A stretch of DNA of 64,000 bases from Mobula hypostoma. Its lineage: Eukaryota. The stretch is taken from assembly GCF_963921235.1 (NCBI RefSeq), contig NC_086108.1, forward strand, positions 30,690,001 to 30,754,000, read 5' to 3'. Below are positions 1-64,000 of the stretch, piece by piece. Positions within the stretch are counted from its first letter, which is position 1. The number at the start of each line of letters is the position of its first letter. Below the pieces are notes generated by a model. It saw nothing but the letters and a program-made list of their open reading frames with translations. It did no database searches and had not been told where the DNA came from. Position numbers and translations under genes: made by a program.

Positions 1-1105
1 GCTACTCCTGCTTTCTTTTGGGAAGACTTACTCAAGAGTAATGGAATGTTCACTAGTACCACCTCCTTTTCAATGTAACATTTTGACTGCCCTATTTTTG
101 TGGGAATTTTTATTCTTTTGGTGGAATGTACAAACTTTCCATCTCCCTGCTTTGTTACTAGGTGTATCTGCTTTCACCACGTTCTGAACTTCATTCCAGT
201 TTAGTTCACTAACATAGCTTTCAAGCCATTTTTCTCCACACACTGTGCATGTGCATGCTGCATCAATAACAGCAGACCCTGGAGATTCTATCATCAAAGT
301 CTCAGCATTAATAAGTGATTCTTTCACAAACAATCTCATTTGGCACACTTACACATCTTCAGATTTGTTATTTTCTTCCATTAGCCTGACTTGTTTGGTT
401 CTGTGAGGACAGTTTCTTGCCCAAAGGCAAATACTTTGACATACTGCACATTTTTATCTCCTACCATGCTTGTTTATTGGATTTGTGCCAGGTAATGGTA
501 CCCTTGTCTGGGTCACTCTAGGATCTACACTTGCAATACTTTCGCTTCTGCTCAGTGAAGTATGCCGTTTCCTGACTCGAACTAATTCTGACTGTTATCT
601 TAGAAGCCTTTTCTGCAAAATTCCCCTTCAGTACTGACTTGATGGATGCATATATAAAGTCTGTGAATGCAGTTAACACTAGCTGTCTCTCCTTTATGTC
701 TGGACACATGGTATCCAACAAGTTAAAAGCAAATACAGCATCAGGAAGATCCATTTTGTATTTACGCATGCAACTGTACTTCGGTTCAAGATCAATAATA
801 TATTCATCTGTATTCTTAGAATTGTCTCTATAAAATTCGTCAACGTCTAAAGATACCTCATAAATCTGATCAATTTTTCCTTCAGAAAAACTGGGTCAAG
901 TGTATTGATTAGCGTATTCATACCGTCATCTTTGTTCATCTTCCACAGAAATTCCCATCGCTCTTCCCGAAAGCGACAACGCCACAGTCAAGGCCTGCTT
1001 CATCTTCTCCAGTTCCGCAACACATCCATATTCCAATTTAATTTTCTAGCTTTCATAAAGCTTGCTCTCATCAAATGCTGGTGAGATCCTATAATTGGGA
1101 ACCAT
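1..1105 (-). mobile_element. Ty1/Copia (GalEa-like) LTR retrotransposon, decayed gag-protease region, running off the window's left edge
   Basis: Minus strand reads MVPNYRISPAFDESKLYES*...KQALTVALSLSGRA, then LPDAVFAFNLLD, a zinc-knuckle region GTNPINKHGRR*KCAVCQSICLWARNCPH, a protease motif AVIDAACTCTVCGEKWL, and IPLLLSKSSQKKAG. Several stops and frameshifts. The GalEa assignment is from recalled motif similarity. Confidence 0.8.
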
Positions 1106-1106
1106 T

Positions 1107-1117
1107 CACTGCTACCA
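1107..1117 (-). promoter_or_regulatory. Primer-binding site (initiator tRNA-Met type) of the Copia element
   Basis: Minus-strand TGGTAGCAGTG matches TGGTAGCAGAG at 10/11. It lies 1 nt after an LTR-like end (...ATTAACA) and just before the gag ATG at 1105-1103. Confidence 0.75.
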
Positions 1118-1118
1118 C

Positions 1119-1305
1119 TGTTAATGCCCAAACAACAAGGACAAGTTTTTCTTTTGTTTGAACAACTTTACTTTCAACGCCTCCCTTCAATACCTGACGG
1201 CCACCATCTTTACATCCCAGAATTCCTTGTTCCAGCTCCCGCGTACACATGCATAACAGGGAGCGTGCGCATGCATACTTAATACATAAATAGTGCTTAT
1301 GAACA
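1119..1305 (-). repeat. Short 5' LTR of the Copia element (outer end uncertain)
   Basis: Ends in ...TTAACA next to the PBS. Candidate TG starts lie near 1286 or 1305, where the sequence meets a Rex1 fragment. Confidence 0.55.
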
Positions 1306-1309
1306 GAAC

Positions 1310-4130
1310 TCAGCATGTATGCTGACTCATCTTTGTTGCTGATGAGGTCAACCACTGTTGTGTCATCAACAAACTTAGTGTGGTTAGAGCTGGTTCTTGC
1401 ACTACAGTCAGTGCATCAGCGGAGTGAACAGCAGTGAACTGAGCACACAGTCTTGGGGGGGGGGTGGTGGGGGGCTGGTGTACAGCATGATATTGTCGCC
1501 AGTAAAGACTGTCTGAAATCTCTCTGTCAAGAAGTCCATTGCAGAGGGAGGTGTGGAGACCCAACAAGGACAATTCACTCAGCAGCTTCTGAGGAATGCT
1601 TGCACTGAAGCTGATGAACCACTTTCTGACATAGGAGGCGCCATTCTCCAGCTGGGACGGGGCTGAGTAGAGGGCGGAGGCTATTACATCATTGATGGAC
1701 TGATTCGGGCGATATGCAAACTGGCAGGGGTCCAATGTAGTGAGAAGGCAAGATTTAATGACCAAAGCACTCATAATTATTGAGGTCAATGTTACTGGAT
1801 AGTAGTCATTAAGGCAGTTTATGGTTGGTCTCTTGGACACTGGGATGATGGCTGCAGCCTTGAAGCTGCAGGGTCAATGGACTATTTCAGAGAGATGTTA
1901 AAGATGTCCACGAAAATATCTGCTAGCTAGGTTGAACTTGACCAGGTGTGTTGTCAGGCCCTTCAGCTTTGCCTTAGTCGGCCCTTACTAGGTTCTTCCT
2001 CACATTAGCAGAGTGCTGGTCTTTGGGGGAAGGAGGAGCCTTGCTCGAAGTCACATCGTTCAGAGCATCAAACCATGCATAGAAGCATTCAGCTTGTCAG
2101 GAAGAGAGGCTCACTGTTACTTCACGCAGTGTGGTCCTATCGTCTGTTAGGGCCTGAATTCCCTGCCACATTTGCCGTGTGACCCCTGTATCACAGAAAT
2201 GGCTTGGATTCTCTGTGTATAGTCCTGTTTCGCCTTCTCGATGGTGCAGGAAAGCACAGCTCTGGCTGAATTGAGAGCCCTTGAACTGAAGGCAGAATCC
2301 CATTTTTCCAGCAGTGCACAGGCCCTCTGCTGTCAGCCATGGCTTCTGATTGACCTGGATGGTGATAGGTTTATTGACAGTGACGGCTTGACTCGTTTTA
2401 GTAGTAGTCTGTTTGCAGGGATTAGCATAACAGATAAGTGATCAGAGTAGCTAACTAGGGTGAGGGTGGCAGCCCAGTAGGCCCCATGGATGTTGGTGTA
2501 AACCAGTTCCAACATGTTCTTTCTTCTGGTAGCAAAGTCCGCATGTTGATAAAATTTAAGTAGGACTGTAGGATTTAATCTCGCATGATTAAAGTCCCCA
2601 GCAATAATAAAGAAATTGTTGGGGTGTGTGGTTTGTAGGTCACTGTTGGCACCATAGAGCTCACACAGTGCTTCCCCGCTTTAGCATGGTGTGGGGTGGT
2701 GGGATATATACAGTCACATTCATAATGGGAGTGAACTGCCCTGGTAAGTAGTAGTGGGGTCTGCTCATCACCATTAAGAACTCTACCAGCAGTGAACAAT
2801 GTGTTATGACTACCTTAGTGCTTACACATCAGGTTTTGTTAAAGTTCAAAGTACATTTATTATCAAAGTATGTATATTGCCACATACAACCTTGAGATAC
2901 ATCTTCTTATGGGCAAACACAAAATAAAGTTCGATAGAACCCATTTAAAAATGAAAACCATCAAACACCCAATGTGTAGAAAAAATCAACTTGTGCAAAC
3001 AATAAAAGTAAGCAAATAATATTCAGACTGAAATCCATGAAAGTTTGAACGTAGATAGACAGCCCTCCTCCATGGATCTTAGATTAGATTAGATTATGAA
3101 GACACGCAGTCCTTTTTTATTGTCATTTAGTAATGCATGCATTAAGAAATGATACAATATTTCCTCCGGTGTGATATCACAAAACACAGGACAGACCAAG
3201 ACTGAAAAACCAACAAAACCACATAATTATAACATATAGTTACAACTGCGCAACAATACCATAACTTGATGAAGAACAGTCCATGGCACAGTAAAAAGTT
3301 CAAAGTCTCTCAAATGTCCCACATCTCACGCAGACGGGAGAAGGAAGAAAACTTTCCCTGCCATGCCCGACCACAGTCCGACTCTGAATCGTGCGAGAAC
3401 TTCAAGCTTCCGATCAGCTCTCTGACACCGAGTACCGAGCACCGTCTCTATCCGAACGATTCGACCTCAATCTTGGCCGGCAGCAGCAGGCAAAGACGGG
3501 GATTTTGGGGCCTACCCTCAGAAGATTCTCGATCGCCCAGTAACAGCTGCAGCGAAGCTGTGTTTCAGAAATTTCTCCAGATGTTCCTTTGTGCTTTCAC
3601 GTTTGTCTCCATCAAATCAGAATTGTCCACGACCCCTATTTAATGGATACAATATCATTTTTACTGGAGGGCTGAACGCACATGGCGCGCTGCTATCTCC
3701 TCCTCCTTGCCAGAGATCTAAGCATTACCGTCTGCATACTAGCTGGACGGCTATGCTGTGGGTGGTGCCTGAAGCATAAGATAAGCACATAGAAGCCTCT
3801 CATCTCACACTGGTCTAATACAGATGTTTGTAATCCAGTTTGTTTTCCAGGGATGAAACACTGGAAAGCAGTATTGATTGGAGAGTCTGCCTAAATGGTT
3901 CTGTTTCCTGTCTAGCATGGATTCCAGCTCGCTTAATGTGGTTCTGCTTTCTCAGACATTGCATCTGGCTCCTCTTTTCCAGGCGGCTGTAGTCCATGGT
4001 TTGAGTGTCTGGTTCGTGACATATGCAGCTCCCCTGATATTAGACTTGTTAGTGATGTTGACTTGCAGCTTGCTTTTGTATTCATAAGAAGGGCACGTAA
4101 GATCTTCGTCATGTCAACTACCCTGCCCTC
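1310..4130 (-). mobile_element. Rex1/Babar non-LTR retrotransposon, decayed, interrupted at about 2840-3710 by two non-autonomous repeats
   Basis: Motifs CLNDYYPVTLTSIIM, LDPCQFAYRPNQS, ISNKDESAY, LELVYTNIHGAY and SILLSSVSSLENKLDY. Confidence 0.85.
3078..3710 (-). mobile_element. Non-autonomous SINE-like element with a (TCTAA)n tail
   Basis: The ttagattagattagatt tail is followed by an AATAAA-like signal on the minus strand and a CpG-rich body. No coding capacity; inserted in Rex1. Confidence 0.55.
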
Positions 4131-4813
4131 GTCATTCCTCTTCACTGAACAATGTAATTGTGAGGCACAATTTCCATACACAAACCATGGAAAGCAAGAT
4201 GGATGGAGCTGTAATTAAAATAATCACATGAGTCACTGCAATTTTGACAGAAAGCAGGAAACACTAGAAATCTGGAAATACAGCACCCACAGAAAAAGAG
4301 GTAGGAATAATATTACTTAATTTTTCTAAGAAATGTATGCAACTTTCTCAGTAACTGTGTCAGCACCACTTTTTGCTCTCGTGTGAGACTACTCAAAGGG
4401 TAAGTCAGGGAAAGACTATATGAACACTATAGAGTTGTGGAAATTGGGAAAAATGTCAATATTTTCCATTTACAGGGCATGATCAAGAACTGGTGTCAAA
4501 TCAACCTTCAGTAAGGCACTTCCCATTTTAATTCTCTATCTCTAATGTAACAGAAGGTGAAGTAGCAACAATTCATCTTTCAATCAGGCAATCTTTTGAA
4601 CTCAATGTGAGTTCAGCAGTTTTGAAACCATAACACCTTGGCCTAGACTTCCTGCCTTGCTACCTTCTTCCACAACTGCCCGCATCAGCGCTATCAAGAT
4701 AACCATTTAGAACTATAGTCCCAGTCAGCAGAGTTCAATGAGTTACGCAGGAGAATTGCTCATTCTATTGAAGTTTATGGAAATCAATTTCAAAATTAAA
4801 TGGTTACCATATA

Positions 4814-5393
4814 TACTCAGAGTTCACTTTATGTGAAACCACCTGTAGCTAATAACATGGCCACTAAGTGTTTATTCGTGGTCTTCTGTGGTTATAGCCC
4901 ATCCACTTCAAGGTTCAACATGTTGTGCATTCAGAAATGTTCTTCTGCACACCACTGTTGTAATGTGTGGTTATTTGAGTTACTGTCACCTTCCTGTCAT
5001 CTTGAACCAGTCTGTCCATTCTCCTCTGACCTTTCCCATTTCCCATTAATAAAACCTTTTTATCCATAGAACTGCCACTCACTGAATGCTTTGATTTTTT
5101 TTTGTTTTTCACACCATTCTCTGTAAACTCTAAAGACTGCTGTGCCTGAAAATCCCAGGAGATCAGCGGCTCTGAGATACTCAAACCACCCTGTCTGGCG
5201 TCAGAATTCATTCCATGGTCAAAGTCACTTAGATTACCTTTCTTCCCTATGCTGATGTTTGGTCTGAACAACAACCGAATGTCCTGACCACATCGGTATG
5301 CTTTTGTGCATCGAGTTGCTGCCATCTGATGAAATATTTTCATTAATGTGCAGGTGGGTGCACAGGTATACCTAATCAAGTGGCCACTGAATG
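4814..5393 (-). mobile_element. Tc1-like internally deleted DNA transposon
   Basis: IGKKGNLSDFDHGMNSDARQGGLSISE...RRMDRLVQDDRKVTVTQITTHYN is a Tc1 N-terminal HTH region. Degenerate TIRs (c/tactcag..../..ctgaatg) are flanked by TA. Confidence 0.8.
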
Positions 5394-5600
5394 TAATTGG
5401 AACTAGAATCAAAATTGGTTTATTATTGTCAGATGGTATCAAGATACAGTGTTTTGCATACTATTCATACAGATCAGATTGTTCCACAGTGCCTTGAAGT
5501 AGAACAAGGTAAAACAATAATAGTGCTAAATAAACTGAGAAAGTGCAATGCAGCTAGACAATAAAGTTCAAGACCATAACAAAGTAGACTATGAGGTAAG

Positions 5601-6019
5601 GTATTTTTCGAACTTCCAGTAATGCTCCTCCTTCACCTTTCCCCATTCCCATTTCCCTCTCTCATTTTAGCTCCCTACCTATCCATCATCTCCCTCTGGT
5701 GCTCTGCCCCCTTTCCTTTCTTCCATGGCTTTCTGTCCTCTCCTATCAGATTCCCCCATCTCCAGCTCTTTATCTCTTTCACCAATCAACTTCCAAACTC
5801 TTTACTTCACCCCTCCCCCTCTACCTGTTTCACCTATCACCTAATACCTTACACTTCTTCCTCCACCATCTTACTCTGACTTAATTTTTTTCCAGTCCTA
5901 ATGAAAGGTCTCAGACTGAAATGTCATTTGCTTACTCTTTTCCGTAGATGCTGCCTGGACTGTTGAATTCTTTGTGTGTGTTGCTTGGATTTTCAGCATC
6001 TGCAGATTTTCTTGTGTTC
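5601..6019 (+). mobile_element. Penelope-like element 3' end / pLTR, decayed
   Basis: Pyrimidine-rich 3' region, degenerate hammerhead core (ctaatgaaaggtctcagactgaaatgtc, about 5898-5925) and terminal cagcatctgcagattttcttgtgtt. Flanked by atgaggtaag / ataaggtaag. Confidence 0.7.
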
Positions 6020-6239
6020 ATAAGGTAAGAGTCCATCTTATTGTACTGGGAATCATTCCATAGCCTTACAACAGAAGGGTAATATAGTATGTTTAGTACA
6101 ATTGATTAGGAATGAGTTTCTTGGTACTAATCTCTTCTGGCTTGAACCTTCAACCTCCCTTTACCATTTTTGCTCTCACCTTATTGTCCTGCTTCTCAAT
6201 CTTTTTAAAACATGTTTCGGCTATCATTCTGATGAAATT

Positions 6240-6720
6240 ATTGACCTGCAGTGCTGACACTTTTAGAGAGCTCTGAACATAAAACCCAAGAACTCTTGGT
6301 TCACCTAAACTGTTAAGGGCCTTGCCATTAACAAGGTACTGTCCATTTACATTTGATCTCCCAAAGCACAACAGCTCATGTTTGGCCATGTTACACTCCA
6401 TCAACCGTTCATATCTGTATCTGATATATATTCCAGTGTATCCTTTGGCAATCATCTATGCTATGCACATTGTCACTTATCTTTGCACGGTCCATGAACT
6501 TACTAACCCATGCATCTTTGCTTTCAACCAGGTCATTTATATACTGTGTATCACAAACAGCAAAGGTCCAATACGGAAAATCATTAATCACAGGTGTCAC
6601 CAGACAGAATAAGTACCATCAACCACTCCTCTCTGTATTCTATATGGGCAAGCCAATTCTGAATCCAAATCCACAGTCTCCTCCACTGACTCAAATATAC
6701 CCAACACCTCATTTTCCCTA
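6240..6720 (-). mobile_element. CR1 LINE RT fragment
   Basis: YINDLVES...WVSKF and MECNMAKHELLCFGRSN. Confidence 0.75.
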
Positions 6721-7394
6721 TTGGAATTTTGCAACTTTTGAGACTTCATAAATAATTTAATAAATGCATTTTTTTTGCATTTTCTTTGGCAGTTGCATGT
6801 CACTATTTAGAATGTAGAGCACAGAACAGCATAGCATATGGGCAGGCCCTTCATCCCAAGATATCGTGCTGAACTAATTGAACTAATGACATTTATTCCC
6901 TTCTGCCATTTCCCTCGACTCTCATTCTGACGCAGCATCATTAACCTAGTGTGAACCCGTTTCTCTGTGAGGATGCTACCTGCATTTTCTGTTTCAGTCA
7001 TTGATGAAAACTATGCTATTCTTGTGCAATGCTCATCAACCCTATCATTTCAGGATATTTCTGACACTTCCATAGAGAGTCTTTATTCACTGAATTACTG
7101 TATAACTAAAGAGAAAAGATACACATTTCTCACTATGATTCACATGCTAAGAAACAAAAGGATTGCACTTGGATTCCACTCTCTTACTCTATTATAAGTT
7201 GAAAGACATATTACTAAAGGTTTTACTTACAAAGGAAGACCACTTGGCCCACTCAGTATCTTCCAGCTCACAAGGGATATGCTCCATTACCTTCTCCTTA
7301 TTTCCCTGCACCTTACAGCTCATTCTCCTTCATCCACGCCCATCCATTTCCCTTGAGGTTATTTTTTCCATTAACCTGCATTCAGTGGTGAGTT

Positions 7395-7555
7395 ACAGTG
7401 GCCAATTAAACCGCCAGCATGTTTTTGGGAAATGGGAAAAAACCAGACCCACCCGAGGGAAATGCATGTGATTACAGGCAGAATGTCCAAATTTGATATA
7501 CAAGCACAATGGGGTCATGGTTAAGCCAAGTCCTATGGTTTAGCAGCACTATGCA
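7395..7555 (-). mobile_element. V-SINE (HE1-like) remnant
   Basis: Reverse complement resembles the V-domain (...cattctgcctgtaatcacatgcatttccctcgggtgggtctggttttttcccat...). A second piece lies at about 35455-35550. Confidence 0.5.
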
Positions 7556-7984
7556 CTTTTCCACAGAGGATAACCATAAGATTTGCAGCTTCTGAGTCAT
7601 TTTCCTAGTTTATGACTCAGGAAATTTCAAGTCCAGACAATGGCATTAGTACTTTAATTTTGGAGAATGCATCATGTGATTTGATGGTTTACTGAGAATT
7701 AAACCATTACCATGACTGTTCGTGACTGTATCCAAATATTTTAGTATTGAGGATTATATCGATTTTACACGATATAGATCAGGATTTGTTGAATTTGTGT
7801 AGAATCTATTCTTCTTCTAGCTAACTCTGATAACATCCATATTGGGAGAGATGAAAGGGAAAACTCATTGTCTCTGGCCTGAAGATATATATTGGGGCAG
7901 GTGGATGTTCTGTGTTGATTCCTTTAAAAATCACTCCTGATTTTAACTCAGAGAAGTTAGGATGGCATTAAGTGGTGTTGTTCT

Positions 7985-8450
7985 CATAAACACAAGAATT
8001 TCTGAAGATGCTGGAAGTGCAAAGCAAAACACACTAAATGCAAGAGGAACTCAGCAGGTCAGTCAGCATTCACGAAATGAACAAATAACGGACAATTTGG
8101 ACCATGGCCCTTTCTTCAGGACTAGAAAAGAAGGGGAAGACTCCAGAATAAAAGGGTGGGGAAGGGGACAGAGAATAGCTAGAAGATGATAGGGAGGCCT
8201 GGCAGGTGGGGAAGGTAAAGGACTGGAGAGGAAGAAATCTGATTAGAGAGGACAGAGGACCATATGAGAAAGGGAAGGAGGAGGAACACCGGGGGAGGTG
8301 ATAGGTAGGTGAGAAGAGTTAAGAGGCAAGAGTAGGGAATAGAAGAAGAAGGGAGGGGGAGGGAAAAGTTGTTATTCATGACATCAGATAGGAGGCCACC
8401 CAGGTGGAATGTAAGTTGTTGCTCCTACATCCTGAGGGTTGTCTCCTCAT
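7985..8450 (-). mobile_element. Penelope-like element 3' end / pLTR, decayed
   Basis: aaacacaagaatttctgaagatgctggaa...gaggaactcagcaggtca, homologous to 16377-16830. Confidence 0.7.
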
Positions 8451-8917
8451 GTTATTCTCAGGCTTGACCAATCTGTCTAAACTCACACATGTAAAATGAT
8501 AGCTTATGGGTTAATGGGGATTGGCTCAGAGAAGTGGAACAAAAAATATGTCCACAATTATTTTGGCGATACCAGTCCAAGAACAGAGGTGGCAGGATCA
8601 GGAAAGGTGCCATTGCAATAATTTGGTGTCCTGTGGGTGCAAGTTCTTGCATAGCATATTGTAACTGTTACCAGGCACTGTCATGCTTTTTAATAACAAT
8701 CTAAATATTTACTTATGGTAGCTGTCTAAATGATAGCCATTATGTAGTGAGCAGGGGAAATTCAAAACAGTAGCATGTAATCCTTTCCTTTCACCAGAGA
8801 ACAGATGAGCTTTTATTGATATATGGCTTGGAGAAGATTCTTTCTCTAAGTGGAGACCTGTGCCCAGTGGTGTACCACAAATATCAGTTCCCAGTCCCCT
8901 GCTGTTTAACACTTATA

Positions 8918-11732
8918 TGTCATGGTCTGGATCGGGGTCCCTTTAAATTTACCTTGTTTATGTTATGATCCAGACCATTGATTCCCTGTTTTCCCGTGTC
9001 CCTCGACTTTGGTGATTAGAGGCAATTAACACTCGGCTGAACCGGTAGTTTATAGCCCCAGCTTTCAGCCGTTCGGCGCGGGACCGTCTGCAAGGTCATC
9101 TAAGGTACGGTGTGCCAATGTTATCTGGCCGGAGCAAGCCTAGTCTCTGCCAAAGCGAGCGCCGGTAATTCGCCTCTCCTCACCAGAGCAACCCTGTCCA
9201 GTTACCTCGCCAAAGCGAGCCTGCAAAGTTTCCTCACCGAGGTGGGTCCGTCAGTTAACCCCGCCGGAGGAAATTAAGAACTGCTGTCTACTGTTCCCGG
9301 GCCGAGTCGAGAGCTTGCCACTACCCGAAGGCTCCAAGTCAAGTCCTGGCTCCGGAGGCATTCTAGCATCAAGTCAAGTCCTGTTCCTGGCGGCTTCCCA
9401 GTTCTGAGTCAAGTCCTGGCCCTGGTGGTCCGTGATACCTGTCCTACCCCCTTGTCTGAATCCCTTCTCTGCCCCTCTCATCTCTAGCCCTCGTCTGTAG
9501 CCCCCACCTGCACTTCGGTCTAGTTCCATCACCGGAGCTAGATAGGTACTGTCTGGTGTTCATTCGTGTTGGTCTTGTCTTGTCTTGTCCTCTTCTCTGT
9601 GGGGTAAGTCAGGCCGTCTTGCCGTTGCTCCACGGGGGGTCATGTTCTGTCTTGTCTTGTCCTCGCCTCCATGGGGTAAGTCAGGCCATCTTGCCGTTGC
9701 CTCTTGGAGGGTCATGAATCCCAACCCTATGTCCTGTACCCAAGGAGGGGTCCCGGCTCTCTGTTCTGTGTGTGAGTCCCGGCCCTATGTCCTATATCCA
9801 AGGAGGGGTCCCCACTCTGTGTTCTGTGTATGTGTCCACGGTTCCATTTACCTGCTTCCTGAGACCGAGGCTCTGTGTTCCCATGTTCCTCCTCTCCCTA
9901 GCCCATGTCATGTCCTTGCCTGATTCTGGGGTCTGAGCCCGAGGCAAGACCTGGGTACTGGGTCCTTGCCCACTCTCCTAGCCTCTTCATGTCTCCTCTA
10001 GTTCCGGGAGCTGATTCTGAGTCCAAGCCCAGACCCTTGTCCCATCCTAGTCGTAGTCCTGAGTCCTTGTCCAGTTTGCTACTCCTGCTCCTGCCTTGCT
10101 CTCCTGGTATCGAACAATAAACTAAATCTAAGTAACCTCACAAGATGTGTCTTGCATTTGGGTCCACCCTTGCTCCCAATGCTCCACCATTGTGACAGAA
10201 TGCTCTTGCCAAACATGGACCCAGCAGACACAGACTGTTTTTCCAAACTCTTTTCAGCCTGAAAGTCAAGGTGTTGTTGTTCTGTTTTGCCCGCCGGCCA
10301 AATCCCCCCCAGCCACTCGGGTCATCGATAATACAGGCAAATCTGTTGGTCACCTGGAGGCTCCCATTGGGAGGGGGACACTGTCATGGTCCGGATTGGG
10401 GTCCCTTTAAATTTGCCTTGTTTATGTTACGATCCGGACCATTGATTCCCTGTTTTCCCATGTCCCTCGACTTTGGTGATTAGAGGCAATTAACACTCGG
10501 CTGAACCGGTAGTTTATAGTCTCCGGCTTTCAGCCGTTCGGCGCAGGAGCGTCTGCAAAGTCATCTAAGGTACGGTGTGCCAATGTCATCTGGCCGGAGC
10601 AAGCCTAGTCTCTGCCAAAGCGAGTGCCGGTAATTCGCCTTTTCCTCACCGGAGCAATCCTCAGCGAGCCTGCAAAGTTTCCTCGCTGAGGTGGGTCCGT
10701 CAGTTAACCCTCCGGAGGGAATCAAGAACTGCTGTCTACTGTTCCCGGGCCAAGTCGAGAGCTCACCACTACCCGGAGGCACTAAGTCAAGTCCTTGCCC
10801 TGGCGGCATTCAAGCACCATGTCCTGTCCTGTCCTGTCCCTGGCGGCTTCCCAGTTCTGAGTCAAGACCTGGCCCTGGCGGTCTGTGATTCCTGTCCTAC
10901 CCCCTTGTCTGAATCCCCTCTCTGCCCCTCTCACCTCTAGCCCTCGTCTGCAGCCCCCACCTGCACTTCGGTCTAGTTCCATCGCCGGAGCTAGATAGGT
11001 ACTGTCTGGTGTTCATTCGTGTTGGTCTTGTCTTGTCTTGTCCTCGCCTCCGTGGGGTAATTCAGGCCGTCTTGCCGTTGCCCCGCGGGGGGTCATGTTC
11101 TGTCTTGTCTTGTCCTCGCCTCCGTGGGGTAACTCAGGCCGTCTTGCCGTTGCCCCATGGGGGGTCATGTCTTGTCGTGTCTTGTCCTCGCCTCCGTGGG
11201 GTAGGTCAGGCCGTCTTGCCGTTGCCCCGCTGAGGGTCATGAGTCCTGGCCCTGTACCCAAGGAGGGGTCCCAGCTCTCTGTTCTGTGTGCGAGTCCCGG
11301 CCCTATGTCCTGTACCCAAGGAGGGGTCCGACTCTGTGTTCTGTGTATGTGTCCATGGTTCCTTGTACCTGCTCTCCCCAGACCGAGGCTCTGTTTTCCA
11401 TGTTCCTCCTCTCCCTAGCCCATGTCATGTCCTCGCCTGGTTCTGGTGTCCGAGCCCGAGGCAAGACCCAGTACTGGGTCCTTGCCCGGTCTCTGGCTCG
11501 GAGTCCATACCCTAGCCTCTTCATGTCTCCTCTTGTTCTGGGAGCCGATTCCGAGTCCAAGCCAGACCCTTGGTCCCAGCCTAGTCGTAGTCCTGAGTAC
11601 TTGTCCAGTTTGCTATTTCCTGCTCCTGCCTTGCTCTCCTGGTATCGAACAATAAACTCAATCTAAGTAACCTCACAACATGTGTCTTGCATTTGGGTCC
11701 ACCCTTGCTCCCAATGCCCCTCCATTGTGACA
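8918..11732 (+). mobile_element. Non-autonomous Gypsy (Tf1/sushi-like) LTR element: LTR 8918-10197, 184-bp internal region, LTR 10382-11732
   Basis: Two direct repeats TGTCATGG...TGTGACA and a perfect 5-bp TSD TTATA (8913-8917 / 11733-11737). The internal part has a gag-like start ATGGACCCAGCAGAC (MDPAD) and a PPT GGGAGGGGG next to the 3' LTR. It splits a CR1 RT motif (SGVPQ..PLLFNTY|INNLDE). Confidence 0.92.
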
Positions 11733-11819
11733 TTATATTAATAATCTGGATGAGAATCTAGGTGGGGGAGGCAGGGGTAGTGTGCTTGTGGATGATTCTA
11801 AAATTAATAATACAGTGAA

Positions 11820-12330
11820 TCAAAATCAGGTTTAATATCACTGGCATATGTCATGAAATTTGTTAACTTTGGGGCAGCAGTACAATGCAATACATGATAA
11901 ATATAGAAAAAAATTACAGTAACTATATATGCATATTAAATAGTTAAATTAATATAAGTAGTGCAAGAACAGAAATACTAAAGTGGTGAGGTAGTGTTTA
12001 TGCTTTCAATGTCCATTTAGGAATCGGATGGCAGAGGGGAAGAGGCTGTTCCTGAATCACTGAGTGTGTGCCTTCAGGCTTCTGTCCCTCCTTCCTGATG
12101 GTAACAATGAGAAGAGGGCATCTCCTGGGTGCTGGGGGCCCTTAATGATTGACACCATCTTTCTGAGGCACCACTCCTTGAAAATGTCTTGGATATTACG
12201 CAGGCTAGTACTTATGATGGAGCTGACCAATTTGTAGTTTCCTTTGATCCTGTGCAGTAGCCCCCCACCCCCCATTACCAGATGGTGATGCAGCCAATCA
12301 GAATATCCTCCACGGTACATCTGTGGAAGT
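11820..12330 (-). mobile_element. Rex1/Babar 3' fragment
   Basis: CLRKMVSIIKGPQHPGDALFSLLPSGRR followed by a 3' UTR and tail. Confidence 0.8.
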
Positions 12331-12923
12331 TTTCTCAGATTACAAAAGCATCCTGATCACCTGGGCCAGTGGATAGGAATAGCAGATGGAGTTTAAAACA
12401 GATAAATACGCGTTTTGTACTTTGGTAAAGCAAATCAGGGCAGAACTTCACTACCTTCATTCCAGAGGTGAAAGTTAGATCAGGGCAGCACTTCCCATTT
12501 AATTCTCCAACCGGGAAAATACAGGGAACCTGTGGTCAGAGAGAAGAAGCTATAGACTGTCTGAAAGGAAACACATGGAAATTAAACACAATAGCACAAA
12601 TGCTCTGCATATGATGAGCAAGAAAATTTGCTTTGATTGATAAATTATTGTATCATAACTGAACATTATGGAGTTATGGAGAAATCTGTTTATTGTGGGT
12701 TTTGAAAAAAAATGTAGCATAACAGTAAAATTTGATTTTTGCGAGGGTTTGGGGCACACTATGGATTATATTGGCTTTGCTGTAAGATTGCTGCTTACTG
12801 CATCTCCTCTTGTGGTAGTTTCTGACTAAATTGTTGGTCTGTGCCGACTTCTTCTCGTCTCTGATCAAAGTCCTCTCTTGCCATCAGGTGGAATCAACTC
12901 TAAACTTTACTACAAGTCTTCTC

Positions 12924-13790
12924 AAAGTTCAAAATTCAAAGTAAATTTATTACATACTATCCTGAAATTCATTTTCTTGCAGGCATTCAGTGTAGAACAA
13001 AGAAGTACAATAGAATCAATGAAAAACTACACACAAGCAAAGACTGACAAACAACTAATGTGCAAAAGAAAACAACCCCAGCAAACACAAATAAAAAGAC
13101 AAGTAATACTGAGAAGGTGAGTTGTAGAGTCACTGAAAGTGGAATCAGTTCATTGTTGAGGTGATTGAGCTTATCCATCCTGTTTCAGGAGCCTGATGGT
13201 TGAAGGGTAATAACTGTTCCAGAACCTGGTGGCATGGGACCTTAGACACATCTACCTACTTCCTGATGACAGCAGTGAATAGGGAGCATGGTCTGGATGG
13301 TGGGGGCCCTTTATAATAGATACAGCTTTCTTGTGCCAGCATTCCTTGTAGATGTGCTCAGTGGTGATGAGAGCTTTTCCTGTGATGGATTGGGCTGCAT
13401 CAACAACTTTTTGTAGGCTTTTCCATTCCTGGGCATTGGTGTTTCCATACCAGGCCGTGATGCAACCAGTCAGGATACTCTCCACTGTATATCTACAGAG
13501 GTGTGTCGAAGTTTTAGATGACATGCTAAATCCGCAAAAACTTCTAAGAAAGTAAAAGAACTGTCATGCCTTCTTTGAATGACACTTACGTACTGCTCTG
13601 AAATGATAATGCGAAGGAACTTAAAGTTACTATTCCTCTCATCCTCCAATCCCCTAATGAGGACTGACTCATGGACCTCCAGTTTCTTACTCCTGTAGTA
13701 TTTGGTTTTGGTGGCATTGAGTGAGAGGTTGTTATTGTGGCATCATTCAACCAGACTTTTAATCTCCTTCCTATATGCCGATTTGTCACC
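12924..13790 (-). mobile_element. Rex1/Babar 3' fragment
   Basis: TVESILTGCITAWYGN...SIIKGPHHPDHAPYSLLSSGSR with a TTTGAA-type tail. Confidence 0.85.
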
Positions 13791-14369
13791 AGCACAATGG
13801 CTCTTTGTGGGGAATGTGGGGACTGAAGATTAGGAGCATGTGGGAGGATGGAGAGATGAGCTGTGGGATGCTGAGGTAGTTGAGGAGGGAGAAATTATAT
13901 TGTTCAAAGCACAGCAGTTGTATTAGCCTAAGGACAGCAAAATTCTATTTGATGGATTGAGCACCAGAACTATCACTCCATCAAGATACTGCAAGCTTTG
14001 CGTTTCCTTTTCATAACTCATCAGATATCCCAGATGGTAGGATTTCATGGGTAGCTGACTTTAATGAACAATGACCTGTGTCCTCTTTATTATCCCACTG
14101 TGAAGCCCAAGTAGGGAAATTCATCTGTTGTTATGTTTAGAGTTACTGAGCAGGTTGTATGTTTCAGATAGTAGATATCATAACATTTAATGACAGAGCC
14201 TTCTCTGTGGTCAGAGATGTTTCTTGAATTGATTGAAAGAGGTGGGGGAGTTCTATCTGATCCTCTTTAACTGCTTCCTCATTATGGAGATAAAAGGAGA
14301 TAGACTTTTAAATATAACTGGTGGAATCGAGGTAGCTTCTTTCCGTGTGCCTGAAATGTAGATATTCTT

Positions 14370-15235
14370 CTTCTCCATCTACAATTATGACTGTGTGGCG
14401 AACTCAACTCAAATGGCATTGATAAATTTGGCAAGGACACCACTGCTGTTTGCAGAATCTCAGATGGTGATGTGAAGGCGCATCAGAGTGAGATAAAGTG
14501 ATATCGCAGCAACAACCCTGCACTCAGTGTCAGCCAGACCTAGAAACTGATTGTGCACTTCAGGAAGGGGAAGTTAGGAGAACACATACCAGTCCTGATT
14601 GAGGGGTCGGCGGTAGAAAGGATGAGCATATTCAAGATTATGGGCATCAACATCTCAGAGGATCGATCCTGGGTGCAATACATTGATGAAATTATGAAGA
14701 AGGCATGCCAGCGGTTGTACTTTATTAAGAGTTTGAGGAGATTTGGCATGCCACCAAAGTCTCTTACAAATTTGTATAGTTGTAGAGTGGGAAGTATTCT
14801 GATTAGTTGCATCATAGCTTGGTGTGATGTGTCCAAAGCAGAGTATTGCAAGGTGCTGCAGACAGCTGTAGACTCAGCCAGTTCCATCTTGGGTACAACC
14901 CTCCCCACTAGCAAGAACAATTAAGGGGCAGTGTCTCAATAAAGCAGCATCCATCATTAAGGACATTCACCATCCAGATCATGCCCTCTTCTCAATTCTA
15001 CCATCTGAGAAGAGGTACCGGAGCCTGAAGACACATATTCAATGATTTATGAACAGATTCTTCCGATCTGCCATCCAATTTCTGAATGGCTCATTAACCT
15101 ACGAACACGACCTTGATATTCCTTTCTATCACAATTGTATTTATTTTTATAACCTGCAGATTTAAAATTTTTGCATTGCACTGCTACCTCAGAATACAAT
15201 ATCATTTCAAATGATACGTCAGTGATAATAAATCT
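14370..15235 (+). mobile_element. Rex1/Babar 3' fragment
   Basis: HFRKG...MGINISED...KKACQRLYFIKSLRRFG...SCIIAW, ending in gtcagtgataataaatct. Confidence 0.85.
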
Positions 15236-16376
15236 CTACTTTTCTATTGATTCTATCACATTTTCTCTTTTTGCTGCGGGAAGAATGCACAGAGGGAGTT
15301 GCAGGTGCTGGGTAGATTGCATACAGTCTTGTTGAACTCTGGTAGAGAGGAGAGGGATGAAGAACTGCTTCAGTGTTAAAAGAGAGAAGATATTTAAACA
15401 AGACGGCATGTCACATGACCAGAACGTAACTGCTTCCTGTGGTTACCAGACAAATTCTTTCATACGTAAATGGACTTTGGATCTAACCAACCAACAATCA
15501 TTTTCTATAGCCATTAAGAGTCTACAGTTTAGACACTGATATTTGTATGATTAGATAAAGACATTATTAAAATAAGTTTATTTGTACCTTCACGAGACTG
15601 TTGCACACTCAGTGTTTTGGCAATCTGCCTGGGTGCACTATACTGCAAAGGACGTAGAGGCGTCCTTGGGCTAATGCCAGGGCAATGCAGTAAAAATGAT
15701 AGCAATCAGGCATTAAAAACTCATTTGCTTAGTTTAATGCACAGATGGGGAAAACAATTGAGGTTAAATTATCTTAAGTAATCTTTAGAAGGGCCAAATA
15801 CTGGAAAATAAACAGACAAAGAATTTTGATTGTCGCAAAGATTATCATAGATGCCACATAATGGAAAGAAATAGAAAGTCCACTAAAATTCTGACTTCAG
15901 TTATTTAAATTAAATATTGTTGCAGCAAGAGGGATCAGAGAAACCAGATAATTATAAACCATAGTTCAATCTTGGACAGTTGATGAAAAAATCGTGCGAG
16001 CACACAGATATAACCTGACACCATGGGGGTGTTTCCAAGAAAGGTATCGAGAGCTACACTGTAAATGGTGGCATTCGATTATATTTTTTGAGCAAACTAG
16101 TGGGCCTATAGATAGTGAATTCATCTGGATATGAGGGAATTCATCCTAGGGTACTGAACGAAATGGCTGAAGTTACAACAGAGATAAGTGATAATTTACC
16201 AAAATTCTCATGGCTCTGGGCAGGTCCCTGTAGACTGGAAAATAACAAACATCATATGATTGTTTGTAAAAAGATGTAATCAAGACGCAGGTAACTATAG
16301 GCCAATTAGCTTAACATTTGTAGTTGGGAAATTGCTTTAAGCTATCATTAAGGAAGAAAGGCAAAACATCTGGATA

Positions 16377-18136
16377 GAAGCAACACACACAAAATGCTGG
16401 AGGAACTCAGCAGGCCAGGCAGCATCGATGGAAAAGAGTACACATGACGTTTCGGGCTGAGACCCTTCATCAAGACTGGAAAAAAAGGATGAAGAGTCAG
16501 AGAAAGGAAGTATTGGGAGGGAAGGAAGAACCACAAGCTGATTGATAAAACTGGGGGGGGGGGGGCAGTGGTGGTGAAGGAAAGAGCTGGGAAGTTGATT
16601 AGTGAAAGGGCTGGAGAAGGGGGGAGTCTGATAGGAGAGGACAGAAGTCCATAGAAGAAAGAAAAAGGAGAGGAGCACCAGAGGGTGCTGATAAGGTGAG
16701 AGAGGGAAATGGGAGTGGGGAATGCTGAAGGGGGATATTACTGGAAGTTTGAGAAATCAATGTTCATGCCATCAGGCTAGAGTCTACCCAGAAGGAATAT
16801 AAGGTGTTGCTCCTCCAACCTGAGTGTGGCCTCATCGTGATAGTGGAGAAGGCCATGGACTGACATGTTGGAATGGGAATGGGAAGTGGAAATAAAATGG
16901 GTGGCCACTGGGAGATCCCATTTTTTTCTGGCAGATGGAGTGCAGATGTTCGGCGAAGTGGTCTCTCAATCTGCACTGAGTCTCACCAATGTACCGGAGG
17001 TCCATCAGTAGCATCGGATACAGTAGGTGACCCCAATAGACTCACAGGTGAAGTTTGCCTCACCTGGCAGGACTCTTTAGGGCTCTGAATGGTATTGAAG
17101 GAGGAGGTGTAGGGCAGGTGAATCACTTGTTCCCCTTGCAAGGTTAAGTGCCAGAAGGGATATCAGTGGGAAGGGATGAACAGACAAGGGAGTCACACAG
17201 GGAATGATCCCTGCAGAAAGCAGAAAGGGGTGGGGAGGGAAAGATGTGTTTGGAAGTGGGATCCCGCTGGAGTTGGTGGAGGTTACAGAGCACTATGTGC
17301 TGCATCCAGAGGCTGGTGGGGAGGTAGGCGAGGACAAGAGGAACCCTATCCCTGATGAGGTGGTAGATGAATGGGGTGAGGGGAGAGGGGAGATGTGTGC
17401 GAAATAGAAGAGATGTGGTTGAGGGCAGCATTGAAGGTGGAGGAAGGAAAGCCCTTTCTTTGAAGATGGAGAACACCTCCTTAGTTCTCGACTGAAACAC
17501 CTCATCCTGATAGCAGATGTGGTGGAGATGGAGTAATTGAGAGAAGGAGATGGTGCTTTCACAAGTAATAGGGTGGGAAGAGATATTGTCCAGGTAGCTG
17601 TGAGAATCTGTGGATTTATAATAAACATCAGTAGATAAGCTGTCTCCAGAGATAGAGACAGAATGATCAAGAAAGGGAGGAGAGGTGTCAGAAATGGATT
17701 AGGTAAATTTAAGGGTGTGGTAGAAGGTGATGAAGTTGACGTGCTCCATGTGGGTGCAGGAAGCAGCACTAATGCAGTCATTGATGTAGCGTAGGAAGAG
17801 TTGGGGAGCAATACTAATGCAGGCTTGGAACATGGACTGTTCCACGTAGCTGACAAACAAGGAGGCACCGCTGGGATCCATGCAAATGTCCATTGCAAAC
17901 CTTTTGTGTGGAAGAAGTGGGAGGAACCGAAAGGGAAATTATTAAGAGTTAGGACAAGTTCTGCCTGATGGAAGAGAGTGGTAGTTGAGGGGAACTGGTT
18001 GAGTTTGGTGTCCAGAAAAAACAAAGACCTTTGAGGCCTTCCTGGTAGAGGGTGGCGGTGTATAGAGACTGGACATCCATGGTGAAAATAAAATGATCGG
18101 GGCCAGGGATCTTGAAATCATTGAAAAGATTCAGAG
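16377..18136 (-). mobile_element. Penelope-like element, 5'-truncated: RT C-terminal part, GIY-YIG endonuclease and pLTR
   Basis: AELVLTLNNFPFGSSHF, FLRYINDCI (YIDD-like), RDRVPLVLAY, RYIGETQCRLRDHFAEHL. Hammerhead-like motif at about 16445-16478. Confidence 0.9.
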
Positions 18137-18970
18137 CATCCAGATATAAGTGGTTTCATCAGGCATGGATTCAGGAAGGACAGGTGCTGTTTGACACACT
18201 TACTGGAGTTCTTTGAGGAAATAATGTGCACAATGGATAGAGAAGAACAGTGGATATTGTATTCTTGGATTTCCAGATTGATAAAGTGCCACATAGAAGA
18301 CTTAACTGTAAGATAAAGATATTTGGAATTGGAGGTAACAGTTATCAGATTAGTTAAATTATAGAAGTGAGAGAGTTGGGAATAGATGGGTGTTTCTGCG
18401 TTTAATAACCAGTGGTGAGTGAAGCACTGCAGAGGTTAGTGTTGGGCCTGCAATGTTTCATATTATAAATTAACTGTATGGAAGCAGGGAACAAATGTAG
18501 GATATCTATGTTTGCTGGTGACACTAATTGAGTGGAAAAACAAACTGCAGCAGATGTGGAGGGTCCACAGGGAGATACAGATAGGTTAAGTTAATGGACA
18601 AGGGTGCGGTAGATGGAGTACAATGCTGGTAAATGGAAGGTCACACACACTGGAAGGAAGAATAGAAGATTAGATTATTATTTAAGTGCTTAACAATTGC
18701 CATATGCTGTTGTGCAGAAGGACTTGTGCATGAGTTGTAAAGCGTTAGTTTGTCTGTGCAACAAGATGTCAAGAAGGCAAATAGAATGTTGGCCTCCATA
18801 GCTAAAGGGATGGTATTGAAAAGGAGGGAGGTTATACTTCGACTGTGCGGGGTAATGAGGAGGTCACGCTTGAGGTACTGTGTGTAGTTCTAGTCTTCTA
18901 ACTTAAGAAAATACATACTTGCTTTGAAAGCAGTGTAGAGGATGTTCACCACATTCATTCCAGAGATAAG

Positions 18971-21900
18971 CAGTGGCCAATCAGTGATTGGAAGCATGAG
19001 AGGGCGTGGGTCACTCAAGCTCACTGACTGAATATGTCAGGCATTGTTTCATGGCAGTTTGGTATTTTGAGCAATGGCCAGTTAGCGATCTGGAGAGTGA
19101 GAAGATGTAGCTCACACAGGTTCGCCAGCTGAGTACATAAGGCATTGATTCGCAGCAGTCTGGTGTTTTGAGCAACAACCAATCAGCGATCAGGATTGAT
19201 TGGCAAAAGCAAATTAAAATAAGGCAGGAACAAGCAGAGCAGCATTGCTGGAGCAGCCTTTGTTGGAATAGACAGTGTTAGAGTGGTTATTTGAGGCTTT
19301 AGCTCTGAGGTTTCAGTGAGGTGGGGGTATGAGTGAAGAAGTGAAAAAGCTGTAGGTAGATTTGTGTTTTTCCTTCCTTATATATTTGCACAGGTAGAAC
19401 AGCAGCGATGTCAGGCAGGGTAGTTCAATGCCCCTTTGCAAGAAGTGGGAAAGCAGGGAAACCTCCAGTGTCTCTCATGACTTACTTGCAAGAAGTGTAT
19501 CCAGCTGCTGCTTCTAACACACTGCATTAGGGAGTTGGAGCTGGAACTGGACGAACTCTGAATCATTCAGGAGGCTAAGGGGGTGGTAGGTAGGATATAT
19601 ATAGAGAGGTAGTTCCACCCAAGGTACAGGACACAGGAAACTGGGTGGAGTCAGGAAGGGGAGAGGGGCTAAACAGCCAGTGCAGAGTACCCCGTTACTG
19701 TTGGGAGGGTGGAAAATAGCCTAACAGAAGAAAGTCATAGTGGTCAGGTCTCTGGCTTTGGGTCTGGCTCTGTGATTCAGGAGGGAAGGGGAGAAAAGAG
19801 GTGAGCAGTGGTAATGGGCAATTCATTATTTAGGGGAACAGAAAGGAGGTTCTGTGGATGAGAATGAGATTCCCGGATCATATGTTGTCTCCCAGGTGCC
19901 AGGATCTGGGACATCTTGGATTGAGTCCTCAACATTCCTAAGTGGGAGTGTGAGCAGCCAGAGTTTGTGGTCCATGTAAGTACTGATGACATAGGTAGGA
20001 AAAGGGATGAAGTTCTGCAAAGTGAGTTCAGGGAGTTGGGTGCCAAGTTAAAGGACAAGACCTTAGGGATTGTGACCTCAGGATTGATACCCATGCCACG
20101 TGCTAGGGAGGACAGAAGTAGGAAGATCAACACACACAAAATGCTGGAGGAATTCAGCAGACTGAGTTCCTCCAGTATTTTGCGTGTCTTGATCGGATTT
20201 CAGGCATCTGCAGATTTTCTCTTGTTTGTGAGTAAGAAGATCATACAGCTTAACATGTGGCTAAGGAGGTGGTGTAGGATGGAAGGTGAGGATTTTTGGA
20301 TCATTGGGATCTCGTCGAGGGAAGATGGGACCTGTACAGAAGAGACAGCTTACACCTGAACTGGAGGGGGCTAAAATCGTGGAGGGAAGATTTGCTGGTG
20401 CTGCTTGGGGAGGTTTAAATTAGAGTTGTATAGGGATGGGAACCAGAGCGTTAGAACAGATAGCTGAGAGACTGTGGAGACAGATGTCGTTAAGACCTCA
20501 GACAAAATCAAAATCAAAAGGTCGAGTGTAGTGCAACTTATGTACTGAGTGCATATAGTTCAATGCAAGAAGTATTGTAGGAAAGGCAAATAGGTTCAGA
20601 GCATGGATCAACACATTAAATTATGATATTGTAGCCATTAGTGAATCTTGGTTGCAGGAGGGACAGGAACTAGCAGCTCAATATTCTGGGGTTCCATTGC
20701 TTTAGACACAACAGAGCAGGAGGGATTAAAGGGGGTGAGGTGCAGTTACTAGTCAGTGAAAGTGTCATGACAGTGCTCAGTTAGGACAGACTGGAGAACT
20801 CATCCAGTGAAACGTTATGGGTGAAACTGGGAAGAAAGGTACAACCACGTTAATGGGGCTATGTTTTAGACCACCCAACTGCCAACTGTCCAAGGGATTT
20901 AGAGGAATAAATTTGTAGCGAGGTCACAGACTGTTGCAAGGAGCATAAGATTGTTATAGTAGGTGATTTTATCTTTCAATATATTGACTGGGACACCCAT
21001 ATGTAAAAGTACTGGATGGGATAGAGTTTGTTAAATGTGTTCCGAAAAGTTTCTTTAATCAGTACATAGAAGCCCCAAAGTGAGACTAAGCGATACTTTT
21101 TCTGCTGTTAGGGAATAAGACAGAGAAGGTGACAGAGGTTTGTGTGGGAGGATAATTTGAGTCTAATGATGACAATGCCACTAGTTTCAAAGAAAAAATG
21201 GAAAATGATAGATCTGATCTGCAGGTTGCAATTCTCAACTAGAGAAAGTACAACTTGATGGTATCAGAAAGGATCTGTCAAGTGTGAATTGGAACAGGTT
21301 GTTTTCTGGCAAAAGTGTATTTGATAATTGGGAGGCCTTCAAAAGTAAAATTTTGAGAGTACAAAGCTGGTATATTCCTGTCAGAATAAAAGGTAAAAAT
21401 AATAGGTTTAGGGAACTTTGGTTTTCAAGGGATATTGAAACCCTGGTTAAGAAAAAAAGAGATGCATTGCAGGAATTGGCACGTAGGAACAAATGTAGTG
21501 CTCATGGAGTATAATAACTGAAGAGAACACATAAAGAAAGAAATGAAGAGGGCTAAAAGAAAGCATGAAGTTGCTCCAGCAGACAAGGTGAAGGAGAATC
21601 CTAAGAGATTCTGCAGATATGTTAAGAGAAAAAGGATTGCAAGGGACAAAATTGGTCTTCTGGTAAATCAGAATAGTAATCCATGCATGGAGTCAAAAGA
21701 GATGGGGAGATCGCAAATGCATATTTTTTTTGCAGCTGGAATCAGACATAGAATCTTTAGAAATGAGGCAAAGCAGCAGTAACTTCATGGACCTTATACA
21801 AATTACAGAGGAGGAGGTGTTGCTGTCTTGAAGCAAATTTGGGTGGATAAATCCCCAGGGCCTGACAAGGTGTTCCTTCAAACCCTGTTGGAGACAAATA

Positions 21901-23243
21901 CTGAAATTGCAGGGGCCCAAGCAGAGGTATTTAGATCATCCTCAGTGACGGGTGAGGTGCTGAAGCTAATGTTGTTCCACTGTTTAACAAAGGCTCTAAA
22001 AACAAATCAAGAAATTATAGGCCTGTGATCCTGACATGAGTAGTGGGGAAGTTGTTGGAAGATATTCTAAGGGACTGGATATAAAGGTATTTGAATAGAT
22101 GGCTTTGTGCATGATAGGTCATGTCTAACCAATCTTATAGAGTTTTTGAGGAAGCTATCAGGAAACGATGAAATTAAGGGAGTGGATGTTGTCCACGTGG
22201 TCTTTAACAAGGAATTTGACATCCCATGTGGGAGATAGGTCAGGAAAGTTCAGTCGCTTGGCATTCAAGATGATGTAATAAATTAGATTAGACATTGGCT
22301 TTGTGGTGGCAGCCAAAGAATGGTAGTAGATGGTTGCCTTTCCGGCCAGAGGTGTGTGACTAGTGGAGTGCTGCATGGATCAGTGCTGGGTCAATTGTTG
22401 TTTAGCATCTGTATCAATGATCTGGATGATAATGTGGTTAACTGGAGATAGAATTTAATTTCAGTAGGACTAACCAGGGTAGGTCTGACGCAGGGAATGG
22501 TAGGACACTGAGGAGTGCTGTAGAGCAAAGGAATCTTGGGATACAGGTTGATAATTCATTGAAAGTAGCAGCACAGGTCGATAGGGTTGTAAAGAAAGCC
22601 TTTAGCACATTGGCATTCATAAATCAAAGAATTGAGCGCAAGAGATGGAATATTATGTTGAAGTTGTGTAAGACATTGGTGAGGCCTAATATGGATTATT
22701 GTGTGCAGCTTTCATCACCAACCTACAGGAAAAATGTAAGTAAGATTGAAAGAGTACAGAGAAAATTTACAAGGATGTTGCCGGGACTAGAGGACCTGAG
22801 TTATAAGGAAAGATTGAGTAGGTAAGGACTTTATTCCTTCGCACATAGAAGACTAAGGAAAGATTTGACAGAGATATACCAAATTAGGAGGGGTGTAATA
22901 GGGTAAATATAAGCAGGCTTGTTCCACTGAGGTTGGGTGGGACTACAACTAGACATCATGGGTTAAGAGTGAAAGGTGAAAAGTTTAAAGAGAACATGAG
23001 GGGAAACTTCTTCACTCAGAGGGTCTTGAGAGTGTGGAATGAGCTGCTAGCACAAGTGGTGCATGTGAGCTCAATTTCAACATTTTTGAGGTTTGGATAG
23101 GTACATGGCTAGTAGGGGTATGAATGGCTATGGTCCAGGTGCATATCAATGGGAGTTGGCAGTTTAAATGGTTCAACATGGACTAGATGTGCCAAATGGC
23201 CTTTTTCTGTGATGGACTTTTCCTTGACTCTATGACTCTATAA
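18971..23243 (+). mobile_element. Near full-length CR1 LINE: 5' UTR, ORF1 (zinc finger + SGNH esterase-like), ORF2 (APE + RT); decayed
   Basis: About 101-bp duplicated unit in the 5' UTR (19040 / 19141). ORF1 has CCLPGAR and VVHVSTDDIGRK. ORF2 has FNARSI, VIVGDF, KENPKRFCRYVK, KSPGPD, INDLD and KTLVRPNMDYCVQ. Tail tgactctatgactcta. Confidence 0.9.
20130..20230. mobile_element. 101-bp fold-back Penelope pLTR mini-insertion in CR1 ORF1
   Basis: Inverted arms acacacaaaatgctggaggaattcag / ctgagttcctccagtattttgcgtgt. 13-bp TSD agtaggaagatca (20117-20129) / agtaagaagatca (20231-20243). Confidence 0.85.
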
Positions 23244-24221
23244 AGGGGTTATCATATTAGGGTCGCTTAAGACTTTACTTGCTGGAGTTCAGTAGAATGA
23301 GAGGGGATCTAATGGAACCATATAAAATTATGAAAGGGATAGATAAGATAGAGGCAGGGAAGTTGTTTCCACTTGTAGATGAGACTAGGACAAAGGGACG
23401 TAGCCTCAAGGTTTGGAGGAGTAGATTCAGGATGGAGTTGCGAAGGAGCTATTTTTCTCAGAGTAGTGAATCTGTAGAATTCTCTGCCCAGGAAAGCAGT
23501 AAAAGCTGCTTTATTGAAAATACTTAACACACTGTTAAATCGAATCTTGCATTGTAGGGAAATTAAGGATTATGGGGAAGAGGCACTTTAGTGGAGCTGA
23601 GTTCACGGCCAGATCAGCCATCGTATCGAAGGGCTGAGGAAGCTCAATGAACCAGATAGCTTACTCATACTCTTAGTTATTGTGTTATTATGTTCCTATG
23701 TATGCCTTTCCCTTCTCTTCTTAACACCATGTCCTCTAGTTTTAGACTCCTCTACCTTGGGAAAATGTTCAATTTCAAGTTTATTATCATTTGGCAGTAC
23801 ATATATACAAACAAATAAAACAATATTCCTCTGGACCATGATGCACCCATAATACACAGATCACACACAACACATAAAACAAAATACGGTGGATTCTGGT
23901 TAATTGAGAGACATCAGACCAGTACATTTTGGCCCAAATAGGTGGCTGCCCCAATTAGCCAGTTTCATGGAAATATATTTTAAAAAGCATAAAAAAAGAC
24001 AAACTACTGTTTACCTGAGTAACAAATTAGGTATTTAAATGAAATACAGGACAAATTAGAACACTACCAATACCATTGGTGGTTGTCCATCACATCTGAC
24101 GATGGCAGGAAATCTGTGCGGGAGAGTTTTTAAAGAGGAAAATCCATTGCACTGGAGCAGTTCCGCTCTCTCAATTGCGGAAGTCCGTGTCCAGTGAGAC
24201 AAGTAGACATCATAACTGGGG

Positions 24222-24398
24222 CAAACACGAGGAATTCTGCAGATGCTGGAAATACAAGCAACACACATCAAAGTTGCTGGTGAATGCAGCAGGCCAGGCA
24301 GCATCTCTAGGAAGAGGTACAGTCGACGTTTCAGGCCAAGACCCTTCGTCCTGATGAAGGGTCTCGGCCTGAAATGTCGACTGTACCTCTTCCTAGAG
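24222..24398. mobile_element. 177-bp fold-back Penelope pLTR mini-insertion
   Basis: Perfect 13-bp TSD atcataactgggg (24209-24221 / 24399-24411). Palindrome at about 24303-24400. Confidence 0.9.
24348..24381 (+). ncRNA. Minimal type I hammerhead ribozyme motif (Penelope pLTR)
   Basis: gtc-CTGATGA-agg(gtctcgg)cct-GAAA-tGTC-gac: stem I gtc/gac, stem II agg/cct, GUC cleavage triplet and a minimal stem III. Confidence 0.7.
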
Positions 24399-24922
24399 AT
24401 CATAACTGGGGTCTTTTTTTGTTGCAGTGGATGACCATGGCTCCTCCTGTGCCTCACCATGCTCTTTACTCTCCACGTCACTTTGCAGAACTGCCTTCCT
24501 GTCCATTGGATCCCACTGCAGACCTCACCTGCCTAGTCCACCAAAGCTGATTTTGCGCGCTGGGACAGGCATATCCCTATCTCACTGGGGTCTGAGACCT
24601 GCTGGCTACCCTCACCTGGTTCAGACCACTTGTCCAAGCAGTGTACCAGGGTGAGGCCGCTGTCACATGCAAACAGATGCTTGCAGCCACAGGTGAGAAC
24701 TGAGTGCCTGGTAGGGACCAAAGATGACATTCAAGATGGTGGTCAATACCTCCAAATACTTTGTAATCTAGTGAAATCGTTTCACTTTCCCTCCTAGCTG
24801 TTTCTAGCATTTCCAAGTTTGAATGATTGAAACTGCAATGAGTAAAAGAGTTCTGGGTTGTCTTACTGCTTACCTCTCACTGAAAAATAGCGAGAACACA
24901 AATGACACTATTTTAAAACTGT

Positions 24923-26549
24923 ATGTTGATAGAATAGATTCTATAATCTTATCTTATATTTGGAATAATGAAAATCCTGGATTGAGTAAACCTTTATTAC
25001 AGAAATTAAAAAAGGATGGTGGTATGGCTTTGCCAAATTTTAGAATGTATTATTAGGCAATTAATATTCAATATATTACTTTTTGGATTCATTACTCAGA
25101 CATACATGGATGTCCTTCATGGTTGGATTTGGATGAAAACTCGGTGAAGGGGTTCTCTTGGGCCTCTTTAGTGGGAGCTCCTCTTCCTTTTTTGTTTTCT
25201 AAGATTAAGTAGACAAGACTTTAATCCTATTATTAAACATACCTTAAGAATTTGGTTTCAGTTTCGTAGATTTTTTGAGTTAAATAATTTTGTTCTTTCT
25301 AGTAATATCCATTTTAATTATTTTTTAAACCATCAACTTTGGATAAGACCTTTTTAATTTGGAAAACCAAGGGAATAATAACTTTTTCAGATTTGTTTTT
25401 ACGGGACTGTTTAATGTCTTTTTCTCAGTTGATAAATATGGTTTACCTAATGTACCATTTCTTTAGATATTTACAAATTAGGAAATTTACATGGTTTGCT
25501 GCCAAATTACCCTTCTGCTTATCCACCTAATATGACGGATGCTCTTTTTCAGCTTAAACCACATCAGAAAGGGTTAATAGCTATAATTTATAAACAGATC
25601 GTGAATTTACCAATGACATCTAATGATAAAATTAAACGTGCTTGGGAATTGGAAATTCAAGAGTCATTTTCAGATAATCAATGGAGTAAAATTCTTCATT
25701 TGGTTAATAACTCAACTATTTGTGCCAGTCATTCCCTGATACAGTTCAAGGTAGTGCATCGGGCCCATATGTCAAAGGATAAACTAGCATGTATTTTTTC
25801 CAACATCAATCCTATTTGAGGCGTCCATTTTAACTCATATGTTTTGGTCTTGTATAAAGCTAGACAACTTTTGGAGAGATGTTTTTAAAACATTATCAAA
25901 AGTCTTGGATCTGGACCTACAACCTAATTTACTTAGGGCAATATTTGGGATTACCCCATCAAAACCAGGAAATATTCCTGTTTCTGCTCATCGTATAATA
26001 GCCTTTTCAACTTTATTGGCTAGGAGAGCCATTTTACTGAAGTGGAAGGATTCTAACCCACCTGCTGTCTTTTATTGGCTTTCCCCCATTATGTCCTGTT
26101 TAAGTTTAGGGAAAATTAGAAGTCGGACATTTGATACATCCTTTAAATTTGAGCAAATCTGGCGGCCTTTTATTCAATATTTTCATTTAATTTGATTTAT
26201 TACTCTTCCAATTTTTTTTCAAAGTTTTAGATTTGATCAGAAAGTCTTCCTTTTTTTTTGGTTGTATTCTCAGAATGGACTGCCCAGGCCCATTTTTCTT
26301 CTATCGTGTAGTATTTTTTTTCTTCATTTAAAATTCAAAGTTTCTTTTCTTTTTTCTCTTCATGAACTGGTAAGAGGAGAATTGCTGTTTTCTTTTTTAT
26401 TATATATTATATACTAGCTTAATACTATGTATGATTTTGATAATGTCTAATTCAATCTCTGTTTGTATTGTTATTGATATATATATTTAAGATAATTCTC
26501 CTCGTTTGTATTTATGTTCCTTTTAAATCAATGAAAAGATTAATTTAAA
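24923..26549 (+). mobile_element. L1-clade LINE, 5'-truncated (ORF2 C-terminus, 3' UTR, polyA)
   Basis: YIWNNENP..LQKLKKDGGMALPNFRMYY, FFRYLQIR, IQFKVVHRAHMSKDKL, HMFWSC, ARRAILLKWK. T-rich UTR and A-tail. TSD aaaactgt at a TT/AAAA site. Confidence 0.9.
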
Positions 26550-26899
26550 AAAACTGTTTGCTTTAAGAATGGTGTTGTGTCTAACAGCCACACAACGCGC
26601 ATGCGACTATTAAGTGGCATATTGCCCCAAATAAACTAAGGGAATCTCAGCTATTTTCTCAATTTGTTTTTTGTTCTTTAAGTGTTGTCCCAAATCAGTG
26701 GCTATCCCGATTAACCAATGGCCCAATTAACTGGATTCCACTGTATTATCACAAATAAGTTAAGACAATATAATACAAAATGTATGTGAAATGTGCAGCA
26801 CAGGTAAATAGTGAACAGTACAGTCAACAGTAAACACCTAGTTGTCCTTTCTATAGATAGCTTGAAATTTACAGAATTATGGTTACTGTTGAGAAACAC

Positions 26900-28545
26900 A
26901 ATCAGGCTTAATATCACTGGCATAAAGCTGGTTGTGAAATTTGTTGTTTATTGCAATGTATAATAATAATTACTATAAATGACAATAAGATATAAAAAAA
27001 AATTAAATTAAATTATCGAGGGAAAAAATTATCAAGGTAGTGTCCATGGGTTCATTGTCCATTAGAGAACTGATGGTGGAGAGAAAGAAGCTGTTCCTAA
27101 AATCACTAAGGGTGTGTCTTCAAGCTCCTCTACCTCCTCCTTGATTGTAGCAATGAGAAGAGGGCATGTCCTGGGTGATGGGGGTCTTTAATGATGAGTG
27201 CCACCATTTTGAGGCATCACCTTTTGCGGGTGTCCTGGATGTTGGAGAGGCTAGTGCCCCTGATGGAGATGGCTGTGTTTACAACTTTCAGCAGCTTTTT
27301 TCGATCTTTTGCAGTGACCCCTCCGTACCAGATGGTGATGCCACCAGTTAGAATGCTCTCCAAGGTACATCTGTAGAAATTTGTAGTGTCTTGGTGACAT
27401 ACCAATTCTCTTCAAACTTCTAATGAAATATAGCCTTTGCTGTGCCTTCTTTGTAATTGCATCAATATGTCGGGCCCAGATGTTCAACCCATGAAATTGA
27501 AACTGATCATTCTTCCCACAGCTGATCCCTTAATGAGGACTGGTGTATTTTCCTTCTACTTCCACTTCCTGAACTCCTCAATTAATTCCTTGAGCTTACT
27601 GATGTTAAGTGTAAGGCTGTTGCTGTGACTCCGCTCAACCGGCTGATCTATCTTGCTCCTGTACGCCTCCTCATAGCCATTCTGAAATTCTGCCGACTAT
27701 AGTTGTGTCTTTAGCAAATTTCTAGATGAAATTTGAGCTGTACAATCACGGGTGTAGAGAGAAAAGAGAAGTGGCTAAGCACACATCTTTGTGGTGCGCC
27801 AGTGTTGATCGTCAGCCAGGAGAAGATATTAATTCCAATCTGGACAGACTGTGGTCTCCTGGTGAGGACATCAAGGATCCGGTTGTAGAGGGAGATCCAG
27901 AGACCCAGGTTTTGAAGCTGGTTGATTAGAACTGAGGTTATAATTGTGTTGAACGCTGAGTTGTATTCAATAAACAGCAGCTTGATGTAGGTATTAATAT
28001 TGTCCTTGTGATCAAAGGCCAAGTAGAGAGTCAGTAAGACTGCATTGGCTGTACTTGTATTGTGGCGATAGGCAAATTGCAACAGGTCCAGGTCCTTGCT
28101 TATGCAGGAGTTGACTCCAGCCATGACCTACCTCTCAAAACATTTCATCTTTGAGCAGCAATGCAACTGGATGATAGTCATTGAGCAAGTTCACCCTGTT
28201 GTTCTTGGGCACTGGTTTGATTGTTGCTGGTTTGAAGCAGGTGGGAAACTTCGACTGCAGCAGTGAGAGACTGAAGATGTCCTTGAATATTCCCAACAGT
28301 TGGCTGGCACAGGTTTTCCAAGCCCTACCATGTACACCATCAGGGAGTGACACCTTGTGGGTGTTCACCCTCTCGAAAGATGCTCTGACAGCATCCTCCG
28401 AGTCAGAGGTCACAGGGTCACCAGATGCTGCAAAGATTTGCACAGGTGTAGTTTTAATCTCCCTTTCAAAGTGTGCATAAAAGGTGCAGAACTTATCTGG
28501 GAGTGAAACATCCCAACCATTCATTATGTTAGGTTTTGCTTTGAC
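26900..28545 (-). mobile_element. Rex1/Babar RT and 3' end
   Basis: [60 protein letters not shown]. Confidence 0.9.
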
Positions 28546-28549
28546 TGTT

Positions 28550-29720
28550 CTGAAATGGCTCCCCCACTGACAATTCATCTACCCAGTTTCATTTCCCAAG
28601 ATAAGGTTAAAAATTCCCCATCTCTTAGGGTATGCTTCATAATGCCTTAAAAAAACTAAATAAATTCAGCCCCATCTAAGTCCCTTGTACAAAGGCAATC
28701 CCAGTCACTACTGGGAGGTTGAAATCTCTTACTACAATAATCTTATTTCTCTTGTGTCTCTTAATTTTTCTTACCTGTCTATTTTTCTAATTCCACCTGA
28801 CTATTCTGAATCCTATAGTATTACCCCAGCAAAATGATCATTCTTCTCTGATACCTAAATTCTTCCCATGTAATTCTTCCCATGTAACCTCACTGGATGA
28901 TCCCTTCAAGATATTGCCCCCTAAGTCCTGCCATTATGTTCTTCGCAACAAGCACGTTGACTCCCCCTCCTCTTTTGTATTCCGCTCTGTAATGGCTGAG
29001 TATTCAATACCACAGCACAGTAAGCTGTCAGTCTTGTACACGCCTGAATCATGCTTCTGTAATTCCAATAACATCACAATTCCAAGTGAAGATCCATACT
29101 TTAAGCTCTCCTACTAACCTTAAAATAAATGCAACTGAGCTTTTGAACCCTCTTTTTGTTCTCACTTGGTCTGTCGATGTGAGTCAACCTGACCACCTGC
29201 CACACTACTACTGAGCTTCCCTGCCCACGGTCAAATTAGTTAAAGCCTTCCCAATTAATGTGAACTAAATTCCTTGCGAGGATGTTGGTCCTCTGCAGTT
29301 TAGGTGCAAGCTGTACTTGTACAGGTCCCACGTACTCCAGAGGTGATCCCAATGATCCAACAGCCTAAAGCCCTCACTCCTACACCAATTGTAGTCAGGC
29401 ATTCATTTCTCCTATCCTCATATTTCTACCCTCACTAGCACATGACACAGGGTAATCCTGAGATTACAACCTAGAGCTCTTGTAGTTTAACCTTTGGCTG
29501 GAGTCTCTAAACTCACTTTGCAGGACCTTATCCCTCTTTATACCATGAGTAACAATGTGTAAAAAACACTTCTGGCTGTTCACACCCCACTTGCTATACC
29601 CGATCCAAGACATCACCGACTTTGGCACCGGGGAGGCAAAGCACTATTCTGGAATCTCACTCTCAGCCACTGAAATACTTATATGTTCTCCTCAATAACA
29701 AATTCCCAACACTGCTGTGC
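28550..29720 (-). mobile_element. Highly decayed CR1 ORF1/APE fragment
   Basis: Homologous to 37600-38870 (cttggcaccgggaggcaa, aactcactttgcaggacct, tgtacaggtccca). Confidence 0.65.
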
Positions 29721-30374
29721 AGCAGAGCCAAATGATGTGGGTAACTTTTTGACACATTGGAGAATTGAGGGCCATGGAGAATGGGCACATAGAAGGACTT
29801 GAGGCCTAGGACAAATGGGGAGGCAGGTTTGGACAGATGACCTACTCTTCCCCCTGTTTTCTTGTGTTCACATATTCCCTATTTTCAAGTGAAACCTCAG
29901 CTATGCTTTCCTTGCATATCAATTCCTAAGTAAGAAAGCTACATGCTTGTAAAATTGTTCTCTCTCTTTAACGTGGTCAATAAATCACAACTTATTGACG
30001 TACATAGTAAGCCAGAATATAACTGCTTGCTTCAATATCCCAGTTTCTTGGCCAATTCAATTAATCACTTGAGCTTTCCACAGCTGCTAACCTACCAAAT
30101 GGAATTGTTAATTGTTTCTGACCATTACTTATGTCTGATATACTAGACCTGCCAAGTCTCACTCCCTTGCAAAGTTTATCAACTGTGAAAAATTGTTCTA
30201 TACTTCATTCATCCCAATTTATCAACCAATTTATCTGATCCGTAAAAGAACTGCGTTTGCAAAACGAAAACTGACTGAAATTTATTATGATTCCAGCCTC
30301 AACTTTCTGTTTGGCTTCACAATACTCTCAGGAATTTGGTAAGTTTACAGGTTTTATGGGCCATGTGTCCTTAC

Positions 30375-31830
30375 ATAGAACACAGAACTTAAAACAGTAG
30401 AGCATAGCACAGGCCCTTCAGTCCACAATATTGTGGCAAACTTTTAACCTATTCCAAGATCAGTCTAGACATTTCCTCTCACATAGCCCTCATTTTTCTT
30501 TAGATATACCCATCTAAGTTTCTTTTAAACATGCTTAATGTATCTGCCACTATCACTACCCTGACAGTGTGCTCCATGCACCCACCTCGCTTTGTATAAC
30601 ATCTCCCTTATACTTTTCTCTAATTTTCTTAACTATGTGCCCTCCTGTATTGGCAATTACCACCCTGGGTAAAAAGCATTTGGCTGTTTGCTCTACCTCT
30701 TATATCTCTTACAACTTTAACAAGTCACTCCTCATCTTCCTTCACTCCAAAGAGAAGAGCTCCAGCTCACTCAAGCTATCCTGGTAAGATATGATCCCTA
30801 ATCCAGGCAGCATCCTTGTAAGTCACATCTGGACCCTCTCTAAAACTTCCACATCCTTCCTGTAATGAGGCGGCCAGAAAAGAATGCAACACTCCAAGAA
30901 CGGTCTAACCTGATTCCCCACTAATGAAAACCAACACAACGTACACATTCTTAACCACCCTATTCAATTGTGCAGAAACCTTGAGCTGTCTATGGACTTG
31001 GACCACAAGATCCCTCTTTTCCTCTTGGCTGCTAAGAATCCTGCATTTAACCATGTACTCCTCCTTCAAGATTCATCTATCAAAGCATATCATGTAATGT
31101 TTTTGAGGATTAAACTCCATCTGCCACTTCTCAGCCCAGCTCTGCAGCCTATCAATATCCTGTAGTTAACTACAATGACTACAAACATACTAACACAACC
31201 TTCCACATCGTCATCCAAGTCATTTGTAAAAATCTCAAAGAGCTGTGGAACACCACTGGTCACCGGCCTCCAGCGAAAATATGTTCCATCTACTACCACC
31301 CACTGTCTTCTGTGGGCAAGCCTATTCTGAATCCATGCAGGCAAGTTTCTCTTGATCCCATGTCTCCCAATGTTCTAAATGAATCTTCTATAGGGAACCT
31401 TGTTAAACGCCTTACTAAATCCATAAACACCACATTTACTGTTCTACCTTCATCAATTTGTTTTGTCATTTCCTTGAGAGAGTCAAGCAGACTTGAGAGG
31501 CATGATCTACCCCTCACAAAGCCACGTTGACTATCCCTCATCAGACTATGCTGCTCCAAATGCTCTAAAAATCCCCTCCAGTAGTTTGTCCACCACTTAT
31601 TTAAGACTCATTGATCTATAATTCCCAGGACTATCCCTATTACCTTTCTTGAACAAAGAATACCATTTGCCACCCTCCAACCTTCCACTATCACTCCTGT
31701 GGTCAGTGATGTAGAAAGATCATTGGCATTGGTTCAACAATCTCTTCCCTTGCTTCCTATAATAACCTGGGGTATATCCTGTGCAGCCCCGGGACTTATC
31801 AATCCTGACATGTTTCAAAAGTTCCAAAAT
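30375..31830 (-). mobile_element. CR1 LINE RT and 3' end
   Basis: SQRGFVRGRSCLSSL, WIQNRLAHRRQWVVVDG..SGVPQ..NDLDD, tail ttctgtgttctatg. Confidence 0.9.
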
Positions 31831-31979
31831 ATCCCAGTACCTTCTGAGTCTCAGACATCTGATGAAAAACATTTTGAACTATTTAGACTAACTCTACTTC
31901 CCAGCTCTTCAATGCTTACCCTGGACAAGAAGGACTTTTCTTCCTGAATACTTCTGGGTATATCTTATAGATGCTGGAC

Positions 31980-32732
31980 CGGTGATCATGAAAGTTGCAA
32001 TCAAATTTCCCTATCATGCATCATTTGTTTCAAATCGCCTATATTTGTGATTTCAATTCGTAGTTCAAATCAATTGACTTGTTGCCCACAATGGAAGCTG
32101 AAAAGTTTCCAGGCATGCCTGAACATGCTTAAGCAGAGTGGATGCTGCATGTCATGACAGGTTTAAGAAAGGTTTAAATTTCCGTGAAGGATTTCAATAT
32201 TTGAGACGTATGTTTTCCAGAATAACTCATGCCAAGATTTAGAAAGGCATTTTTGTTGGTCCAGAAAACAAACTGGTTATCAATGACAGGCAATTGGAAG
32301 AACTCTTAGCGGGACTGAAAAAAATCATGAGGAAGGCATTCAGGGATGTTGTTGAAATACTTCTTGCCATCACAGAGCACCAAACTATGTTCATCTGGTT
32401 GACAACATGCTTCAAGCATACAAAAACATGAAGTACAACATGTTATGAAAGATTCATGTTCTGCATTCCCATTTAGACTTCTCTGCAAATCTTGGCTGGC
32501 CGATTATTGCTGAGCACTTAAATGAAAAGCCACAGACACTGAGTACAATCAACAAAACATTTTTAGCACCAGTATGCAATTAAACAGATTATATTCAATA
32601 AAAGTTAATTTCTTGTTTTTTCAATTCCTTCATGATACAAGTAGTTTGAAATTATATTTGTATTCATCTTCATTCATAAGCAAAAAACAATTCTGAGAAA
32701 GCAACACTTCCTTAAAAAGTTGTTGTCCAGTG
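31980..32732 (+). mobile_element. Chapaev3-like (CMC superfamily) DNA transposon relic with right TIR
   Basis: FQYLRRMFSRITHAKI*KGIFVGPE...APNYVHLVDNMLQAYKNMKYNML*KIHVLHSHLDF. Ends ...GTTGTCCAGTG followed by TTA. Confidence 0.8.
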
Positions 32733-33759
32733 TTATTTACTTATTCAATGACTGTTTTGGAGGATCATGAACAATAACTACTAAAAGTATGGTTGTTGAT
32801 ATTTGTCTCCATTGCAGCTTCAGATCTGGTGAATTGTTACTGCTGATGTAGCTTCCACCTCAGTCAGTTAATACCTTATTTTCTTCTTGCTATTGACTGG
32901 GTATGCACTTGCTATGTACTTCTTGATTAAATAATTTTTGATTACAGAGAAGGTAAAGCCAATATTACATTGCCAGTGAAGTCTGAAAGATTGGTGGGTG
33001 GGAGGGAGGGTTGTGAGGTGGAGATCTTTAAAATAGTGTGTAAATGTCTGAATATCTCAAGCAGGCAACTTTAGACTGAAGATAGGTAAAGTCCTCTCCA
33101 TTTTGAATTTAATGGAGCAACCACATAAAGGAGACCCCTCCAACTAACCGGCCAACACTCTTTCAAACTCCATTATGAATGAATCATTGACATTGCTTAA
33201 TTCTCTATACAAAATAAGAGATTATTAAAAGTTCTTATCAAGGCAAAAGGCTTAATTTCATTGAGTTAGAATTGCTGTCGTGTGGTGTGTCTTGATGAAA
33301 TGACTCATTCCCAATAAATGTACTATAGTCAGATTAACCACACACACCCTGCAACCCACTGATTCCAAAACAATGTGATCCATTTCATTATGGAAAATTT
33401 ACAGTTCCCATGATGTCAATAGGTCAAGGTGACTGATCTACTACAATCTGTCGGGGCAAGGAAGTTGTGGGTTTCTAAAATTATGTGTCCATTCTCAGAA
33501 ACATTCAATGAATATTAAGACGTAGTGAGCCTCATTTATCTACTTAATGAAGTGTGGTGCCAGACTCAATAGTTCCAGATGGGGCAGACAGAGAGTAGAT
33601 CCATCTTACCACAGGAGCTGCCGAAAAGACAATGGAAGATCACCATGATTACAGGGAATGTGAGCATTAAGAAAAGGCAGGAGGCAAAAATCTTGATTAA
33701 AGGACCTGAAGTAGAAGGCACAATTAGGAAAGAAATAAAGAATGAACAAGAAAAGAGCG

Positions 33760-33880
33760 TCAGACCAAAATGTCGACTGTTTACTCCCCTCCACAGATGC
33801 TGCCTGAGCTGCTGTGCTCTTCCAGCATTTTGTGTGAGTTGCTCTGGGTTTCCATCATCAGCAGAATCTCTTGTGTTTAT
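33760..33880 (+). mobile_element. Penelope pLTR fragment
   Basis: ccaaaatgtcgactgtttactcccctccacagatgctgcctg...cagcagaatctcttgtgttt. Confidence 0.75.
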
Positions 33881-34134
33881 GTACAAGGAAAGAGTGGGAG
33901 CTTGCTCTGAACTGGAGAAGCAGTGTCAGATGAAAGTGAGCCTGAGAGACGTTAAATTGGAAAAGATGTACAGTCGATATGTCAGAATGATCTTTCCATG
34001 TCAATGGTTCCACTGGACTTGAATCCTGATTTTCTCATTTAAGTTAGAATTTAATAGCTAAAATAAAAAGCAAATAGAGGGGCTGATGTACAATTTGAGA
34101 GCCAGGGTCTTGACGCTGACAGAGGTTGGAGGGT

Positions 34135-34945
34135 GGGGCAAAATTAAGATGGCACTAAATGGTGACTCCTTTGCTTGCATCTTCGGAAGCAGCTTTATTT
34201 CTATCTTTGATATCTCTATTTTTCCTTTTCAAAGTTCTTTTGAAGACCCAGACCTGGAGTTACACTCTGACTTCAGTTCTTTGTGGGAATGGGGTCCACT
34301 CAGGACCTCACGGCCGGCAGCTTTTTGATATGCCAAGGACGCGGCCTGGAAGACCAGCATGCCTTCAGGGTGCCAGATTTCCGTGGCTCTGGAGACGGTC
34401 TGATTCAAGGCTGGTACCCTTGAGTGAGGTGTTCGGTGCAACACAAAACATCGAGAGCTATGTGTCCAGAGACCTGAGCCTTTCCAGGGCTAATTCTCGG
34501 AGTACAGAGCTCGGGAAAAGCAACGCAACAGACTTATAACATCGTAAATCGGTGAGTTGTTTGTTATGTCTCTTCTGTCTTTGAGAAACGGGTCACCTCT
34601 TTTTCCCTTATTGGGGAGAGAGAGAGCCTGTGGCATGTCGAATTACCGGGTGAATGAGTAGTCTTTGAGGTACTGCAAGTCTGGTTCTTTATTGATGCTT
34701 GCTGCATGTTTGAGTGCTTGTTGGGGGGCGCTGATGCTTTTTTGCTGGTGGGGAAGGGGGGGTTTTGCCTTGATGTTGCATGTGCGGGGGAGGGGGAAGC
34801 TGGGGGTGGGCTGCTCTGGGTTTCTTATGTTTAACTGTCATTCATTCTTTGGGGCACTCCTCTGTTTTTGTGGATGTTTGCGAAGAAAAAGAATTTCAGG
34901 ATGTATATTGTATACATTTCTCTGACATTAAATGTACCTATTGAG
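34135..34945 (+). mobile_element. Non-autonomous SINE-like element with a Rex1-type 3' tail
   Basis: Starts aagatggcac and ends gaatttcaggatgtatattgtatacatttctctgacattaaatg. Related tails occur at 2840-3070(-), 43500-43600(+), 55915-56660(-), 59215-59450(-) and 63070-63850(-). Confidence 0.6.
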
Positions 34946-35673
34946 AATACATATTTTTTTATTAAAGAATTTGCAAATAAAATGAGACCCATGTTGACAG
35001 AGATATTAAAGTGATTGACAGAGACAAATTCTTGGCTTGCTGGAAGTCTTGCACAATTAGCTGGGTTGGGTGGTCCTGAAGGCCCAAATTCCTCATGTCC
35101 TCCCTTCACACCCTCTTAAAGAAGACCCCACCTTACTGCCAGTCTTTCCATGTGTAATGGTGGGGTTTCTCGTCTCTCATTGTGAAGGTGATAACCTGTT
35201 TCCATTTATTGTTCTTTATCCAATAGCTCTGTTCATGATTTCACATGTCTCTAGTTAAATTCATGTAAATGAACAAAAATAAACAATTTGTGTTCTCGTC
35301 CTAAAATAAATATTTATCTCAACATGATGGGAACACTCAGTCATTTGTCAAAAAAAATCTGAAAGCAAATTCATTTCATCTTATTTATTTATTTAAAGAT
35401 CCCACACAGTAACAGGCCCTTCTGACCCAATGAGCCGACACCATCAAATTACACCCTTGTGACTAATTAACTTACTAACCCGTACGTCTCTGGACTGTTC
35501 GTGGAAACCGGAGCACTCGGAACACTACGCTAGCCACTGTGCTACCATATCAGGGCAACAGGGTAGCTCAGCGTAACACTATTACAGTTTCTCTGTTCAA
35601 TTGAAGTTGGCATTACTGTCTCCCACATTAAGGAGACCACACTTTTTATAGTGGATGCATACCGCAGCAATGG

Positions 35674-36127
35674 TTAGAACATCAGCATCCATAACCCTGG
35701 GCAGTTATCCAGAAACTTGAAATCAAATTTTGCAACTACAGGCAGTCCCAAATATAAGTAATCAAATAAACCTGGATTTAACAAAAGCTTAGCTTGAAAA
35801 TTGGACTCATTCGTTTCATTATGTCCTTTCTGGGAAGAAAGTTCAAAATGTTTACTCTGGCTTATAGCAGATTCTAAATACACCCCCTTCTTGACTCATA
35901 AATGTTCAATGAAATTCCTTAGCAGTTCCATAAATTCAGTAGGGATTAGGGTCATCCCTATAATTGTCAATTTTGCCAATAACATCGACACCTCCTGAAC
36001 AATTAAAGAAACATCAGATGACATTGCATACTCAGTTTCTCTCTTTTAATAAAGAACAAGGACTGTTCCTTTTACCTTGACAACAACCATGACAAAGCTG
36101 TCCCCAGTCCACTTGGTGCAGCAGTTC
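35674..36127 (-). pseudogene. Candidate decayed exons of an unidentified gene
   Basis: A 52-nt AG/GT-bounded segment (36127-36076), an 81-nt GT-AG intron, then a 107-codon frame with one internal TGA. No repeat similarity recognised. Confidence 0.3.
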
Positions 36128-36436
36128 CTGTATTCACTTTAGTTACGAAAATAGAGCAATGGCTGCACATAATAAGTAATGATATTTTTGGCATTACGCT
36201 CTTAGAGATGCAACATTTTCAATATTTATATTATAATATGGTGTTTTGCACCTATGAGTTTCATTACTTTTCATCATGAACATGTTTGTTGTGAAGTTTT
36301 CCTCTTGGGACACTGGAGAGGAGGATGAGGGAGAAGAGATTCTCTATTCAAATGGATATGGTTTAGGGATAGAAAGGGATAAACTCTGGGGTTTTCATTT
36401 CACATGGGTTGACTAACCAGAAACCCCACCTTTACA

Positions 36437-39400
36437 TGCCTCTTTTTTTTCTCAATAAGCCTTGTATGGGATACCTTGTCAAATGCCTTGCTGAAATCTA
36501 TATACACTACATCTACTGCTCTACCATCACCGATGTGTTTAGACACATCCTCAAAAAATTCAATCAGGCTCGTAAGGCATGACCTGCCTTCCACAAAGCC
36601 ATGCTGACAATTCCTAATCATATTATGCCTCTCCAAATGTTCATAAATCCTGCCTGTCAGGATCTTCTCCATCAATTTACCAACCACTGAAGTAAGACTC
36701 ACTTGTCTATAATTTCCTGGGCTATCTCTACTCCCTTTCTTGAATAATAGAACACCACCCGCAACCCTCCAATTCTCTGGAACCTCTCCCGTCCCCATTA
36801 ATGATGCAAAGACCCTCGCCAGACACTCAGCAGTCTCCTCCCTCACCTTCCACCGTAGCCTGGGATACATCTCAACTGGTCCCGGTGACTTATCCAACTT
36901 GATGCTCTCCAAAAGCTCCAGCACATCCTCTTTCTTAATATCTACGTGCTCAAACTTTTCAGTCCGCTGTAAGTCATCCCTGCAATTGCCAAGATCCTTT
37001 TCCGTAGTGAAACGAAAACCAATTTCCCCCGGGATCAATAAAGTATGACTATGACTATGAATACTGAAGCAAAGTACTCATTAAGTACCTCTGCTGTCTC
37101 CTCTGGTTCCGTACACACCTTTCCACTGTCACACTTGATTGGTCCTATTCTGTCACATCTCATCCTCTTGCTCTTTACGTACTTGTGGAATGCCTTGGGG
37201 TTTTCCTTAATCCTGTCCGCTAAGGCCTTCTCATGGTCCCTTCTGGCTCTCCTAATTTCTTTATTAAGCTCCTTCCTGCTAACCTTATTATCTTCTAGAT
37301 CTCTATCATTACCTAGTTTTTTGAACCTTTCATAAGCTCTTCTTTTCTTCTTGACTAGATTTACAACAGCCTTTGTACACCATGGTTCCTGTACCCTACC
37401 ATCCTTTCCCTGTCTCATTGGAATGTACCGATGCAGAACTCCACACAAATATCCCCTGAATGTTTGCCACATTTCTTCCATACATTTCCCTGAGAATATC
37501 TGTTCCCAGTTTATGCTTCCAAGTTCCTTCCTGATAGCTTCATATTTTCCCTCACTCCAATTAAACGCTTTCCTAACTTGTCAGTTCCTATCCTTCTCCA
37601 ATGCTATGGTAAACAAGATAGAATTGTGATCACTGTCTCCAAAATGCTCTCCCACTGAGAGATCTGACACCTGACCAGGTTCATTTCCCCGTACCAGATC
37701 AAGTACAGACTCTCCTCTTGTAGGCTTATCTACATATTGTGTCAAGAAACCTTCCTGAACACACCTTACAAACTCCACCCCATCTAAATTGCTCACTCTA
37801 GGGACATGCAATCGATTGGGAAATTAAAATCTGCCACCGCGACAACCCTGTTAATATTACACCTTTCGAGAATCATCTCCCTATCTGCTCCTCGATGTCC
37901 CTGTTACTATTGGGTGGTCTATAAAAACCACCCAGTAGAGTTATTGACCCCTTCCTGTCTTAACTTCCACCCACAGAGTCTCTGTAGATAATCCCTCCTT
38001 GTCTTCCTCCTTTTCTGCAGCTGTGACACTATCTCTGATCAACAATGCCATGCCCCACCTCTTGTCTCCCTCCCCATCCTTTCTGAAACATCTAAAGCCT
38101 GGCACTCAAAGTAACCATTCCTGCCCCTGAGCCATCCAAGTCTCTGTAATGGCCACTACATCATAGCTCCAAGTACTGATCCATGCTCTAAACTCATCTG
38201 CTTTGTTCATAATACTCCTTGCATTAAAATAGACACATCTCAAACCATTGGTCTGAGCTCATCCCTTCTCTATCACCTACGTATCCTCCCTCTCGCACTG
38301 TCTCCAAGCTTTCTCTATTTGTGAGCCAACCGCCTCTTCCTATGTCTCTTCAGTTTGGTTCCCATCCCCCAGCAATCCCAGTTTCAACTCTCTCCAATAG
38401 CCTTAGCAAACCTTCCCGCCGGGTTATTGGTCCCCCTGGGATTCAAGTGACCCGTCCTTTTTGTACAGGCTACTCCTGCCCCAAAAGAGGTCCCGAAGAT
38501 TCAGAAATCTGAATCCCTGTCCCCTGCTCCAATCCCTTAGCCACGCATTTATCCTCCACCTCACCTCACTCACTGTCACTGGCACAGGTAGTAATCTCGA
38601 GATGACTACCTTTGTGGTCCTGCTTCTCAACTTCCTTCCTAACTCCCTGTAGTCTGCTTTCAGGGCCTCCTCCCTTTTCCAACCTATGTCGTTGGTGCCG
38701 AAATGTATCACAAACTCTGGCTGTTCTGCTTCCCACTTCAGGATATCTTGGATGCTATCAGAAACAACCCAGATCCTGGCACCTGGGAGGCAAACTATGA
38801 TCCGTGTTTCTTTCCTGCGTCCTCAGAATCACCTGTCTGACCCCCTAACTATAGAGTCACCTGTCACTGCTGCCATCCTCTTCCTTTCCCGACCCTTCTG
38901 AGCCACAGGGCCGGACTCTGTGCCAGAAGCACGGCCACTGCTGTTCCTCCAGTAAGCCACCCCACCCAACAGTACTCAAGCAGGAGTTTTTATTGTCAAG
39001 GGATACAGCAACAGGGGTACTCTCTAGCCTCTGACTCCTGCCCCTTTCTCTCCTGACTGAAACCCATTCTTCTGTCTCCCGAGGCCCCGGTATGACTACC
39101 TGCCTATAGTTCCTCTCCATCACCTCCTCACTTTCCCTGACCAGACGAAGGTCATCGATCTGCATCTCCAGTTCCCTAACATGGGCCCTAAGGAGCTGCA
39201 ACTCGACACATCTGGTGCAGATGTGGCCATCCGGGAGGCTGGGAGACTCCTGGCCTTCCACATCTGACACCAAGCACAGAACACTGGCCTCACATACATT
39301 CTTCCTGTCTGTTTTCTACACAGGCAACCTACCTCGCCTTGATCTGTTATCGCCAAAGATCCATTGAACCTAAGCCCTCCTACTGTCTCCCTCTACTCCA

Positions 39401-39490
39401 TCGCCCGCTCTATATAGCTGTCTCCTTTTAAACTCTTCTCGCTGTTCTCACTGGCTGATGTCCACACGCTTGCGTAGTCATGCCCCAATC
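36437..39490 (-). mobile_element. CR1 LINE 5' two-thirds (ORF1, APE, N-terminal RT), relatively young, 3'-truncated
   Basis: ORF1 VFCAWCQMW / HICTRCVELQLL and IHFGTNDIG. ORF2 FLTQYVDKPTRGESVLDLV, HFGDSDH, KENPKAF, PGNYRQVSLTSVVGK, QHGFVEGRSCLTSLIEFFE, YIDFSKAFDKVSH. Confidence 0.95.
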
Positions 39491-39949
39491 AAACCTCTGA
39501 AGAAATAATGGTCTTCTGCCATTTTAGGAAGAACCCAATTTATCTTTGCCTGGCCTGAACTATGGTTATTGTTTCCACAGGACTACTCCACAGATATTTT
39601 AATCACTTGGCTGTCCTCATTTCCAAAGAGCTGCTGTTGATCAGTGTTGACTTGATGGGCTGAAGAGCCTGTTGCTGTGTTGAATTGAATTTATGATTAG
39701 GGCTTTAAATGCCTGGCAAGTTAACTACCTGCACATCCCTCAAAGTCACACACCATCCTAATTTGGACATATAGCATATCACTCTTGCTTTATCTTGACT
39801 GTGTCTAAATCCTGGAAATCTCTTCTCAACAGCACTACAGGAGGTCTCCTCATCAGAAGATGTGATTCATGAAAGCTGCTTCCCAAGGGCATATCGGGAT
39901 GGGAAATAAAGGACACTGTTAATAAACAACAGAAAGTATTTCTTCTAAC

Positions 39950-40156
39950 CACCATCTGTGGCGAGGAAGGTGGGTGGAAGGGACTGTCACAAAGTTTACT
40001 TCTTTGTTGATTAAGGAAGTTTCTCCAGAAATTCCACAGACCTACTTTCTTCCTCAATTCCACAGTAATCACTATTTCATATTTTTGATTTCTATAACTG
40101 ATGTCATTTGCAACTGATATTTTATATGGCACCTTTGCCCAGTTAAATTTATCATC
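39950..40156 (-). other. Candidate exon, open, 69 codons, phase 0-0
   Basis: cag|DDKFNWAKVPYKISVANDISYRNQKYEIV...SSPQMV|gttaga in non-repeat sequence. Splice sites are only moderate. Confidence 0.25.
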
Positions 40157-40639
40157 CTGCTTATTAAAACAGATCTAAATCTAGAAGAGTATACAGTATA
40201 TCAGACTGTAACCAAAATCATGATAATATTAGAGTAATATTGGCAAAGACTCTGAGATGCAAGTGGTAAGTTTGTAACATTTAAATCCATCCAGAGCAAT
40301 AACTATAGCTTGTATATTTTCTGTGTTCCAATATTAGTGTTGTTCTTTAGTCTGTCTCTTGTACAATGACATGTAGTGAAAGTACCCAGATATATGGAGA
40401 GAGATTTTGCATAGTGTGTAAAGAGTATCATTCACTTTGGGTGTCATGGCTAAAACATAGATGTTGAAGGAAATTCGCCATGTGAATAATCATTAAATGC
40501 CCACATAGATTTTATGCACTATGATTAAGATAACTGATAAAGGTGGAAGTCAATGTTTTGAATGATGAATACAAATTAAGTTAAGCAAATAGGAAAGACT
40601 TGCCTATCTATGACTTTTTCAAAATGCTTAAAAGCCAAT

Positions 40640-41285
40640 AATAGTTCCTTGTAAGTGGCATCACAGGTAGATAGGTTCACAAAAAGATATTTTGGCACAT
40701 TGCCCTTCATAAATGAAAGTACTGAGTACAGGAGTTGGGATGTTATGTTGAAGTTATATAAGATTTGGGGAGGTATAATTTGGAGTATCGCTTGCAGTTC
40801 TGGTCACCTATCTGGAGGAAAGATATCAATCAGGTTGAAAGAGTATGGAGAAAATTTACAAGGATATGAGGTCCTGAGTTATAGGGAAATGTTAAATAGA
40901 TTAGGACTTTATTCACTGGAGTGTATGAGAATGAGAGCAGATTTGATAGAGGTACACAAAATTATGTTGGGGTATAGATAGGGTAAATGAAAGTAGACTT
41001 TTTCCACAGAGGATTGGTAAGACTAGACCTAGAGGTAATAGGTTATGGGTGAAAGGTGAAGTATTTAAGGGGAACATAAGGGAAAACTTCTTTATTCAGA
41101 GGGTTGTGGGAGTGTGGAGTGAGATACCAGCAGAAGTGGTGAAAGGATGCGTTTACAATCTTTATGAGAAGTTTGGATTACATGGCTAGGAGGGTTATGG
41201 AGGGTTAGGATCCAGGTGCACATGGACCTGATGGGTGTAGCAAACTGTTTCTGTGCTGTTGTGCTCAATGACTATGACTCTATAA
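40640..41285 (+). mobile_element. CR1 3' fragment
   Basis: VASQVDR...RLGLYSLECMRMRADLIEVHKIM with tail tgactatgactcta. Confidence 0.85.
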
Positions 41286-41415
41286 CATCTTGTGGAAGCT
41301 GGAATGTAGAAAATAAAAGTTAAGATTAGGGTTAAGTCAATTTACAAGTAGCATCCTCTCACAAACAACATAAAGCATGGCCAGATAATCTGTTTTGATC
41401 ATGTTGTGGAATATA

Positions 41416-41895
41416 CACTCAATGGCCATTTTTGCTCATTAATACAAATATCTTATCAGCCAATCATGATGCAGCAACTCAATGCATGAAAGCATGTAGA
41501 CATGGTTAAAAGGTTCAGTTATTCAGACCAAACATCAGAATGGGGAAGAAATGTGATCCAGGTGACTTTGACCGTGGAATGATTTTTGGTGCCGTACAAG
41601 CTAGTTGGAATATCTGAGAAAGCACTGATCTCCTGGGATTTTCAGGCACTACTATCTGGTTTACAGAGAATTGTGTGACAAACCAAAAAGATCCAATGAG
41701 CAACAGTTCTGTGGGTGAAACTGCCTTATTAATGAGAGAAGTCAGTGGAGAATGGCCAGACTGGTTCAAGCTGACAGGAAGGTGACAGTAACTCAAATAA
41801 TGATGCACTACAACAAGGATGTGCAGAAAAGTACTTTGAATGCACAACCCATTGAACCTTGAAGTGGATGAGCAGTAACAGCAGAAGACTATGGA
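41416..41895 (+). mobile_element. Second copy of the Tc1-like deleted element
   Basis: MGKKCDPGDFDRGMIFGA...; homologous to 4814-5393 in the opposite orientation; left end TA-cactcaatggcc. Confidence 0.8.
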
Positions 41896-44634
41896 CTGTT
41901 GATATTGCCAGATAAAGTAGACTGGAGAAGCTTTATATGGGATATAAACCAGGGAAGTATTTACTTTAACTTAATTTAGAATGTTACAGTATACAACATT
42001 GCTGTTCAACAACTATCAGAGAAAATGGGACTCAAAGTTTCAATGTTTTAAAATGATCTATCACTAGCATTCAAAATTGCTGGCCTATTCTAGTCTATAA
42101 TTTTCATTAAAAAATGACAACACAAATGTAAGTAGCTCTCTGATTGCCATGTTCAGTAAATGTCTGCCCACTTCTTTGGCTGATGGATGTCTTCTAAAGT
42201 TAAATGTTCAGTTGCCCTTGGAGGCCTTGGTGGAGCAGTACCCGCTTTCAATCTCTGGAAATGCTCTGGAATCCCCGCCTATCTCTCTACACATGCCGTT
42301 GACTGAGCTTCTACTCTCTTTGACCCACTTACTTTGTGATAGTTCTGACCTGATTCCTGTTCCTCATCCTGTCAGCTGAGTCAGATTGACTGCTATGCAT
42401 CCTGTAGGCTACCTAGCGAAGAAGAAAATGATGGCAGATCCTCAAATGCATTGGAAGTTGTTCATCCATTGGAATAGATTTCCCATGGTATATCACCTGT
42501 TAGTCAAAGACTACCAAATCAGCTTAGTTTCTCTTTCTCTTTCTTTCTACCTGATCTGCTGAGCCTACATTTACTTTCTTGGTCTTTTCAAGGTTGTGTT
42601 TGCCAACAACATGAGCAGCATTTTTAAAAATCTCACTCTCTACGTCTTCTTGGTTTGCGTGATGCCCCTGGGGATTTCCATAGTATGGAGGATGTTGTTA
42701 TTTATTATGAACTTTAGTTACTTGGACTGATAATTGGAAATGTAATCACCACAAATTGTGTGCTGGAGTTACCACTTTGGGCCAGATACAGCGTGATGAT
42801 GATGATCTGATACTTTTTCATCAGCCAGAGCATGAATTCTTGCTCAGGTCATCAACATTGAGCCCTTGCTTAGAGGTTTCTTGTTTCTTTGTAGTTCTTC
42901 GGATTTTAAAGCAGTTTCTGTACAATGCTGGCCTCCTGGATGAAGTTCAGGAGAACATTACATTTTCCCAGGATCAGAGGTGGTTGCAGACTTTGGATAT
43001 GAGCCTGCATCACGTCTATACTACAGTATATTTTGTTTTGCCAAGTAGGGTGGATAATTACAGGATGTTGAGTTCTCAAATTCCCATTTCCATTATTCTG
43101 CTGAAGATCAACCCCACATTTGTGTGACAGTGAACCTGAGGCTTTGAGAATAATCATATCTGGGTCAAATACTTTCCTGGGCTGTCTCAGCAGTTGTCCT
43201 ACTGTAATAGCTTTTTTTTCCAGTCGTAAATTTTTTTTACATTTTGTGTTTACGAATTTTTTTGTGCAGGAGAGGGCGATTTGGAAGTTGATGTTCTTAT
43301 GGCGTTCTACGCGGGGCAGGGGGTCTTGTTGCATTTTTTTGTTAGCTTTTTTGTGCAAGGAGAGGGGACTTTGGGTCGCCAATGTTCTTGTTACATGTTG
43401 TTTGGGTAAGGGGTCTGGGGGACTGGGGTTTGTGGTTGCGTTGCCATTCTTCTTAGTGCGGGGGGGAGGGGGGTTGCTGTTTCTGCCTGAGGACTGACTT
43501 CCATGGCTTTTTTTGGTTTTGTGGCTACCTGGAGGAGAAAAATCTCAGAGTTGTATTCTGCATGCATACTTTGATAATAATTAATGAACCTTTGGACCTT
43601 AGAGATACAGTAGAACACACACTTGGAGAGGATAGGTGGTACCTCGACCCCTTCTGATTCCAACGCTGGGGTGCTGTGAATTAGATCAATGCCTCCATCC
43701 TTTTTGAATTAAGAATGCATGAGACCACTGACATCCAAATCTGTCCAGTAAATCAGCTTGCAGCACCACACTTTATGTTTCTCCCTATGGGAACAATGTG
43801 CCAAAACTGCAACAATTCTGCTTCCAATCTATAATCAAGAGAAGATCTTAAACCAGAGAAAGGTTTAGCCTTGATCTGAATGGTAAAGGTTATCATTTGG
43901 GTCAGGTGATATAATTACGTTCTCAGAATAAATGAATATTAAACTTTCCACTTCTGTCAAAGAGAGCATGTTTACTTTTTTGATTGAACATCCTGGATGT
44001 AGCCAACTCACCAACACTTCCCACCAGTTGAAGTATTGAATGTCGCTCATCATCCACTTCCCTGTATCTGTGCCATTTCTGCAGAAAGAGCTTGGTAAAC
44101 TGTGCTTTCAACAACAGGGCTGAAAAGTTGTGCGGTACAAGAACTTTGTGGCCAAATCCACACAGAAATCAAGGCAGCATACCACGGGAAAATTAAATGC
44201 CTCTGTCAGTGTAAATGTGGAAAGAAAGAGTTAAAGTGGATTAATCTGTATTTACCAAGATTACCATCTTCTTTCTTCTTCACCTCCTGTGCTATCCATT
44301 AAAGCATAAAAATTCACCACATAGTACTAACAAGAATTTCAGGAAGACTGGGTTTATCTCCAGCATTCTGTCAAAAAGTGAGGATGACATTGAGCAGAAG
44401 CCTAATAAAAAAACCTTCATAGCAGAACCAGACATGACGCTTCTTAGCCACAAATGCATTGCAGTCAGAGCGGGTGACTTGATCAGTCACCAGGAGTCAT
44501 GCAACATCAGACCAATATAGGATTAGATCCCAAGATGGATAATGATAAGTTTTCTTTTAAAATTTGTGATAGTTGCAATCATTTCACTTTCATGTTACTA
44601 ACACAGAAAATGAGAAGGAGATTATTTCAGAGGT

Positions 44635-45910
44635 GTGTAAACTATTGGAGAGGGTTTTTACGGAAAAGACTTATGAGCATTTGGAGAAGCATAGTCTTAT
44701 CCGAGATAGTTAGCGTGGCTCTGTGTCTTACAAGCCTGATTGAGTTTTTTGAGGAGGTGATGAAACAAATTGATGAAGACAGAGCAGCGGATGTGTGCAT
44801 GTGCATTTTAGTAAGGCATTTGACAGGTTTCCCTATAGTAGACTCTTCCAGAAAGTCATGAAGCATGGGAATCAGGGGAACTTGTTTGCGTGGATTCAGA
44901 ATTGGCGAGCTCACGGAAGGCAGAAGATGGTAGCAGAAGGAGTGTATTCTGCCTGGAGGACAATAACCAGTGGTGCTCCACAGGGATCTGTTCTGGGAAC
45001 TCCACTCTGTGATTTTTATAAATGATTTGGATGAGCAAGTGGAAGGTTGGGCTAGTAAGTACATAGGTTACACACAGTCTGGAGGTATCGTGGATAGTGT
45101 AGGAGTCTGTCATTGGTTACCACAGGATATAGTCAGATGGAGTTCAGTCCAGACAGATGTGAAGTAATATGCTTTAGAAGATTGAACTTGAAGGCAGAGT
45201 ACAAGGTTAATGGCAGAATTCTCAACTCTGTGGAGGAATAGAGGGAACTTGGAGTCCAAGTCCACAGATCCCTCAAAGCTGCAGAGCAAATTGATAGAAT
45301 GGTTAAGAATGCATATGGTGTGTTGGCCTTCATTAATCAGGTTATTGAGTTCAAAAGCCATGAGGTAATATTTAAAACTCTGGTTAGAACAGTCTTACGA
45401 ATATTGCATTCAGTTCTGGTCACTTTGTTCTAGGAAAGATGTTGGAGCTTTGGCAACAGTGTAAAGGAGGTTTTACCAGGATGTGGTCTGGATTAGAATA
45501 CATTTCTTATGAGGAAAGGTTCAGCAAACTGGGATTATTCTGTCTAGAGTGTAGGATGAGTGCTGACTTGATAGAGTATGTAAGATTATGAGAGATATAG
45601 ACAGAGTGGACATCCAGTGCCTTTTTCCCAGGGTGTCGATGGACAAAATCAGAGGGTATCTGTTTAAGGTAAGGGGAGGAAAATTTAGGGGAATGTCAGA
45701 GGCAGGTTTCTACACAGAGGGCGGTAGGTACCCGGAAAACACTGCTGTGGGTGGAGGCTGATATAACAGCAATATTAAAGCAAATCTTAGATAGACACAT
45801 GGATGTAAGAAAAATGGAGGGCTATGGGCTGTGTAGGAGGTTATTAGATTGGCACAACATCATAGCTTGAATGGTCTGTACTGCGTTGTTCCATTTTATG
45901 TTCTACATTC
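44635..45910 (+). mobile_element. CR1 RT and 3' end
   Basis: LTSLIEFFEEV, FSKAFDRFPY, SGAPQGSVLG, FINDLDE. Confidence 0.9.
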
Positions 45911-46079
45911 TTTGTTCTAACATTATACACAGGGAATTAAATGGCCAAGTTGTAACATTCCTCTGCAAAAAAATGTTATTAATGCTGTTTCATAATGCCC
46001 AATGGTAAATTTCCCTCAAGGGAAAGTCCTTGATTCACTCCTTCCTTGGATTTGCATTCCTTCCAAATATCATATCATA

Positions 46080-48250
46080 GACGATAATAATTAAAAAACA
46101 CAAAAATATAAATACATAAGCAAGCATATATACATCGATTGGTTGTACGTCCATAAATGTGCCTATGCAGTATATAAAGAGACCGACAGGAAATACAAAG
46201 TGTAATAGAGTAGAGGTGGAGTTAGTGGGTGGAGATGTTGATCAGCCTTACTGCTTGGGGAAAGTAACTGTTTTTGATTCTGGTAATCCTGGCATGGATA
46301 CTGTGTATCCTCCTCCATGACAAGAGTGGGACAAATAATCCATGAGCAGGGTGGGTGGGTCCTTCATGATGTTACTGGCCCTCTTATGGCAAATTTCTTT
46401 ATATATGTCCTTGATGGCAGGTGGGCTGATGACAGTGATGTGTTGGGCAGCTTTCATTACCCGTTCATTACCCTATTCACTGCGATGCAGTTTCCATACC
46501 AAGCGGTGATGCAGCTTGTCAGGACGCTCGCTAATGCATATCTGTAGAATGATGTGAGTATGGATGTGCAAAGTTCAGCTCTCCTCAGCGCCCACAGAAA
46601 ATATGGGGATTGATATGCTTTCTTTACTGTGTAGGATGTGTTCTGAGACCATGAGAGGTTGTGTGTGATGTGCACTCCCAGGATATTGGACCTGCTTGTA
46701 GATTCTGCTGCTGTGCCACTGATGTAAAAGGTATGTGTGTGATGCGAGTTCTCCTGAGGTTGATAGCCATCTCCTTTGTTTTGTTGACATTAAGGAAGAG
46801 GTTATTGTCTGACATTAGGACACAAGCTCTTCCACTTCCTCTTTGTGAGCTGGCTCTGTCATAAGGTGGGCGTTGATGGTGGACCCAACTGCAAGGCACA
46901 GACACTGAAGTACAAGGAACAGGACTAGGACTAGAGTTAAGCAAGCAAGGAAGTAGGGAAGAAAGGATGCTGGACATTGACACAGGCCCTGGACGAGATT
47001 AGGATGAAGGGCCTGAGCTAGGACATGGACAAGAAACACAGTACTCAAACAAGGTAATAGGAACAAGGATCCTGGCCTAGTGACATGGAACTCTGGAACC
47101 AGAGCCTGGACAGGGACCAAGAACCTGGGTCTTGGTTGGGACTCGGAACCTGGGACTTGGTTGGGACTCGGAACCAGAACCCAGGTCTAGGCTAAAAATC
47201 AGGACTAGGATCTTGGCAAGAACAGGACATGGAACTTCTGGACAGGACGAGGTTCTTGGACGTGGCTAGGACTGAACGAAGTACTCCTGGGCTGGTTGAG
47301 GCACCAGGACAGGACGAGACCCCGAAGCATTGACTTGGTCTTGGGAGACAGGAACATAGAACACAGAGCCTTGGTGGTCTTCGGAGACAGGAACGCAGAA
47401 CACAGAGCCTTGGTAATCTTGGAAGACAGGAACGCAGAACACAGAGCCTTGGTCTTGGGAGATGGGAACATGGAACACAGAGCCAGGACCCCTCCTTGGG
47501 AACAGAACATAGGGCCAGGACTCATACACAGAGAGACAGTTCCTAACACAAGGTAGCGGCAAACGGCCGGACCTACCTAGCAAAGGCATGAACACAGAGA
47601 TGGTTTTCAACACAAGGTAGCGGCAAACGGCCAGACCTACCTAGCGAAGGTGTGGACACAGAGAGAGTTCCAAACAACGATAGACAGTTCCTTATCTAGA
47701 CACAACAAGGCTCCGGTTTTGCTCCGGCGGTAGAAATTGACAGCGATACAGGCGAGGACGCAGGTGAGGTTGCAGGCAAGTCTTCAGGCCAAGGTTTCAG
47801 GCAGAGGTTGCAGGCAAAGCTTCAGGAGGAAGGTGAAAGAAAAAGAACAGTTCAGCAAATGAAGCTATTTATGTAACCAGCCCAAAATCAGAATTAAGTG
47901 CCTCAATTAAGGCACACAACAGGACAAGGGAAAACCAGAAAACCTGGAATACGGACCGATGGACTGGACCGTGAACTGGAATGCGGACTTCACGGACCGG
48001 ACCATGACAGTCTCATCTTTGATGGTGATGACTCCCACCACTGTTGTCATCAGTGAACTGAACTTGATGATGTGACCACACGGGTGTTTGGCCATGCAGT
48101 CACCCGTGAGCAGAGTGTACAGTAATGGGCTCAGCACACAGCCCTTGAGAGGCGCCTGTGTTGAGGATGATGGGGAGGGAGAGTGGTTGTGCATCCTGAT
48201 GCTGACTGCTTTAGTGAGGCATTGAGAAGTGTAGACAGAGACTATGGAAG
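46080..48250 (-). mobile_element. Rex1/Babar 3' part split by a solo LTR
   Basis: [29 protein letters not shown] | AHKEEVEEL..LNVNKTKEM..SVLTSCITAWYGN. Confidence 0.85.
46857..48009 (-). repeat. Solo LTR related to the LTRs at 8918-11732
   Basis: On the minus strand it starts TGTCATGGTCCGG and ends ...TATGACA. Shares ttgca.ttgggtccacc near the end and aggaggggtc blocks. TSD ggctc / gtctc (4/5). Internal ~39-bp tandem repeats at 47340-47480. Confidence 0.85.
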
Positions 48251-48544
48251 GAGGTCTGATTTTTATGTTGCACTGAGCTTCATGCACAAGTCTCTACAAT
48301 GTCCAAAAGTCTGAGGCACTGCAGATACCATACTAAGGTGTGATATATCCAGATAGGATGCTTACTACAGTGCATCAATCAAAATTGACTAGAGTTAACA
48401 GGGACATGACAATTTTTTTCAACCTCCCGAGGAAGTAGAGGCACTGAGCATTTTGCTGGCTATGGCATCAATGTGGCTGGACCAGGATCGAACCTGGATC
48501 TTTCAAACATCTCAACTTCTGTAATGTTCAGTAAACTGGAGTGT

Positions 48545-48546
<2 letters not shown>

Positions 48547-48579
<33 letters not shown>
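48547..48579. repeat. (GT)n microsatellite, about 16 units
   Basis: Directly visible in the sequence. Confidence 0.95.
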
Positions 48580-48580
<1 letters not shown>

Positions 48581-48644
48581 CCCCTTCCCCCACTTCCTGG
48601 AGTCAACGATCGACTTTTTTGTTTTGCTAACATTGAGGTCATTA

Positions 48645-51600
48645 TTTTACCTTACTTTACTTTATTGTCGCCAAACAATTGATACTAGAATGTACAATCA
48701 TCATAGTGATATTTGATTCTGTGCTTCCCACTCCCTGGATTATAAATCGATAGTAAAAATTAAACATTTAAATTATAAATCATAAATAGAAAATATAAAA
48801 ATGGAAAGTAAGGTAGTGCAAAAAAACTGAGATGGAGGTCCGGATATTTGGAGGCTACAACCCAGATCCAGGTCAGGATCCGTTTGGCAGTCTTATCACA
48901 GTTGGAAAGAAGCTGTTCCCAAATCTGGCCATACAAGTCTTCAAGCTCCTGAGCCTTCTCCCGGAGGGAAGAGGGACAAAAAGTGTGTTGGCTGGGTGGG
49001 TTGTGTCCTTGATTATCCTGGCAGCAGTGCTCCGACAGCGTGCGGTGTAAAGTGAGTCGAAGGACGGAAGATTGGTTTGTGTGATGTGCTGTGCCGTGTT
49101 CACGATCTTCTGCAGCTTCTTCCGGTCTTGGACAGGACAATTTCCATACCAGGTTGTGATGCACCCTAGAAGAATGCTTTCTATGGTGCATCTATAAAAA
49201 TTAGTGAGGGTTTTAGGGGACAGGCCAAATTTCTTTAGTTTTCTCAGGAAGTAAAGGCGCTGGTGGGCCTTCTTGGCAGTGAACTCTGCTTGGTTGGACC
49301 AAGTCAGGTCATTTCTGATATTGACTCCGAGGAACTTAAAGCTTTTGACCTGTTCCACTTGCGCACCACCAATGTAAATTAGGTCGTGTGGTCCGCTATT
49401 CCTTCTGAAGTCAACAACCAATTCCTTCGTCTTGCTGACGTTGAGGGGTAGGTTATTGTCTTCACACCATGCCACGAGGTTCTTAATTTCCTCTCTGTAC
49501 TCAAACTCATTATTACCCGAGATACGGCCTACAATTGTTGTGTCATCAGTCAACTTATATATTGAGTTGGATGGAAACTTGGCTACACAATCATGGGTGT
49601 ACAGTGAGTACAGCAGGGGGCTGAGTACACAGCCTTGTGGGGCACCGGTGCTCAGAGTGATTGTAGAGGAGAGCTTGTCCCCTATTTTTACAGCCTGGGT
49701 CCTGTCTGTGAGGAAGTTGAAGATCCAGCTGCAGATCTGAGCGCTAAGGCCCAGGTTCCGGAGCTTAGGAATCAGTTTATTTGGAATGATGGTATTAAAG
49801 GCAGAGCTGTAGTCATTGAAAAGGAGCCTTACATATGCATCTTAATTCTCCAGGTGTTCTAAGGAGGAATGTAGGGCCAGAGAGATGGCATCTGCCATTG
49901 ACCTGTTGCTCCGGTAGGCGAATTGCAAAGCGTCGAGGTTGACCAGTAGGCTGTGGTTGATGTGTGCCATAACCAATCGCTCAAAGCACTTCATAGCAAT
50001 TGATGTCAGAGCCACAGGTCGATAGTCATTCAGACATGCCACCTTGCTCTTCTTCGGCACTGGGATTATCGTTGCCTTCTTAAAACACAAGGGGATCTTA
50101 GACTGAAGCAAGGAGCAGCTGAAGATGTCAGCAAACACTCCAGCTAGCTCGCTTGCACAGGCCCAGAGAACCTGGCCCGGGACACCATCTGGGCCTGTCG
50201 CCTTCCTTGGATTTATCTTCAGGAAGGCCCTCCTAACATCCTCCTCGGTGACGTTGAATCTCGACGCCACCAGGTCCGTTCATCCGGAGGGAGCGGGACG
50301 CTCCTCTTCTGTTCGAATCTTGCATAGAATACGTTAAGTTCGTCAGGAAGAGAAGTGCCATAGTTATTGATAGTCCCAGCCTTTTCTTTGCGCCCAATGA
50401 TCTCATTTAGACCCTGCCATAGTCTACTGGCATCCCTCTGGTTAGCCTGGGCTTCCAACTTGGCTCGATATTGCCTTTTGGCACCCTTAATGGCTTTCCG
50501 GAGTTCACGCCTGTATTCCATGTAGCGACTGGTATCCCCAGACCTAAAAGCCGCAGCTCTGGCCTTTAAAAGGGACTTGACCTCATAATTCATCCAAGGT
50601 TTCCAGTTAGGGAATACCTGGATTGTCTTGCGAGACACACAGTCCTCCGTGCATTTCCAAATAAAGTCCGTGACAGCTGAGGCATACTCATCGAGGTTAG
50701 CTGCCGAGTCCTTGAATACTAACCAGTCCACCGATTCAAAGCAGTCATGGAGGACCTCATCCGTTTCCTCCGTCCAACGCGACACTACTTTTGACACCGT
50801 GACTCACCGCTTCAGTTTCTGTTTTTAAGCCGGGAGGCGGAGTACGGCCTGATGGTCTGATTTTCCAAAGTGAGGTCGTGGGATGGAACGGTAGGCATCC
50901 TTGACTGCTGTGTAGCAGTGGTCAAGTATACTCGGGCCTCTAGTGGGGCAGGAGACATGTTGGTATAACTTTGGTAGTGCCTTTCTGAGGTTGGCCTGGT
51001 TTAAGTCCCCGGCTGTCATGAGCAAAGCCGCTGGATACCTGGTCTCAAGTTCACTGATGTTGACATACAGTATGTTCAAAGTACACTCCACATCCACCTG
51101 GGGGGGAATGTAGACCGCTGTCAGTATGACCGAGGCGAATTCCCGTGGCAGATAGTAGGGACAACACTTCACCGACAGGTGTTCCAAATCCGGGCTGCAG
51201 GAGCTTGTCAGTGCCACTGTGTCCGAGCACCACGCAGTGTTGATCAGCAGGCAGACACCACCTCCCCTCGTCTTGCCCGAAGACGCCGTGCGGTCCATCC
51301 GATGGATCAAAAATCCCTCCGGTCGGATGGCACAGTCGGGGGTGGCAGGGGAGAGCCAGGTCTCGGTGAAACAGAATACACAGCGGTTCTGCATCTCCCT
51401 GCAGTAGGTGAGTCTCCCTTTAAGATGATCCACCTTGTTCTCTATGGCTTGCACATTAGCTAGTAGGATGGTGGGCATAGGGACCCGAAAGCCCTTCAGC
51501 TTCAATCTGACCAGCAGCCCAGCTCTTTTTTCACGCTTCCTCGGTAAATAATGCATCTTTCCAAGTTTCCATCGATGCAGTGTATTGTTGTCAGCTCTTT

Positions 51601-51700
51601 GAGGTTGGTGGACGCATTCCGCGGGGATCGACTGGCAGGTCACGTCGTTGGGTGCTCCGGGTCGGGCCCAGTGACGGGGGAGGCTCCGCTGCCACTTCCA
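48645..51700 (-). mobile_element. Young, nearly full-length Rex1/Babar LINE (APE + RT), inserted in an older Rex1 (48310-48640, 51720-51920)
   Basis: Long ORFs 50825-51643 (ILLANVQAIENK, FTETWL, AVYIPP, GDLNQ, LDHCY, GKSDH), 50219-50797, 49842-50270 (LNDYRPVALTS, QFAYR) and 48873-49553 (DDTTIVG). Only a few stops or frameshifts; CpG retained. Confidence 0.95.
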
Positions 51701-54290
51701 GCTGCCGGGGAATAATTACACCATGTCACTAAGCACTCCATCTCCTTCCTGTATTCTGATTCATTGTTTTATTTTGAGATCCGGGCCATTACGGTGGTAT
51801 CATCTGCAGGTTTGATGTGTTGGAGCAAAATGCGGCCATGTTCTTGTGACTATATAGTGAGAAGAAGAAGGGGCTGAGGATTCAGCCTTGTGGGGAATCA
51901 GTGTTGAGAATAATAGTAAATAATGAAGCTCACCCTGTAGATAGTGTAATAAAATTGTGAAAGATATTGATAACTACTCAATACCACAAGGAAATATATC
52001 ACAAAGTCACTCTGCACAAATGGCAAATCAACCACCCGATACTCCAGTCTCCTTTAAAAATTGGAGAGTCTCGCGTGCTTGAGCGCCTCCAGTGACTCCC
52101 AGAAGCTTGTAAGATCTTCATAAGGCTTCTCACAATCAGTGACTTTGACACTTGCTTCCACCTACCTTTATTGTCTGTACATTTTCTTATCTCAGCTACT
52201 TATTCTCACCCAGTCAGTCACTTTCTGCTACTTAGTTCTCAGCTGTGTGTGCATGCTGGCCATGATCTCTGGGCTGATAGCAGCCACTGTAAGCTCAGTG
52301 ATATTGAGAAGGCAGTGTCACCAGTTCACTACCAGCAGGTCTCACTTGTTTTCCCTCTTCCATCTTTAAAAGAAAGAGCTGTTTTGCAATATGAATGAAA
52401 GAAAAACTTGTACTTCTGAGCTTTTAGACAAACAATGCAACATTTCATAAAGTTTTGCTCAGACCTTTCAAAGATCCTTTATTGTTCACAATGTAATTGA
52501 CTTGCCAACTTTTATCACCAAGTCTCCTGTCTGTTTTTCAATGTAATCATAATGTTGAAAGTTCTCTTCGAGATGTAATCATTCCATTTGCAGTTCCATC
52601 CTAAATTAATTTGAGGTCAATTACAATTCCAACACAGGAGTGTTTGATATTGACTTAGCTGTGATACAGGAAAACATTCATGTGGCTTTACATCACTTTG
52701 TTTAATTCTTGGATGTGTCTTAAATCCATACAAGGTTTAAAAACTATGTGGGTCTTTCTGCTCCTGTGTGGTGTTGTGGTGGAAAAGCTTGAGTCACAGA
52801 ATCTTATCGCACAGAACATTCTGGCCTGTTGCCCACCATGTCCATGCTAACCATCAAGTACCTGCATACCTGAATCGCAAGATATACCTGAATTGCAAGA
52901 TATTCCTGAACCCAAAAGGCTGCTTAAAGAGAAGAAGAGAATTTCTAATGTTGTTGCACCTCTCTCGAACATAAGTCAAAAGAACAGCAAGAGAAAGAAA
53001 AATACAGCTGATTTTAGCCAAGAGGTTAATGTGGAGAAATAGCTTTTTGTAAATTGCATAATAAGGAACACAGCAGCAAACACTCCAGGGAGTTGAAAGT
53101 GAATCATTATACAAAAGGGAAACAGTGTTTGGTAATGCCAATTTCCAGAATGGAATATCCTTGCACCCCTCCCCCCTCTAGATACAGAAGCCATTGATAT
53201 GAAGTTTAAATTGAGTCATAATTAAAGTACGTTACTTGCCAATTATCTGGACTATATTGTGTATAATGCAATAAAACATGCCACAGCGATCTGAAAGCAA
53301 GCACTAGAAGTCATGACTGATTGAGACACTTAATCTTTTCAATTCTACTAAACCAAGGGCCACTGTCCAAGAAACTGAGAAAAGGGGATTAAAAACAAGT
53401 AGACTACTCAAAATATATATTTTAAAAATCAACCCTTTGCTTGGTTTACCCAGTTTTAAGTGAATTAGATTCTTGTCACCATAAAAACAAGATCCTTCTC
53501 ACGCCAGTCCCTTCCCTTTAGACTTCCACGCCCAGGCTGCATAGTTAATGTCAGTAATCCTGAGGTGTTTGTGTCTTTGTAACACTCAGCTTTCTAGAAA
53601 TGCTGACGCATGTACACAGGATTAGGTTGACTGAAAAAAGAGGCTTCCCTTGAATGAACAAAGCAGATTGGAAACATATTTAAGTATTGTTATTCTTATA
53701 ACCACTGATTAATGGCTCAGATGATTCTGCATAATTCAGCAGCATCTGGTTCTAGAAAGTGTTCATCAGGAAGCTTCAAAAACTATGAGGAGCTTACCAA
53801 TTTTTATGGCATTGTTATGAAATTGAATTGCCTAGAGTTACCCACTGACATCTTCTTGGACACCAATATTTAACCAAATGCCAAGGTAGAAAGTTCAGGT
53901 TTATGGTAGTAGCCAAAAAGACAATGGATAACCTGGGAAAGTATCTATAATTAGCTATGCACAGTCCAATAACGTATCCTGAACTGATGCTGGGAAACAT
54001 TCGGTGCTCCGGTGCCCAGATAAAGGGGAAGGCAGTGGTAAAAATCTGAACATGAAGAAGCTGGTTTCAATTTTACCGTACACACGTTTGTAATGCTTAT
54101 AAGGAATAGTTGGTGTCATTTATGAGTAATGTGGAGCTATAAAGGCTCAAGTCTAAGTGTTTATAAAGTTCAACATGTAAGGAGCTCTGCAGTTGCGTGT
54201 TAAACAAGTCCAGATCACTGAATGTGGCAGTTGCAACCAGATGGAAGGGTTCAGAATCACAGAATGATTACAAGGTGAAAGGGGGCCGTT

Positions 54291-55572
54291 CATAGAACAT
54301 AGAACACAGAATAGTACAGCACAGTACAGGCCCTTTGGCCCACAACATTGTGCTGACCCTCAAACCCTGCCTCTCATATAACCCCCCACCTTAAATTCCT
54401 CCATATACCTGTCTAGTAGTCTTTTAAATTTCACCAGTGTATCTGCCTCCACCACTGACTCAGGCAGTGCATTCCACGCACCAACCACTCTCTGAGTAAA
54501 AAACCTTCCTCTAATATCCCCCTTGAACTTTCCACCCCTTAATTGAAAGCCATGTCTTCTTGTATTGAGCAGTGGAGCCCTGGTGAAGTGGCGCTGGCTA
54601 TCCACTCTATCTATTCCTCTTAATATCTTGTACACCTCTATCCTCTCATCCTCCTTCTCTCCAAAGAGTAAAGCCCTAGCTCCCTTATTCTCTGGCCATA
54701 ATGCATACTCTCTAAACCAGGTAGCATCCTGGTAAATCTCCTCTGTACCCTTTCCAATGCTTCCACATCCTACGTATGGTGAGGCGATCAGAACTGGACA
54801 CAGTACTTCAAGTGTGGCCTAACCAGAGTTTTATAGAGCTGCATCATTACATCGCGACTCTTAAACTCTGTCCCTCGACTTATGAAAGCTAACACCCCAT
54901 AAGCTTTCTTAATCACTCTGTCTACCTGTGAGGCAACTTTCAGGGATCTGTGGACATGTACCCCCAGATCCCTCTGCTCCTCTACACTACCAAGTATCGT
55001 GCCATTTACTTTGTACTCTGCCTTGGAGTTTGTTCTTCCAAAGTGTACCAGCTCACACTTCTCCGGGTTGAACTCCATCTGCCACTTCTCAGCCCACTTC
55101 TGCATCCTATCAATGTCTCTCTGCAATCTTTTCCCTCGTCTCGTGGAGCAGCCTGGGGAATATTCCGTCAGGCCCCGGGGACTTATCTGTCCTAATGTAT
55201 TTTAACAACTCCAACACCTCCTCTCCCTTAATATCAACATGCTCCAGAACATCAACCTCACTCATATTGTCCTCACCGTCATCAAGTTCCCTCTCATTGG
55301 TGAATACTGAAGAGATGTATTCATTGAGGAGCTCGCTCACTTCCACAGCCTCCAGGCACATCTTTCCATCTTTATCTCTAATCGGTCCTACCTTCACTCC
55401 TGTCATCCTTTTGTTCTTCACAAAATTGAAAAATGCCTTGGGGTTTTCCTTTACGCTACTCACCAAGGCCTTCTCATGCCCCCTTCTTGCTCTTCTCAGC
55501 CCTTTCTTAAGCTCCTTTCTTGCTTCCCTATATTCCTCAATAGTCTCATCTGATCCTTGCTTCCTAAACCTC
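54291..55572 (-). mobile_element. Young CR1 3' part with an internal deletion
   Basis: KENPKAFF..KSPGPDGIFPRLLHETREKIAE fused to LQRDIDRMQKWAEKWQMEFN..YKTLVRPHL..FFTQRVVGAWNALP. Tail (TTCTATG)n. Confidence 0.95.
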
Positions 55573-56689
55573 ATTGCTTCAGCCCATTTAACTCAAACTG
55601 GCCCTAGGTAAGAACAATCTAGTTAGTTTCACACCTTTACCTTCACTCATGAAGTTCATCCCTTTTAGAGTATCCTCCAGAACCATTTTTAATGCATATT
55701 ACCACTTCTTAATAAGCAATACAGAGATCAATCCCTGTTTCTCCAACCTAATTAGCAAACTAAAATGCCTCAACCGAAGGATCACGGAAATGTAGAACCA
55801 AAGAAGAAGAAAAGGAACAGCAATAACCTGTTAATTCCTTCAAGCTGGTTCCACCATTCAATCTGGCCATGGATGGATGATCTTCCATCTCAGTATCACT
55901 TTTCCACTTTCTTTAAGTTCAAAGTTCAAAGTTCATTTATTATCAAAGTATGTAATCTATATACAATCTTGTGATTTGTCTTCTTGCAGGCAGCCTCAAA
56001 ACAAAGAAAGACAATAGTACCCATTTAAAAAAAACACAGGACAAAGACCGTCAAACACCCAATGTGTGAAAAAAACAACAAACGTGCAAACAATAAAAAA
56101 GTAAACAAATAACTCAGAGAACATGAACAGCAGAGTCCCGAAAGTGAGCCCACAGTCAATTCAGTGCTGTGGTGAGTTATGCCGGTCCAGGCCACATTTG
56201 CAGAGTCAGTTCAGTGCTCAGGTCAGTAAACCTCACAGAATAGTGAGCTGAACACCAGTTCATCCATCACACTCGACCTTCTCGCTTTGATCTTTAAATC
56301 TGGCTTGGCGCTAAAATTGGCCAAACGATTCATTTTCTGCTCTCAGGCCCAGGCCCTGCTGATTTGATCCGGTCCCAAGTGCCCTCCAGCAATGGCCAAA
56401 CGTCGGTTTGTTTTTTGATCTTGGACCCAAGCCCCGCCACTTCAGTCCGGCCCCGACCGCTCCACCAATGGCCAAATATCAGTTTGTTTTTCACTCTCAG
56501 GTCTGAGCCCTGTGACTTTGAGCTGGCCCCAAGCCCACTCCAGCAATGGCTGCCGTGGAAGTACCTGCATTCTTCAGGGTCTAGTTTGCTGAATCCTCAG
56601 GATACTGAAAAAGTGCTAGACTGTAAGATGGTTCAAAAGAACAACTCCCAAGGCGAAAGGGAATCTCCACATACCTCTTGATAAATACC

Positions 56690-57350
56690 TAGAAATGTGT
56701 ATGCTAACTTGAACATATTCAGCTAGGTATTTATTATCACGGTAGCGAATTCAATAGGTGCCTTCAGTCGAGTGAAGGCATTTCTCATCACATTGGTCCT
56801 TTGTCCTGTAACCTGAGGCTGTTATTGCCCATCCTAGACACCCAGCAAGTCTTTTCAGCCCTTTTTTCAGGTTTCAGTTGATTTCCCTCTGTTACTTCTA
56901 AATTTCAGTGAATATAAACCCAGTCTATTTAATTCCTCTTTATATGGCAGATCCAGACTCCCAGAAATCAGTCTAGTGAATTAATGCTGCACCTCCTTTA
57001 TAGTAAATATATCTTTTCCTAGGTGAGGAGAGCAAAACTGCACACAATATGCATTTAACCAAGACTTGATGTGATAGTAACAAGGCATGTTTGTTCCTCT
57101 ACTGAAATCCTTTTGCATGAAGGCAAATATGCCACTTGCTTTCAGAACTGCTTGCTGGTACTTGCATGTTTGCTTCTTATAATTGACGTAAATATTTTCT
57201 TGATAAAGCCTTCATGTCTTTCCAAAGATTGTGACAACCAGAACTGGACACCATGCTCCAGTTGTGACAACCCAGGGTTTTATAAAGATTCATCGTGACT
57301 TCTTTGCTGCTGTAATTTCTGCCTCTGTTTAGAAAGGACAGTGTGCTCTG
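56690..57350 (-). mobile_element. Decayed CR1 3' fragments
   Basis: NLYKTLGCHNWSM; aaactgcacacaatat; gtgaattaatgctgcac. Confidence 0.6.
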
Positions 57351-57493
57351 TACCCCCTTCATATCTGTTCTTCTAATTTTATAGTCTCTTTTCATCTTCC
57401 AGACTAAACTGTACTATTGCACAATTCTAAGTGTTTAAAACTTCATTTCTTTGCCTTCTATCTAGTCTGGTAACTTAGCACTACTGTTACCAG

Positions 57494-58356
57494 TGTGACG
57501 AGAATACACATAAAATTAAGATGTTTGCTGGCCTGGGCTAGCATCAGTGGCATCAGCAGTTGGTCTGCCACCTGCCCTCAGGGGCAGGAGAGATAAGGAA
57601 CAATGGAACAGCGTCTGGAGATGTGTAATGAAGGGACGTGGGAGAGAGAGAGCTGTCTGGAGCGGCTCCCCCTTTGAACCCTGAACTGTTTGAAGTGATG
57701 GACAGGCGATACCCCAGCAGGGGGATAAAAAGGGACCAGTTCGCTAAGGCAGGACACACACGCCACCCGAGGTAACGAGACCCTGGAAGCGGTGCGCCTC
57801 TCACGAGTGGGTGAGAAGTATCAGACAACGACCAGGGTGGAAAGGTACGATCAGCGGGAACCCGGTGTGTGTCCGCCCTTGCCTGGGTGCCGGATTCACT
57901 GCAGAGGATCGACCGCATCTGGAGGAGGGGTCACAGTCGGTGACCTCAGGTGACATCACCAAGGACCCGCCCAAAAGCTGCTTGTGAGCCATCTCGCCGG
58001 TCTGTGAGTGAAGTTGTGCTGAATGATCAGTTGTTCCTGTTCTCTCTGTCTCTCTTCCCCCACGTTGTCCATCCATGGCAACGATTACTGCGAACTGAAC
58101 TACTAAACTGGACTGAACTTTGAGTCACTTTTAAATTTGGTCATTTACCCCTAGACAACGATAGAGCTTGATTGATGCGGTTATCTTAATTCTGTGCACA
58201 TGTGTGGTTATCATTGCTGAACTGTTGCATTTATTATCCTTTCGATTACTGTGTTGCTTGTTTCTTTAATAAAACTTTCTTAGTTCTAGTACTCCAGACT
58301 CCAACTGAGTGATCCATTTCTGCTGGTTTGGCAACCCAGTTACAGGGTACGTAACA
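57494..58356 (+). repeat. Intact-looking solo LTR, 863 bp (Gypsy or ERV type)
   Basis: TGTGACG...CGTAACA ends, perfect 4-bp TSD CCAG, TATA-like GATAAAA at about 57724, AATAAA at 58268, CpG-rich. Confidence 0.9.
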
Positions 58357-59504
58357 CCAGAGACTCTTTACTGTAAACTATAGCCTTCAACCTTGGAAAT
58401 AAACCAATTATTGGCACCTTATCAAATGCCTTGGAAAGTAAAAGTTCCATTTGTTTAAATATACAGCTGTTTATATTTGCAACTATGAGCAACCACTCCC
58501 ATCGGAAAAGCATCCCAAAAACTGGGTCATCAGAGAAATAATAAGTGGACCAGGTTACTATATATTTATACTACATGACTATATGAGGCAATATACTGGG
58601 TGTTTTTAAGACTTGGCAGTTAACTCAACCTGGTGCTGATCAGAAATACTTTAGCGATTGACATAGCAATTTTACTAGCATTTTCTGTTTTGTTGTAAAG
58701 TCATAACATTTTATGTAAATTTATGACTGGAACTGACACAGTTTTCACAGAGAAAATCTCTGAGGGATGTTTATGTCATAAAGATGGCCTAAATTGTAGC
58801 CTTCAACTGTTGTGCAATCACCAAACAATCTTGCAACCTACTTTCTTGCTTTGATAGTTTGGAAGTTGCTATCTGTTCCCTTCTTTAATCTTTCTTGGCA
58901 ATTTTTTATTTTATGTGCCGCAGCAAAGAGACAATAACATTCGCCATCTCCTTACATAGATGGTACCAGCACATTCTTCTGTAACTAAAATTAATTGCCT
59001 ATATTCTGATTAAATGGTATAAATTCAATCATATACTTCCCAGAAAAAATCTTTTAGATTTAAGGCCAAGTGGTTCCTTCATTCCCCATCCCTGTCCACA
59101 TGAACTTGCTGTTAATATTGAGAATCCCGGAACTGATCAATATCTCAATGACTGGCATAAAGCCATGATAAAGGTTGATACATATGATTGAAAAAAGTGT
59201 TGAAACTCACAGTTCAAAGTTCAAATTACATTTATTAGGAAAGTATGTATACTATGTACAATCTTGAGGTTCATCTCCTTACAGGCAACCAGAACAAAAA
59301 ACCTAATGGAATCCATTAAAAAAAGATTCTCAAACATCCAATGTGCACAAAAAAATAAATCATGCCAACAATCAAATAAATACATAACATTCAGAACTGA
59401 AGTCCACAGCCACAAAGCCAGTCACAGCTGATCCAGGTTAGTTGCAAGCCAATTCTCAGTTTTTCTTAATCAATTTAGTACATTTGTAAGTAATAATACA
59501 AACA

Positions 59505-61700
59505 ATTAAGCAGGTCAGAAGGCATCCATGGAAATAAATGGACAACTGATGCTTCAGATCGAGACCTTTCATCTGGACTGTGATCTTGAATACATTTGTG
59601 GGTTTTGAGAATCATTTCTAAAGAAGTCCTACAACAGATAGATCGGATCAAAGTTCTGCAGTCCTCACAAGATCTAGTTGCATAAGGAGACGCAAGAGAT
59701 TTGCAGATGCTGGAATCTAGAGGAAATCAATGGTTGAACAACTTCTGTGGGGCAAAAGGAATTTCTGATGTTCAGATTGAGACCCAGCATCAGGACAGAA
59801 AGTGGAGAGGGAAGGTAGCTTGCATAAAGACGAGAGTGGGAGGGGTGAAACAGAGGCTGATAGATGAGAAATGAATTGCAGAGGTGTATGATGGATAGGT
59901 GGACAGTGGCTGATGAGTGATAGGGGAAAGCAGACAGAGAGAAAGAGTCAGAAGAATGCTGCCGATGCGGCCTCATGTACATTGGGGTGAGACCTGTCAT
60001 CAATTGGGGAATCGCTTCGTAAAGCACTTCCACAACATCCACCACAAGCGGGACCTCCCATTCTGATGTGTCAGTCCACGGCCTCCTCTTGTGCCAAGAT
60101 ATGAGTCCACCCTCAGGGTGGAGGAGCAACACCTTCTCATCCATTTGGGTACTCAACAACCTAATGGCATGAATATCAATTTCTGCTTTCAGTAAAAAAA
60201 AATCCCCCCCCCCCCATTCCCCACTCTGACCTTTTCTCTCTTCTCACTTGCCTTTTACTTCCCTTTCTCCTGTTGTCCACTCTCCTGTCCTATCAAATTC
60301 TTTCTTCTCCAGCCCTTTACCTTTCCACCTTCCTGGCTTCACCTATCCCCTTCCAGCTAGCCTCTTCCTCCCCACCATTTTATTCTGGCATCCTTCCCCT
60401 TCCTTCTCAGTCGCGAAGAAGGGTCTCAGCCCGAAAGGTTAATTACCTATTCATTTCCATGGATGCTGCCTGGCCTGCTGAGTTCCTCCAGTATTGTGCA
60501 TGTGTTACAGAAAAATGTTGGACTTGTGGGTGGGGTGAGGGTTGAGGCGGATGGGGAAGCGGAGGCTCAAAGTGGAGACAGGGGCTGGTGGGTGATAAGT
60601 AGACACACAACTGCCAACGTGCTAGTGTGGAAGGCGATAATGGGAACCATTAAAGAAGAGATGAAGGACAGATGGAACCAGATTGAAAGGAGATCCAACT
60701 GATGATGTGTGTGGATAGTAAGGGAGAGGGGGACGAAGATGTATGATGTGGCTTTGAGAATGGGTGTGGGGCAGGAAGCAAAAATAAAATTGCCAGAAAT
60801 AAATTGGAAAGAGAGGGAATGGAGAAAAGAGGAAGCTATCTGAAATTGGAAAATTCAATGTCCATTCCATTGGACTGTAGGCTACCCAAGCAGAACATGA
60901 GGTGTTGTTCTTCTGGTTTGCGCAGGGCTTCAGACTGGCAGTGGAAAGGAACGATGATGGACAGGTTGGTGTGGAAATGGAAAGAAGAATTAAATGAATC
61001 AGGAATTAGGAATCAGGCTTTTTATTATCAATGACATATGTTGTGAAATTAGTTATATTTATGGCAGCAGCATAGAACAAGATATTAAAAACTATAGATT
61101 ACAATGAAAAGATAAAATAAATGAGGAGAGTAAAAGAATATTGAGGCAGTGATGAAAGGGTCCATGGAGATTTCAGAAATCTGATAGCAGAAAGGAAGAA
61201 GCTTTTGCTAAAATATTGAATGTGCATCTTTAGGCTTCAATAACTGCTCACTGATGGTAATAATGAGAAGAGGACATGCCCTGGATGATGAAGGTCTTTA
61301 ATGATGGATGCTGCCCGCTTGTTGAATCACTTCTTGAATAGCATGGAATGGCTTGGTTGGCTGTTACAGGCAAAGCGCAGGTGATCTTTGAAGAGATCAC
61401 CGAGTCTGTGCTTGGTCTCGCCAATGTAGAGGAAGCCAAATGTAGTAGATAAGGTTGGAGAAGGTGCACATGAGCCTTGCCTATACCTATAAGAGTTGTT
61501 TATTACCCTGAATGGTGGTACGGGAGGAGTTGCCGGAACAAGTGTTGTACCTCCTTGAGGAAAGTACCAGGGGGTAGAGAGGGGTGGTTTACTGGCATGA
61601 GACACCCAACAAGTCATAGATGGACTGGTCCCTTTGGAAGGGGGTGAGGAGGGGAAAATGTGATTAGTGGTGGGATCCAGGACAGTGGGCAGCAGGCAAA
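59505..61700. mobile_element. Cluster of Penelope-like fragments in both orientations, with a Rex1 tail inserted at about 61000-61330
   Basis: GIY-YIG remnants LYIGETKHRLGDLFKDHL (-) and a YIG..R-type remnant at about 59975 (+). pLTR / hammerhead remnants at about 59545(-), 59765(-) and 60408(+). Confidence 0.75.
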
Positions 61701-64000
61701 TGGAAATGCAGTCTGCAGGCCTCTTCAAGGTCATGCACAATCCTGGCTGTTATCATCTAGTTTCAACCCTGTGGGTGTACCTTCATCAGAATGACGACAA
61801 TGGCCAAGAGGGTGACTCAGAGGAATTTTGGTGATGGACAATAAAGCCGGCTTTCCAATGATGCCTACACCCTGAGAAGTTAATTTTAAAGAGCTAAAGA
61901 TGTGAAGGCTTTAACATCTGCTTTGGTAACTTTAATCTAAGTATACCGCATATGGTGTTACTAAGGCTGGCCAGCTGGAGGGTGTTGTGGTCAAATATCT
62001 GGTCTGTACTCCAACAGAGGAGTTGTGCTTGACCTTAATTTTTTTTTTAGCTGAACGGTAAGAAATACATCAGTAAAAGTTTCTAATAAGCTGTAGAGAT
62101 CAAATGAAGTTCAGACACAGCTGAGAGGGTGAAGACACAAACGACACCAAGGGGACTGAATTGTGGAGAGTGAAAATTCATGCCTCATTTGTAGACAACA
62201 AATGAAATTAACCCATTTCATGCAGGAAAGATACCAAATAGACAATTTGGCCAACTGCATTGAACTCTATCCATCTGCAACATTGGGTCAGATGTCTCTC
62301 TGTAGTAGCTCAGTCTGATCTTCTGGGTAGTACGTAAACTTCCGCATTTCACAGCTTTTACTTTCTTTTGTTTGTGTTTTCTCACTCTCATATATAGCTC
62401 TTATTAACCTATTAGCCAACTAACTATATTTTTAAAAAAATACCACTGAGACAGCCATGGCCTTGCTCTATCTGCAATATTCCCCTTCTCTAATTCAACA
62501 CTCCACATTCTCCCAAATAGACTTGTTCTTCTATTTTTTTCCATGTTCTGATAAATGGTCTCCAATCTACAACTTTAATTCTGTTTGTCTCTCCACAGAT
62601 GCTGCCTGACATGCTGAGAATTTCCAACGTTGTCTACTTTAGTTTCAGATTTGTACCGTTTCCAGTTTTTCTTAATTTTGATTTTTATTAACCAAAAGGA
62701 ACATAATTGAACAACGCATTATGCTTTCTCCAGTCATCCTGATTGTTCCACTTCCTTAAATGTGTACAAGCTCTTTTCATTACACTTACATTTAAGTATT
62801 TATCGGTCATGCTTCAATATAGAAACATACAGTATCTGCATAATTTTGTCTGAAAGTTTGGCACCAATCTGTGCTAGCAAAGAATTTTCCTTGAAATCCC
62901 ACTTTCATCTCTCTGATTGATGATAAAAGCTCAAACAGCAGTAAAGAAAAGAAAGAATGATTAAATTACCAATTTGATGTAATGCAGGAAAATTGGCTGT
63001 CAGTTTACATCGTAACCTGTACAGTTTGTGGGACATTGCAACACAAATTGGCAACAATATTTTTTCCATTTCAAGTTCAAGTTTAATTATCATTCAACCA
63101 TACATGAATACAGTCGAACAAAACAGTGTTCCTCGAGGACAAAGATGCAAAACTCACTGCCAACAGTCATACACAGCGCAAGACACACATATCAGATAAA
63201 GATCGCAAGTAAAAATACAGCCATGCATAAAAATATATATTATATAGCCCAAGTCCCTGAGTGACACATCCTGTAAATTGATTATGCGTGGACCATCTAA
63301 TAAGTTCTCATCAGCAAGAAAAAGCAGTTCTTGGCAGTCCGCATGTATGCATGCATGCAACGCAGGATGTCATTCCACAGATTGAACACTGGAGGGCAGC
63401 ACTGACAGCAGAGGCCAGACGCCAATCAAGCATGGACGCCATGCCACACCACCTTCAGCGTCTCCTCTCCTGGACTGCAGCAACAGGCAAGCCCCCAGCT
63501 TGAAGCCTAGTCCCCTGCCATCTGTCACACCAATAAAAAAGGGAAACGGACTTGCAGCGGTTTACATTATCAAAAGGTCTTGCGATCACAAAAGCAAAGT
63601 CCAGGACAATCATTTGCTGTTAGACTCCACACTGCCTTCACACACCAACTCCAATGCCTTTAATGCCTTTCTGCAGCAGGCAGTAACACAGTTCGCACTA
63701 AACCTAGCTGCTGATGGGATAGATCTGCACTACTTGAAGTTCTTAATATCCAGCATTGTCTTGGGATATTAAAAAAAATGTCTAAAAAAGCAAAAACAAC
63801 TTTCGTTGGCCCCAAAGCAGTAGCTGCATCTGAACGCATCACCATCTTATCCAGAAGTAGAACTTCACCTTATTACATTTTGTGTTTAACATGCATGACA
63901 GAAAAAATATACTTTGAAAATATTTTATTGTTCTTAATGTGGTTGGTCTATTATGAAGTTGGGGAAGACAATATACAAGTGCATTTTATCTTTAAATTGT

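What the first reader, a model, noticed from the sequence alone, without database searches (positions are those of the whole stretch)
10195..10555. Putative tRNA-independent self-priming structure in a mini LTR retroelement
Seen: the 5' LTR is not followed by a TGG tRNA-type PBS but by CA|GAATGCTCTTGC (10196-10209). This can pair with GCAGGAGCGTCTG in the LTR (10543-10555; LTR1 equivalent GCGGGACCGTCTG at 9078-9090) through 10 consecutive pairs including two G-U, plus 3 more after a one-base bulge. That LTR segment lies about 30 nt downstream of a TTTATAG box (10513 / 9049), where the transcript would be expected to start. Established: Tf1/sushi-group Gypsy elements prime reverse transcription with their own RNA 5' end. 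Inference: this element retains the self-priming cis signal.
Basis: partly seen in the sequence, partly recalled or inferred. Interest (0 to 1): 0.75.

Follow-up and report, generated by a model that had tools for sequence, protein, structure and literature searches.

The report
Likely self-priming signal, mini LTR retroelement
An old, protein-less jumping element in a ray genome has, where a tRNA primer site should be, ten bases that can pair with the likely start of its own RNA; this is the known Tf1/sushi way of starting reverse transcription, and it remains unproven here.

Summary
An LTR-184 bp-LTR element lies at 8918-11732, with TG..CA ends, a 5-bp target duplication and a polypurine tract. 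It has no TGG-type tRNA site after its 5' LTR. Ten bases starting two bases after the LTR (10200-10209) pair with 10543-10552 in the 3' LTR, two of the pairs being G-U.

Taken alone the helix is chance-level: 25-41% of control 20-mers do as well against this LTR. In the real 5' LTR (9078-9087) a C-C mismatch breaks it.

Its geometry is what Tf1-type self-priming demands. The primer-site arm sits at the canonical place. The LTR arm starts 30 nt after the only TATA-like box in the LTR. Controls meet both conditions in only 0.08-0.35% of trials. The short-U3, long-R, short-U5 layout fits published Sushi-clade LTRs.

I could obtain no transcription start, no other copies for covariation and no autonomous partner.

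Verdict: a probable (about 0.6) relic of a known mechanism in a very abundant non-autonomous family. It is unusual only in that the two arms lie 1.1-1.2 kb apart. The scan noted the same signature before on other pieces of this genome. New member of a known kind; modest interest.

The parts
8913..8917 (.). Target-site duplication TTATA, left copy
   Evidence: Same 5 bases at 11733-11737 directly outside the LTR ends.
8918..10197 (+). 5' LTR (1280 nt), TGTCATG...TGTGACA
   Evidence: Direct repeat of 10382-11732. 8.3% mismatches over 1259 aligned columns.
9049..9055 (+). TATA-like box TTTATAG in the 5' LTR (LTR position 132)
   Evidence: The only TTTATA/TATAAA/TATATA-type motif in the LTR.
9078..9090 (+). 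5'-LTR copy of the candidate self-primer; pairing with the primer site is broken here
   Evidence: C-C mismatch at 9084. Pair probability with the primer site is 0.001 in the fold of 9078-10260.
10116..10121 (+). Only AATAAA of the 5' LTR, about 80 nt before its end (3' LTR copy at 11651-11656)
   Evidence: Motif scan. It implies R of about 1.05-1.1 kb and U5 of about 55-60 nt if transcription starts near 9078.
10146..10166 (+). U5 arm of an inverted repeat that encloses the primer site
   Evidence: Pairs with 10216-10232 (17 pairs, two small bulges) in the local fold. Z-score is -2.2 and 6 of 200 shuffles fold as well. Its core is conserved in a diverged related solo LTR.
10198..10381 (+). 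Internal domain (184 nt), non-coding
   Evidence: Lies between the LTRs. It has no protein relatives and no Rfam match. Other copies with the same LTR-internal-LTR junctions exist in public runs (table 8, records 2, 3, 11, 12).
10200..10209 (+). Candidate primer-binding site, after a 2-nt spacer GA (10198-10199)
   Evidence: Pairs with 10543-10552. There is no TGG until 10217.
10216..10232 (+). Leader arm of the inverted repeat round the primer site
10369..10378 (+). Polypurine tract GGGAGGGGGA, 3 nt before the 3' LTR
   Evidence: Sequence.
10382..11732 (+). 3' LTR (1351 nt); carries one more 72-nt tandem unit than the 5' LTR
10513..10519 (+). TATA-like box in the 3' LTR
10543..10555 (+). 3'-LTR copy of the candidate self-primer, 30 nt after the start of the TATA-like box
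   Evidence: 10 contiguous pairs with 10200-10209 plus 3 more after a bulge. Pair probability is about 0.92 in a 1253-nt fold.
11733..11737 (.). Target-site duplication TTATA, right copy

Best explanation
This is a dead copy of a very abundant, protein-less LTR retroelement family of a ray, moved in trans by an autonomous Gypsy element of the Tf1/sushi kind. Inferred mechanism: transcription starts about 30 nt after the TATA-like box, at LTR position about 162. It runs through about 1.1 kb of R and U5 into the leader. The first 10 or so bases of the RNA then fold back onto the complementary 10-base site two bases after the LTR. The partner's RNase H cuts behind the duplex, and the freed 3' end primes minus-strand DNA without a tRNA. 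Shown here: the element's anatomy, the lack of a tRNA-type site, the complementarity in one LTR and its canonical geometry. Inferred: the transcription start, the cleavage, the partner, and that decay after insertion broke the pairing in the 5' LTR.
For: Bona fide LTR element: TG..CA ends, 5-bp duplication and polypurine tract. There is no TGG within 19 nt of the LTR and no tRNA gene in the window. The primer-site arm begins exactly after the usual 2-nt spacer. The LTR arm begins 30 nt after the only TATA-like box. A helix of 10 or more pairs meeting both constraints occurs in 0.08% of shuffled sites and 0.35% of random 20-mers. It is the longest helix anywhere in LTR2. In a 1253-nt RNA made of the 3'-LTR version from 10543 plus the leader, the helix is in the minimum-energy fold with pair probability about 0.92. 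The LTR has one early AT box, a single AATAAA near its 3' end, and ends TGTCATG...TGTGACA. This is the layout and end motifs reported for Sushi-clade LTRs (PMC3601003). A U5-leader inverted repeat encloses the site, like the U5-IR structure cited as required by Tf1 (title of reference 206 in PMC7175516). Self-priming is established for Tf1 and predicted for vertebrate sushi elements (PMC7175516, PMC6317226, PMC4600332). Other copies with the same junctions exist, so the mini-element amplified as such.
Against: Unconstrained, a 10-pair helix with G-U allowed is chance-level at 25-41%, and an equal-energy rival site exists. The helix has only 8 Watson-Crick pairs. In the real 5' LTR it is broken, and the fold pairs the site with 9128-9136 instead. 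The TATA-like box is only assumed to be the promoter, and no transcription start data exist. R would be about 1.05-1.1 kb, far longer than the R lengths quoted for retroviruses (11-150 bp, PMC3601003). No cross-copy conservation or covariation could be measured. There is no coding sequence to place the family by phylogeny.
Confidence: 0.6

Rival explanations
1. Chance complementarity. The element is primed by something else that is not recognisable here, or its true primer site has decayed in this old copy. The helix with the LTR is then a coincidence found by looking for one.
For: 25-41% of control 20-mers form a helix of 10 or more pairs somewhere in the LTR. Two of the ten pairs are G-U. 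The pairing is absent from the 5' LTR. The copy is old: 8.3% LTR-LTR mismatches, many of CpG type.
Against: The coincidence would also have to place both arms at the canonical positions, which happens in 0.08-0.35% of controls. It is the single longest helix in LTR2. The LTR layout fits the one clade known for self-priming.
Confidence: 0.25
2. Self-priming, but from a different start. Transcription begins at a TATA-less promoter further down the LTR, giving a conventional long U3 with the tandem repeats in it. Another LTR segment then pairs with the site, for example GGCAAGA at 9944-9950 (7 Watson-Crick pairs, kept in both LTRs, about 170 nt before AATAAA) or 9128-9136.
For: Duplex scan and folds. 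Tandem repeats usually lie in U3 (my own knowledge). R would then be about 190 nt, a normal size.
Against: These helices are shorter (6-7 pairs) and fully expected by chance. None has a TATA-like box upstream.
Confidence: 0.08
3. Priming by a host tRNA fragment or an internal tRNA segment, as in copia-like half-tRNA priming, or by the TGG-starting stretch at 10217, 19 nt after the LTR.
For: Half-tRNA sites exist in some LTR elements (PMC6317226). A TGG does occur at 10217.
Against: Half-tRNA sites were found only in Ty1/copia lineages in that survey. The TGG stretch is too far from the LTR and is better explained as the leader arm of the U5-leader stem. The tRNA it implies would begin with C, which is rare in eukaryotes (my own knowledge). 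No host tRNA set was available, so this was not properly tested.
Confidence: 0.07

Closest known systems
Tf1/Tf2 of Schizosaccharomyces pombe (self-primed Ty3/gypsy elements)
   Same: No tRNA site. A short site right after the 5' LTR is complementary to the presumed first 10-11 bases of the element's own RNA. A stem built from U5 lies next to the site.
   Different: Tf1 is autonomous and its mechanism is shown by experiment (first 11 bases, RNase H cut between bases 11 and 12; PMC7175516). Here there are no genes, the start is only predicted, the duplex is 10 pairs with 2 G-U, and the arms lie 1.1-1.2 kb apart.
Vertebrate sushi-group chromoviruses (sushi-ichi and the V-clade; Butler et al. 2001, cited in PMC6317226)
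   Same: Vertebrate host; predicted self-priming. The LTR has TGTYANR...CNTNACA-like ends, an early AT-rich box and AATAAA close to the 3' end (PMC3601003).
   Different: Those are full-length elements with gag-pol and LTRs averaging about 570 bp in the training set. This is a 2.8-kb element that is 93% LTR, with no coding sequence to test membership.
TRIM and LARD non-autonomous LTR elements
   Same: Two LTRs, target duplication, primer site and polypurine tract; no ORF; trans-mobilised; high copy number.
   Different: TRIMs have very short LTRs and are small overall. LARDs have long non-coding interiors. Here the LTRs are giant (1.3 kb) and the interior minimal (184 bp).

Membership tests
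Tf1/sushi-type self-priming LTR retroelements | No tRNA 3'-end (TGG...) primer-binding site next to the 5' LTR | tested here: met
   The first TGG is 19 nt after the LTR end. ARAGORN finds no tRNA in the window. No host tRNA set was available for a full check.
Tf1/sushi-type self-priming LTR retroelements | The site just after the 5' LTR is complementary to a segment of the LTR | tested here: inconclusive
   10 pairs (2 G-U) with the 3' LTR copy, but broken by a C-C mismatch in the 5' LTR copy. Chance-level without positional constraints; rare with them.
Tf1/sushi-type self-priming LTR retroelements | That LTR segment is the very 5' end of the element's RNA | not testable with these tools
   The only support is its position 30 nt after the sole TATA-like box. 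The public runs are contigs and show no starts (table 6: none).
Tf1/sushi-type self-priming LTR retroelements | RNase H cleavage behind the duplex releases the primer | not testable with these tools
   A biochemical step; there is no data.
Tf1/sushi-type self-priming LTR retroelements | U5-IR-like stem-loop beside the primer site | tested here: inconclusive
   A 17-pair interrupted stem, 10146-10166 with 10216-10232, encloses the site. Z-score is -2.2 and 6 of 200 shuffles fold as well. It is not formed in the global minimum-energy fold.
Tf1/sushi-type self-priming LTR retroelements | RT/IN/chromodomain phylogeny inside the Tf1/sushi clade | not testable with these tools
   The element has no coding sequence. 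There are no Gypsy domains in the window's ten longest ORFs (150 aa or more) and no Gypsy hallmark motifs in the six-frame translation.
Tf1/sushi-type self-priming LTR retroelements | Pairing kept across copies (conservation or covariation) | not testable with these tools
   No other copy's letters could be fetched. Read laying gives no linked sequence.
Sushi-clade LTR (Benachenhou et al. 2013 model) | Ends TGTYANR...CNTNACA; early AT-rich box; AATAAA close to the 3' end | tested here: met
   The 5' end TGTCATG fits 7 of 7 positions and the 3' end TGTGACA fits 6 of 7. TTTATA is at position 132. The single AATAAA lies about 80 nt from the end. The end motifs also fit rGmr1, so they are not specific.
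TRIM (terminal-repeat retrotransposon in miniature) | Very short LTRs and small total size | tested here: not met
   The LTRs are 1280 and 1351 nt and the element is 2815 nt.
Non-autonomous LTR retroelement (general) | Two LTRs, target duplication, polypurine tract, no protein-coding interior, multiple copies | tested here: met

The most novel reading that the evidence does not exclude
A protein-less family that makes up a visible share of a devil-ray genome replicates by self-priming across 1.1-1.2 kb. Its R region, about 1 kb long, would carry the tandem repeats usually found in U3. It would be the longest-range self-primer and one of the longest R regions described, and a natural case for asking how a 5' end finds a site more than 1 kb away.
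Probability: 0.4. Interest if true: 0.45.

Novelty: new member of a known kind. Interest (0 to 1): 0.3.

Why it matters
If true, it adds cartilaginous fish and a gene-less, hugely amplified derivative to the list of self-primed retroelements. It would also show that the fold-back can work over more than 1 kb of R-U5. That bears on how LTR annotation tools should treat elements without a tRNA site. It does not change the understanding of the mechanism, which has been known since 1995 for Tf1 and predicted since 2001 for vertebrate sushi elements.

Tried and rejected
- **More copies in the window.** BLAST and nhmmer of the element against the rest of the window found only one diverged solo LTR (46857-48009, minus strand). 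It has no primer site, so it gives no covariation test.
- **Protein word search.** I searched the 92-aa open frame across the LTR end, primer site and interior, hoping to reach other copies through spurious ORFs. It returned nothing.
- **Metagenome scans.** Two scans with conserved 23-mers of the LTR returned nothing.
- **Sequencing runs.** All runs found were contigs. They show that the LTR is extremely abundant, that the interior is about 40 times less so, and that possible RNA runs hold all parts of the LTR. They show no starts, ends or linked variants.
- **Earlier findings by sequence.** Blank.
- **Other scans.** ARAGORN and Rfam on the element found nothing. Pfam on the window's ten ORFs of 150 aa or more, and motif scans, found LINE pieces only and no Gypsy partner.
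- **Primary papers.** The primary Tf1 papers (PMC1369541, PMC109269, PMC6388632) are not held. The mechanism is cited from reviews.
- **Rejected idea.** I considered the TGG-starting stretch at 10217 as a displaced tRNA site. I rejected it on distance and because it forms the leader arm of the U5-leader stem.

Full report
**What is there**

The finding sits inside a complete LTR element at 8918-11732.
- It has two direct repeats of 1280 and 1351 nt.
- Each repeat begins TGTCATG and ends TGTGACA.
- The element is flanked by a perfect 5-bp duplication, TTATA, at 8913-8917 and 11733-11737.
- Only 184 nt lie between the LTRs (10198-10381). That stretch ends in a polypurine run (10369-10378) 3 nt before the 3' LTR.
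- The flanks on either side join into a LINE reverse-transcriptase-like reading frame, so the element inserted into an older LINE (reading; my own recognition of the motif).
- The LTRs differ at 8.3% of 1259 aligned columns. There are 71 transitions, 30 of them of CpG type, and 34 transversions. The 3' LTR also has one extra 72-nt tandem unit. The copy is therefore old and dead.

**Checking the observation**

A script finds ten contiguous pairs, eight Watson-Crick and two G-U, between 10543-10552 (3' LTR) and 10200-10209. It is the longest helix between the first 20 post-LTR bases and that LTR. A fold adds three more pairs after a one-base bulge.

In the 5' LTR, the copy an RNA would actually start from, the equivalent segment (9078-9087) has a C-C mismatch in the middle, and the helix is gone.

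**Is it more than chance?**

Not on its own. 25% of shuffled primer sites and 41% of random 20-mers from the window form a helix of 10 or more pairs somewhere in the 1351-nt LTR. Another LTR site (position about 197) binds with equal predicted energy.

The Tf1 model, however, fixes both arms in advance. The site must start just after the LTR, and the other arm must be the RNA's 5' end.
- The site starts after the canonical 2-nt spacer.
- The LTR arm starts 30 nt after TTTATAG. That is the only TTTATA/TATAAA/TATATA-type motif in the whole LTR.
- I required the site to begin 0-4 nt after the CA and the LTR arm to begin 25-35 nt after that box. Then 163 of 200,000 shuffles (0.08%) and 693 of 200,000 random 20-mers (0.35%) qualify.

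The caveat is that the box's role as promoter is assumed, not shown.

**Structure**

I folded two RNAs.
- **3'-LTR version.** This is a hypothetical RNA made of the 3'-LTR letters from 10543 to the LTR end, joined to the real leader (1253 nt). I used it only for folding. The 5' end-to-site helix is in the minimum-energy structure, with pair probabilities of about 0.92.
- **Real 5' LTR version (9078-10260).** The pair probability is 0.001. The site pairs instead with 9128-9136.

Locally, the site is enclosed by a 17-pair interrupted stem between U5 (10146-10166) and the leader (10216-10232). Its z-score is -2.2, and 6 of 200 shuffles fold as well. This recalls the U5-IR structure named as required for Tf1 in the title of a paper listed in PMC7175516.

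The core of the U5 arm is one of the few stretches conserved in a diverged relative, a solo LTR at 46857-48009 on the minus strand. That solo LTR is about 62-70% identical and has the duplication GAGAC/GAGCC. It also has an AT-rich ATAAATA at nearly the same distance from its 5' end, position 138 against 132.

**LTR layout**

With one early AT box and a single AATAAA about 80 nt from the 3' end, the LTR would have this layout:

| Part | Approximate length |
|---|---|
| U3 | 160 nt |
| R | 1.05-1.1 kb |
| U5 | 55-60 nt |

Benachenhou et al. describe this peculiarity for Sushi-clade LTRs: an early AT-rich stretch, AATAAA unusually close to the 3' end, and ends TGTYANR...CNTNACA (PMC3601003). The ends here fit 7 of 7 and 6 of 7 positions. 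They also fit rGmr1, so this is supportive but not specific.

An R of about 1 kb is far beyond the 11-150 bp quoted there for retroviruses. It would also put the 72-nt and 58-nt tandem repeats in R.

**Family context**

- Public DNA contigs laid at 80% likeness or better give summed word depths of 4x10^4 to 2x10^5 over the LTR. The interior (10228-10329) gives about 2.4x10^3.
- Several contigs, 86-94% alike, span the LTR-end/interior and interior/LTR-start junctions (tables 2 and 8). The mini-element therefore amplified as such, and most LTRs are solo or belong to other interiors.
- Runs guessed to be RNA hold contigs over all of the LTR. They give no starts or ends, and they may contain DNA.
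- Neither the window's ten ORFs of 150 aa or more (LINE pieces only) nor a six-frame scan for hallmark motifs shows any Gypsy coding sequence. The partner is unknown.

**Mechanism and its standing**

Self-priming is established for Tf1: the first 11 bases pair with the site, and RNase H cuts between bases 11 and 12 (PMC7175516). It is proposed for Tj1 (PMC4600332). It is predicted for Tf1/sushi elements of fungi, vertebrates and mosses (PMC6317226, citing Butler et al. 2001 and Lin and Levin 1997).

The best reading is that this family used the same route, with its partner's RT/RNase H acting in trans. I put this at about 0.6. The departures from Watson-Crick pairing, and the mismatch in the 5' LTR, are compatible with decay in an old copy. 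One of the two LTR-LTR differences inside the arm is a CpG-type transition. That explanation is an inference.

The rivals are:
- pure coincidence with an unknown primer (0.25);
- self-priming from another, TATA-less start (0.08);
- a tRNA-fragment primer (0.07).

**Earlier notes of this scan**

Notes on other pieces of the same genome, called a devil ray there, report the same signature. One follow-up describes giant LTRs with the two sites 1.2-1.7 kb apart. These are unchecked AI notes. I used them as leads and for the host's identity, not as evidence. They do mean that this is not the first sighting.

**Verdict**

The mechanism is plausible and of a known kind. The decisive tests (transcription start, cross-copy covariation, the partner's phylogeny, the host tRNA set) could not be run. 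It is a new member of a known kind, of modest interest.

A functional assay that would need an active copy is referred.

Noticed in passing
window 46857-48009 (minus strand): A diverged relative of the same LTR family (about 62-70% identity) is present as a solo LTR. It has the duplication GAGAC/GAGCC and lies inside a LINE reverse-transcriptase reading frame. It keeps the TGTCATGG start, an AT-rich box at position 138 and the U5 motif TTGGGTCCACC.
   Followed up: partly
window 9576-9837 and 11025-11241: There are 72-nt tandem units inside the LTR: 2 in the 5' LTR and 3 in the 3' LTR. The 5' LTR also has 58-nt units. The two LTRs of one insertion differ by a whole unit, so the repeat number changed after insertion.
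   Followed up: partly
window 8800-8917 and 11733-11800: The element's flanks join into a LINE (CR1/L2-like) reverse-transcriptase motif, so the mini-element interrupted an older LINE copy. Further LINE RT and endonuclease pieces lie at 36400-37038 and 48873-51643.
   Followed up: partly
window 10126-10227 in run X12 (tables 2 and 4): In one run guessed to be RNA, two deep contigs (depth about 2300) match the LTR's U5 but carry six small deletions between 10167 and 10186. That run also shows no depth over this element's interior (10228-10329). This may be an expressed sister subfamily, possibly with a different interior.
   Followed up: no
window 10442-10657 in run X12 (table 8, record 21): A 1967-nt contig from a possible RNA run matches the LTR only from LTR position 61 onward. 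Its first 1749 nt are unlike this element. It could be the interior of a longer relative or the autonomous partner; its letters were not available.
   Followed up: no
window 48546-48579 (minus strand reading): A (CA)n microsatellite of about 17 units lies just upstream of the solo-LTR region.
   Followed up: no
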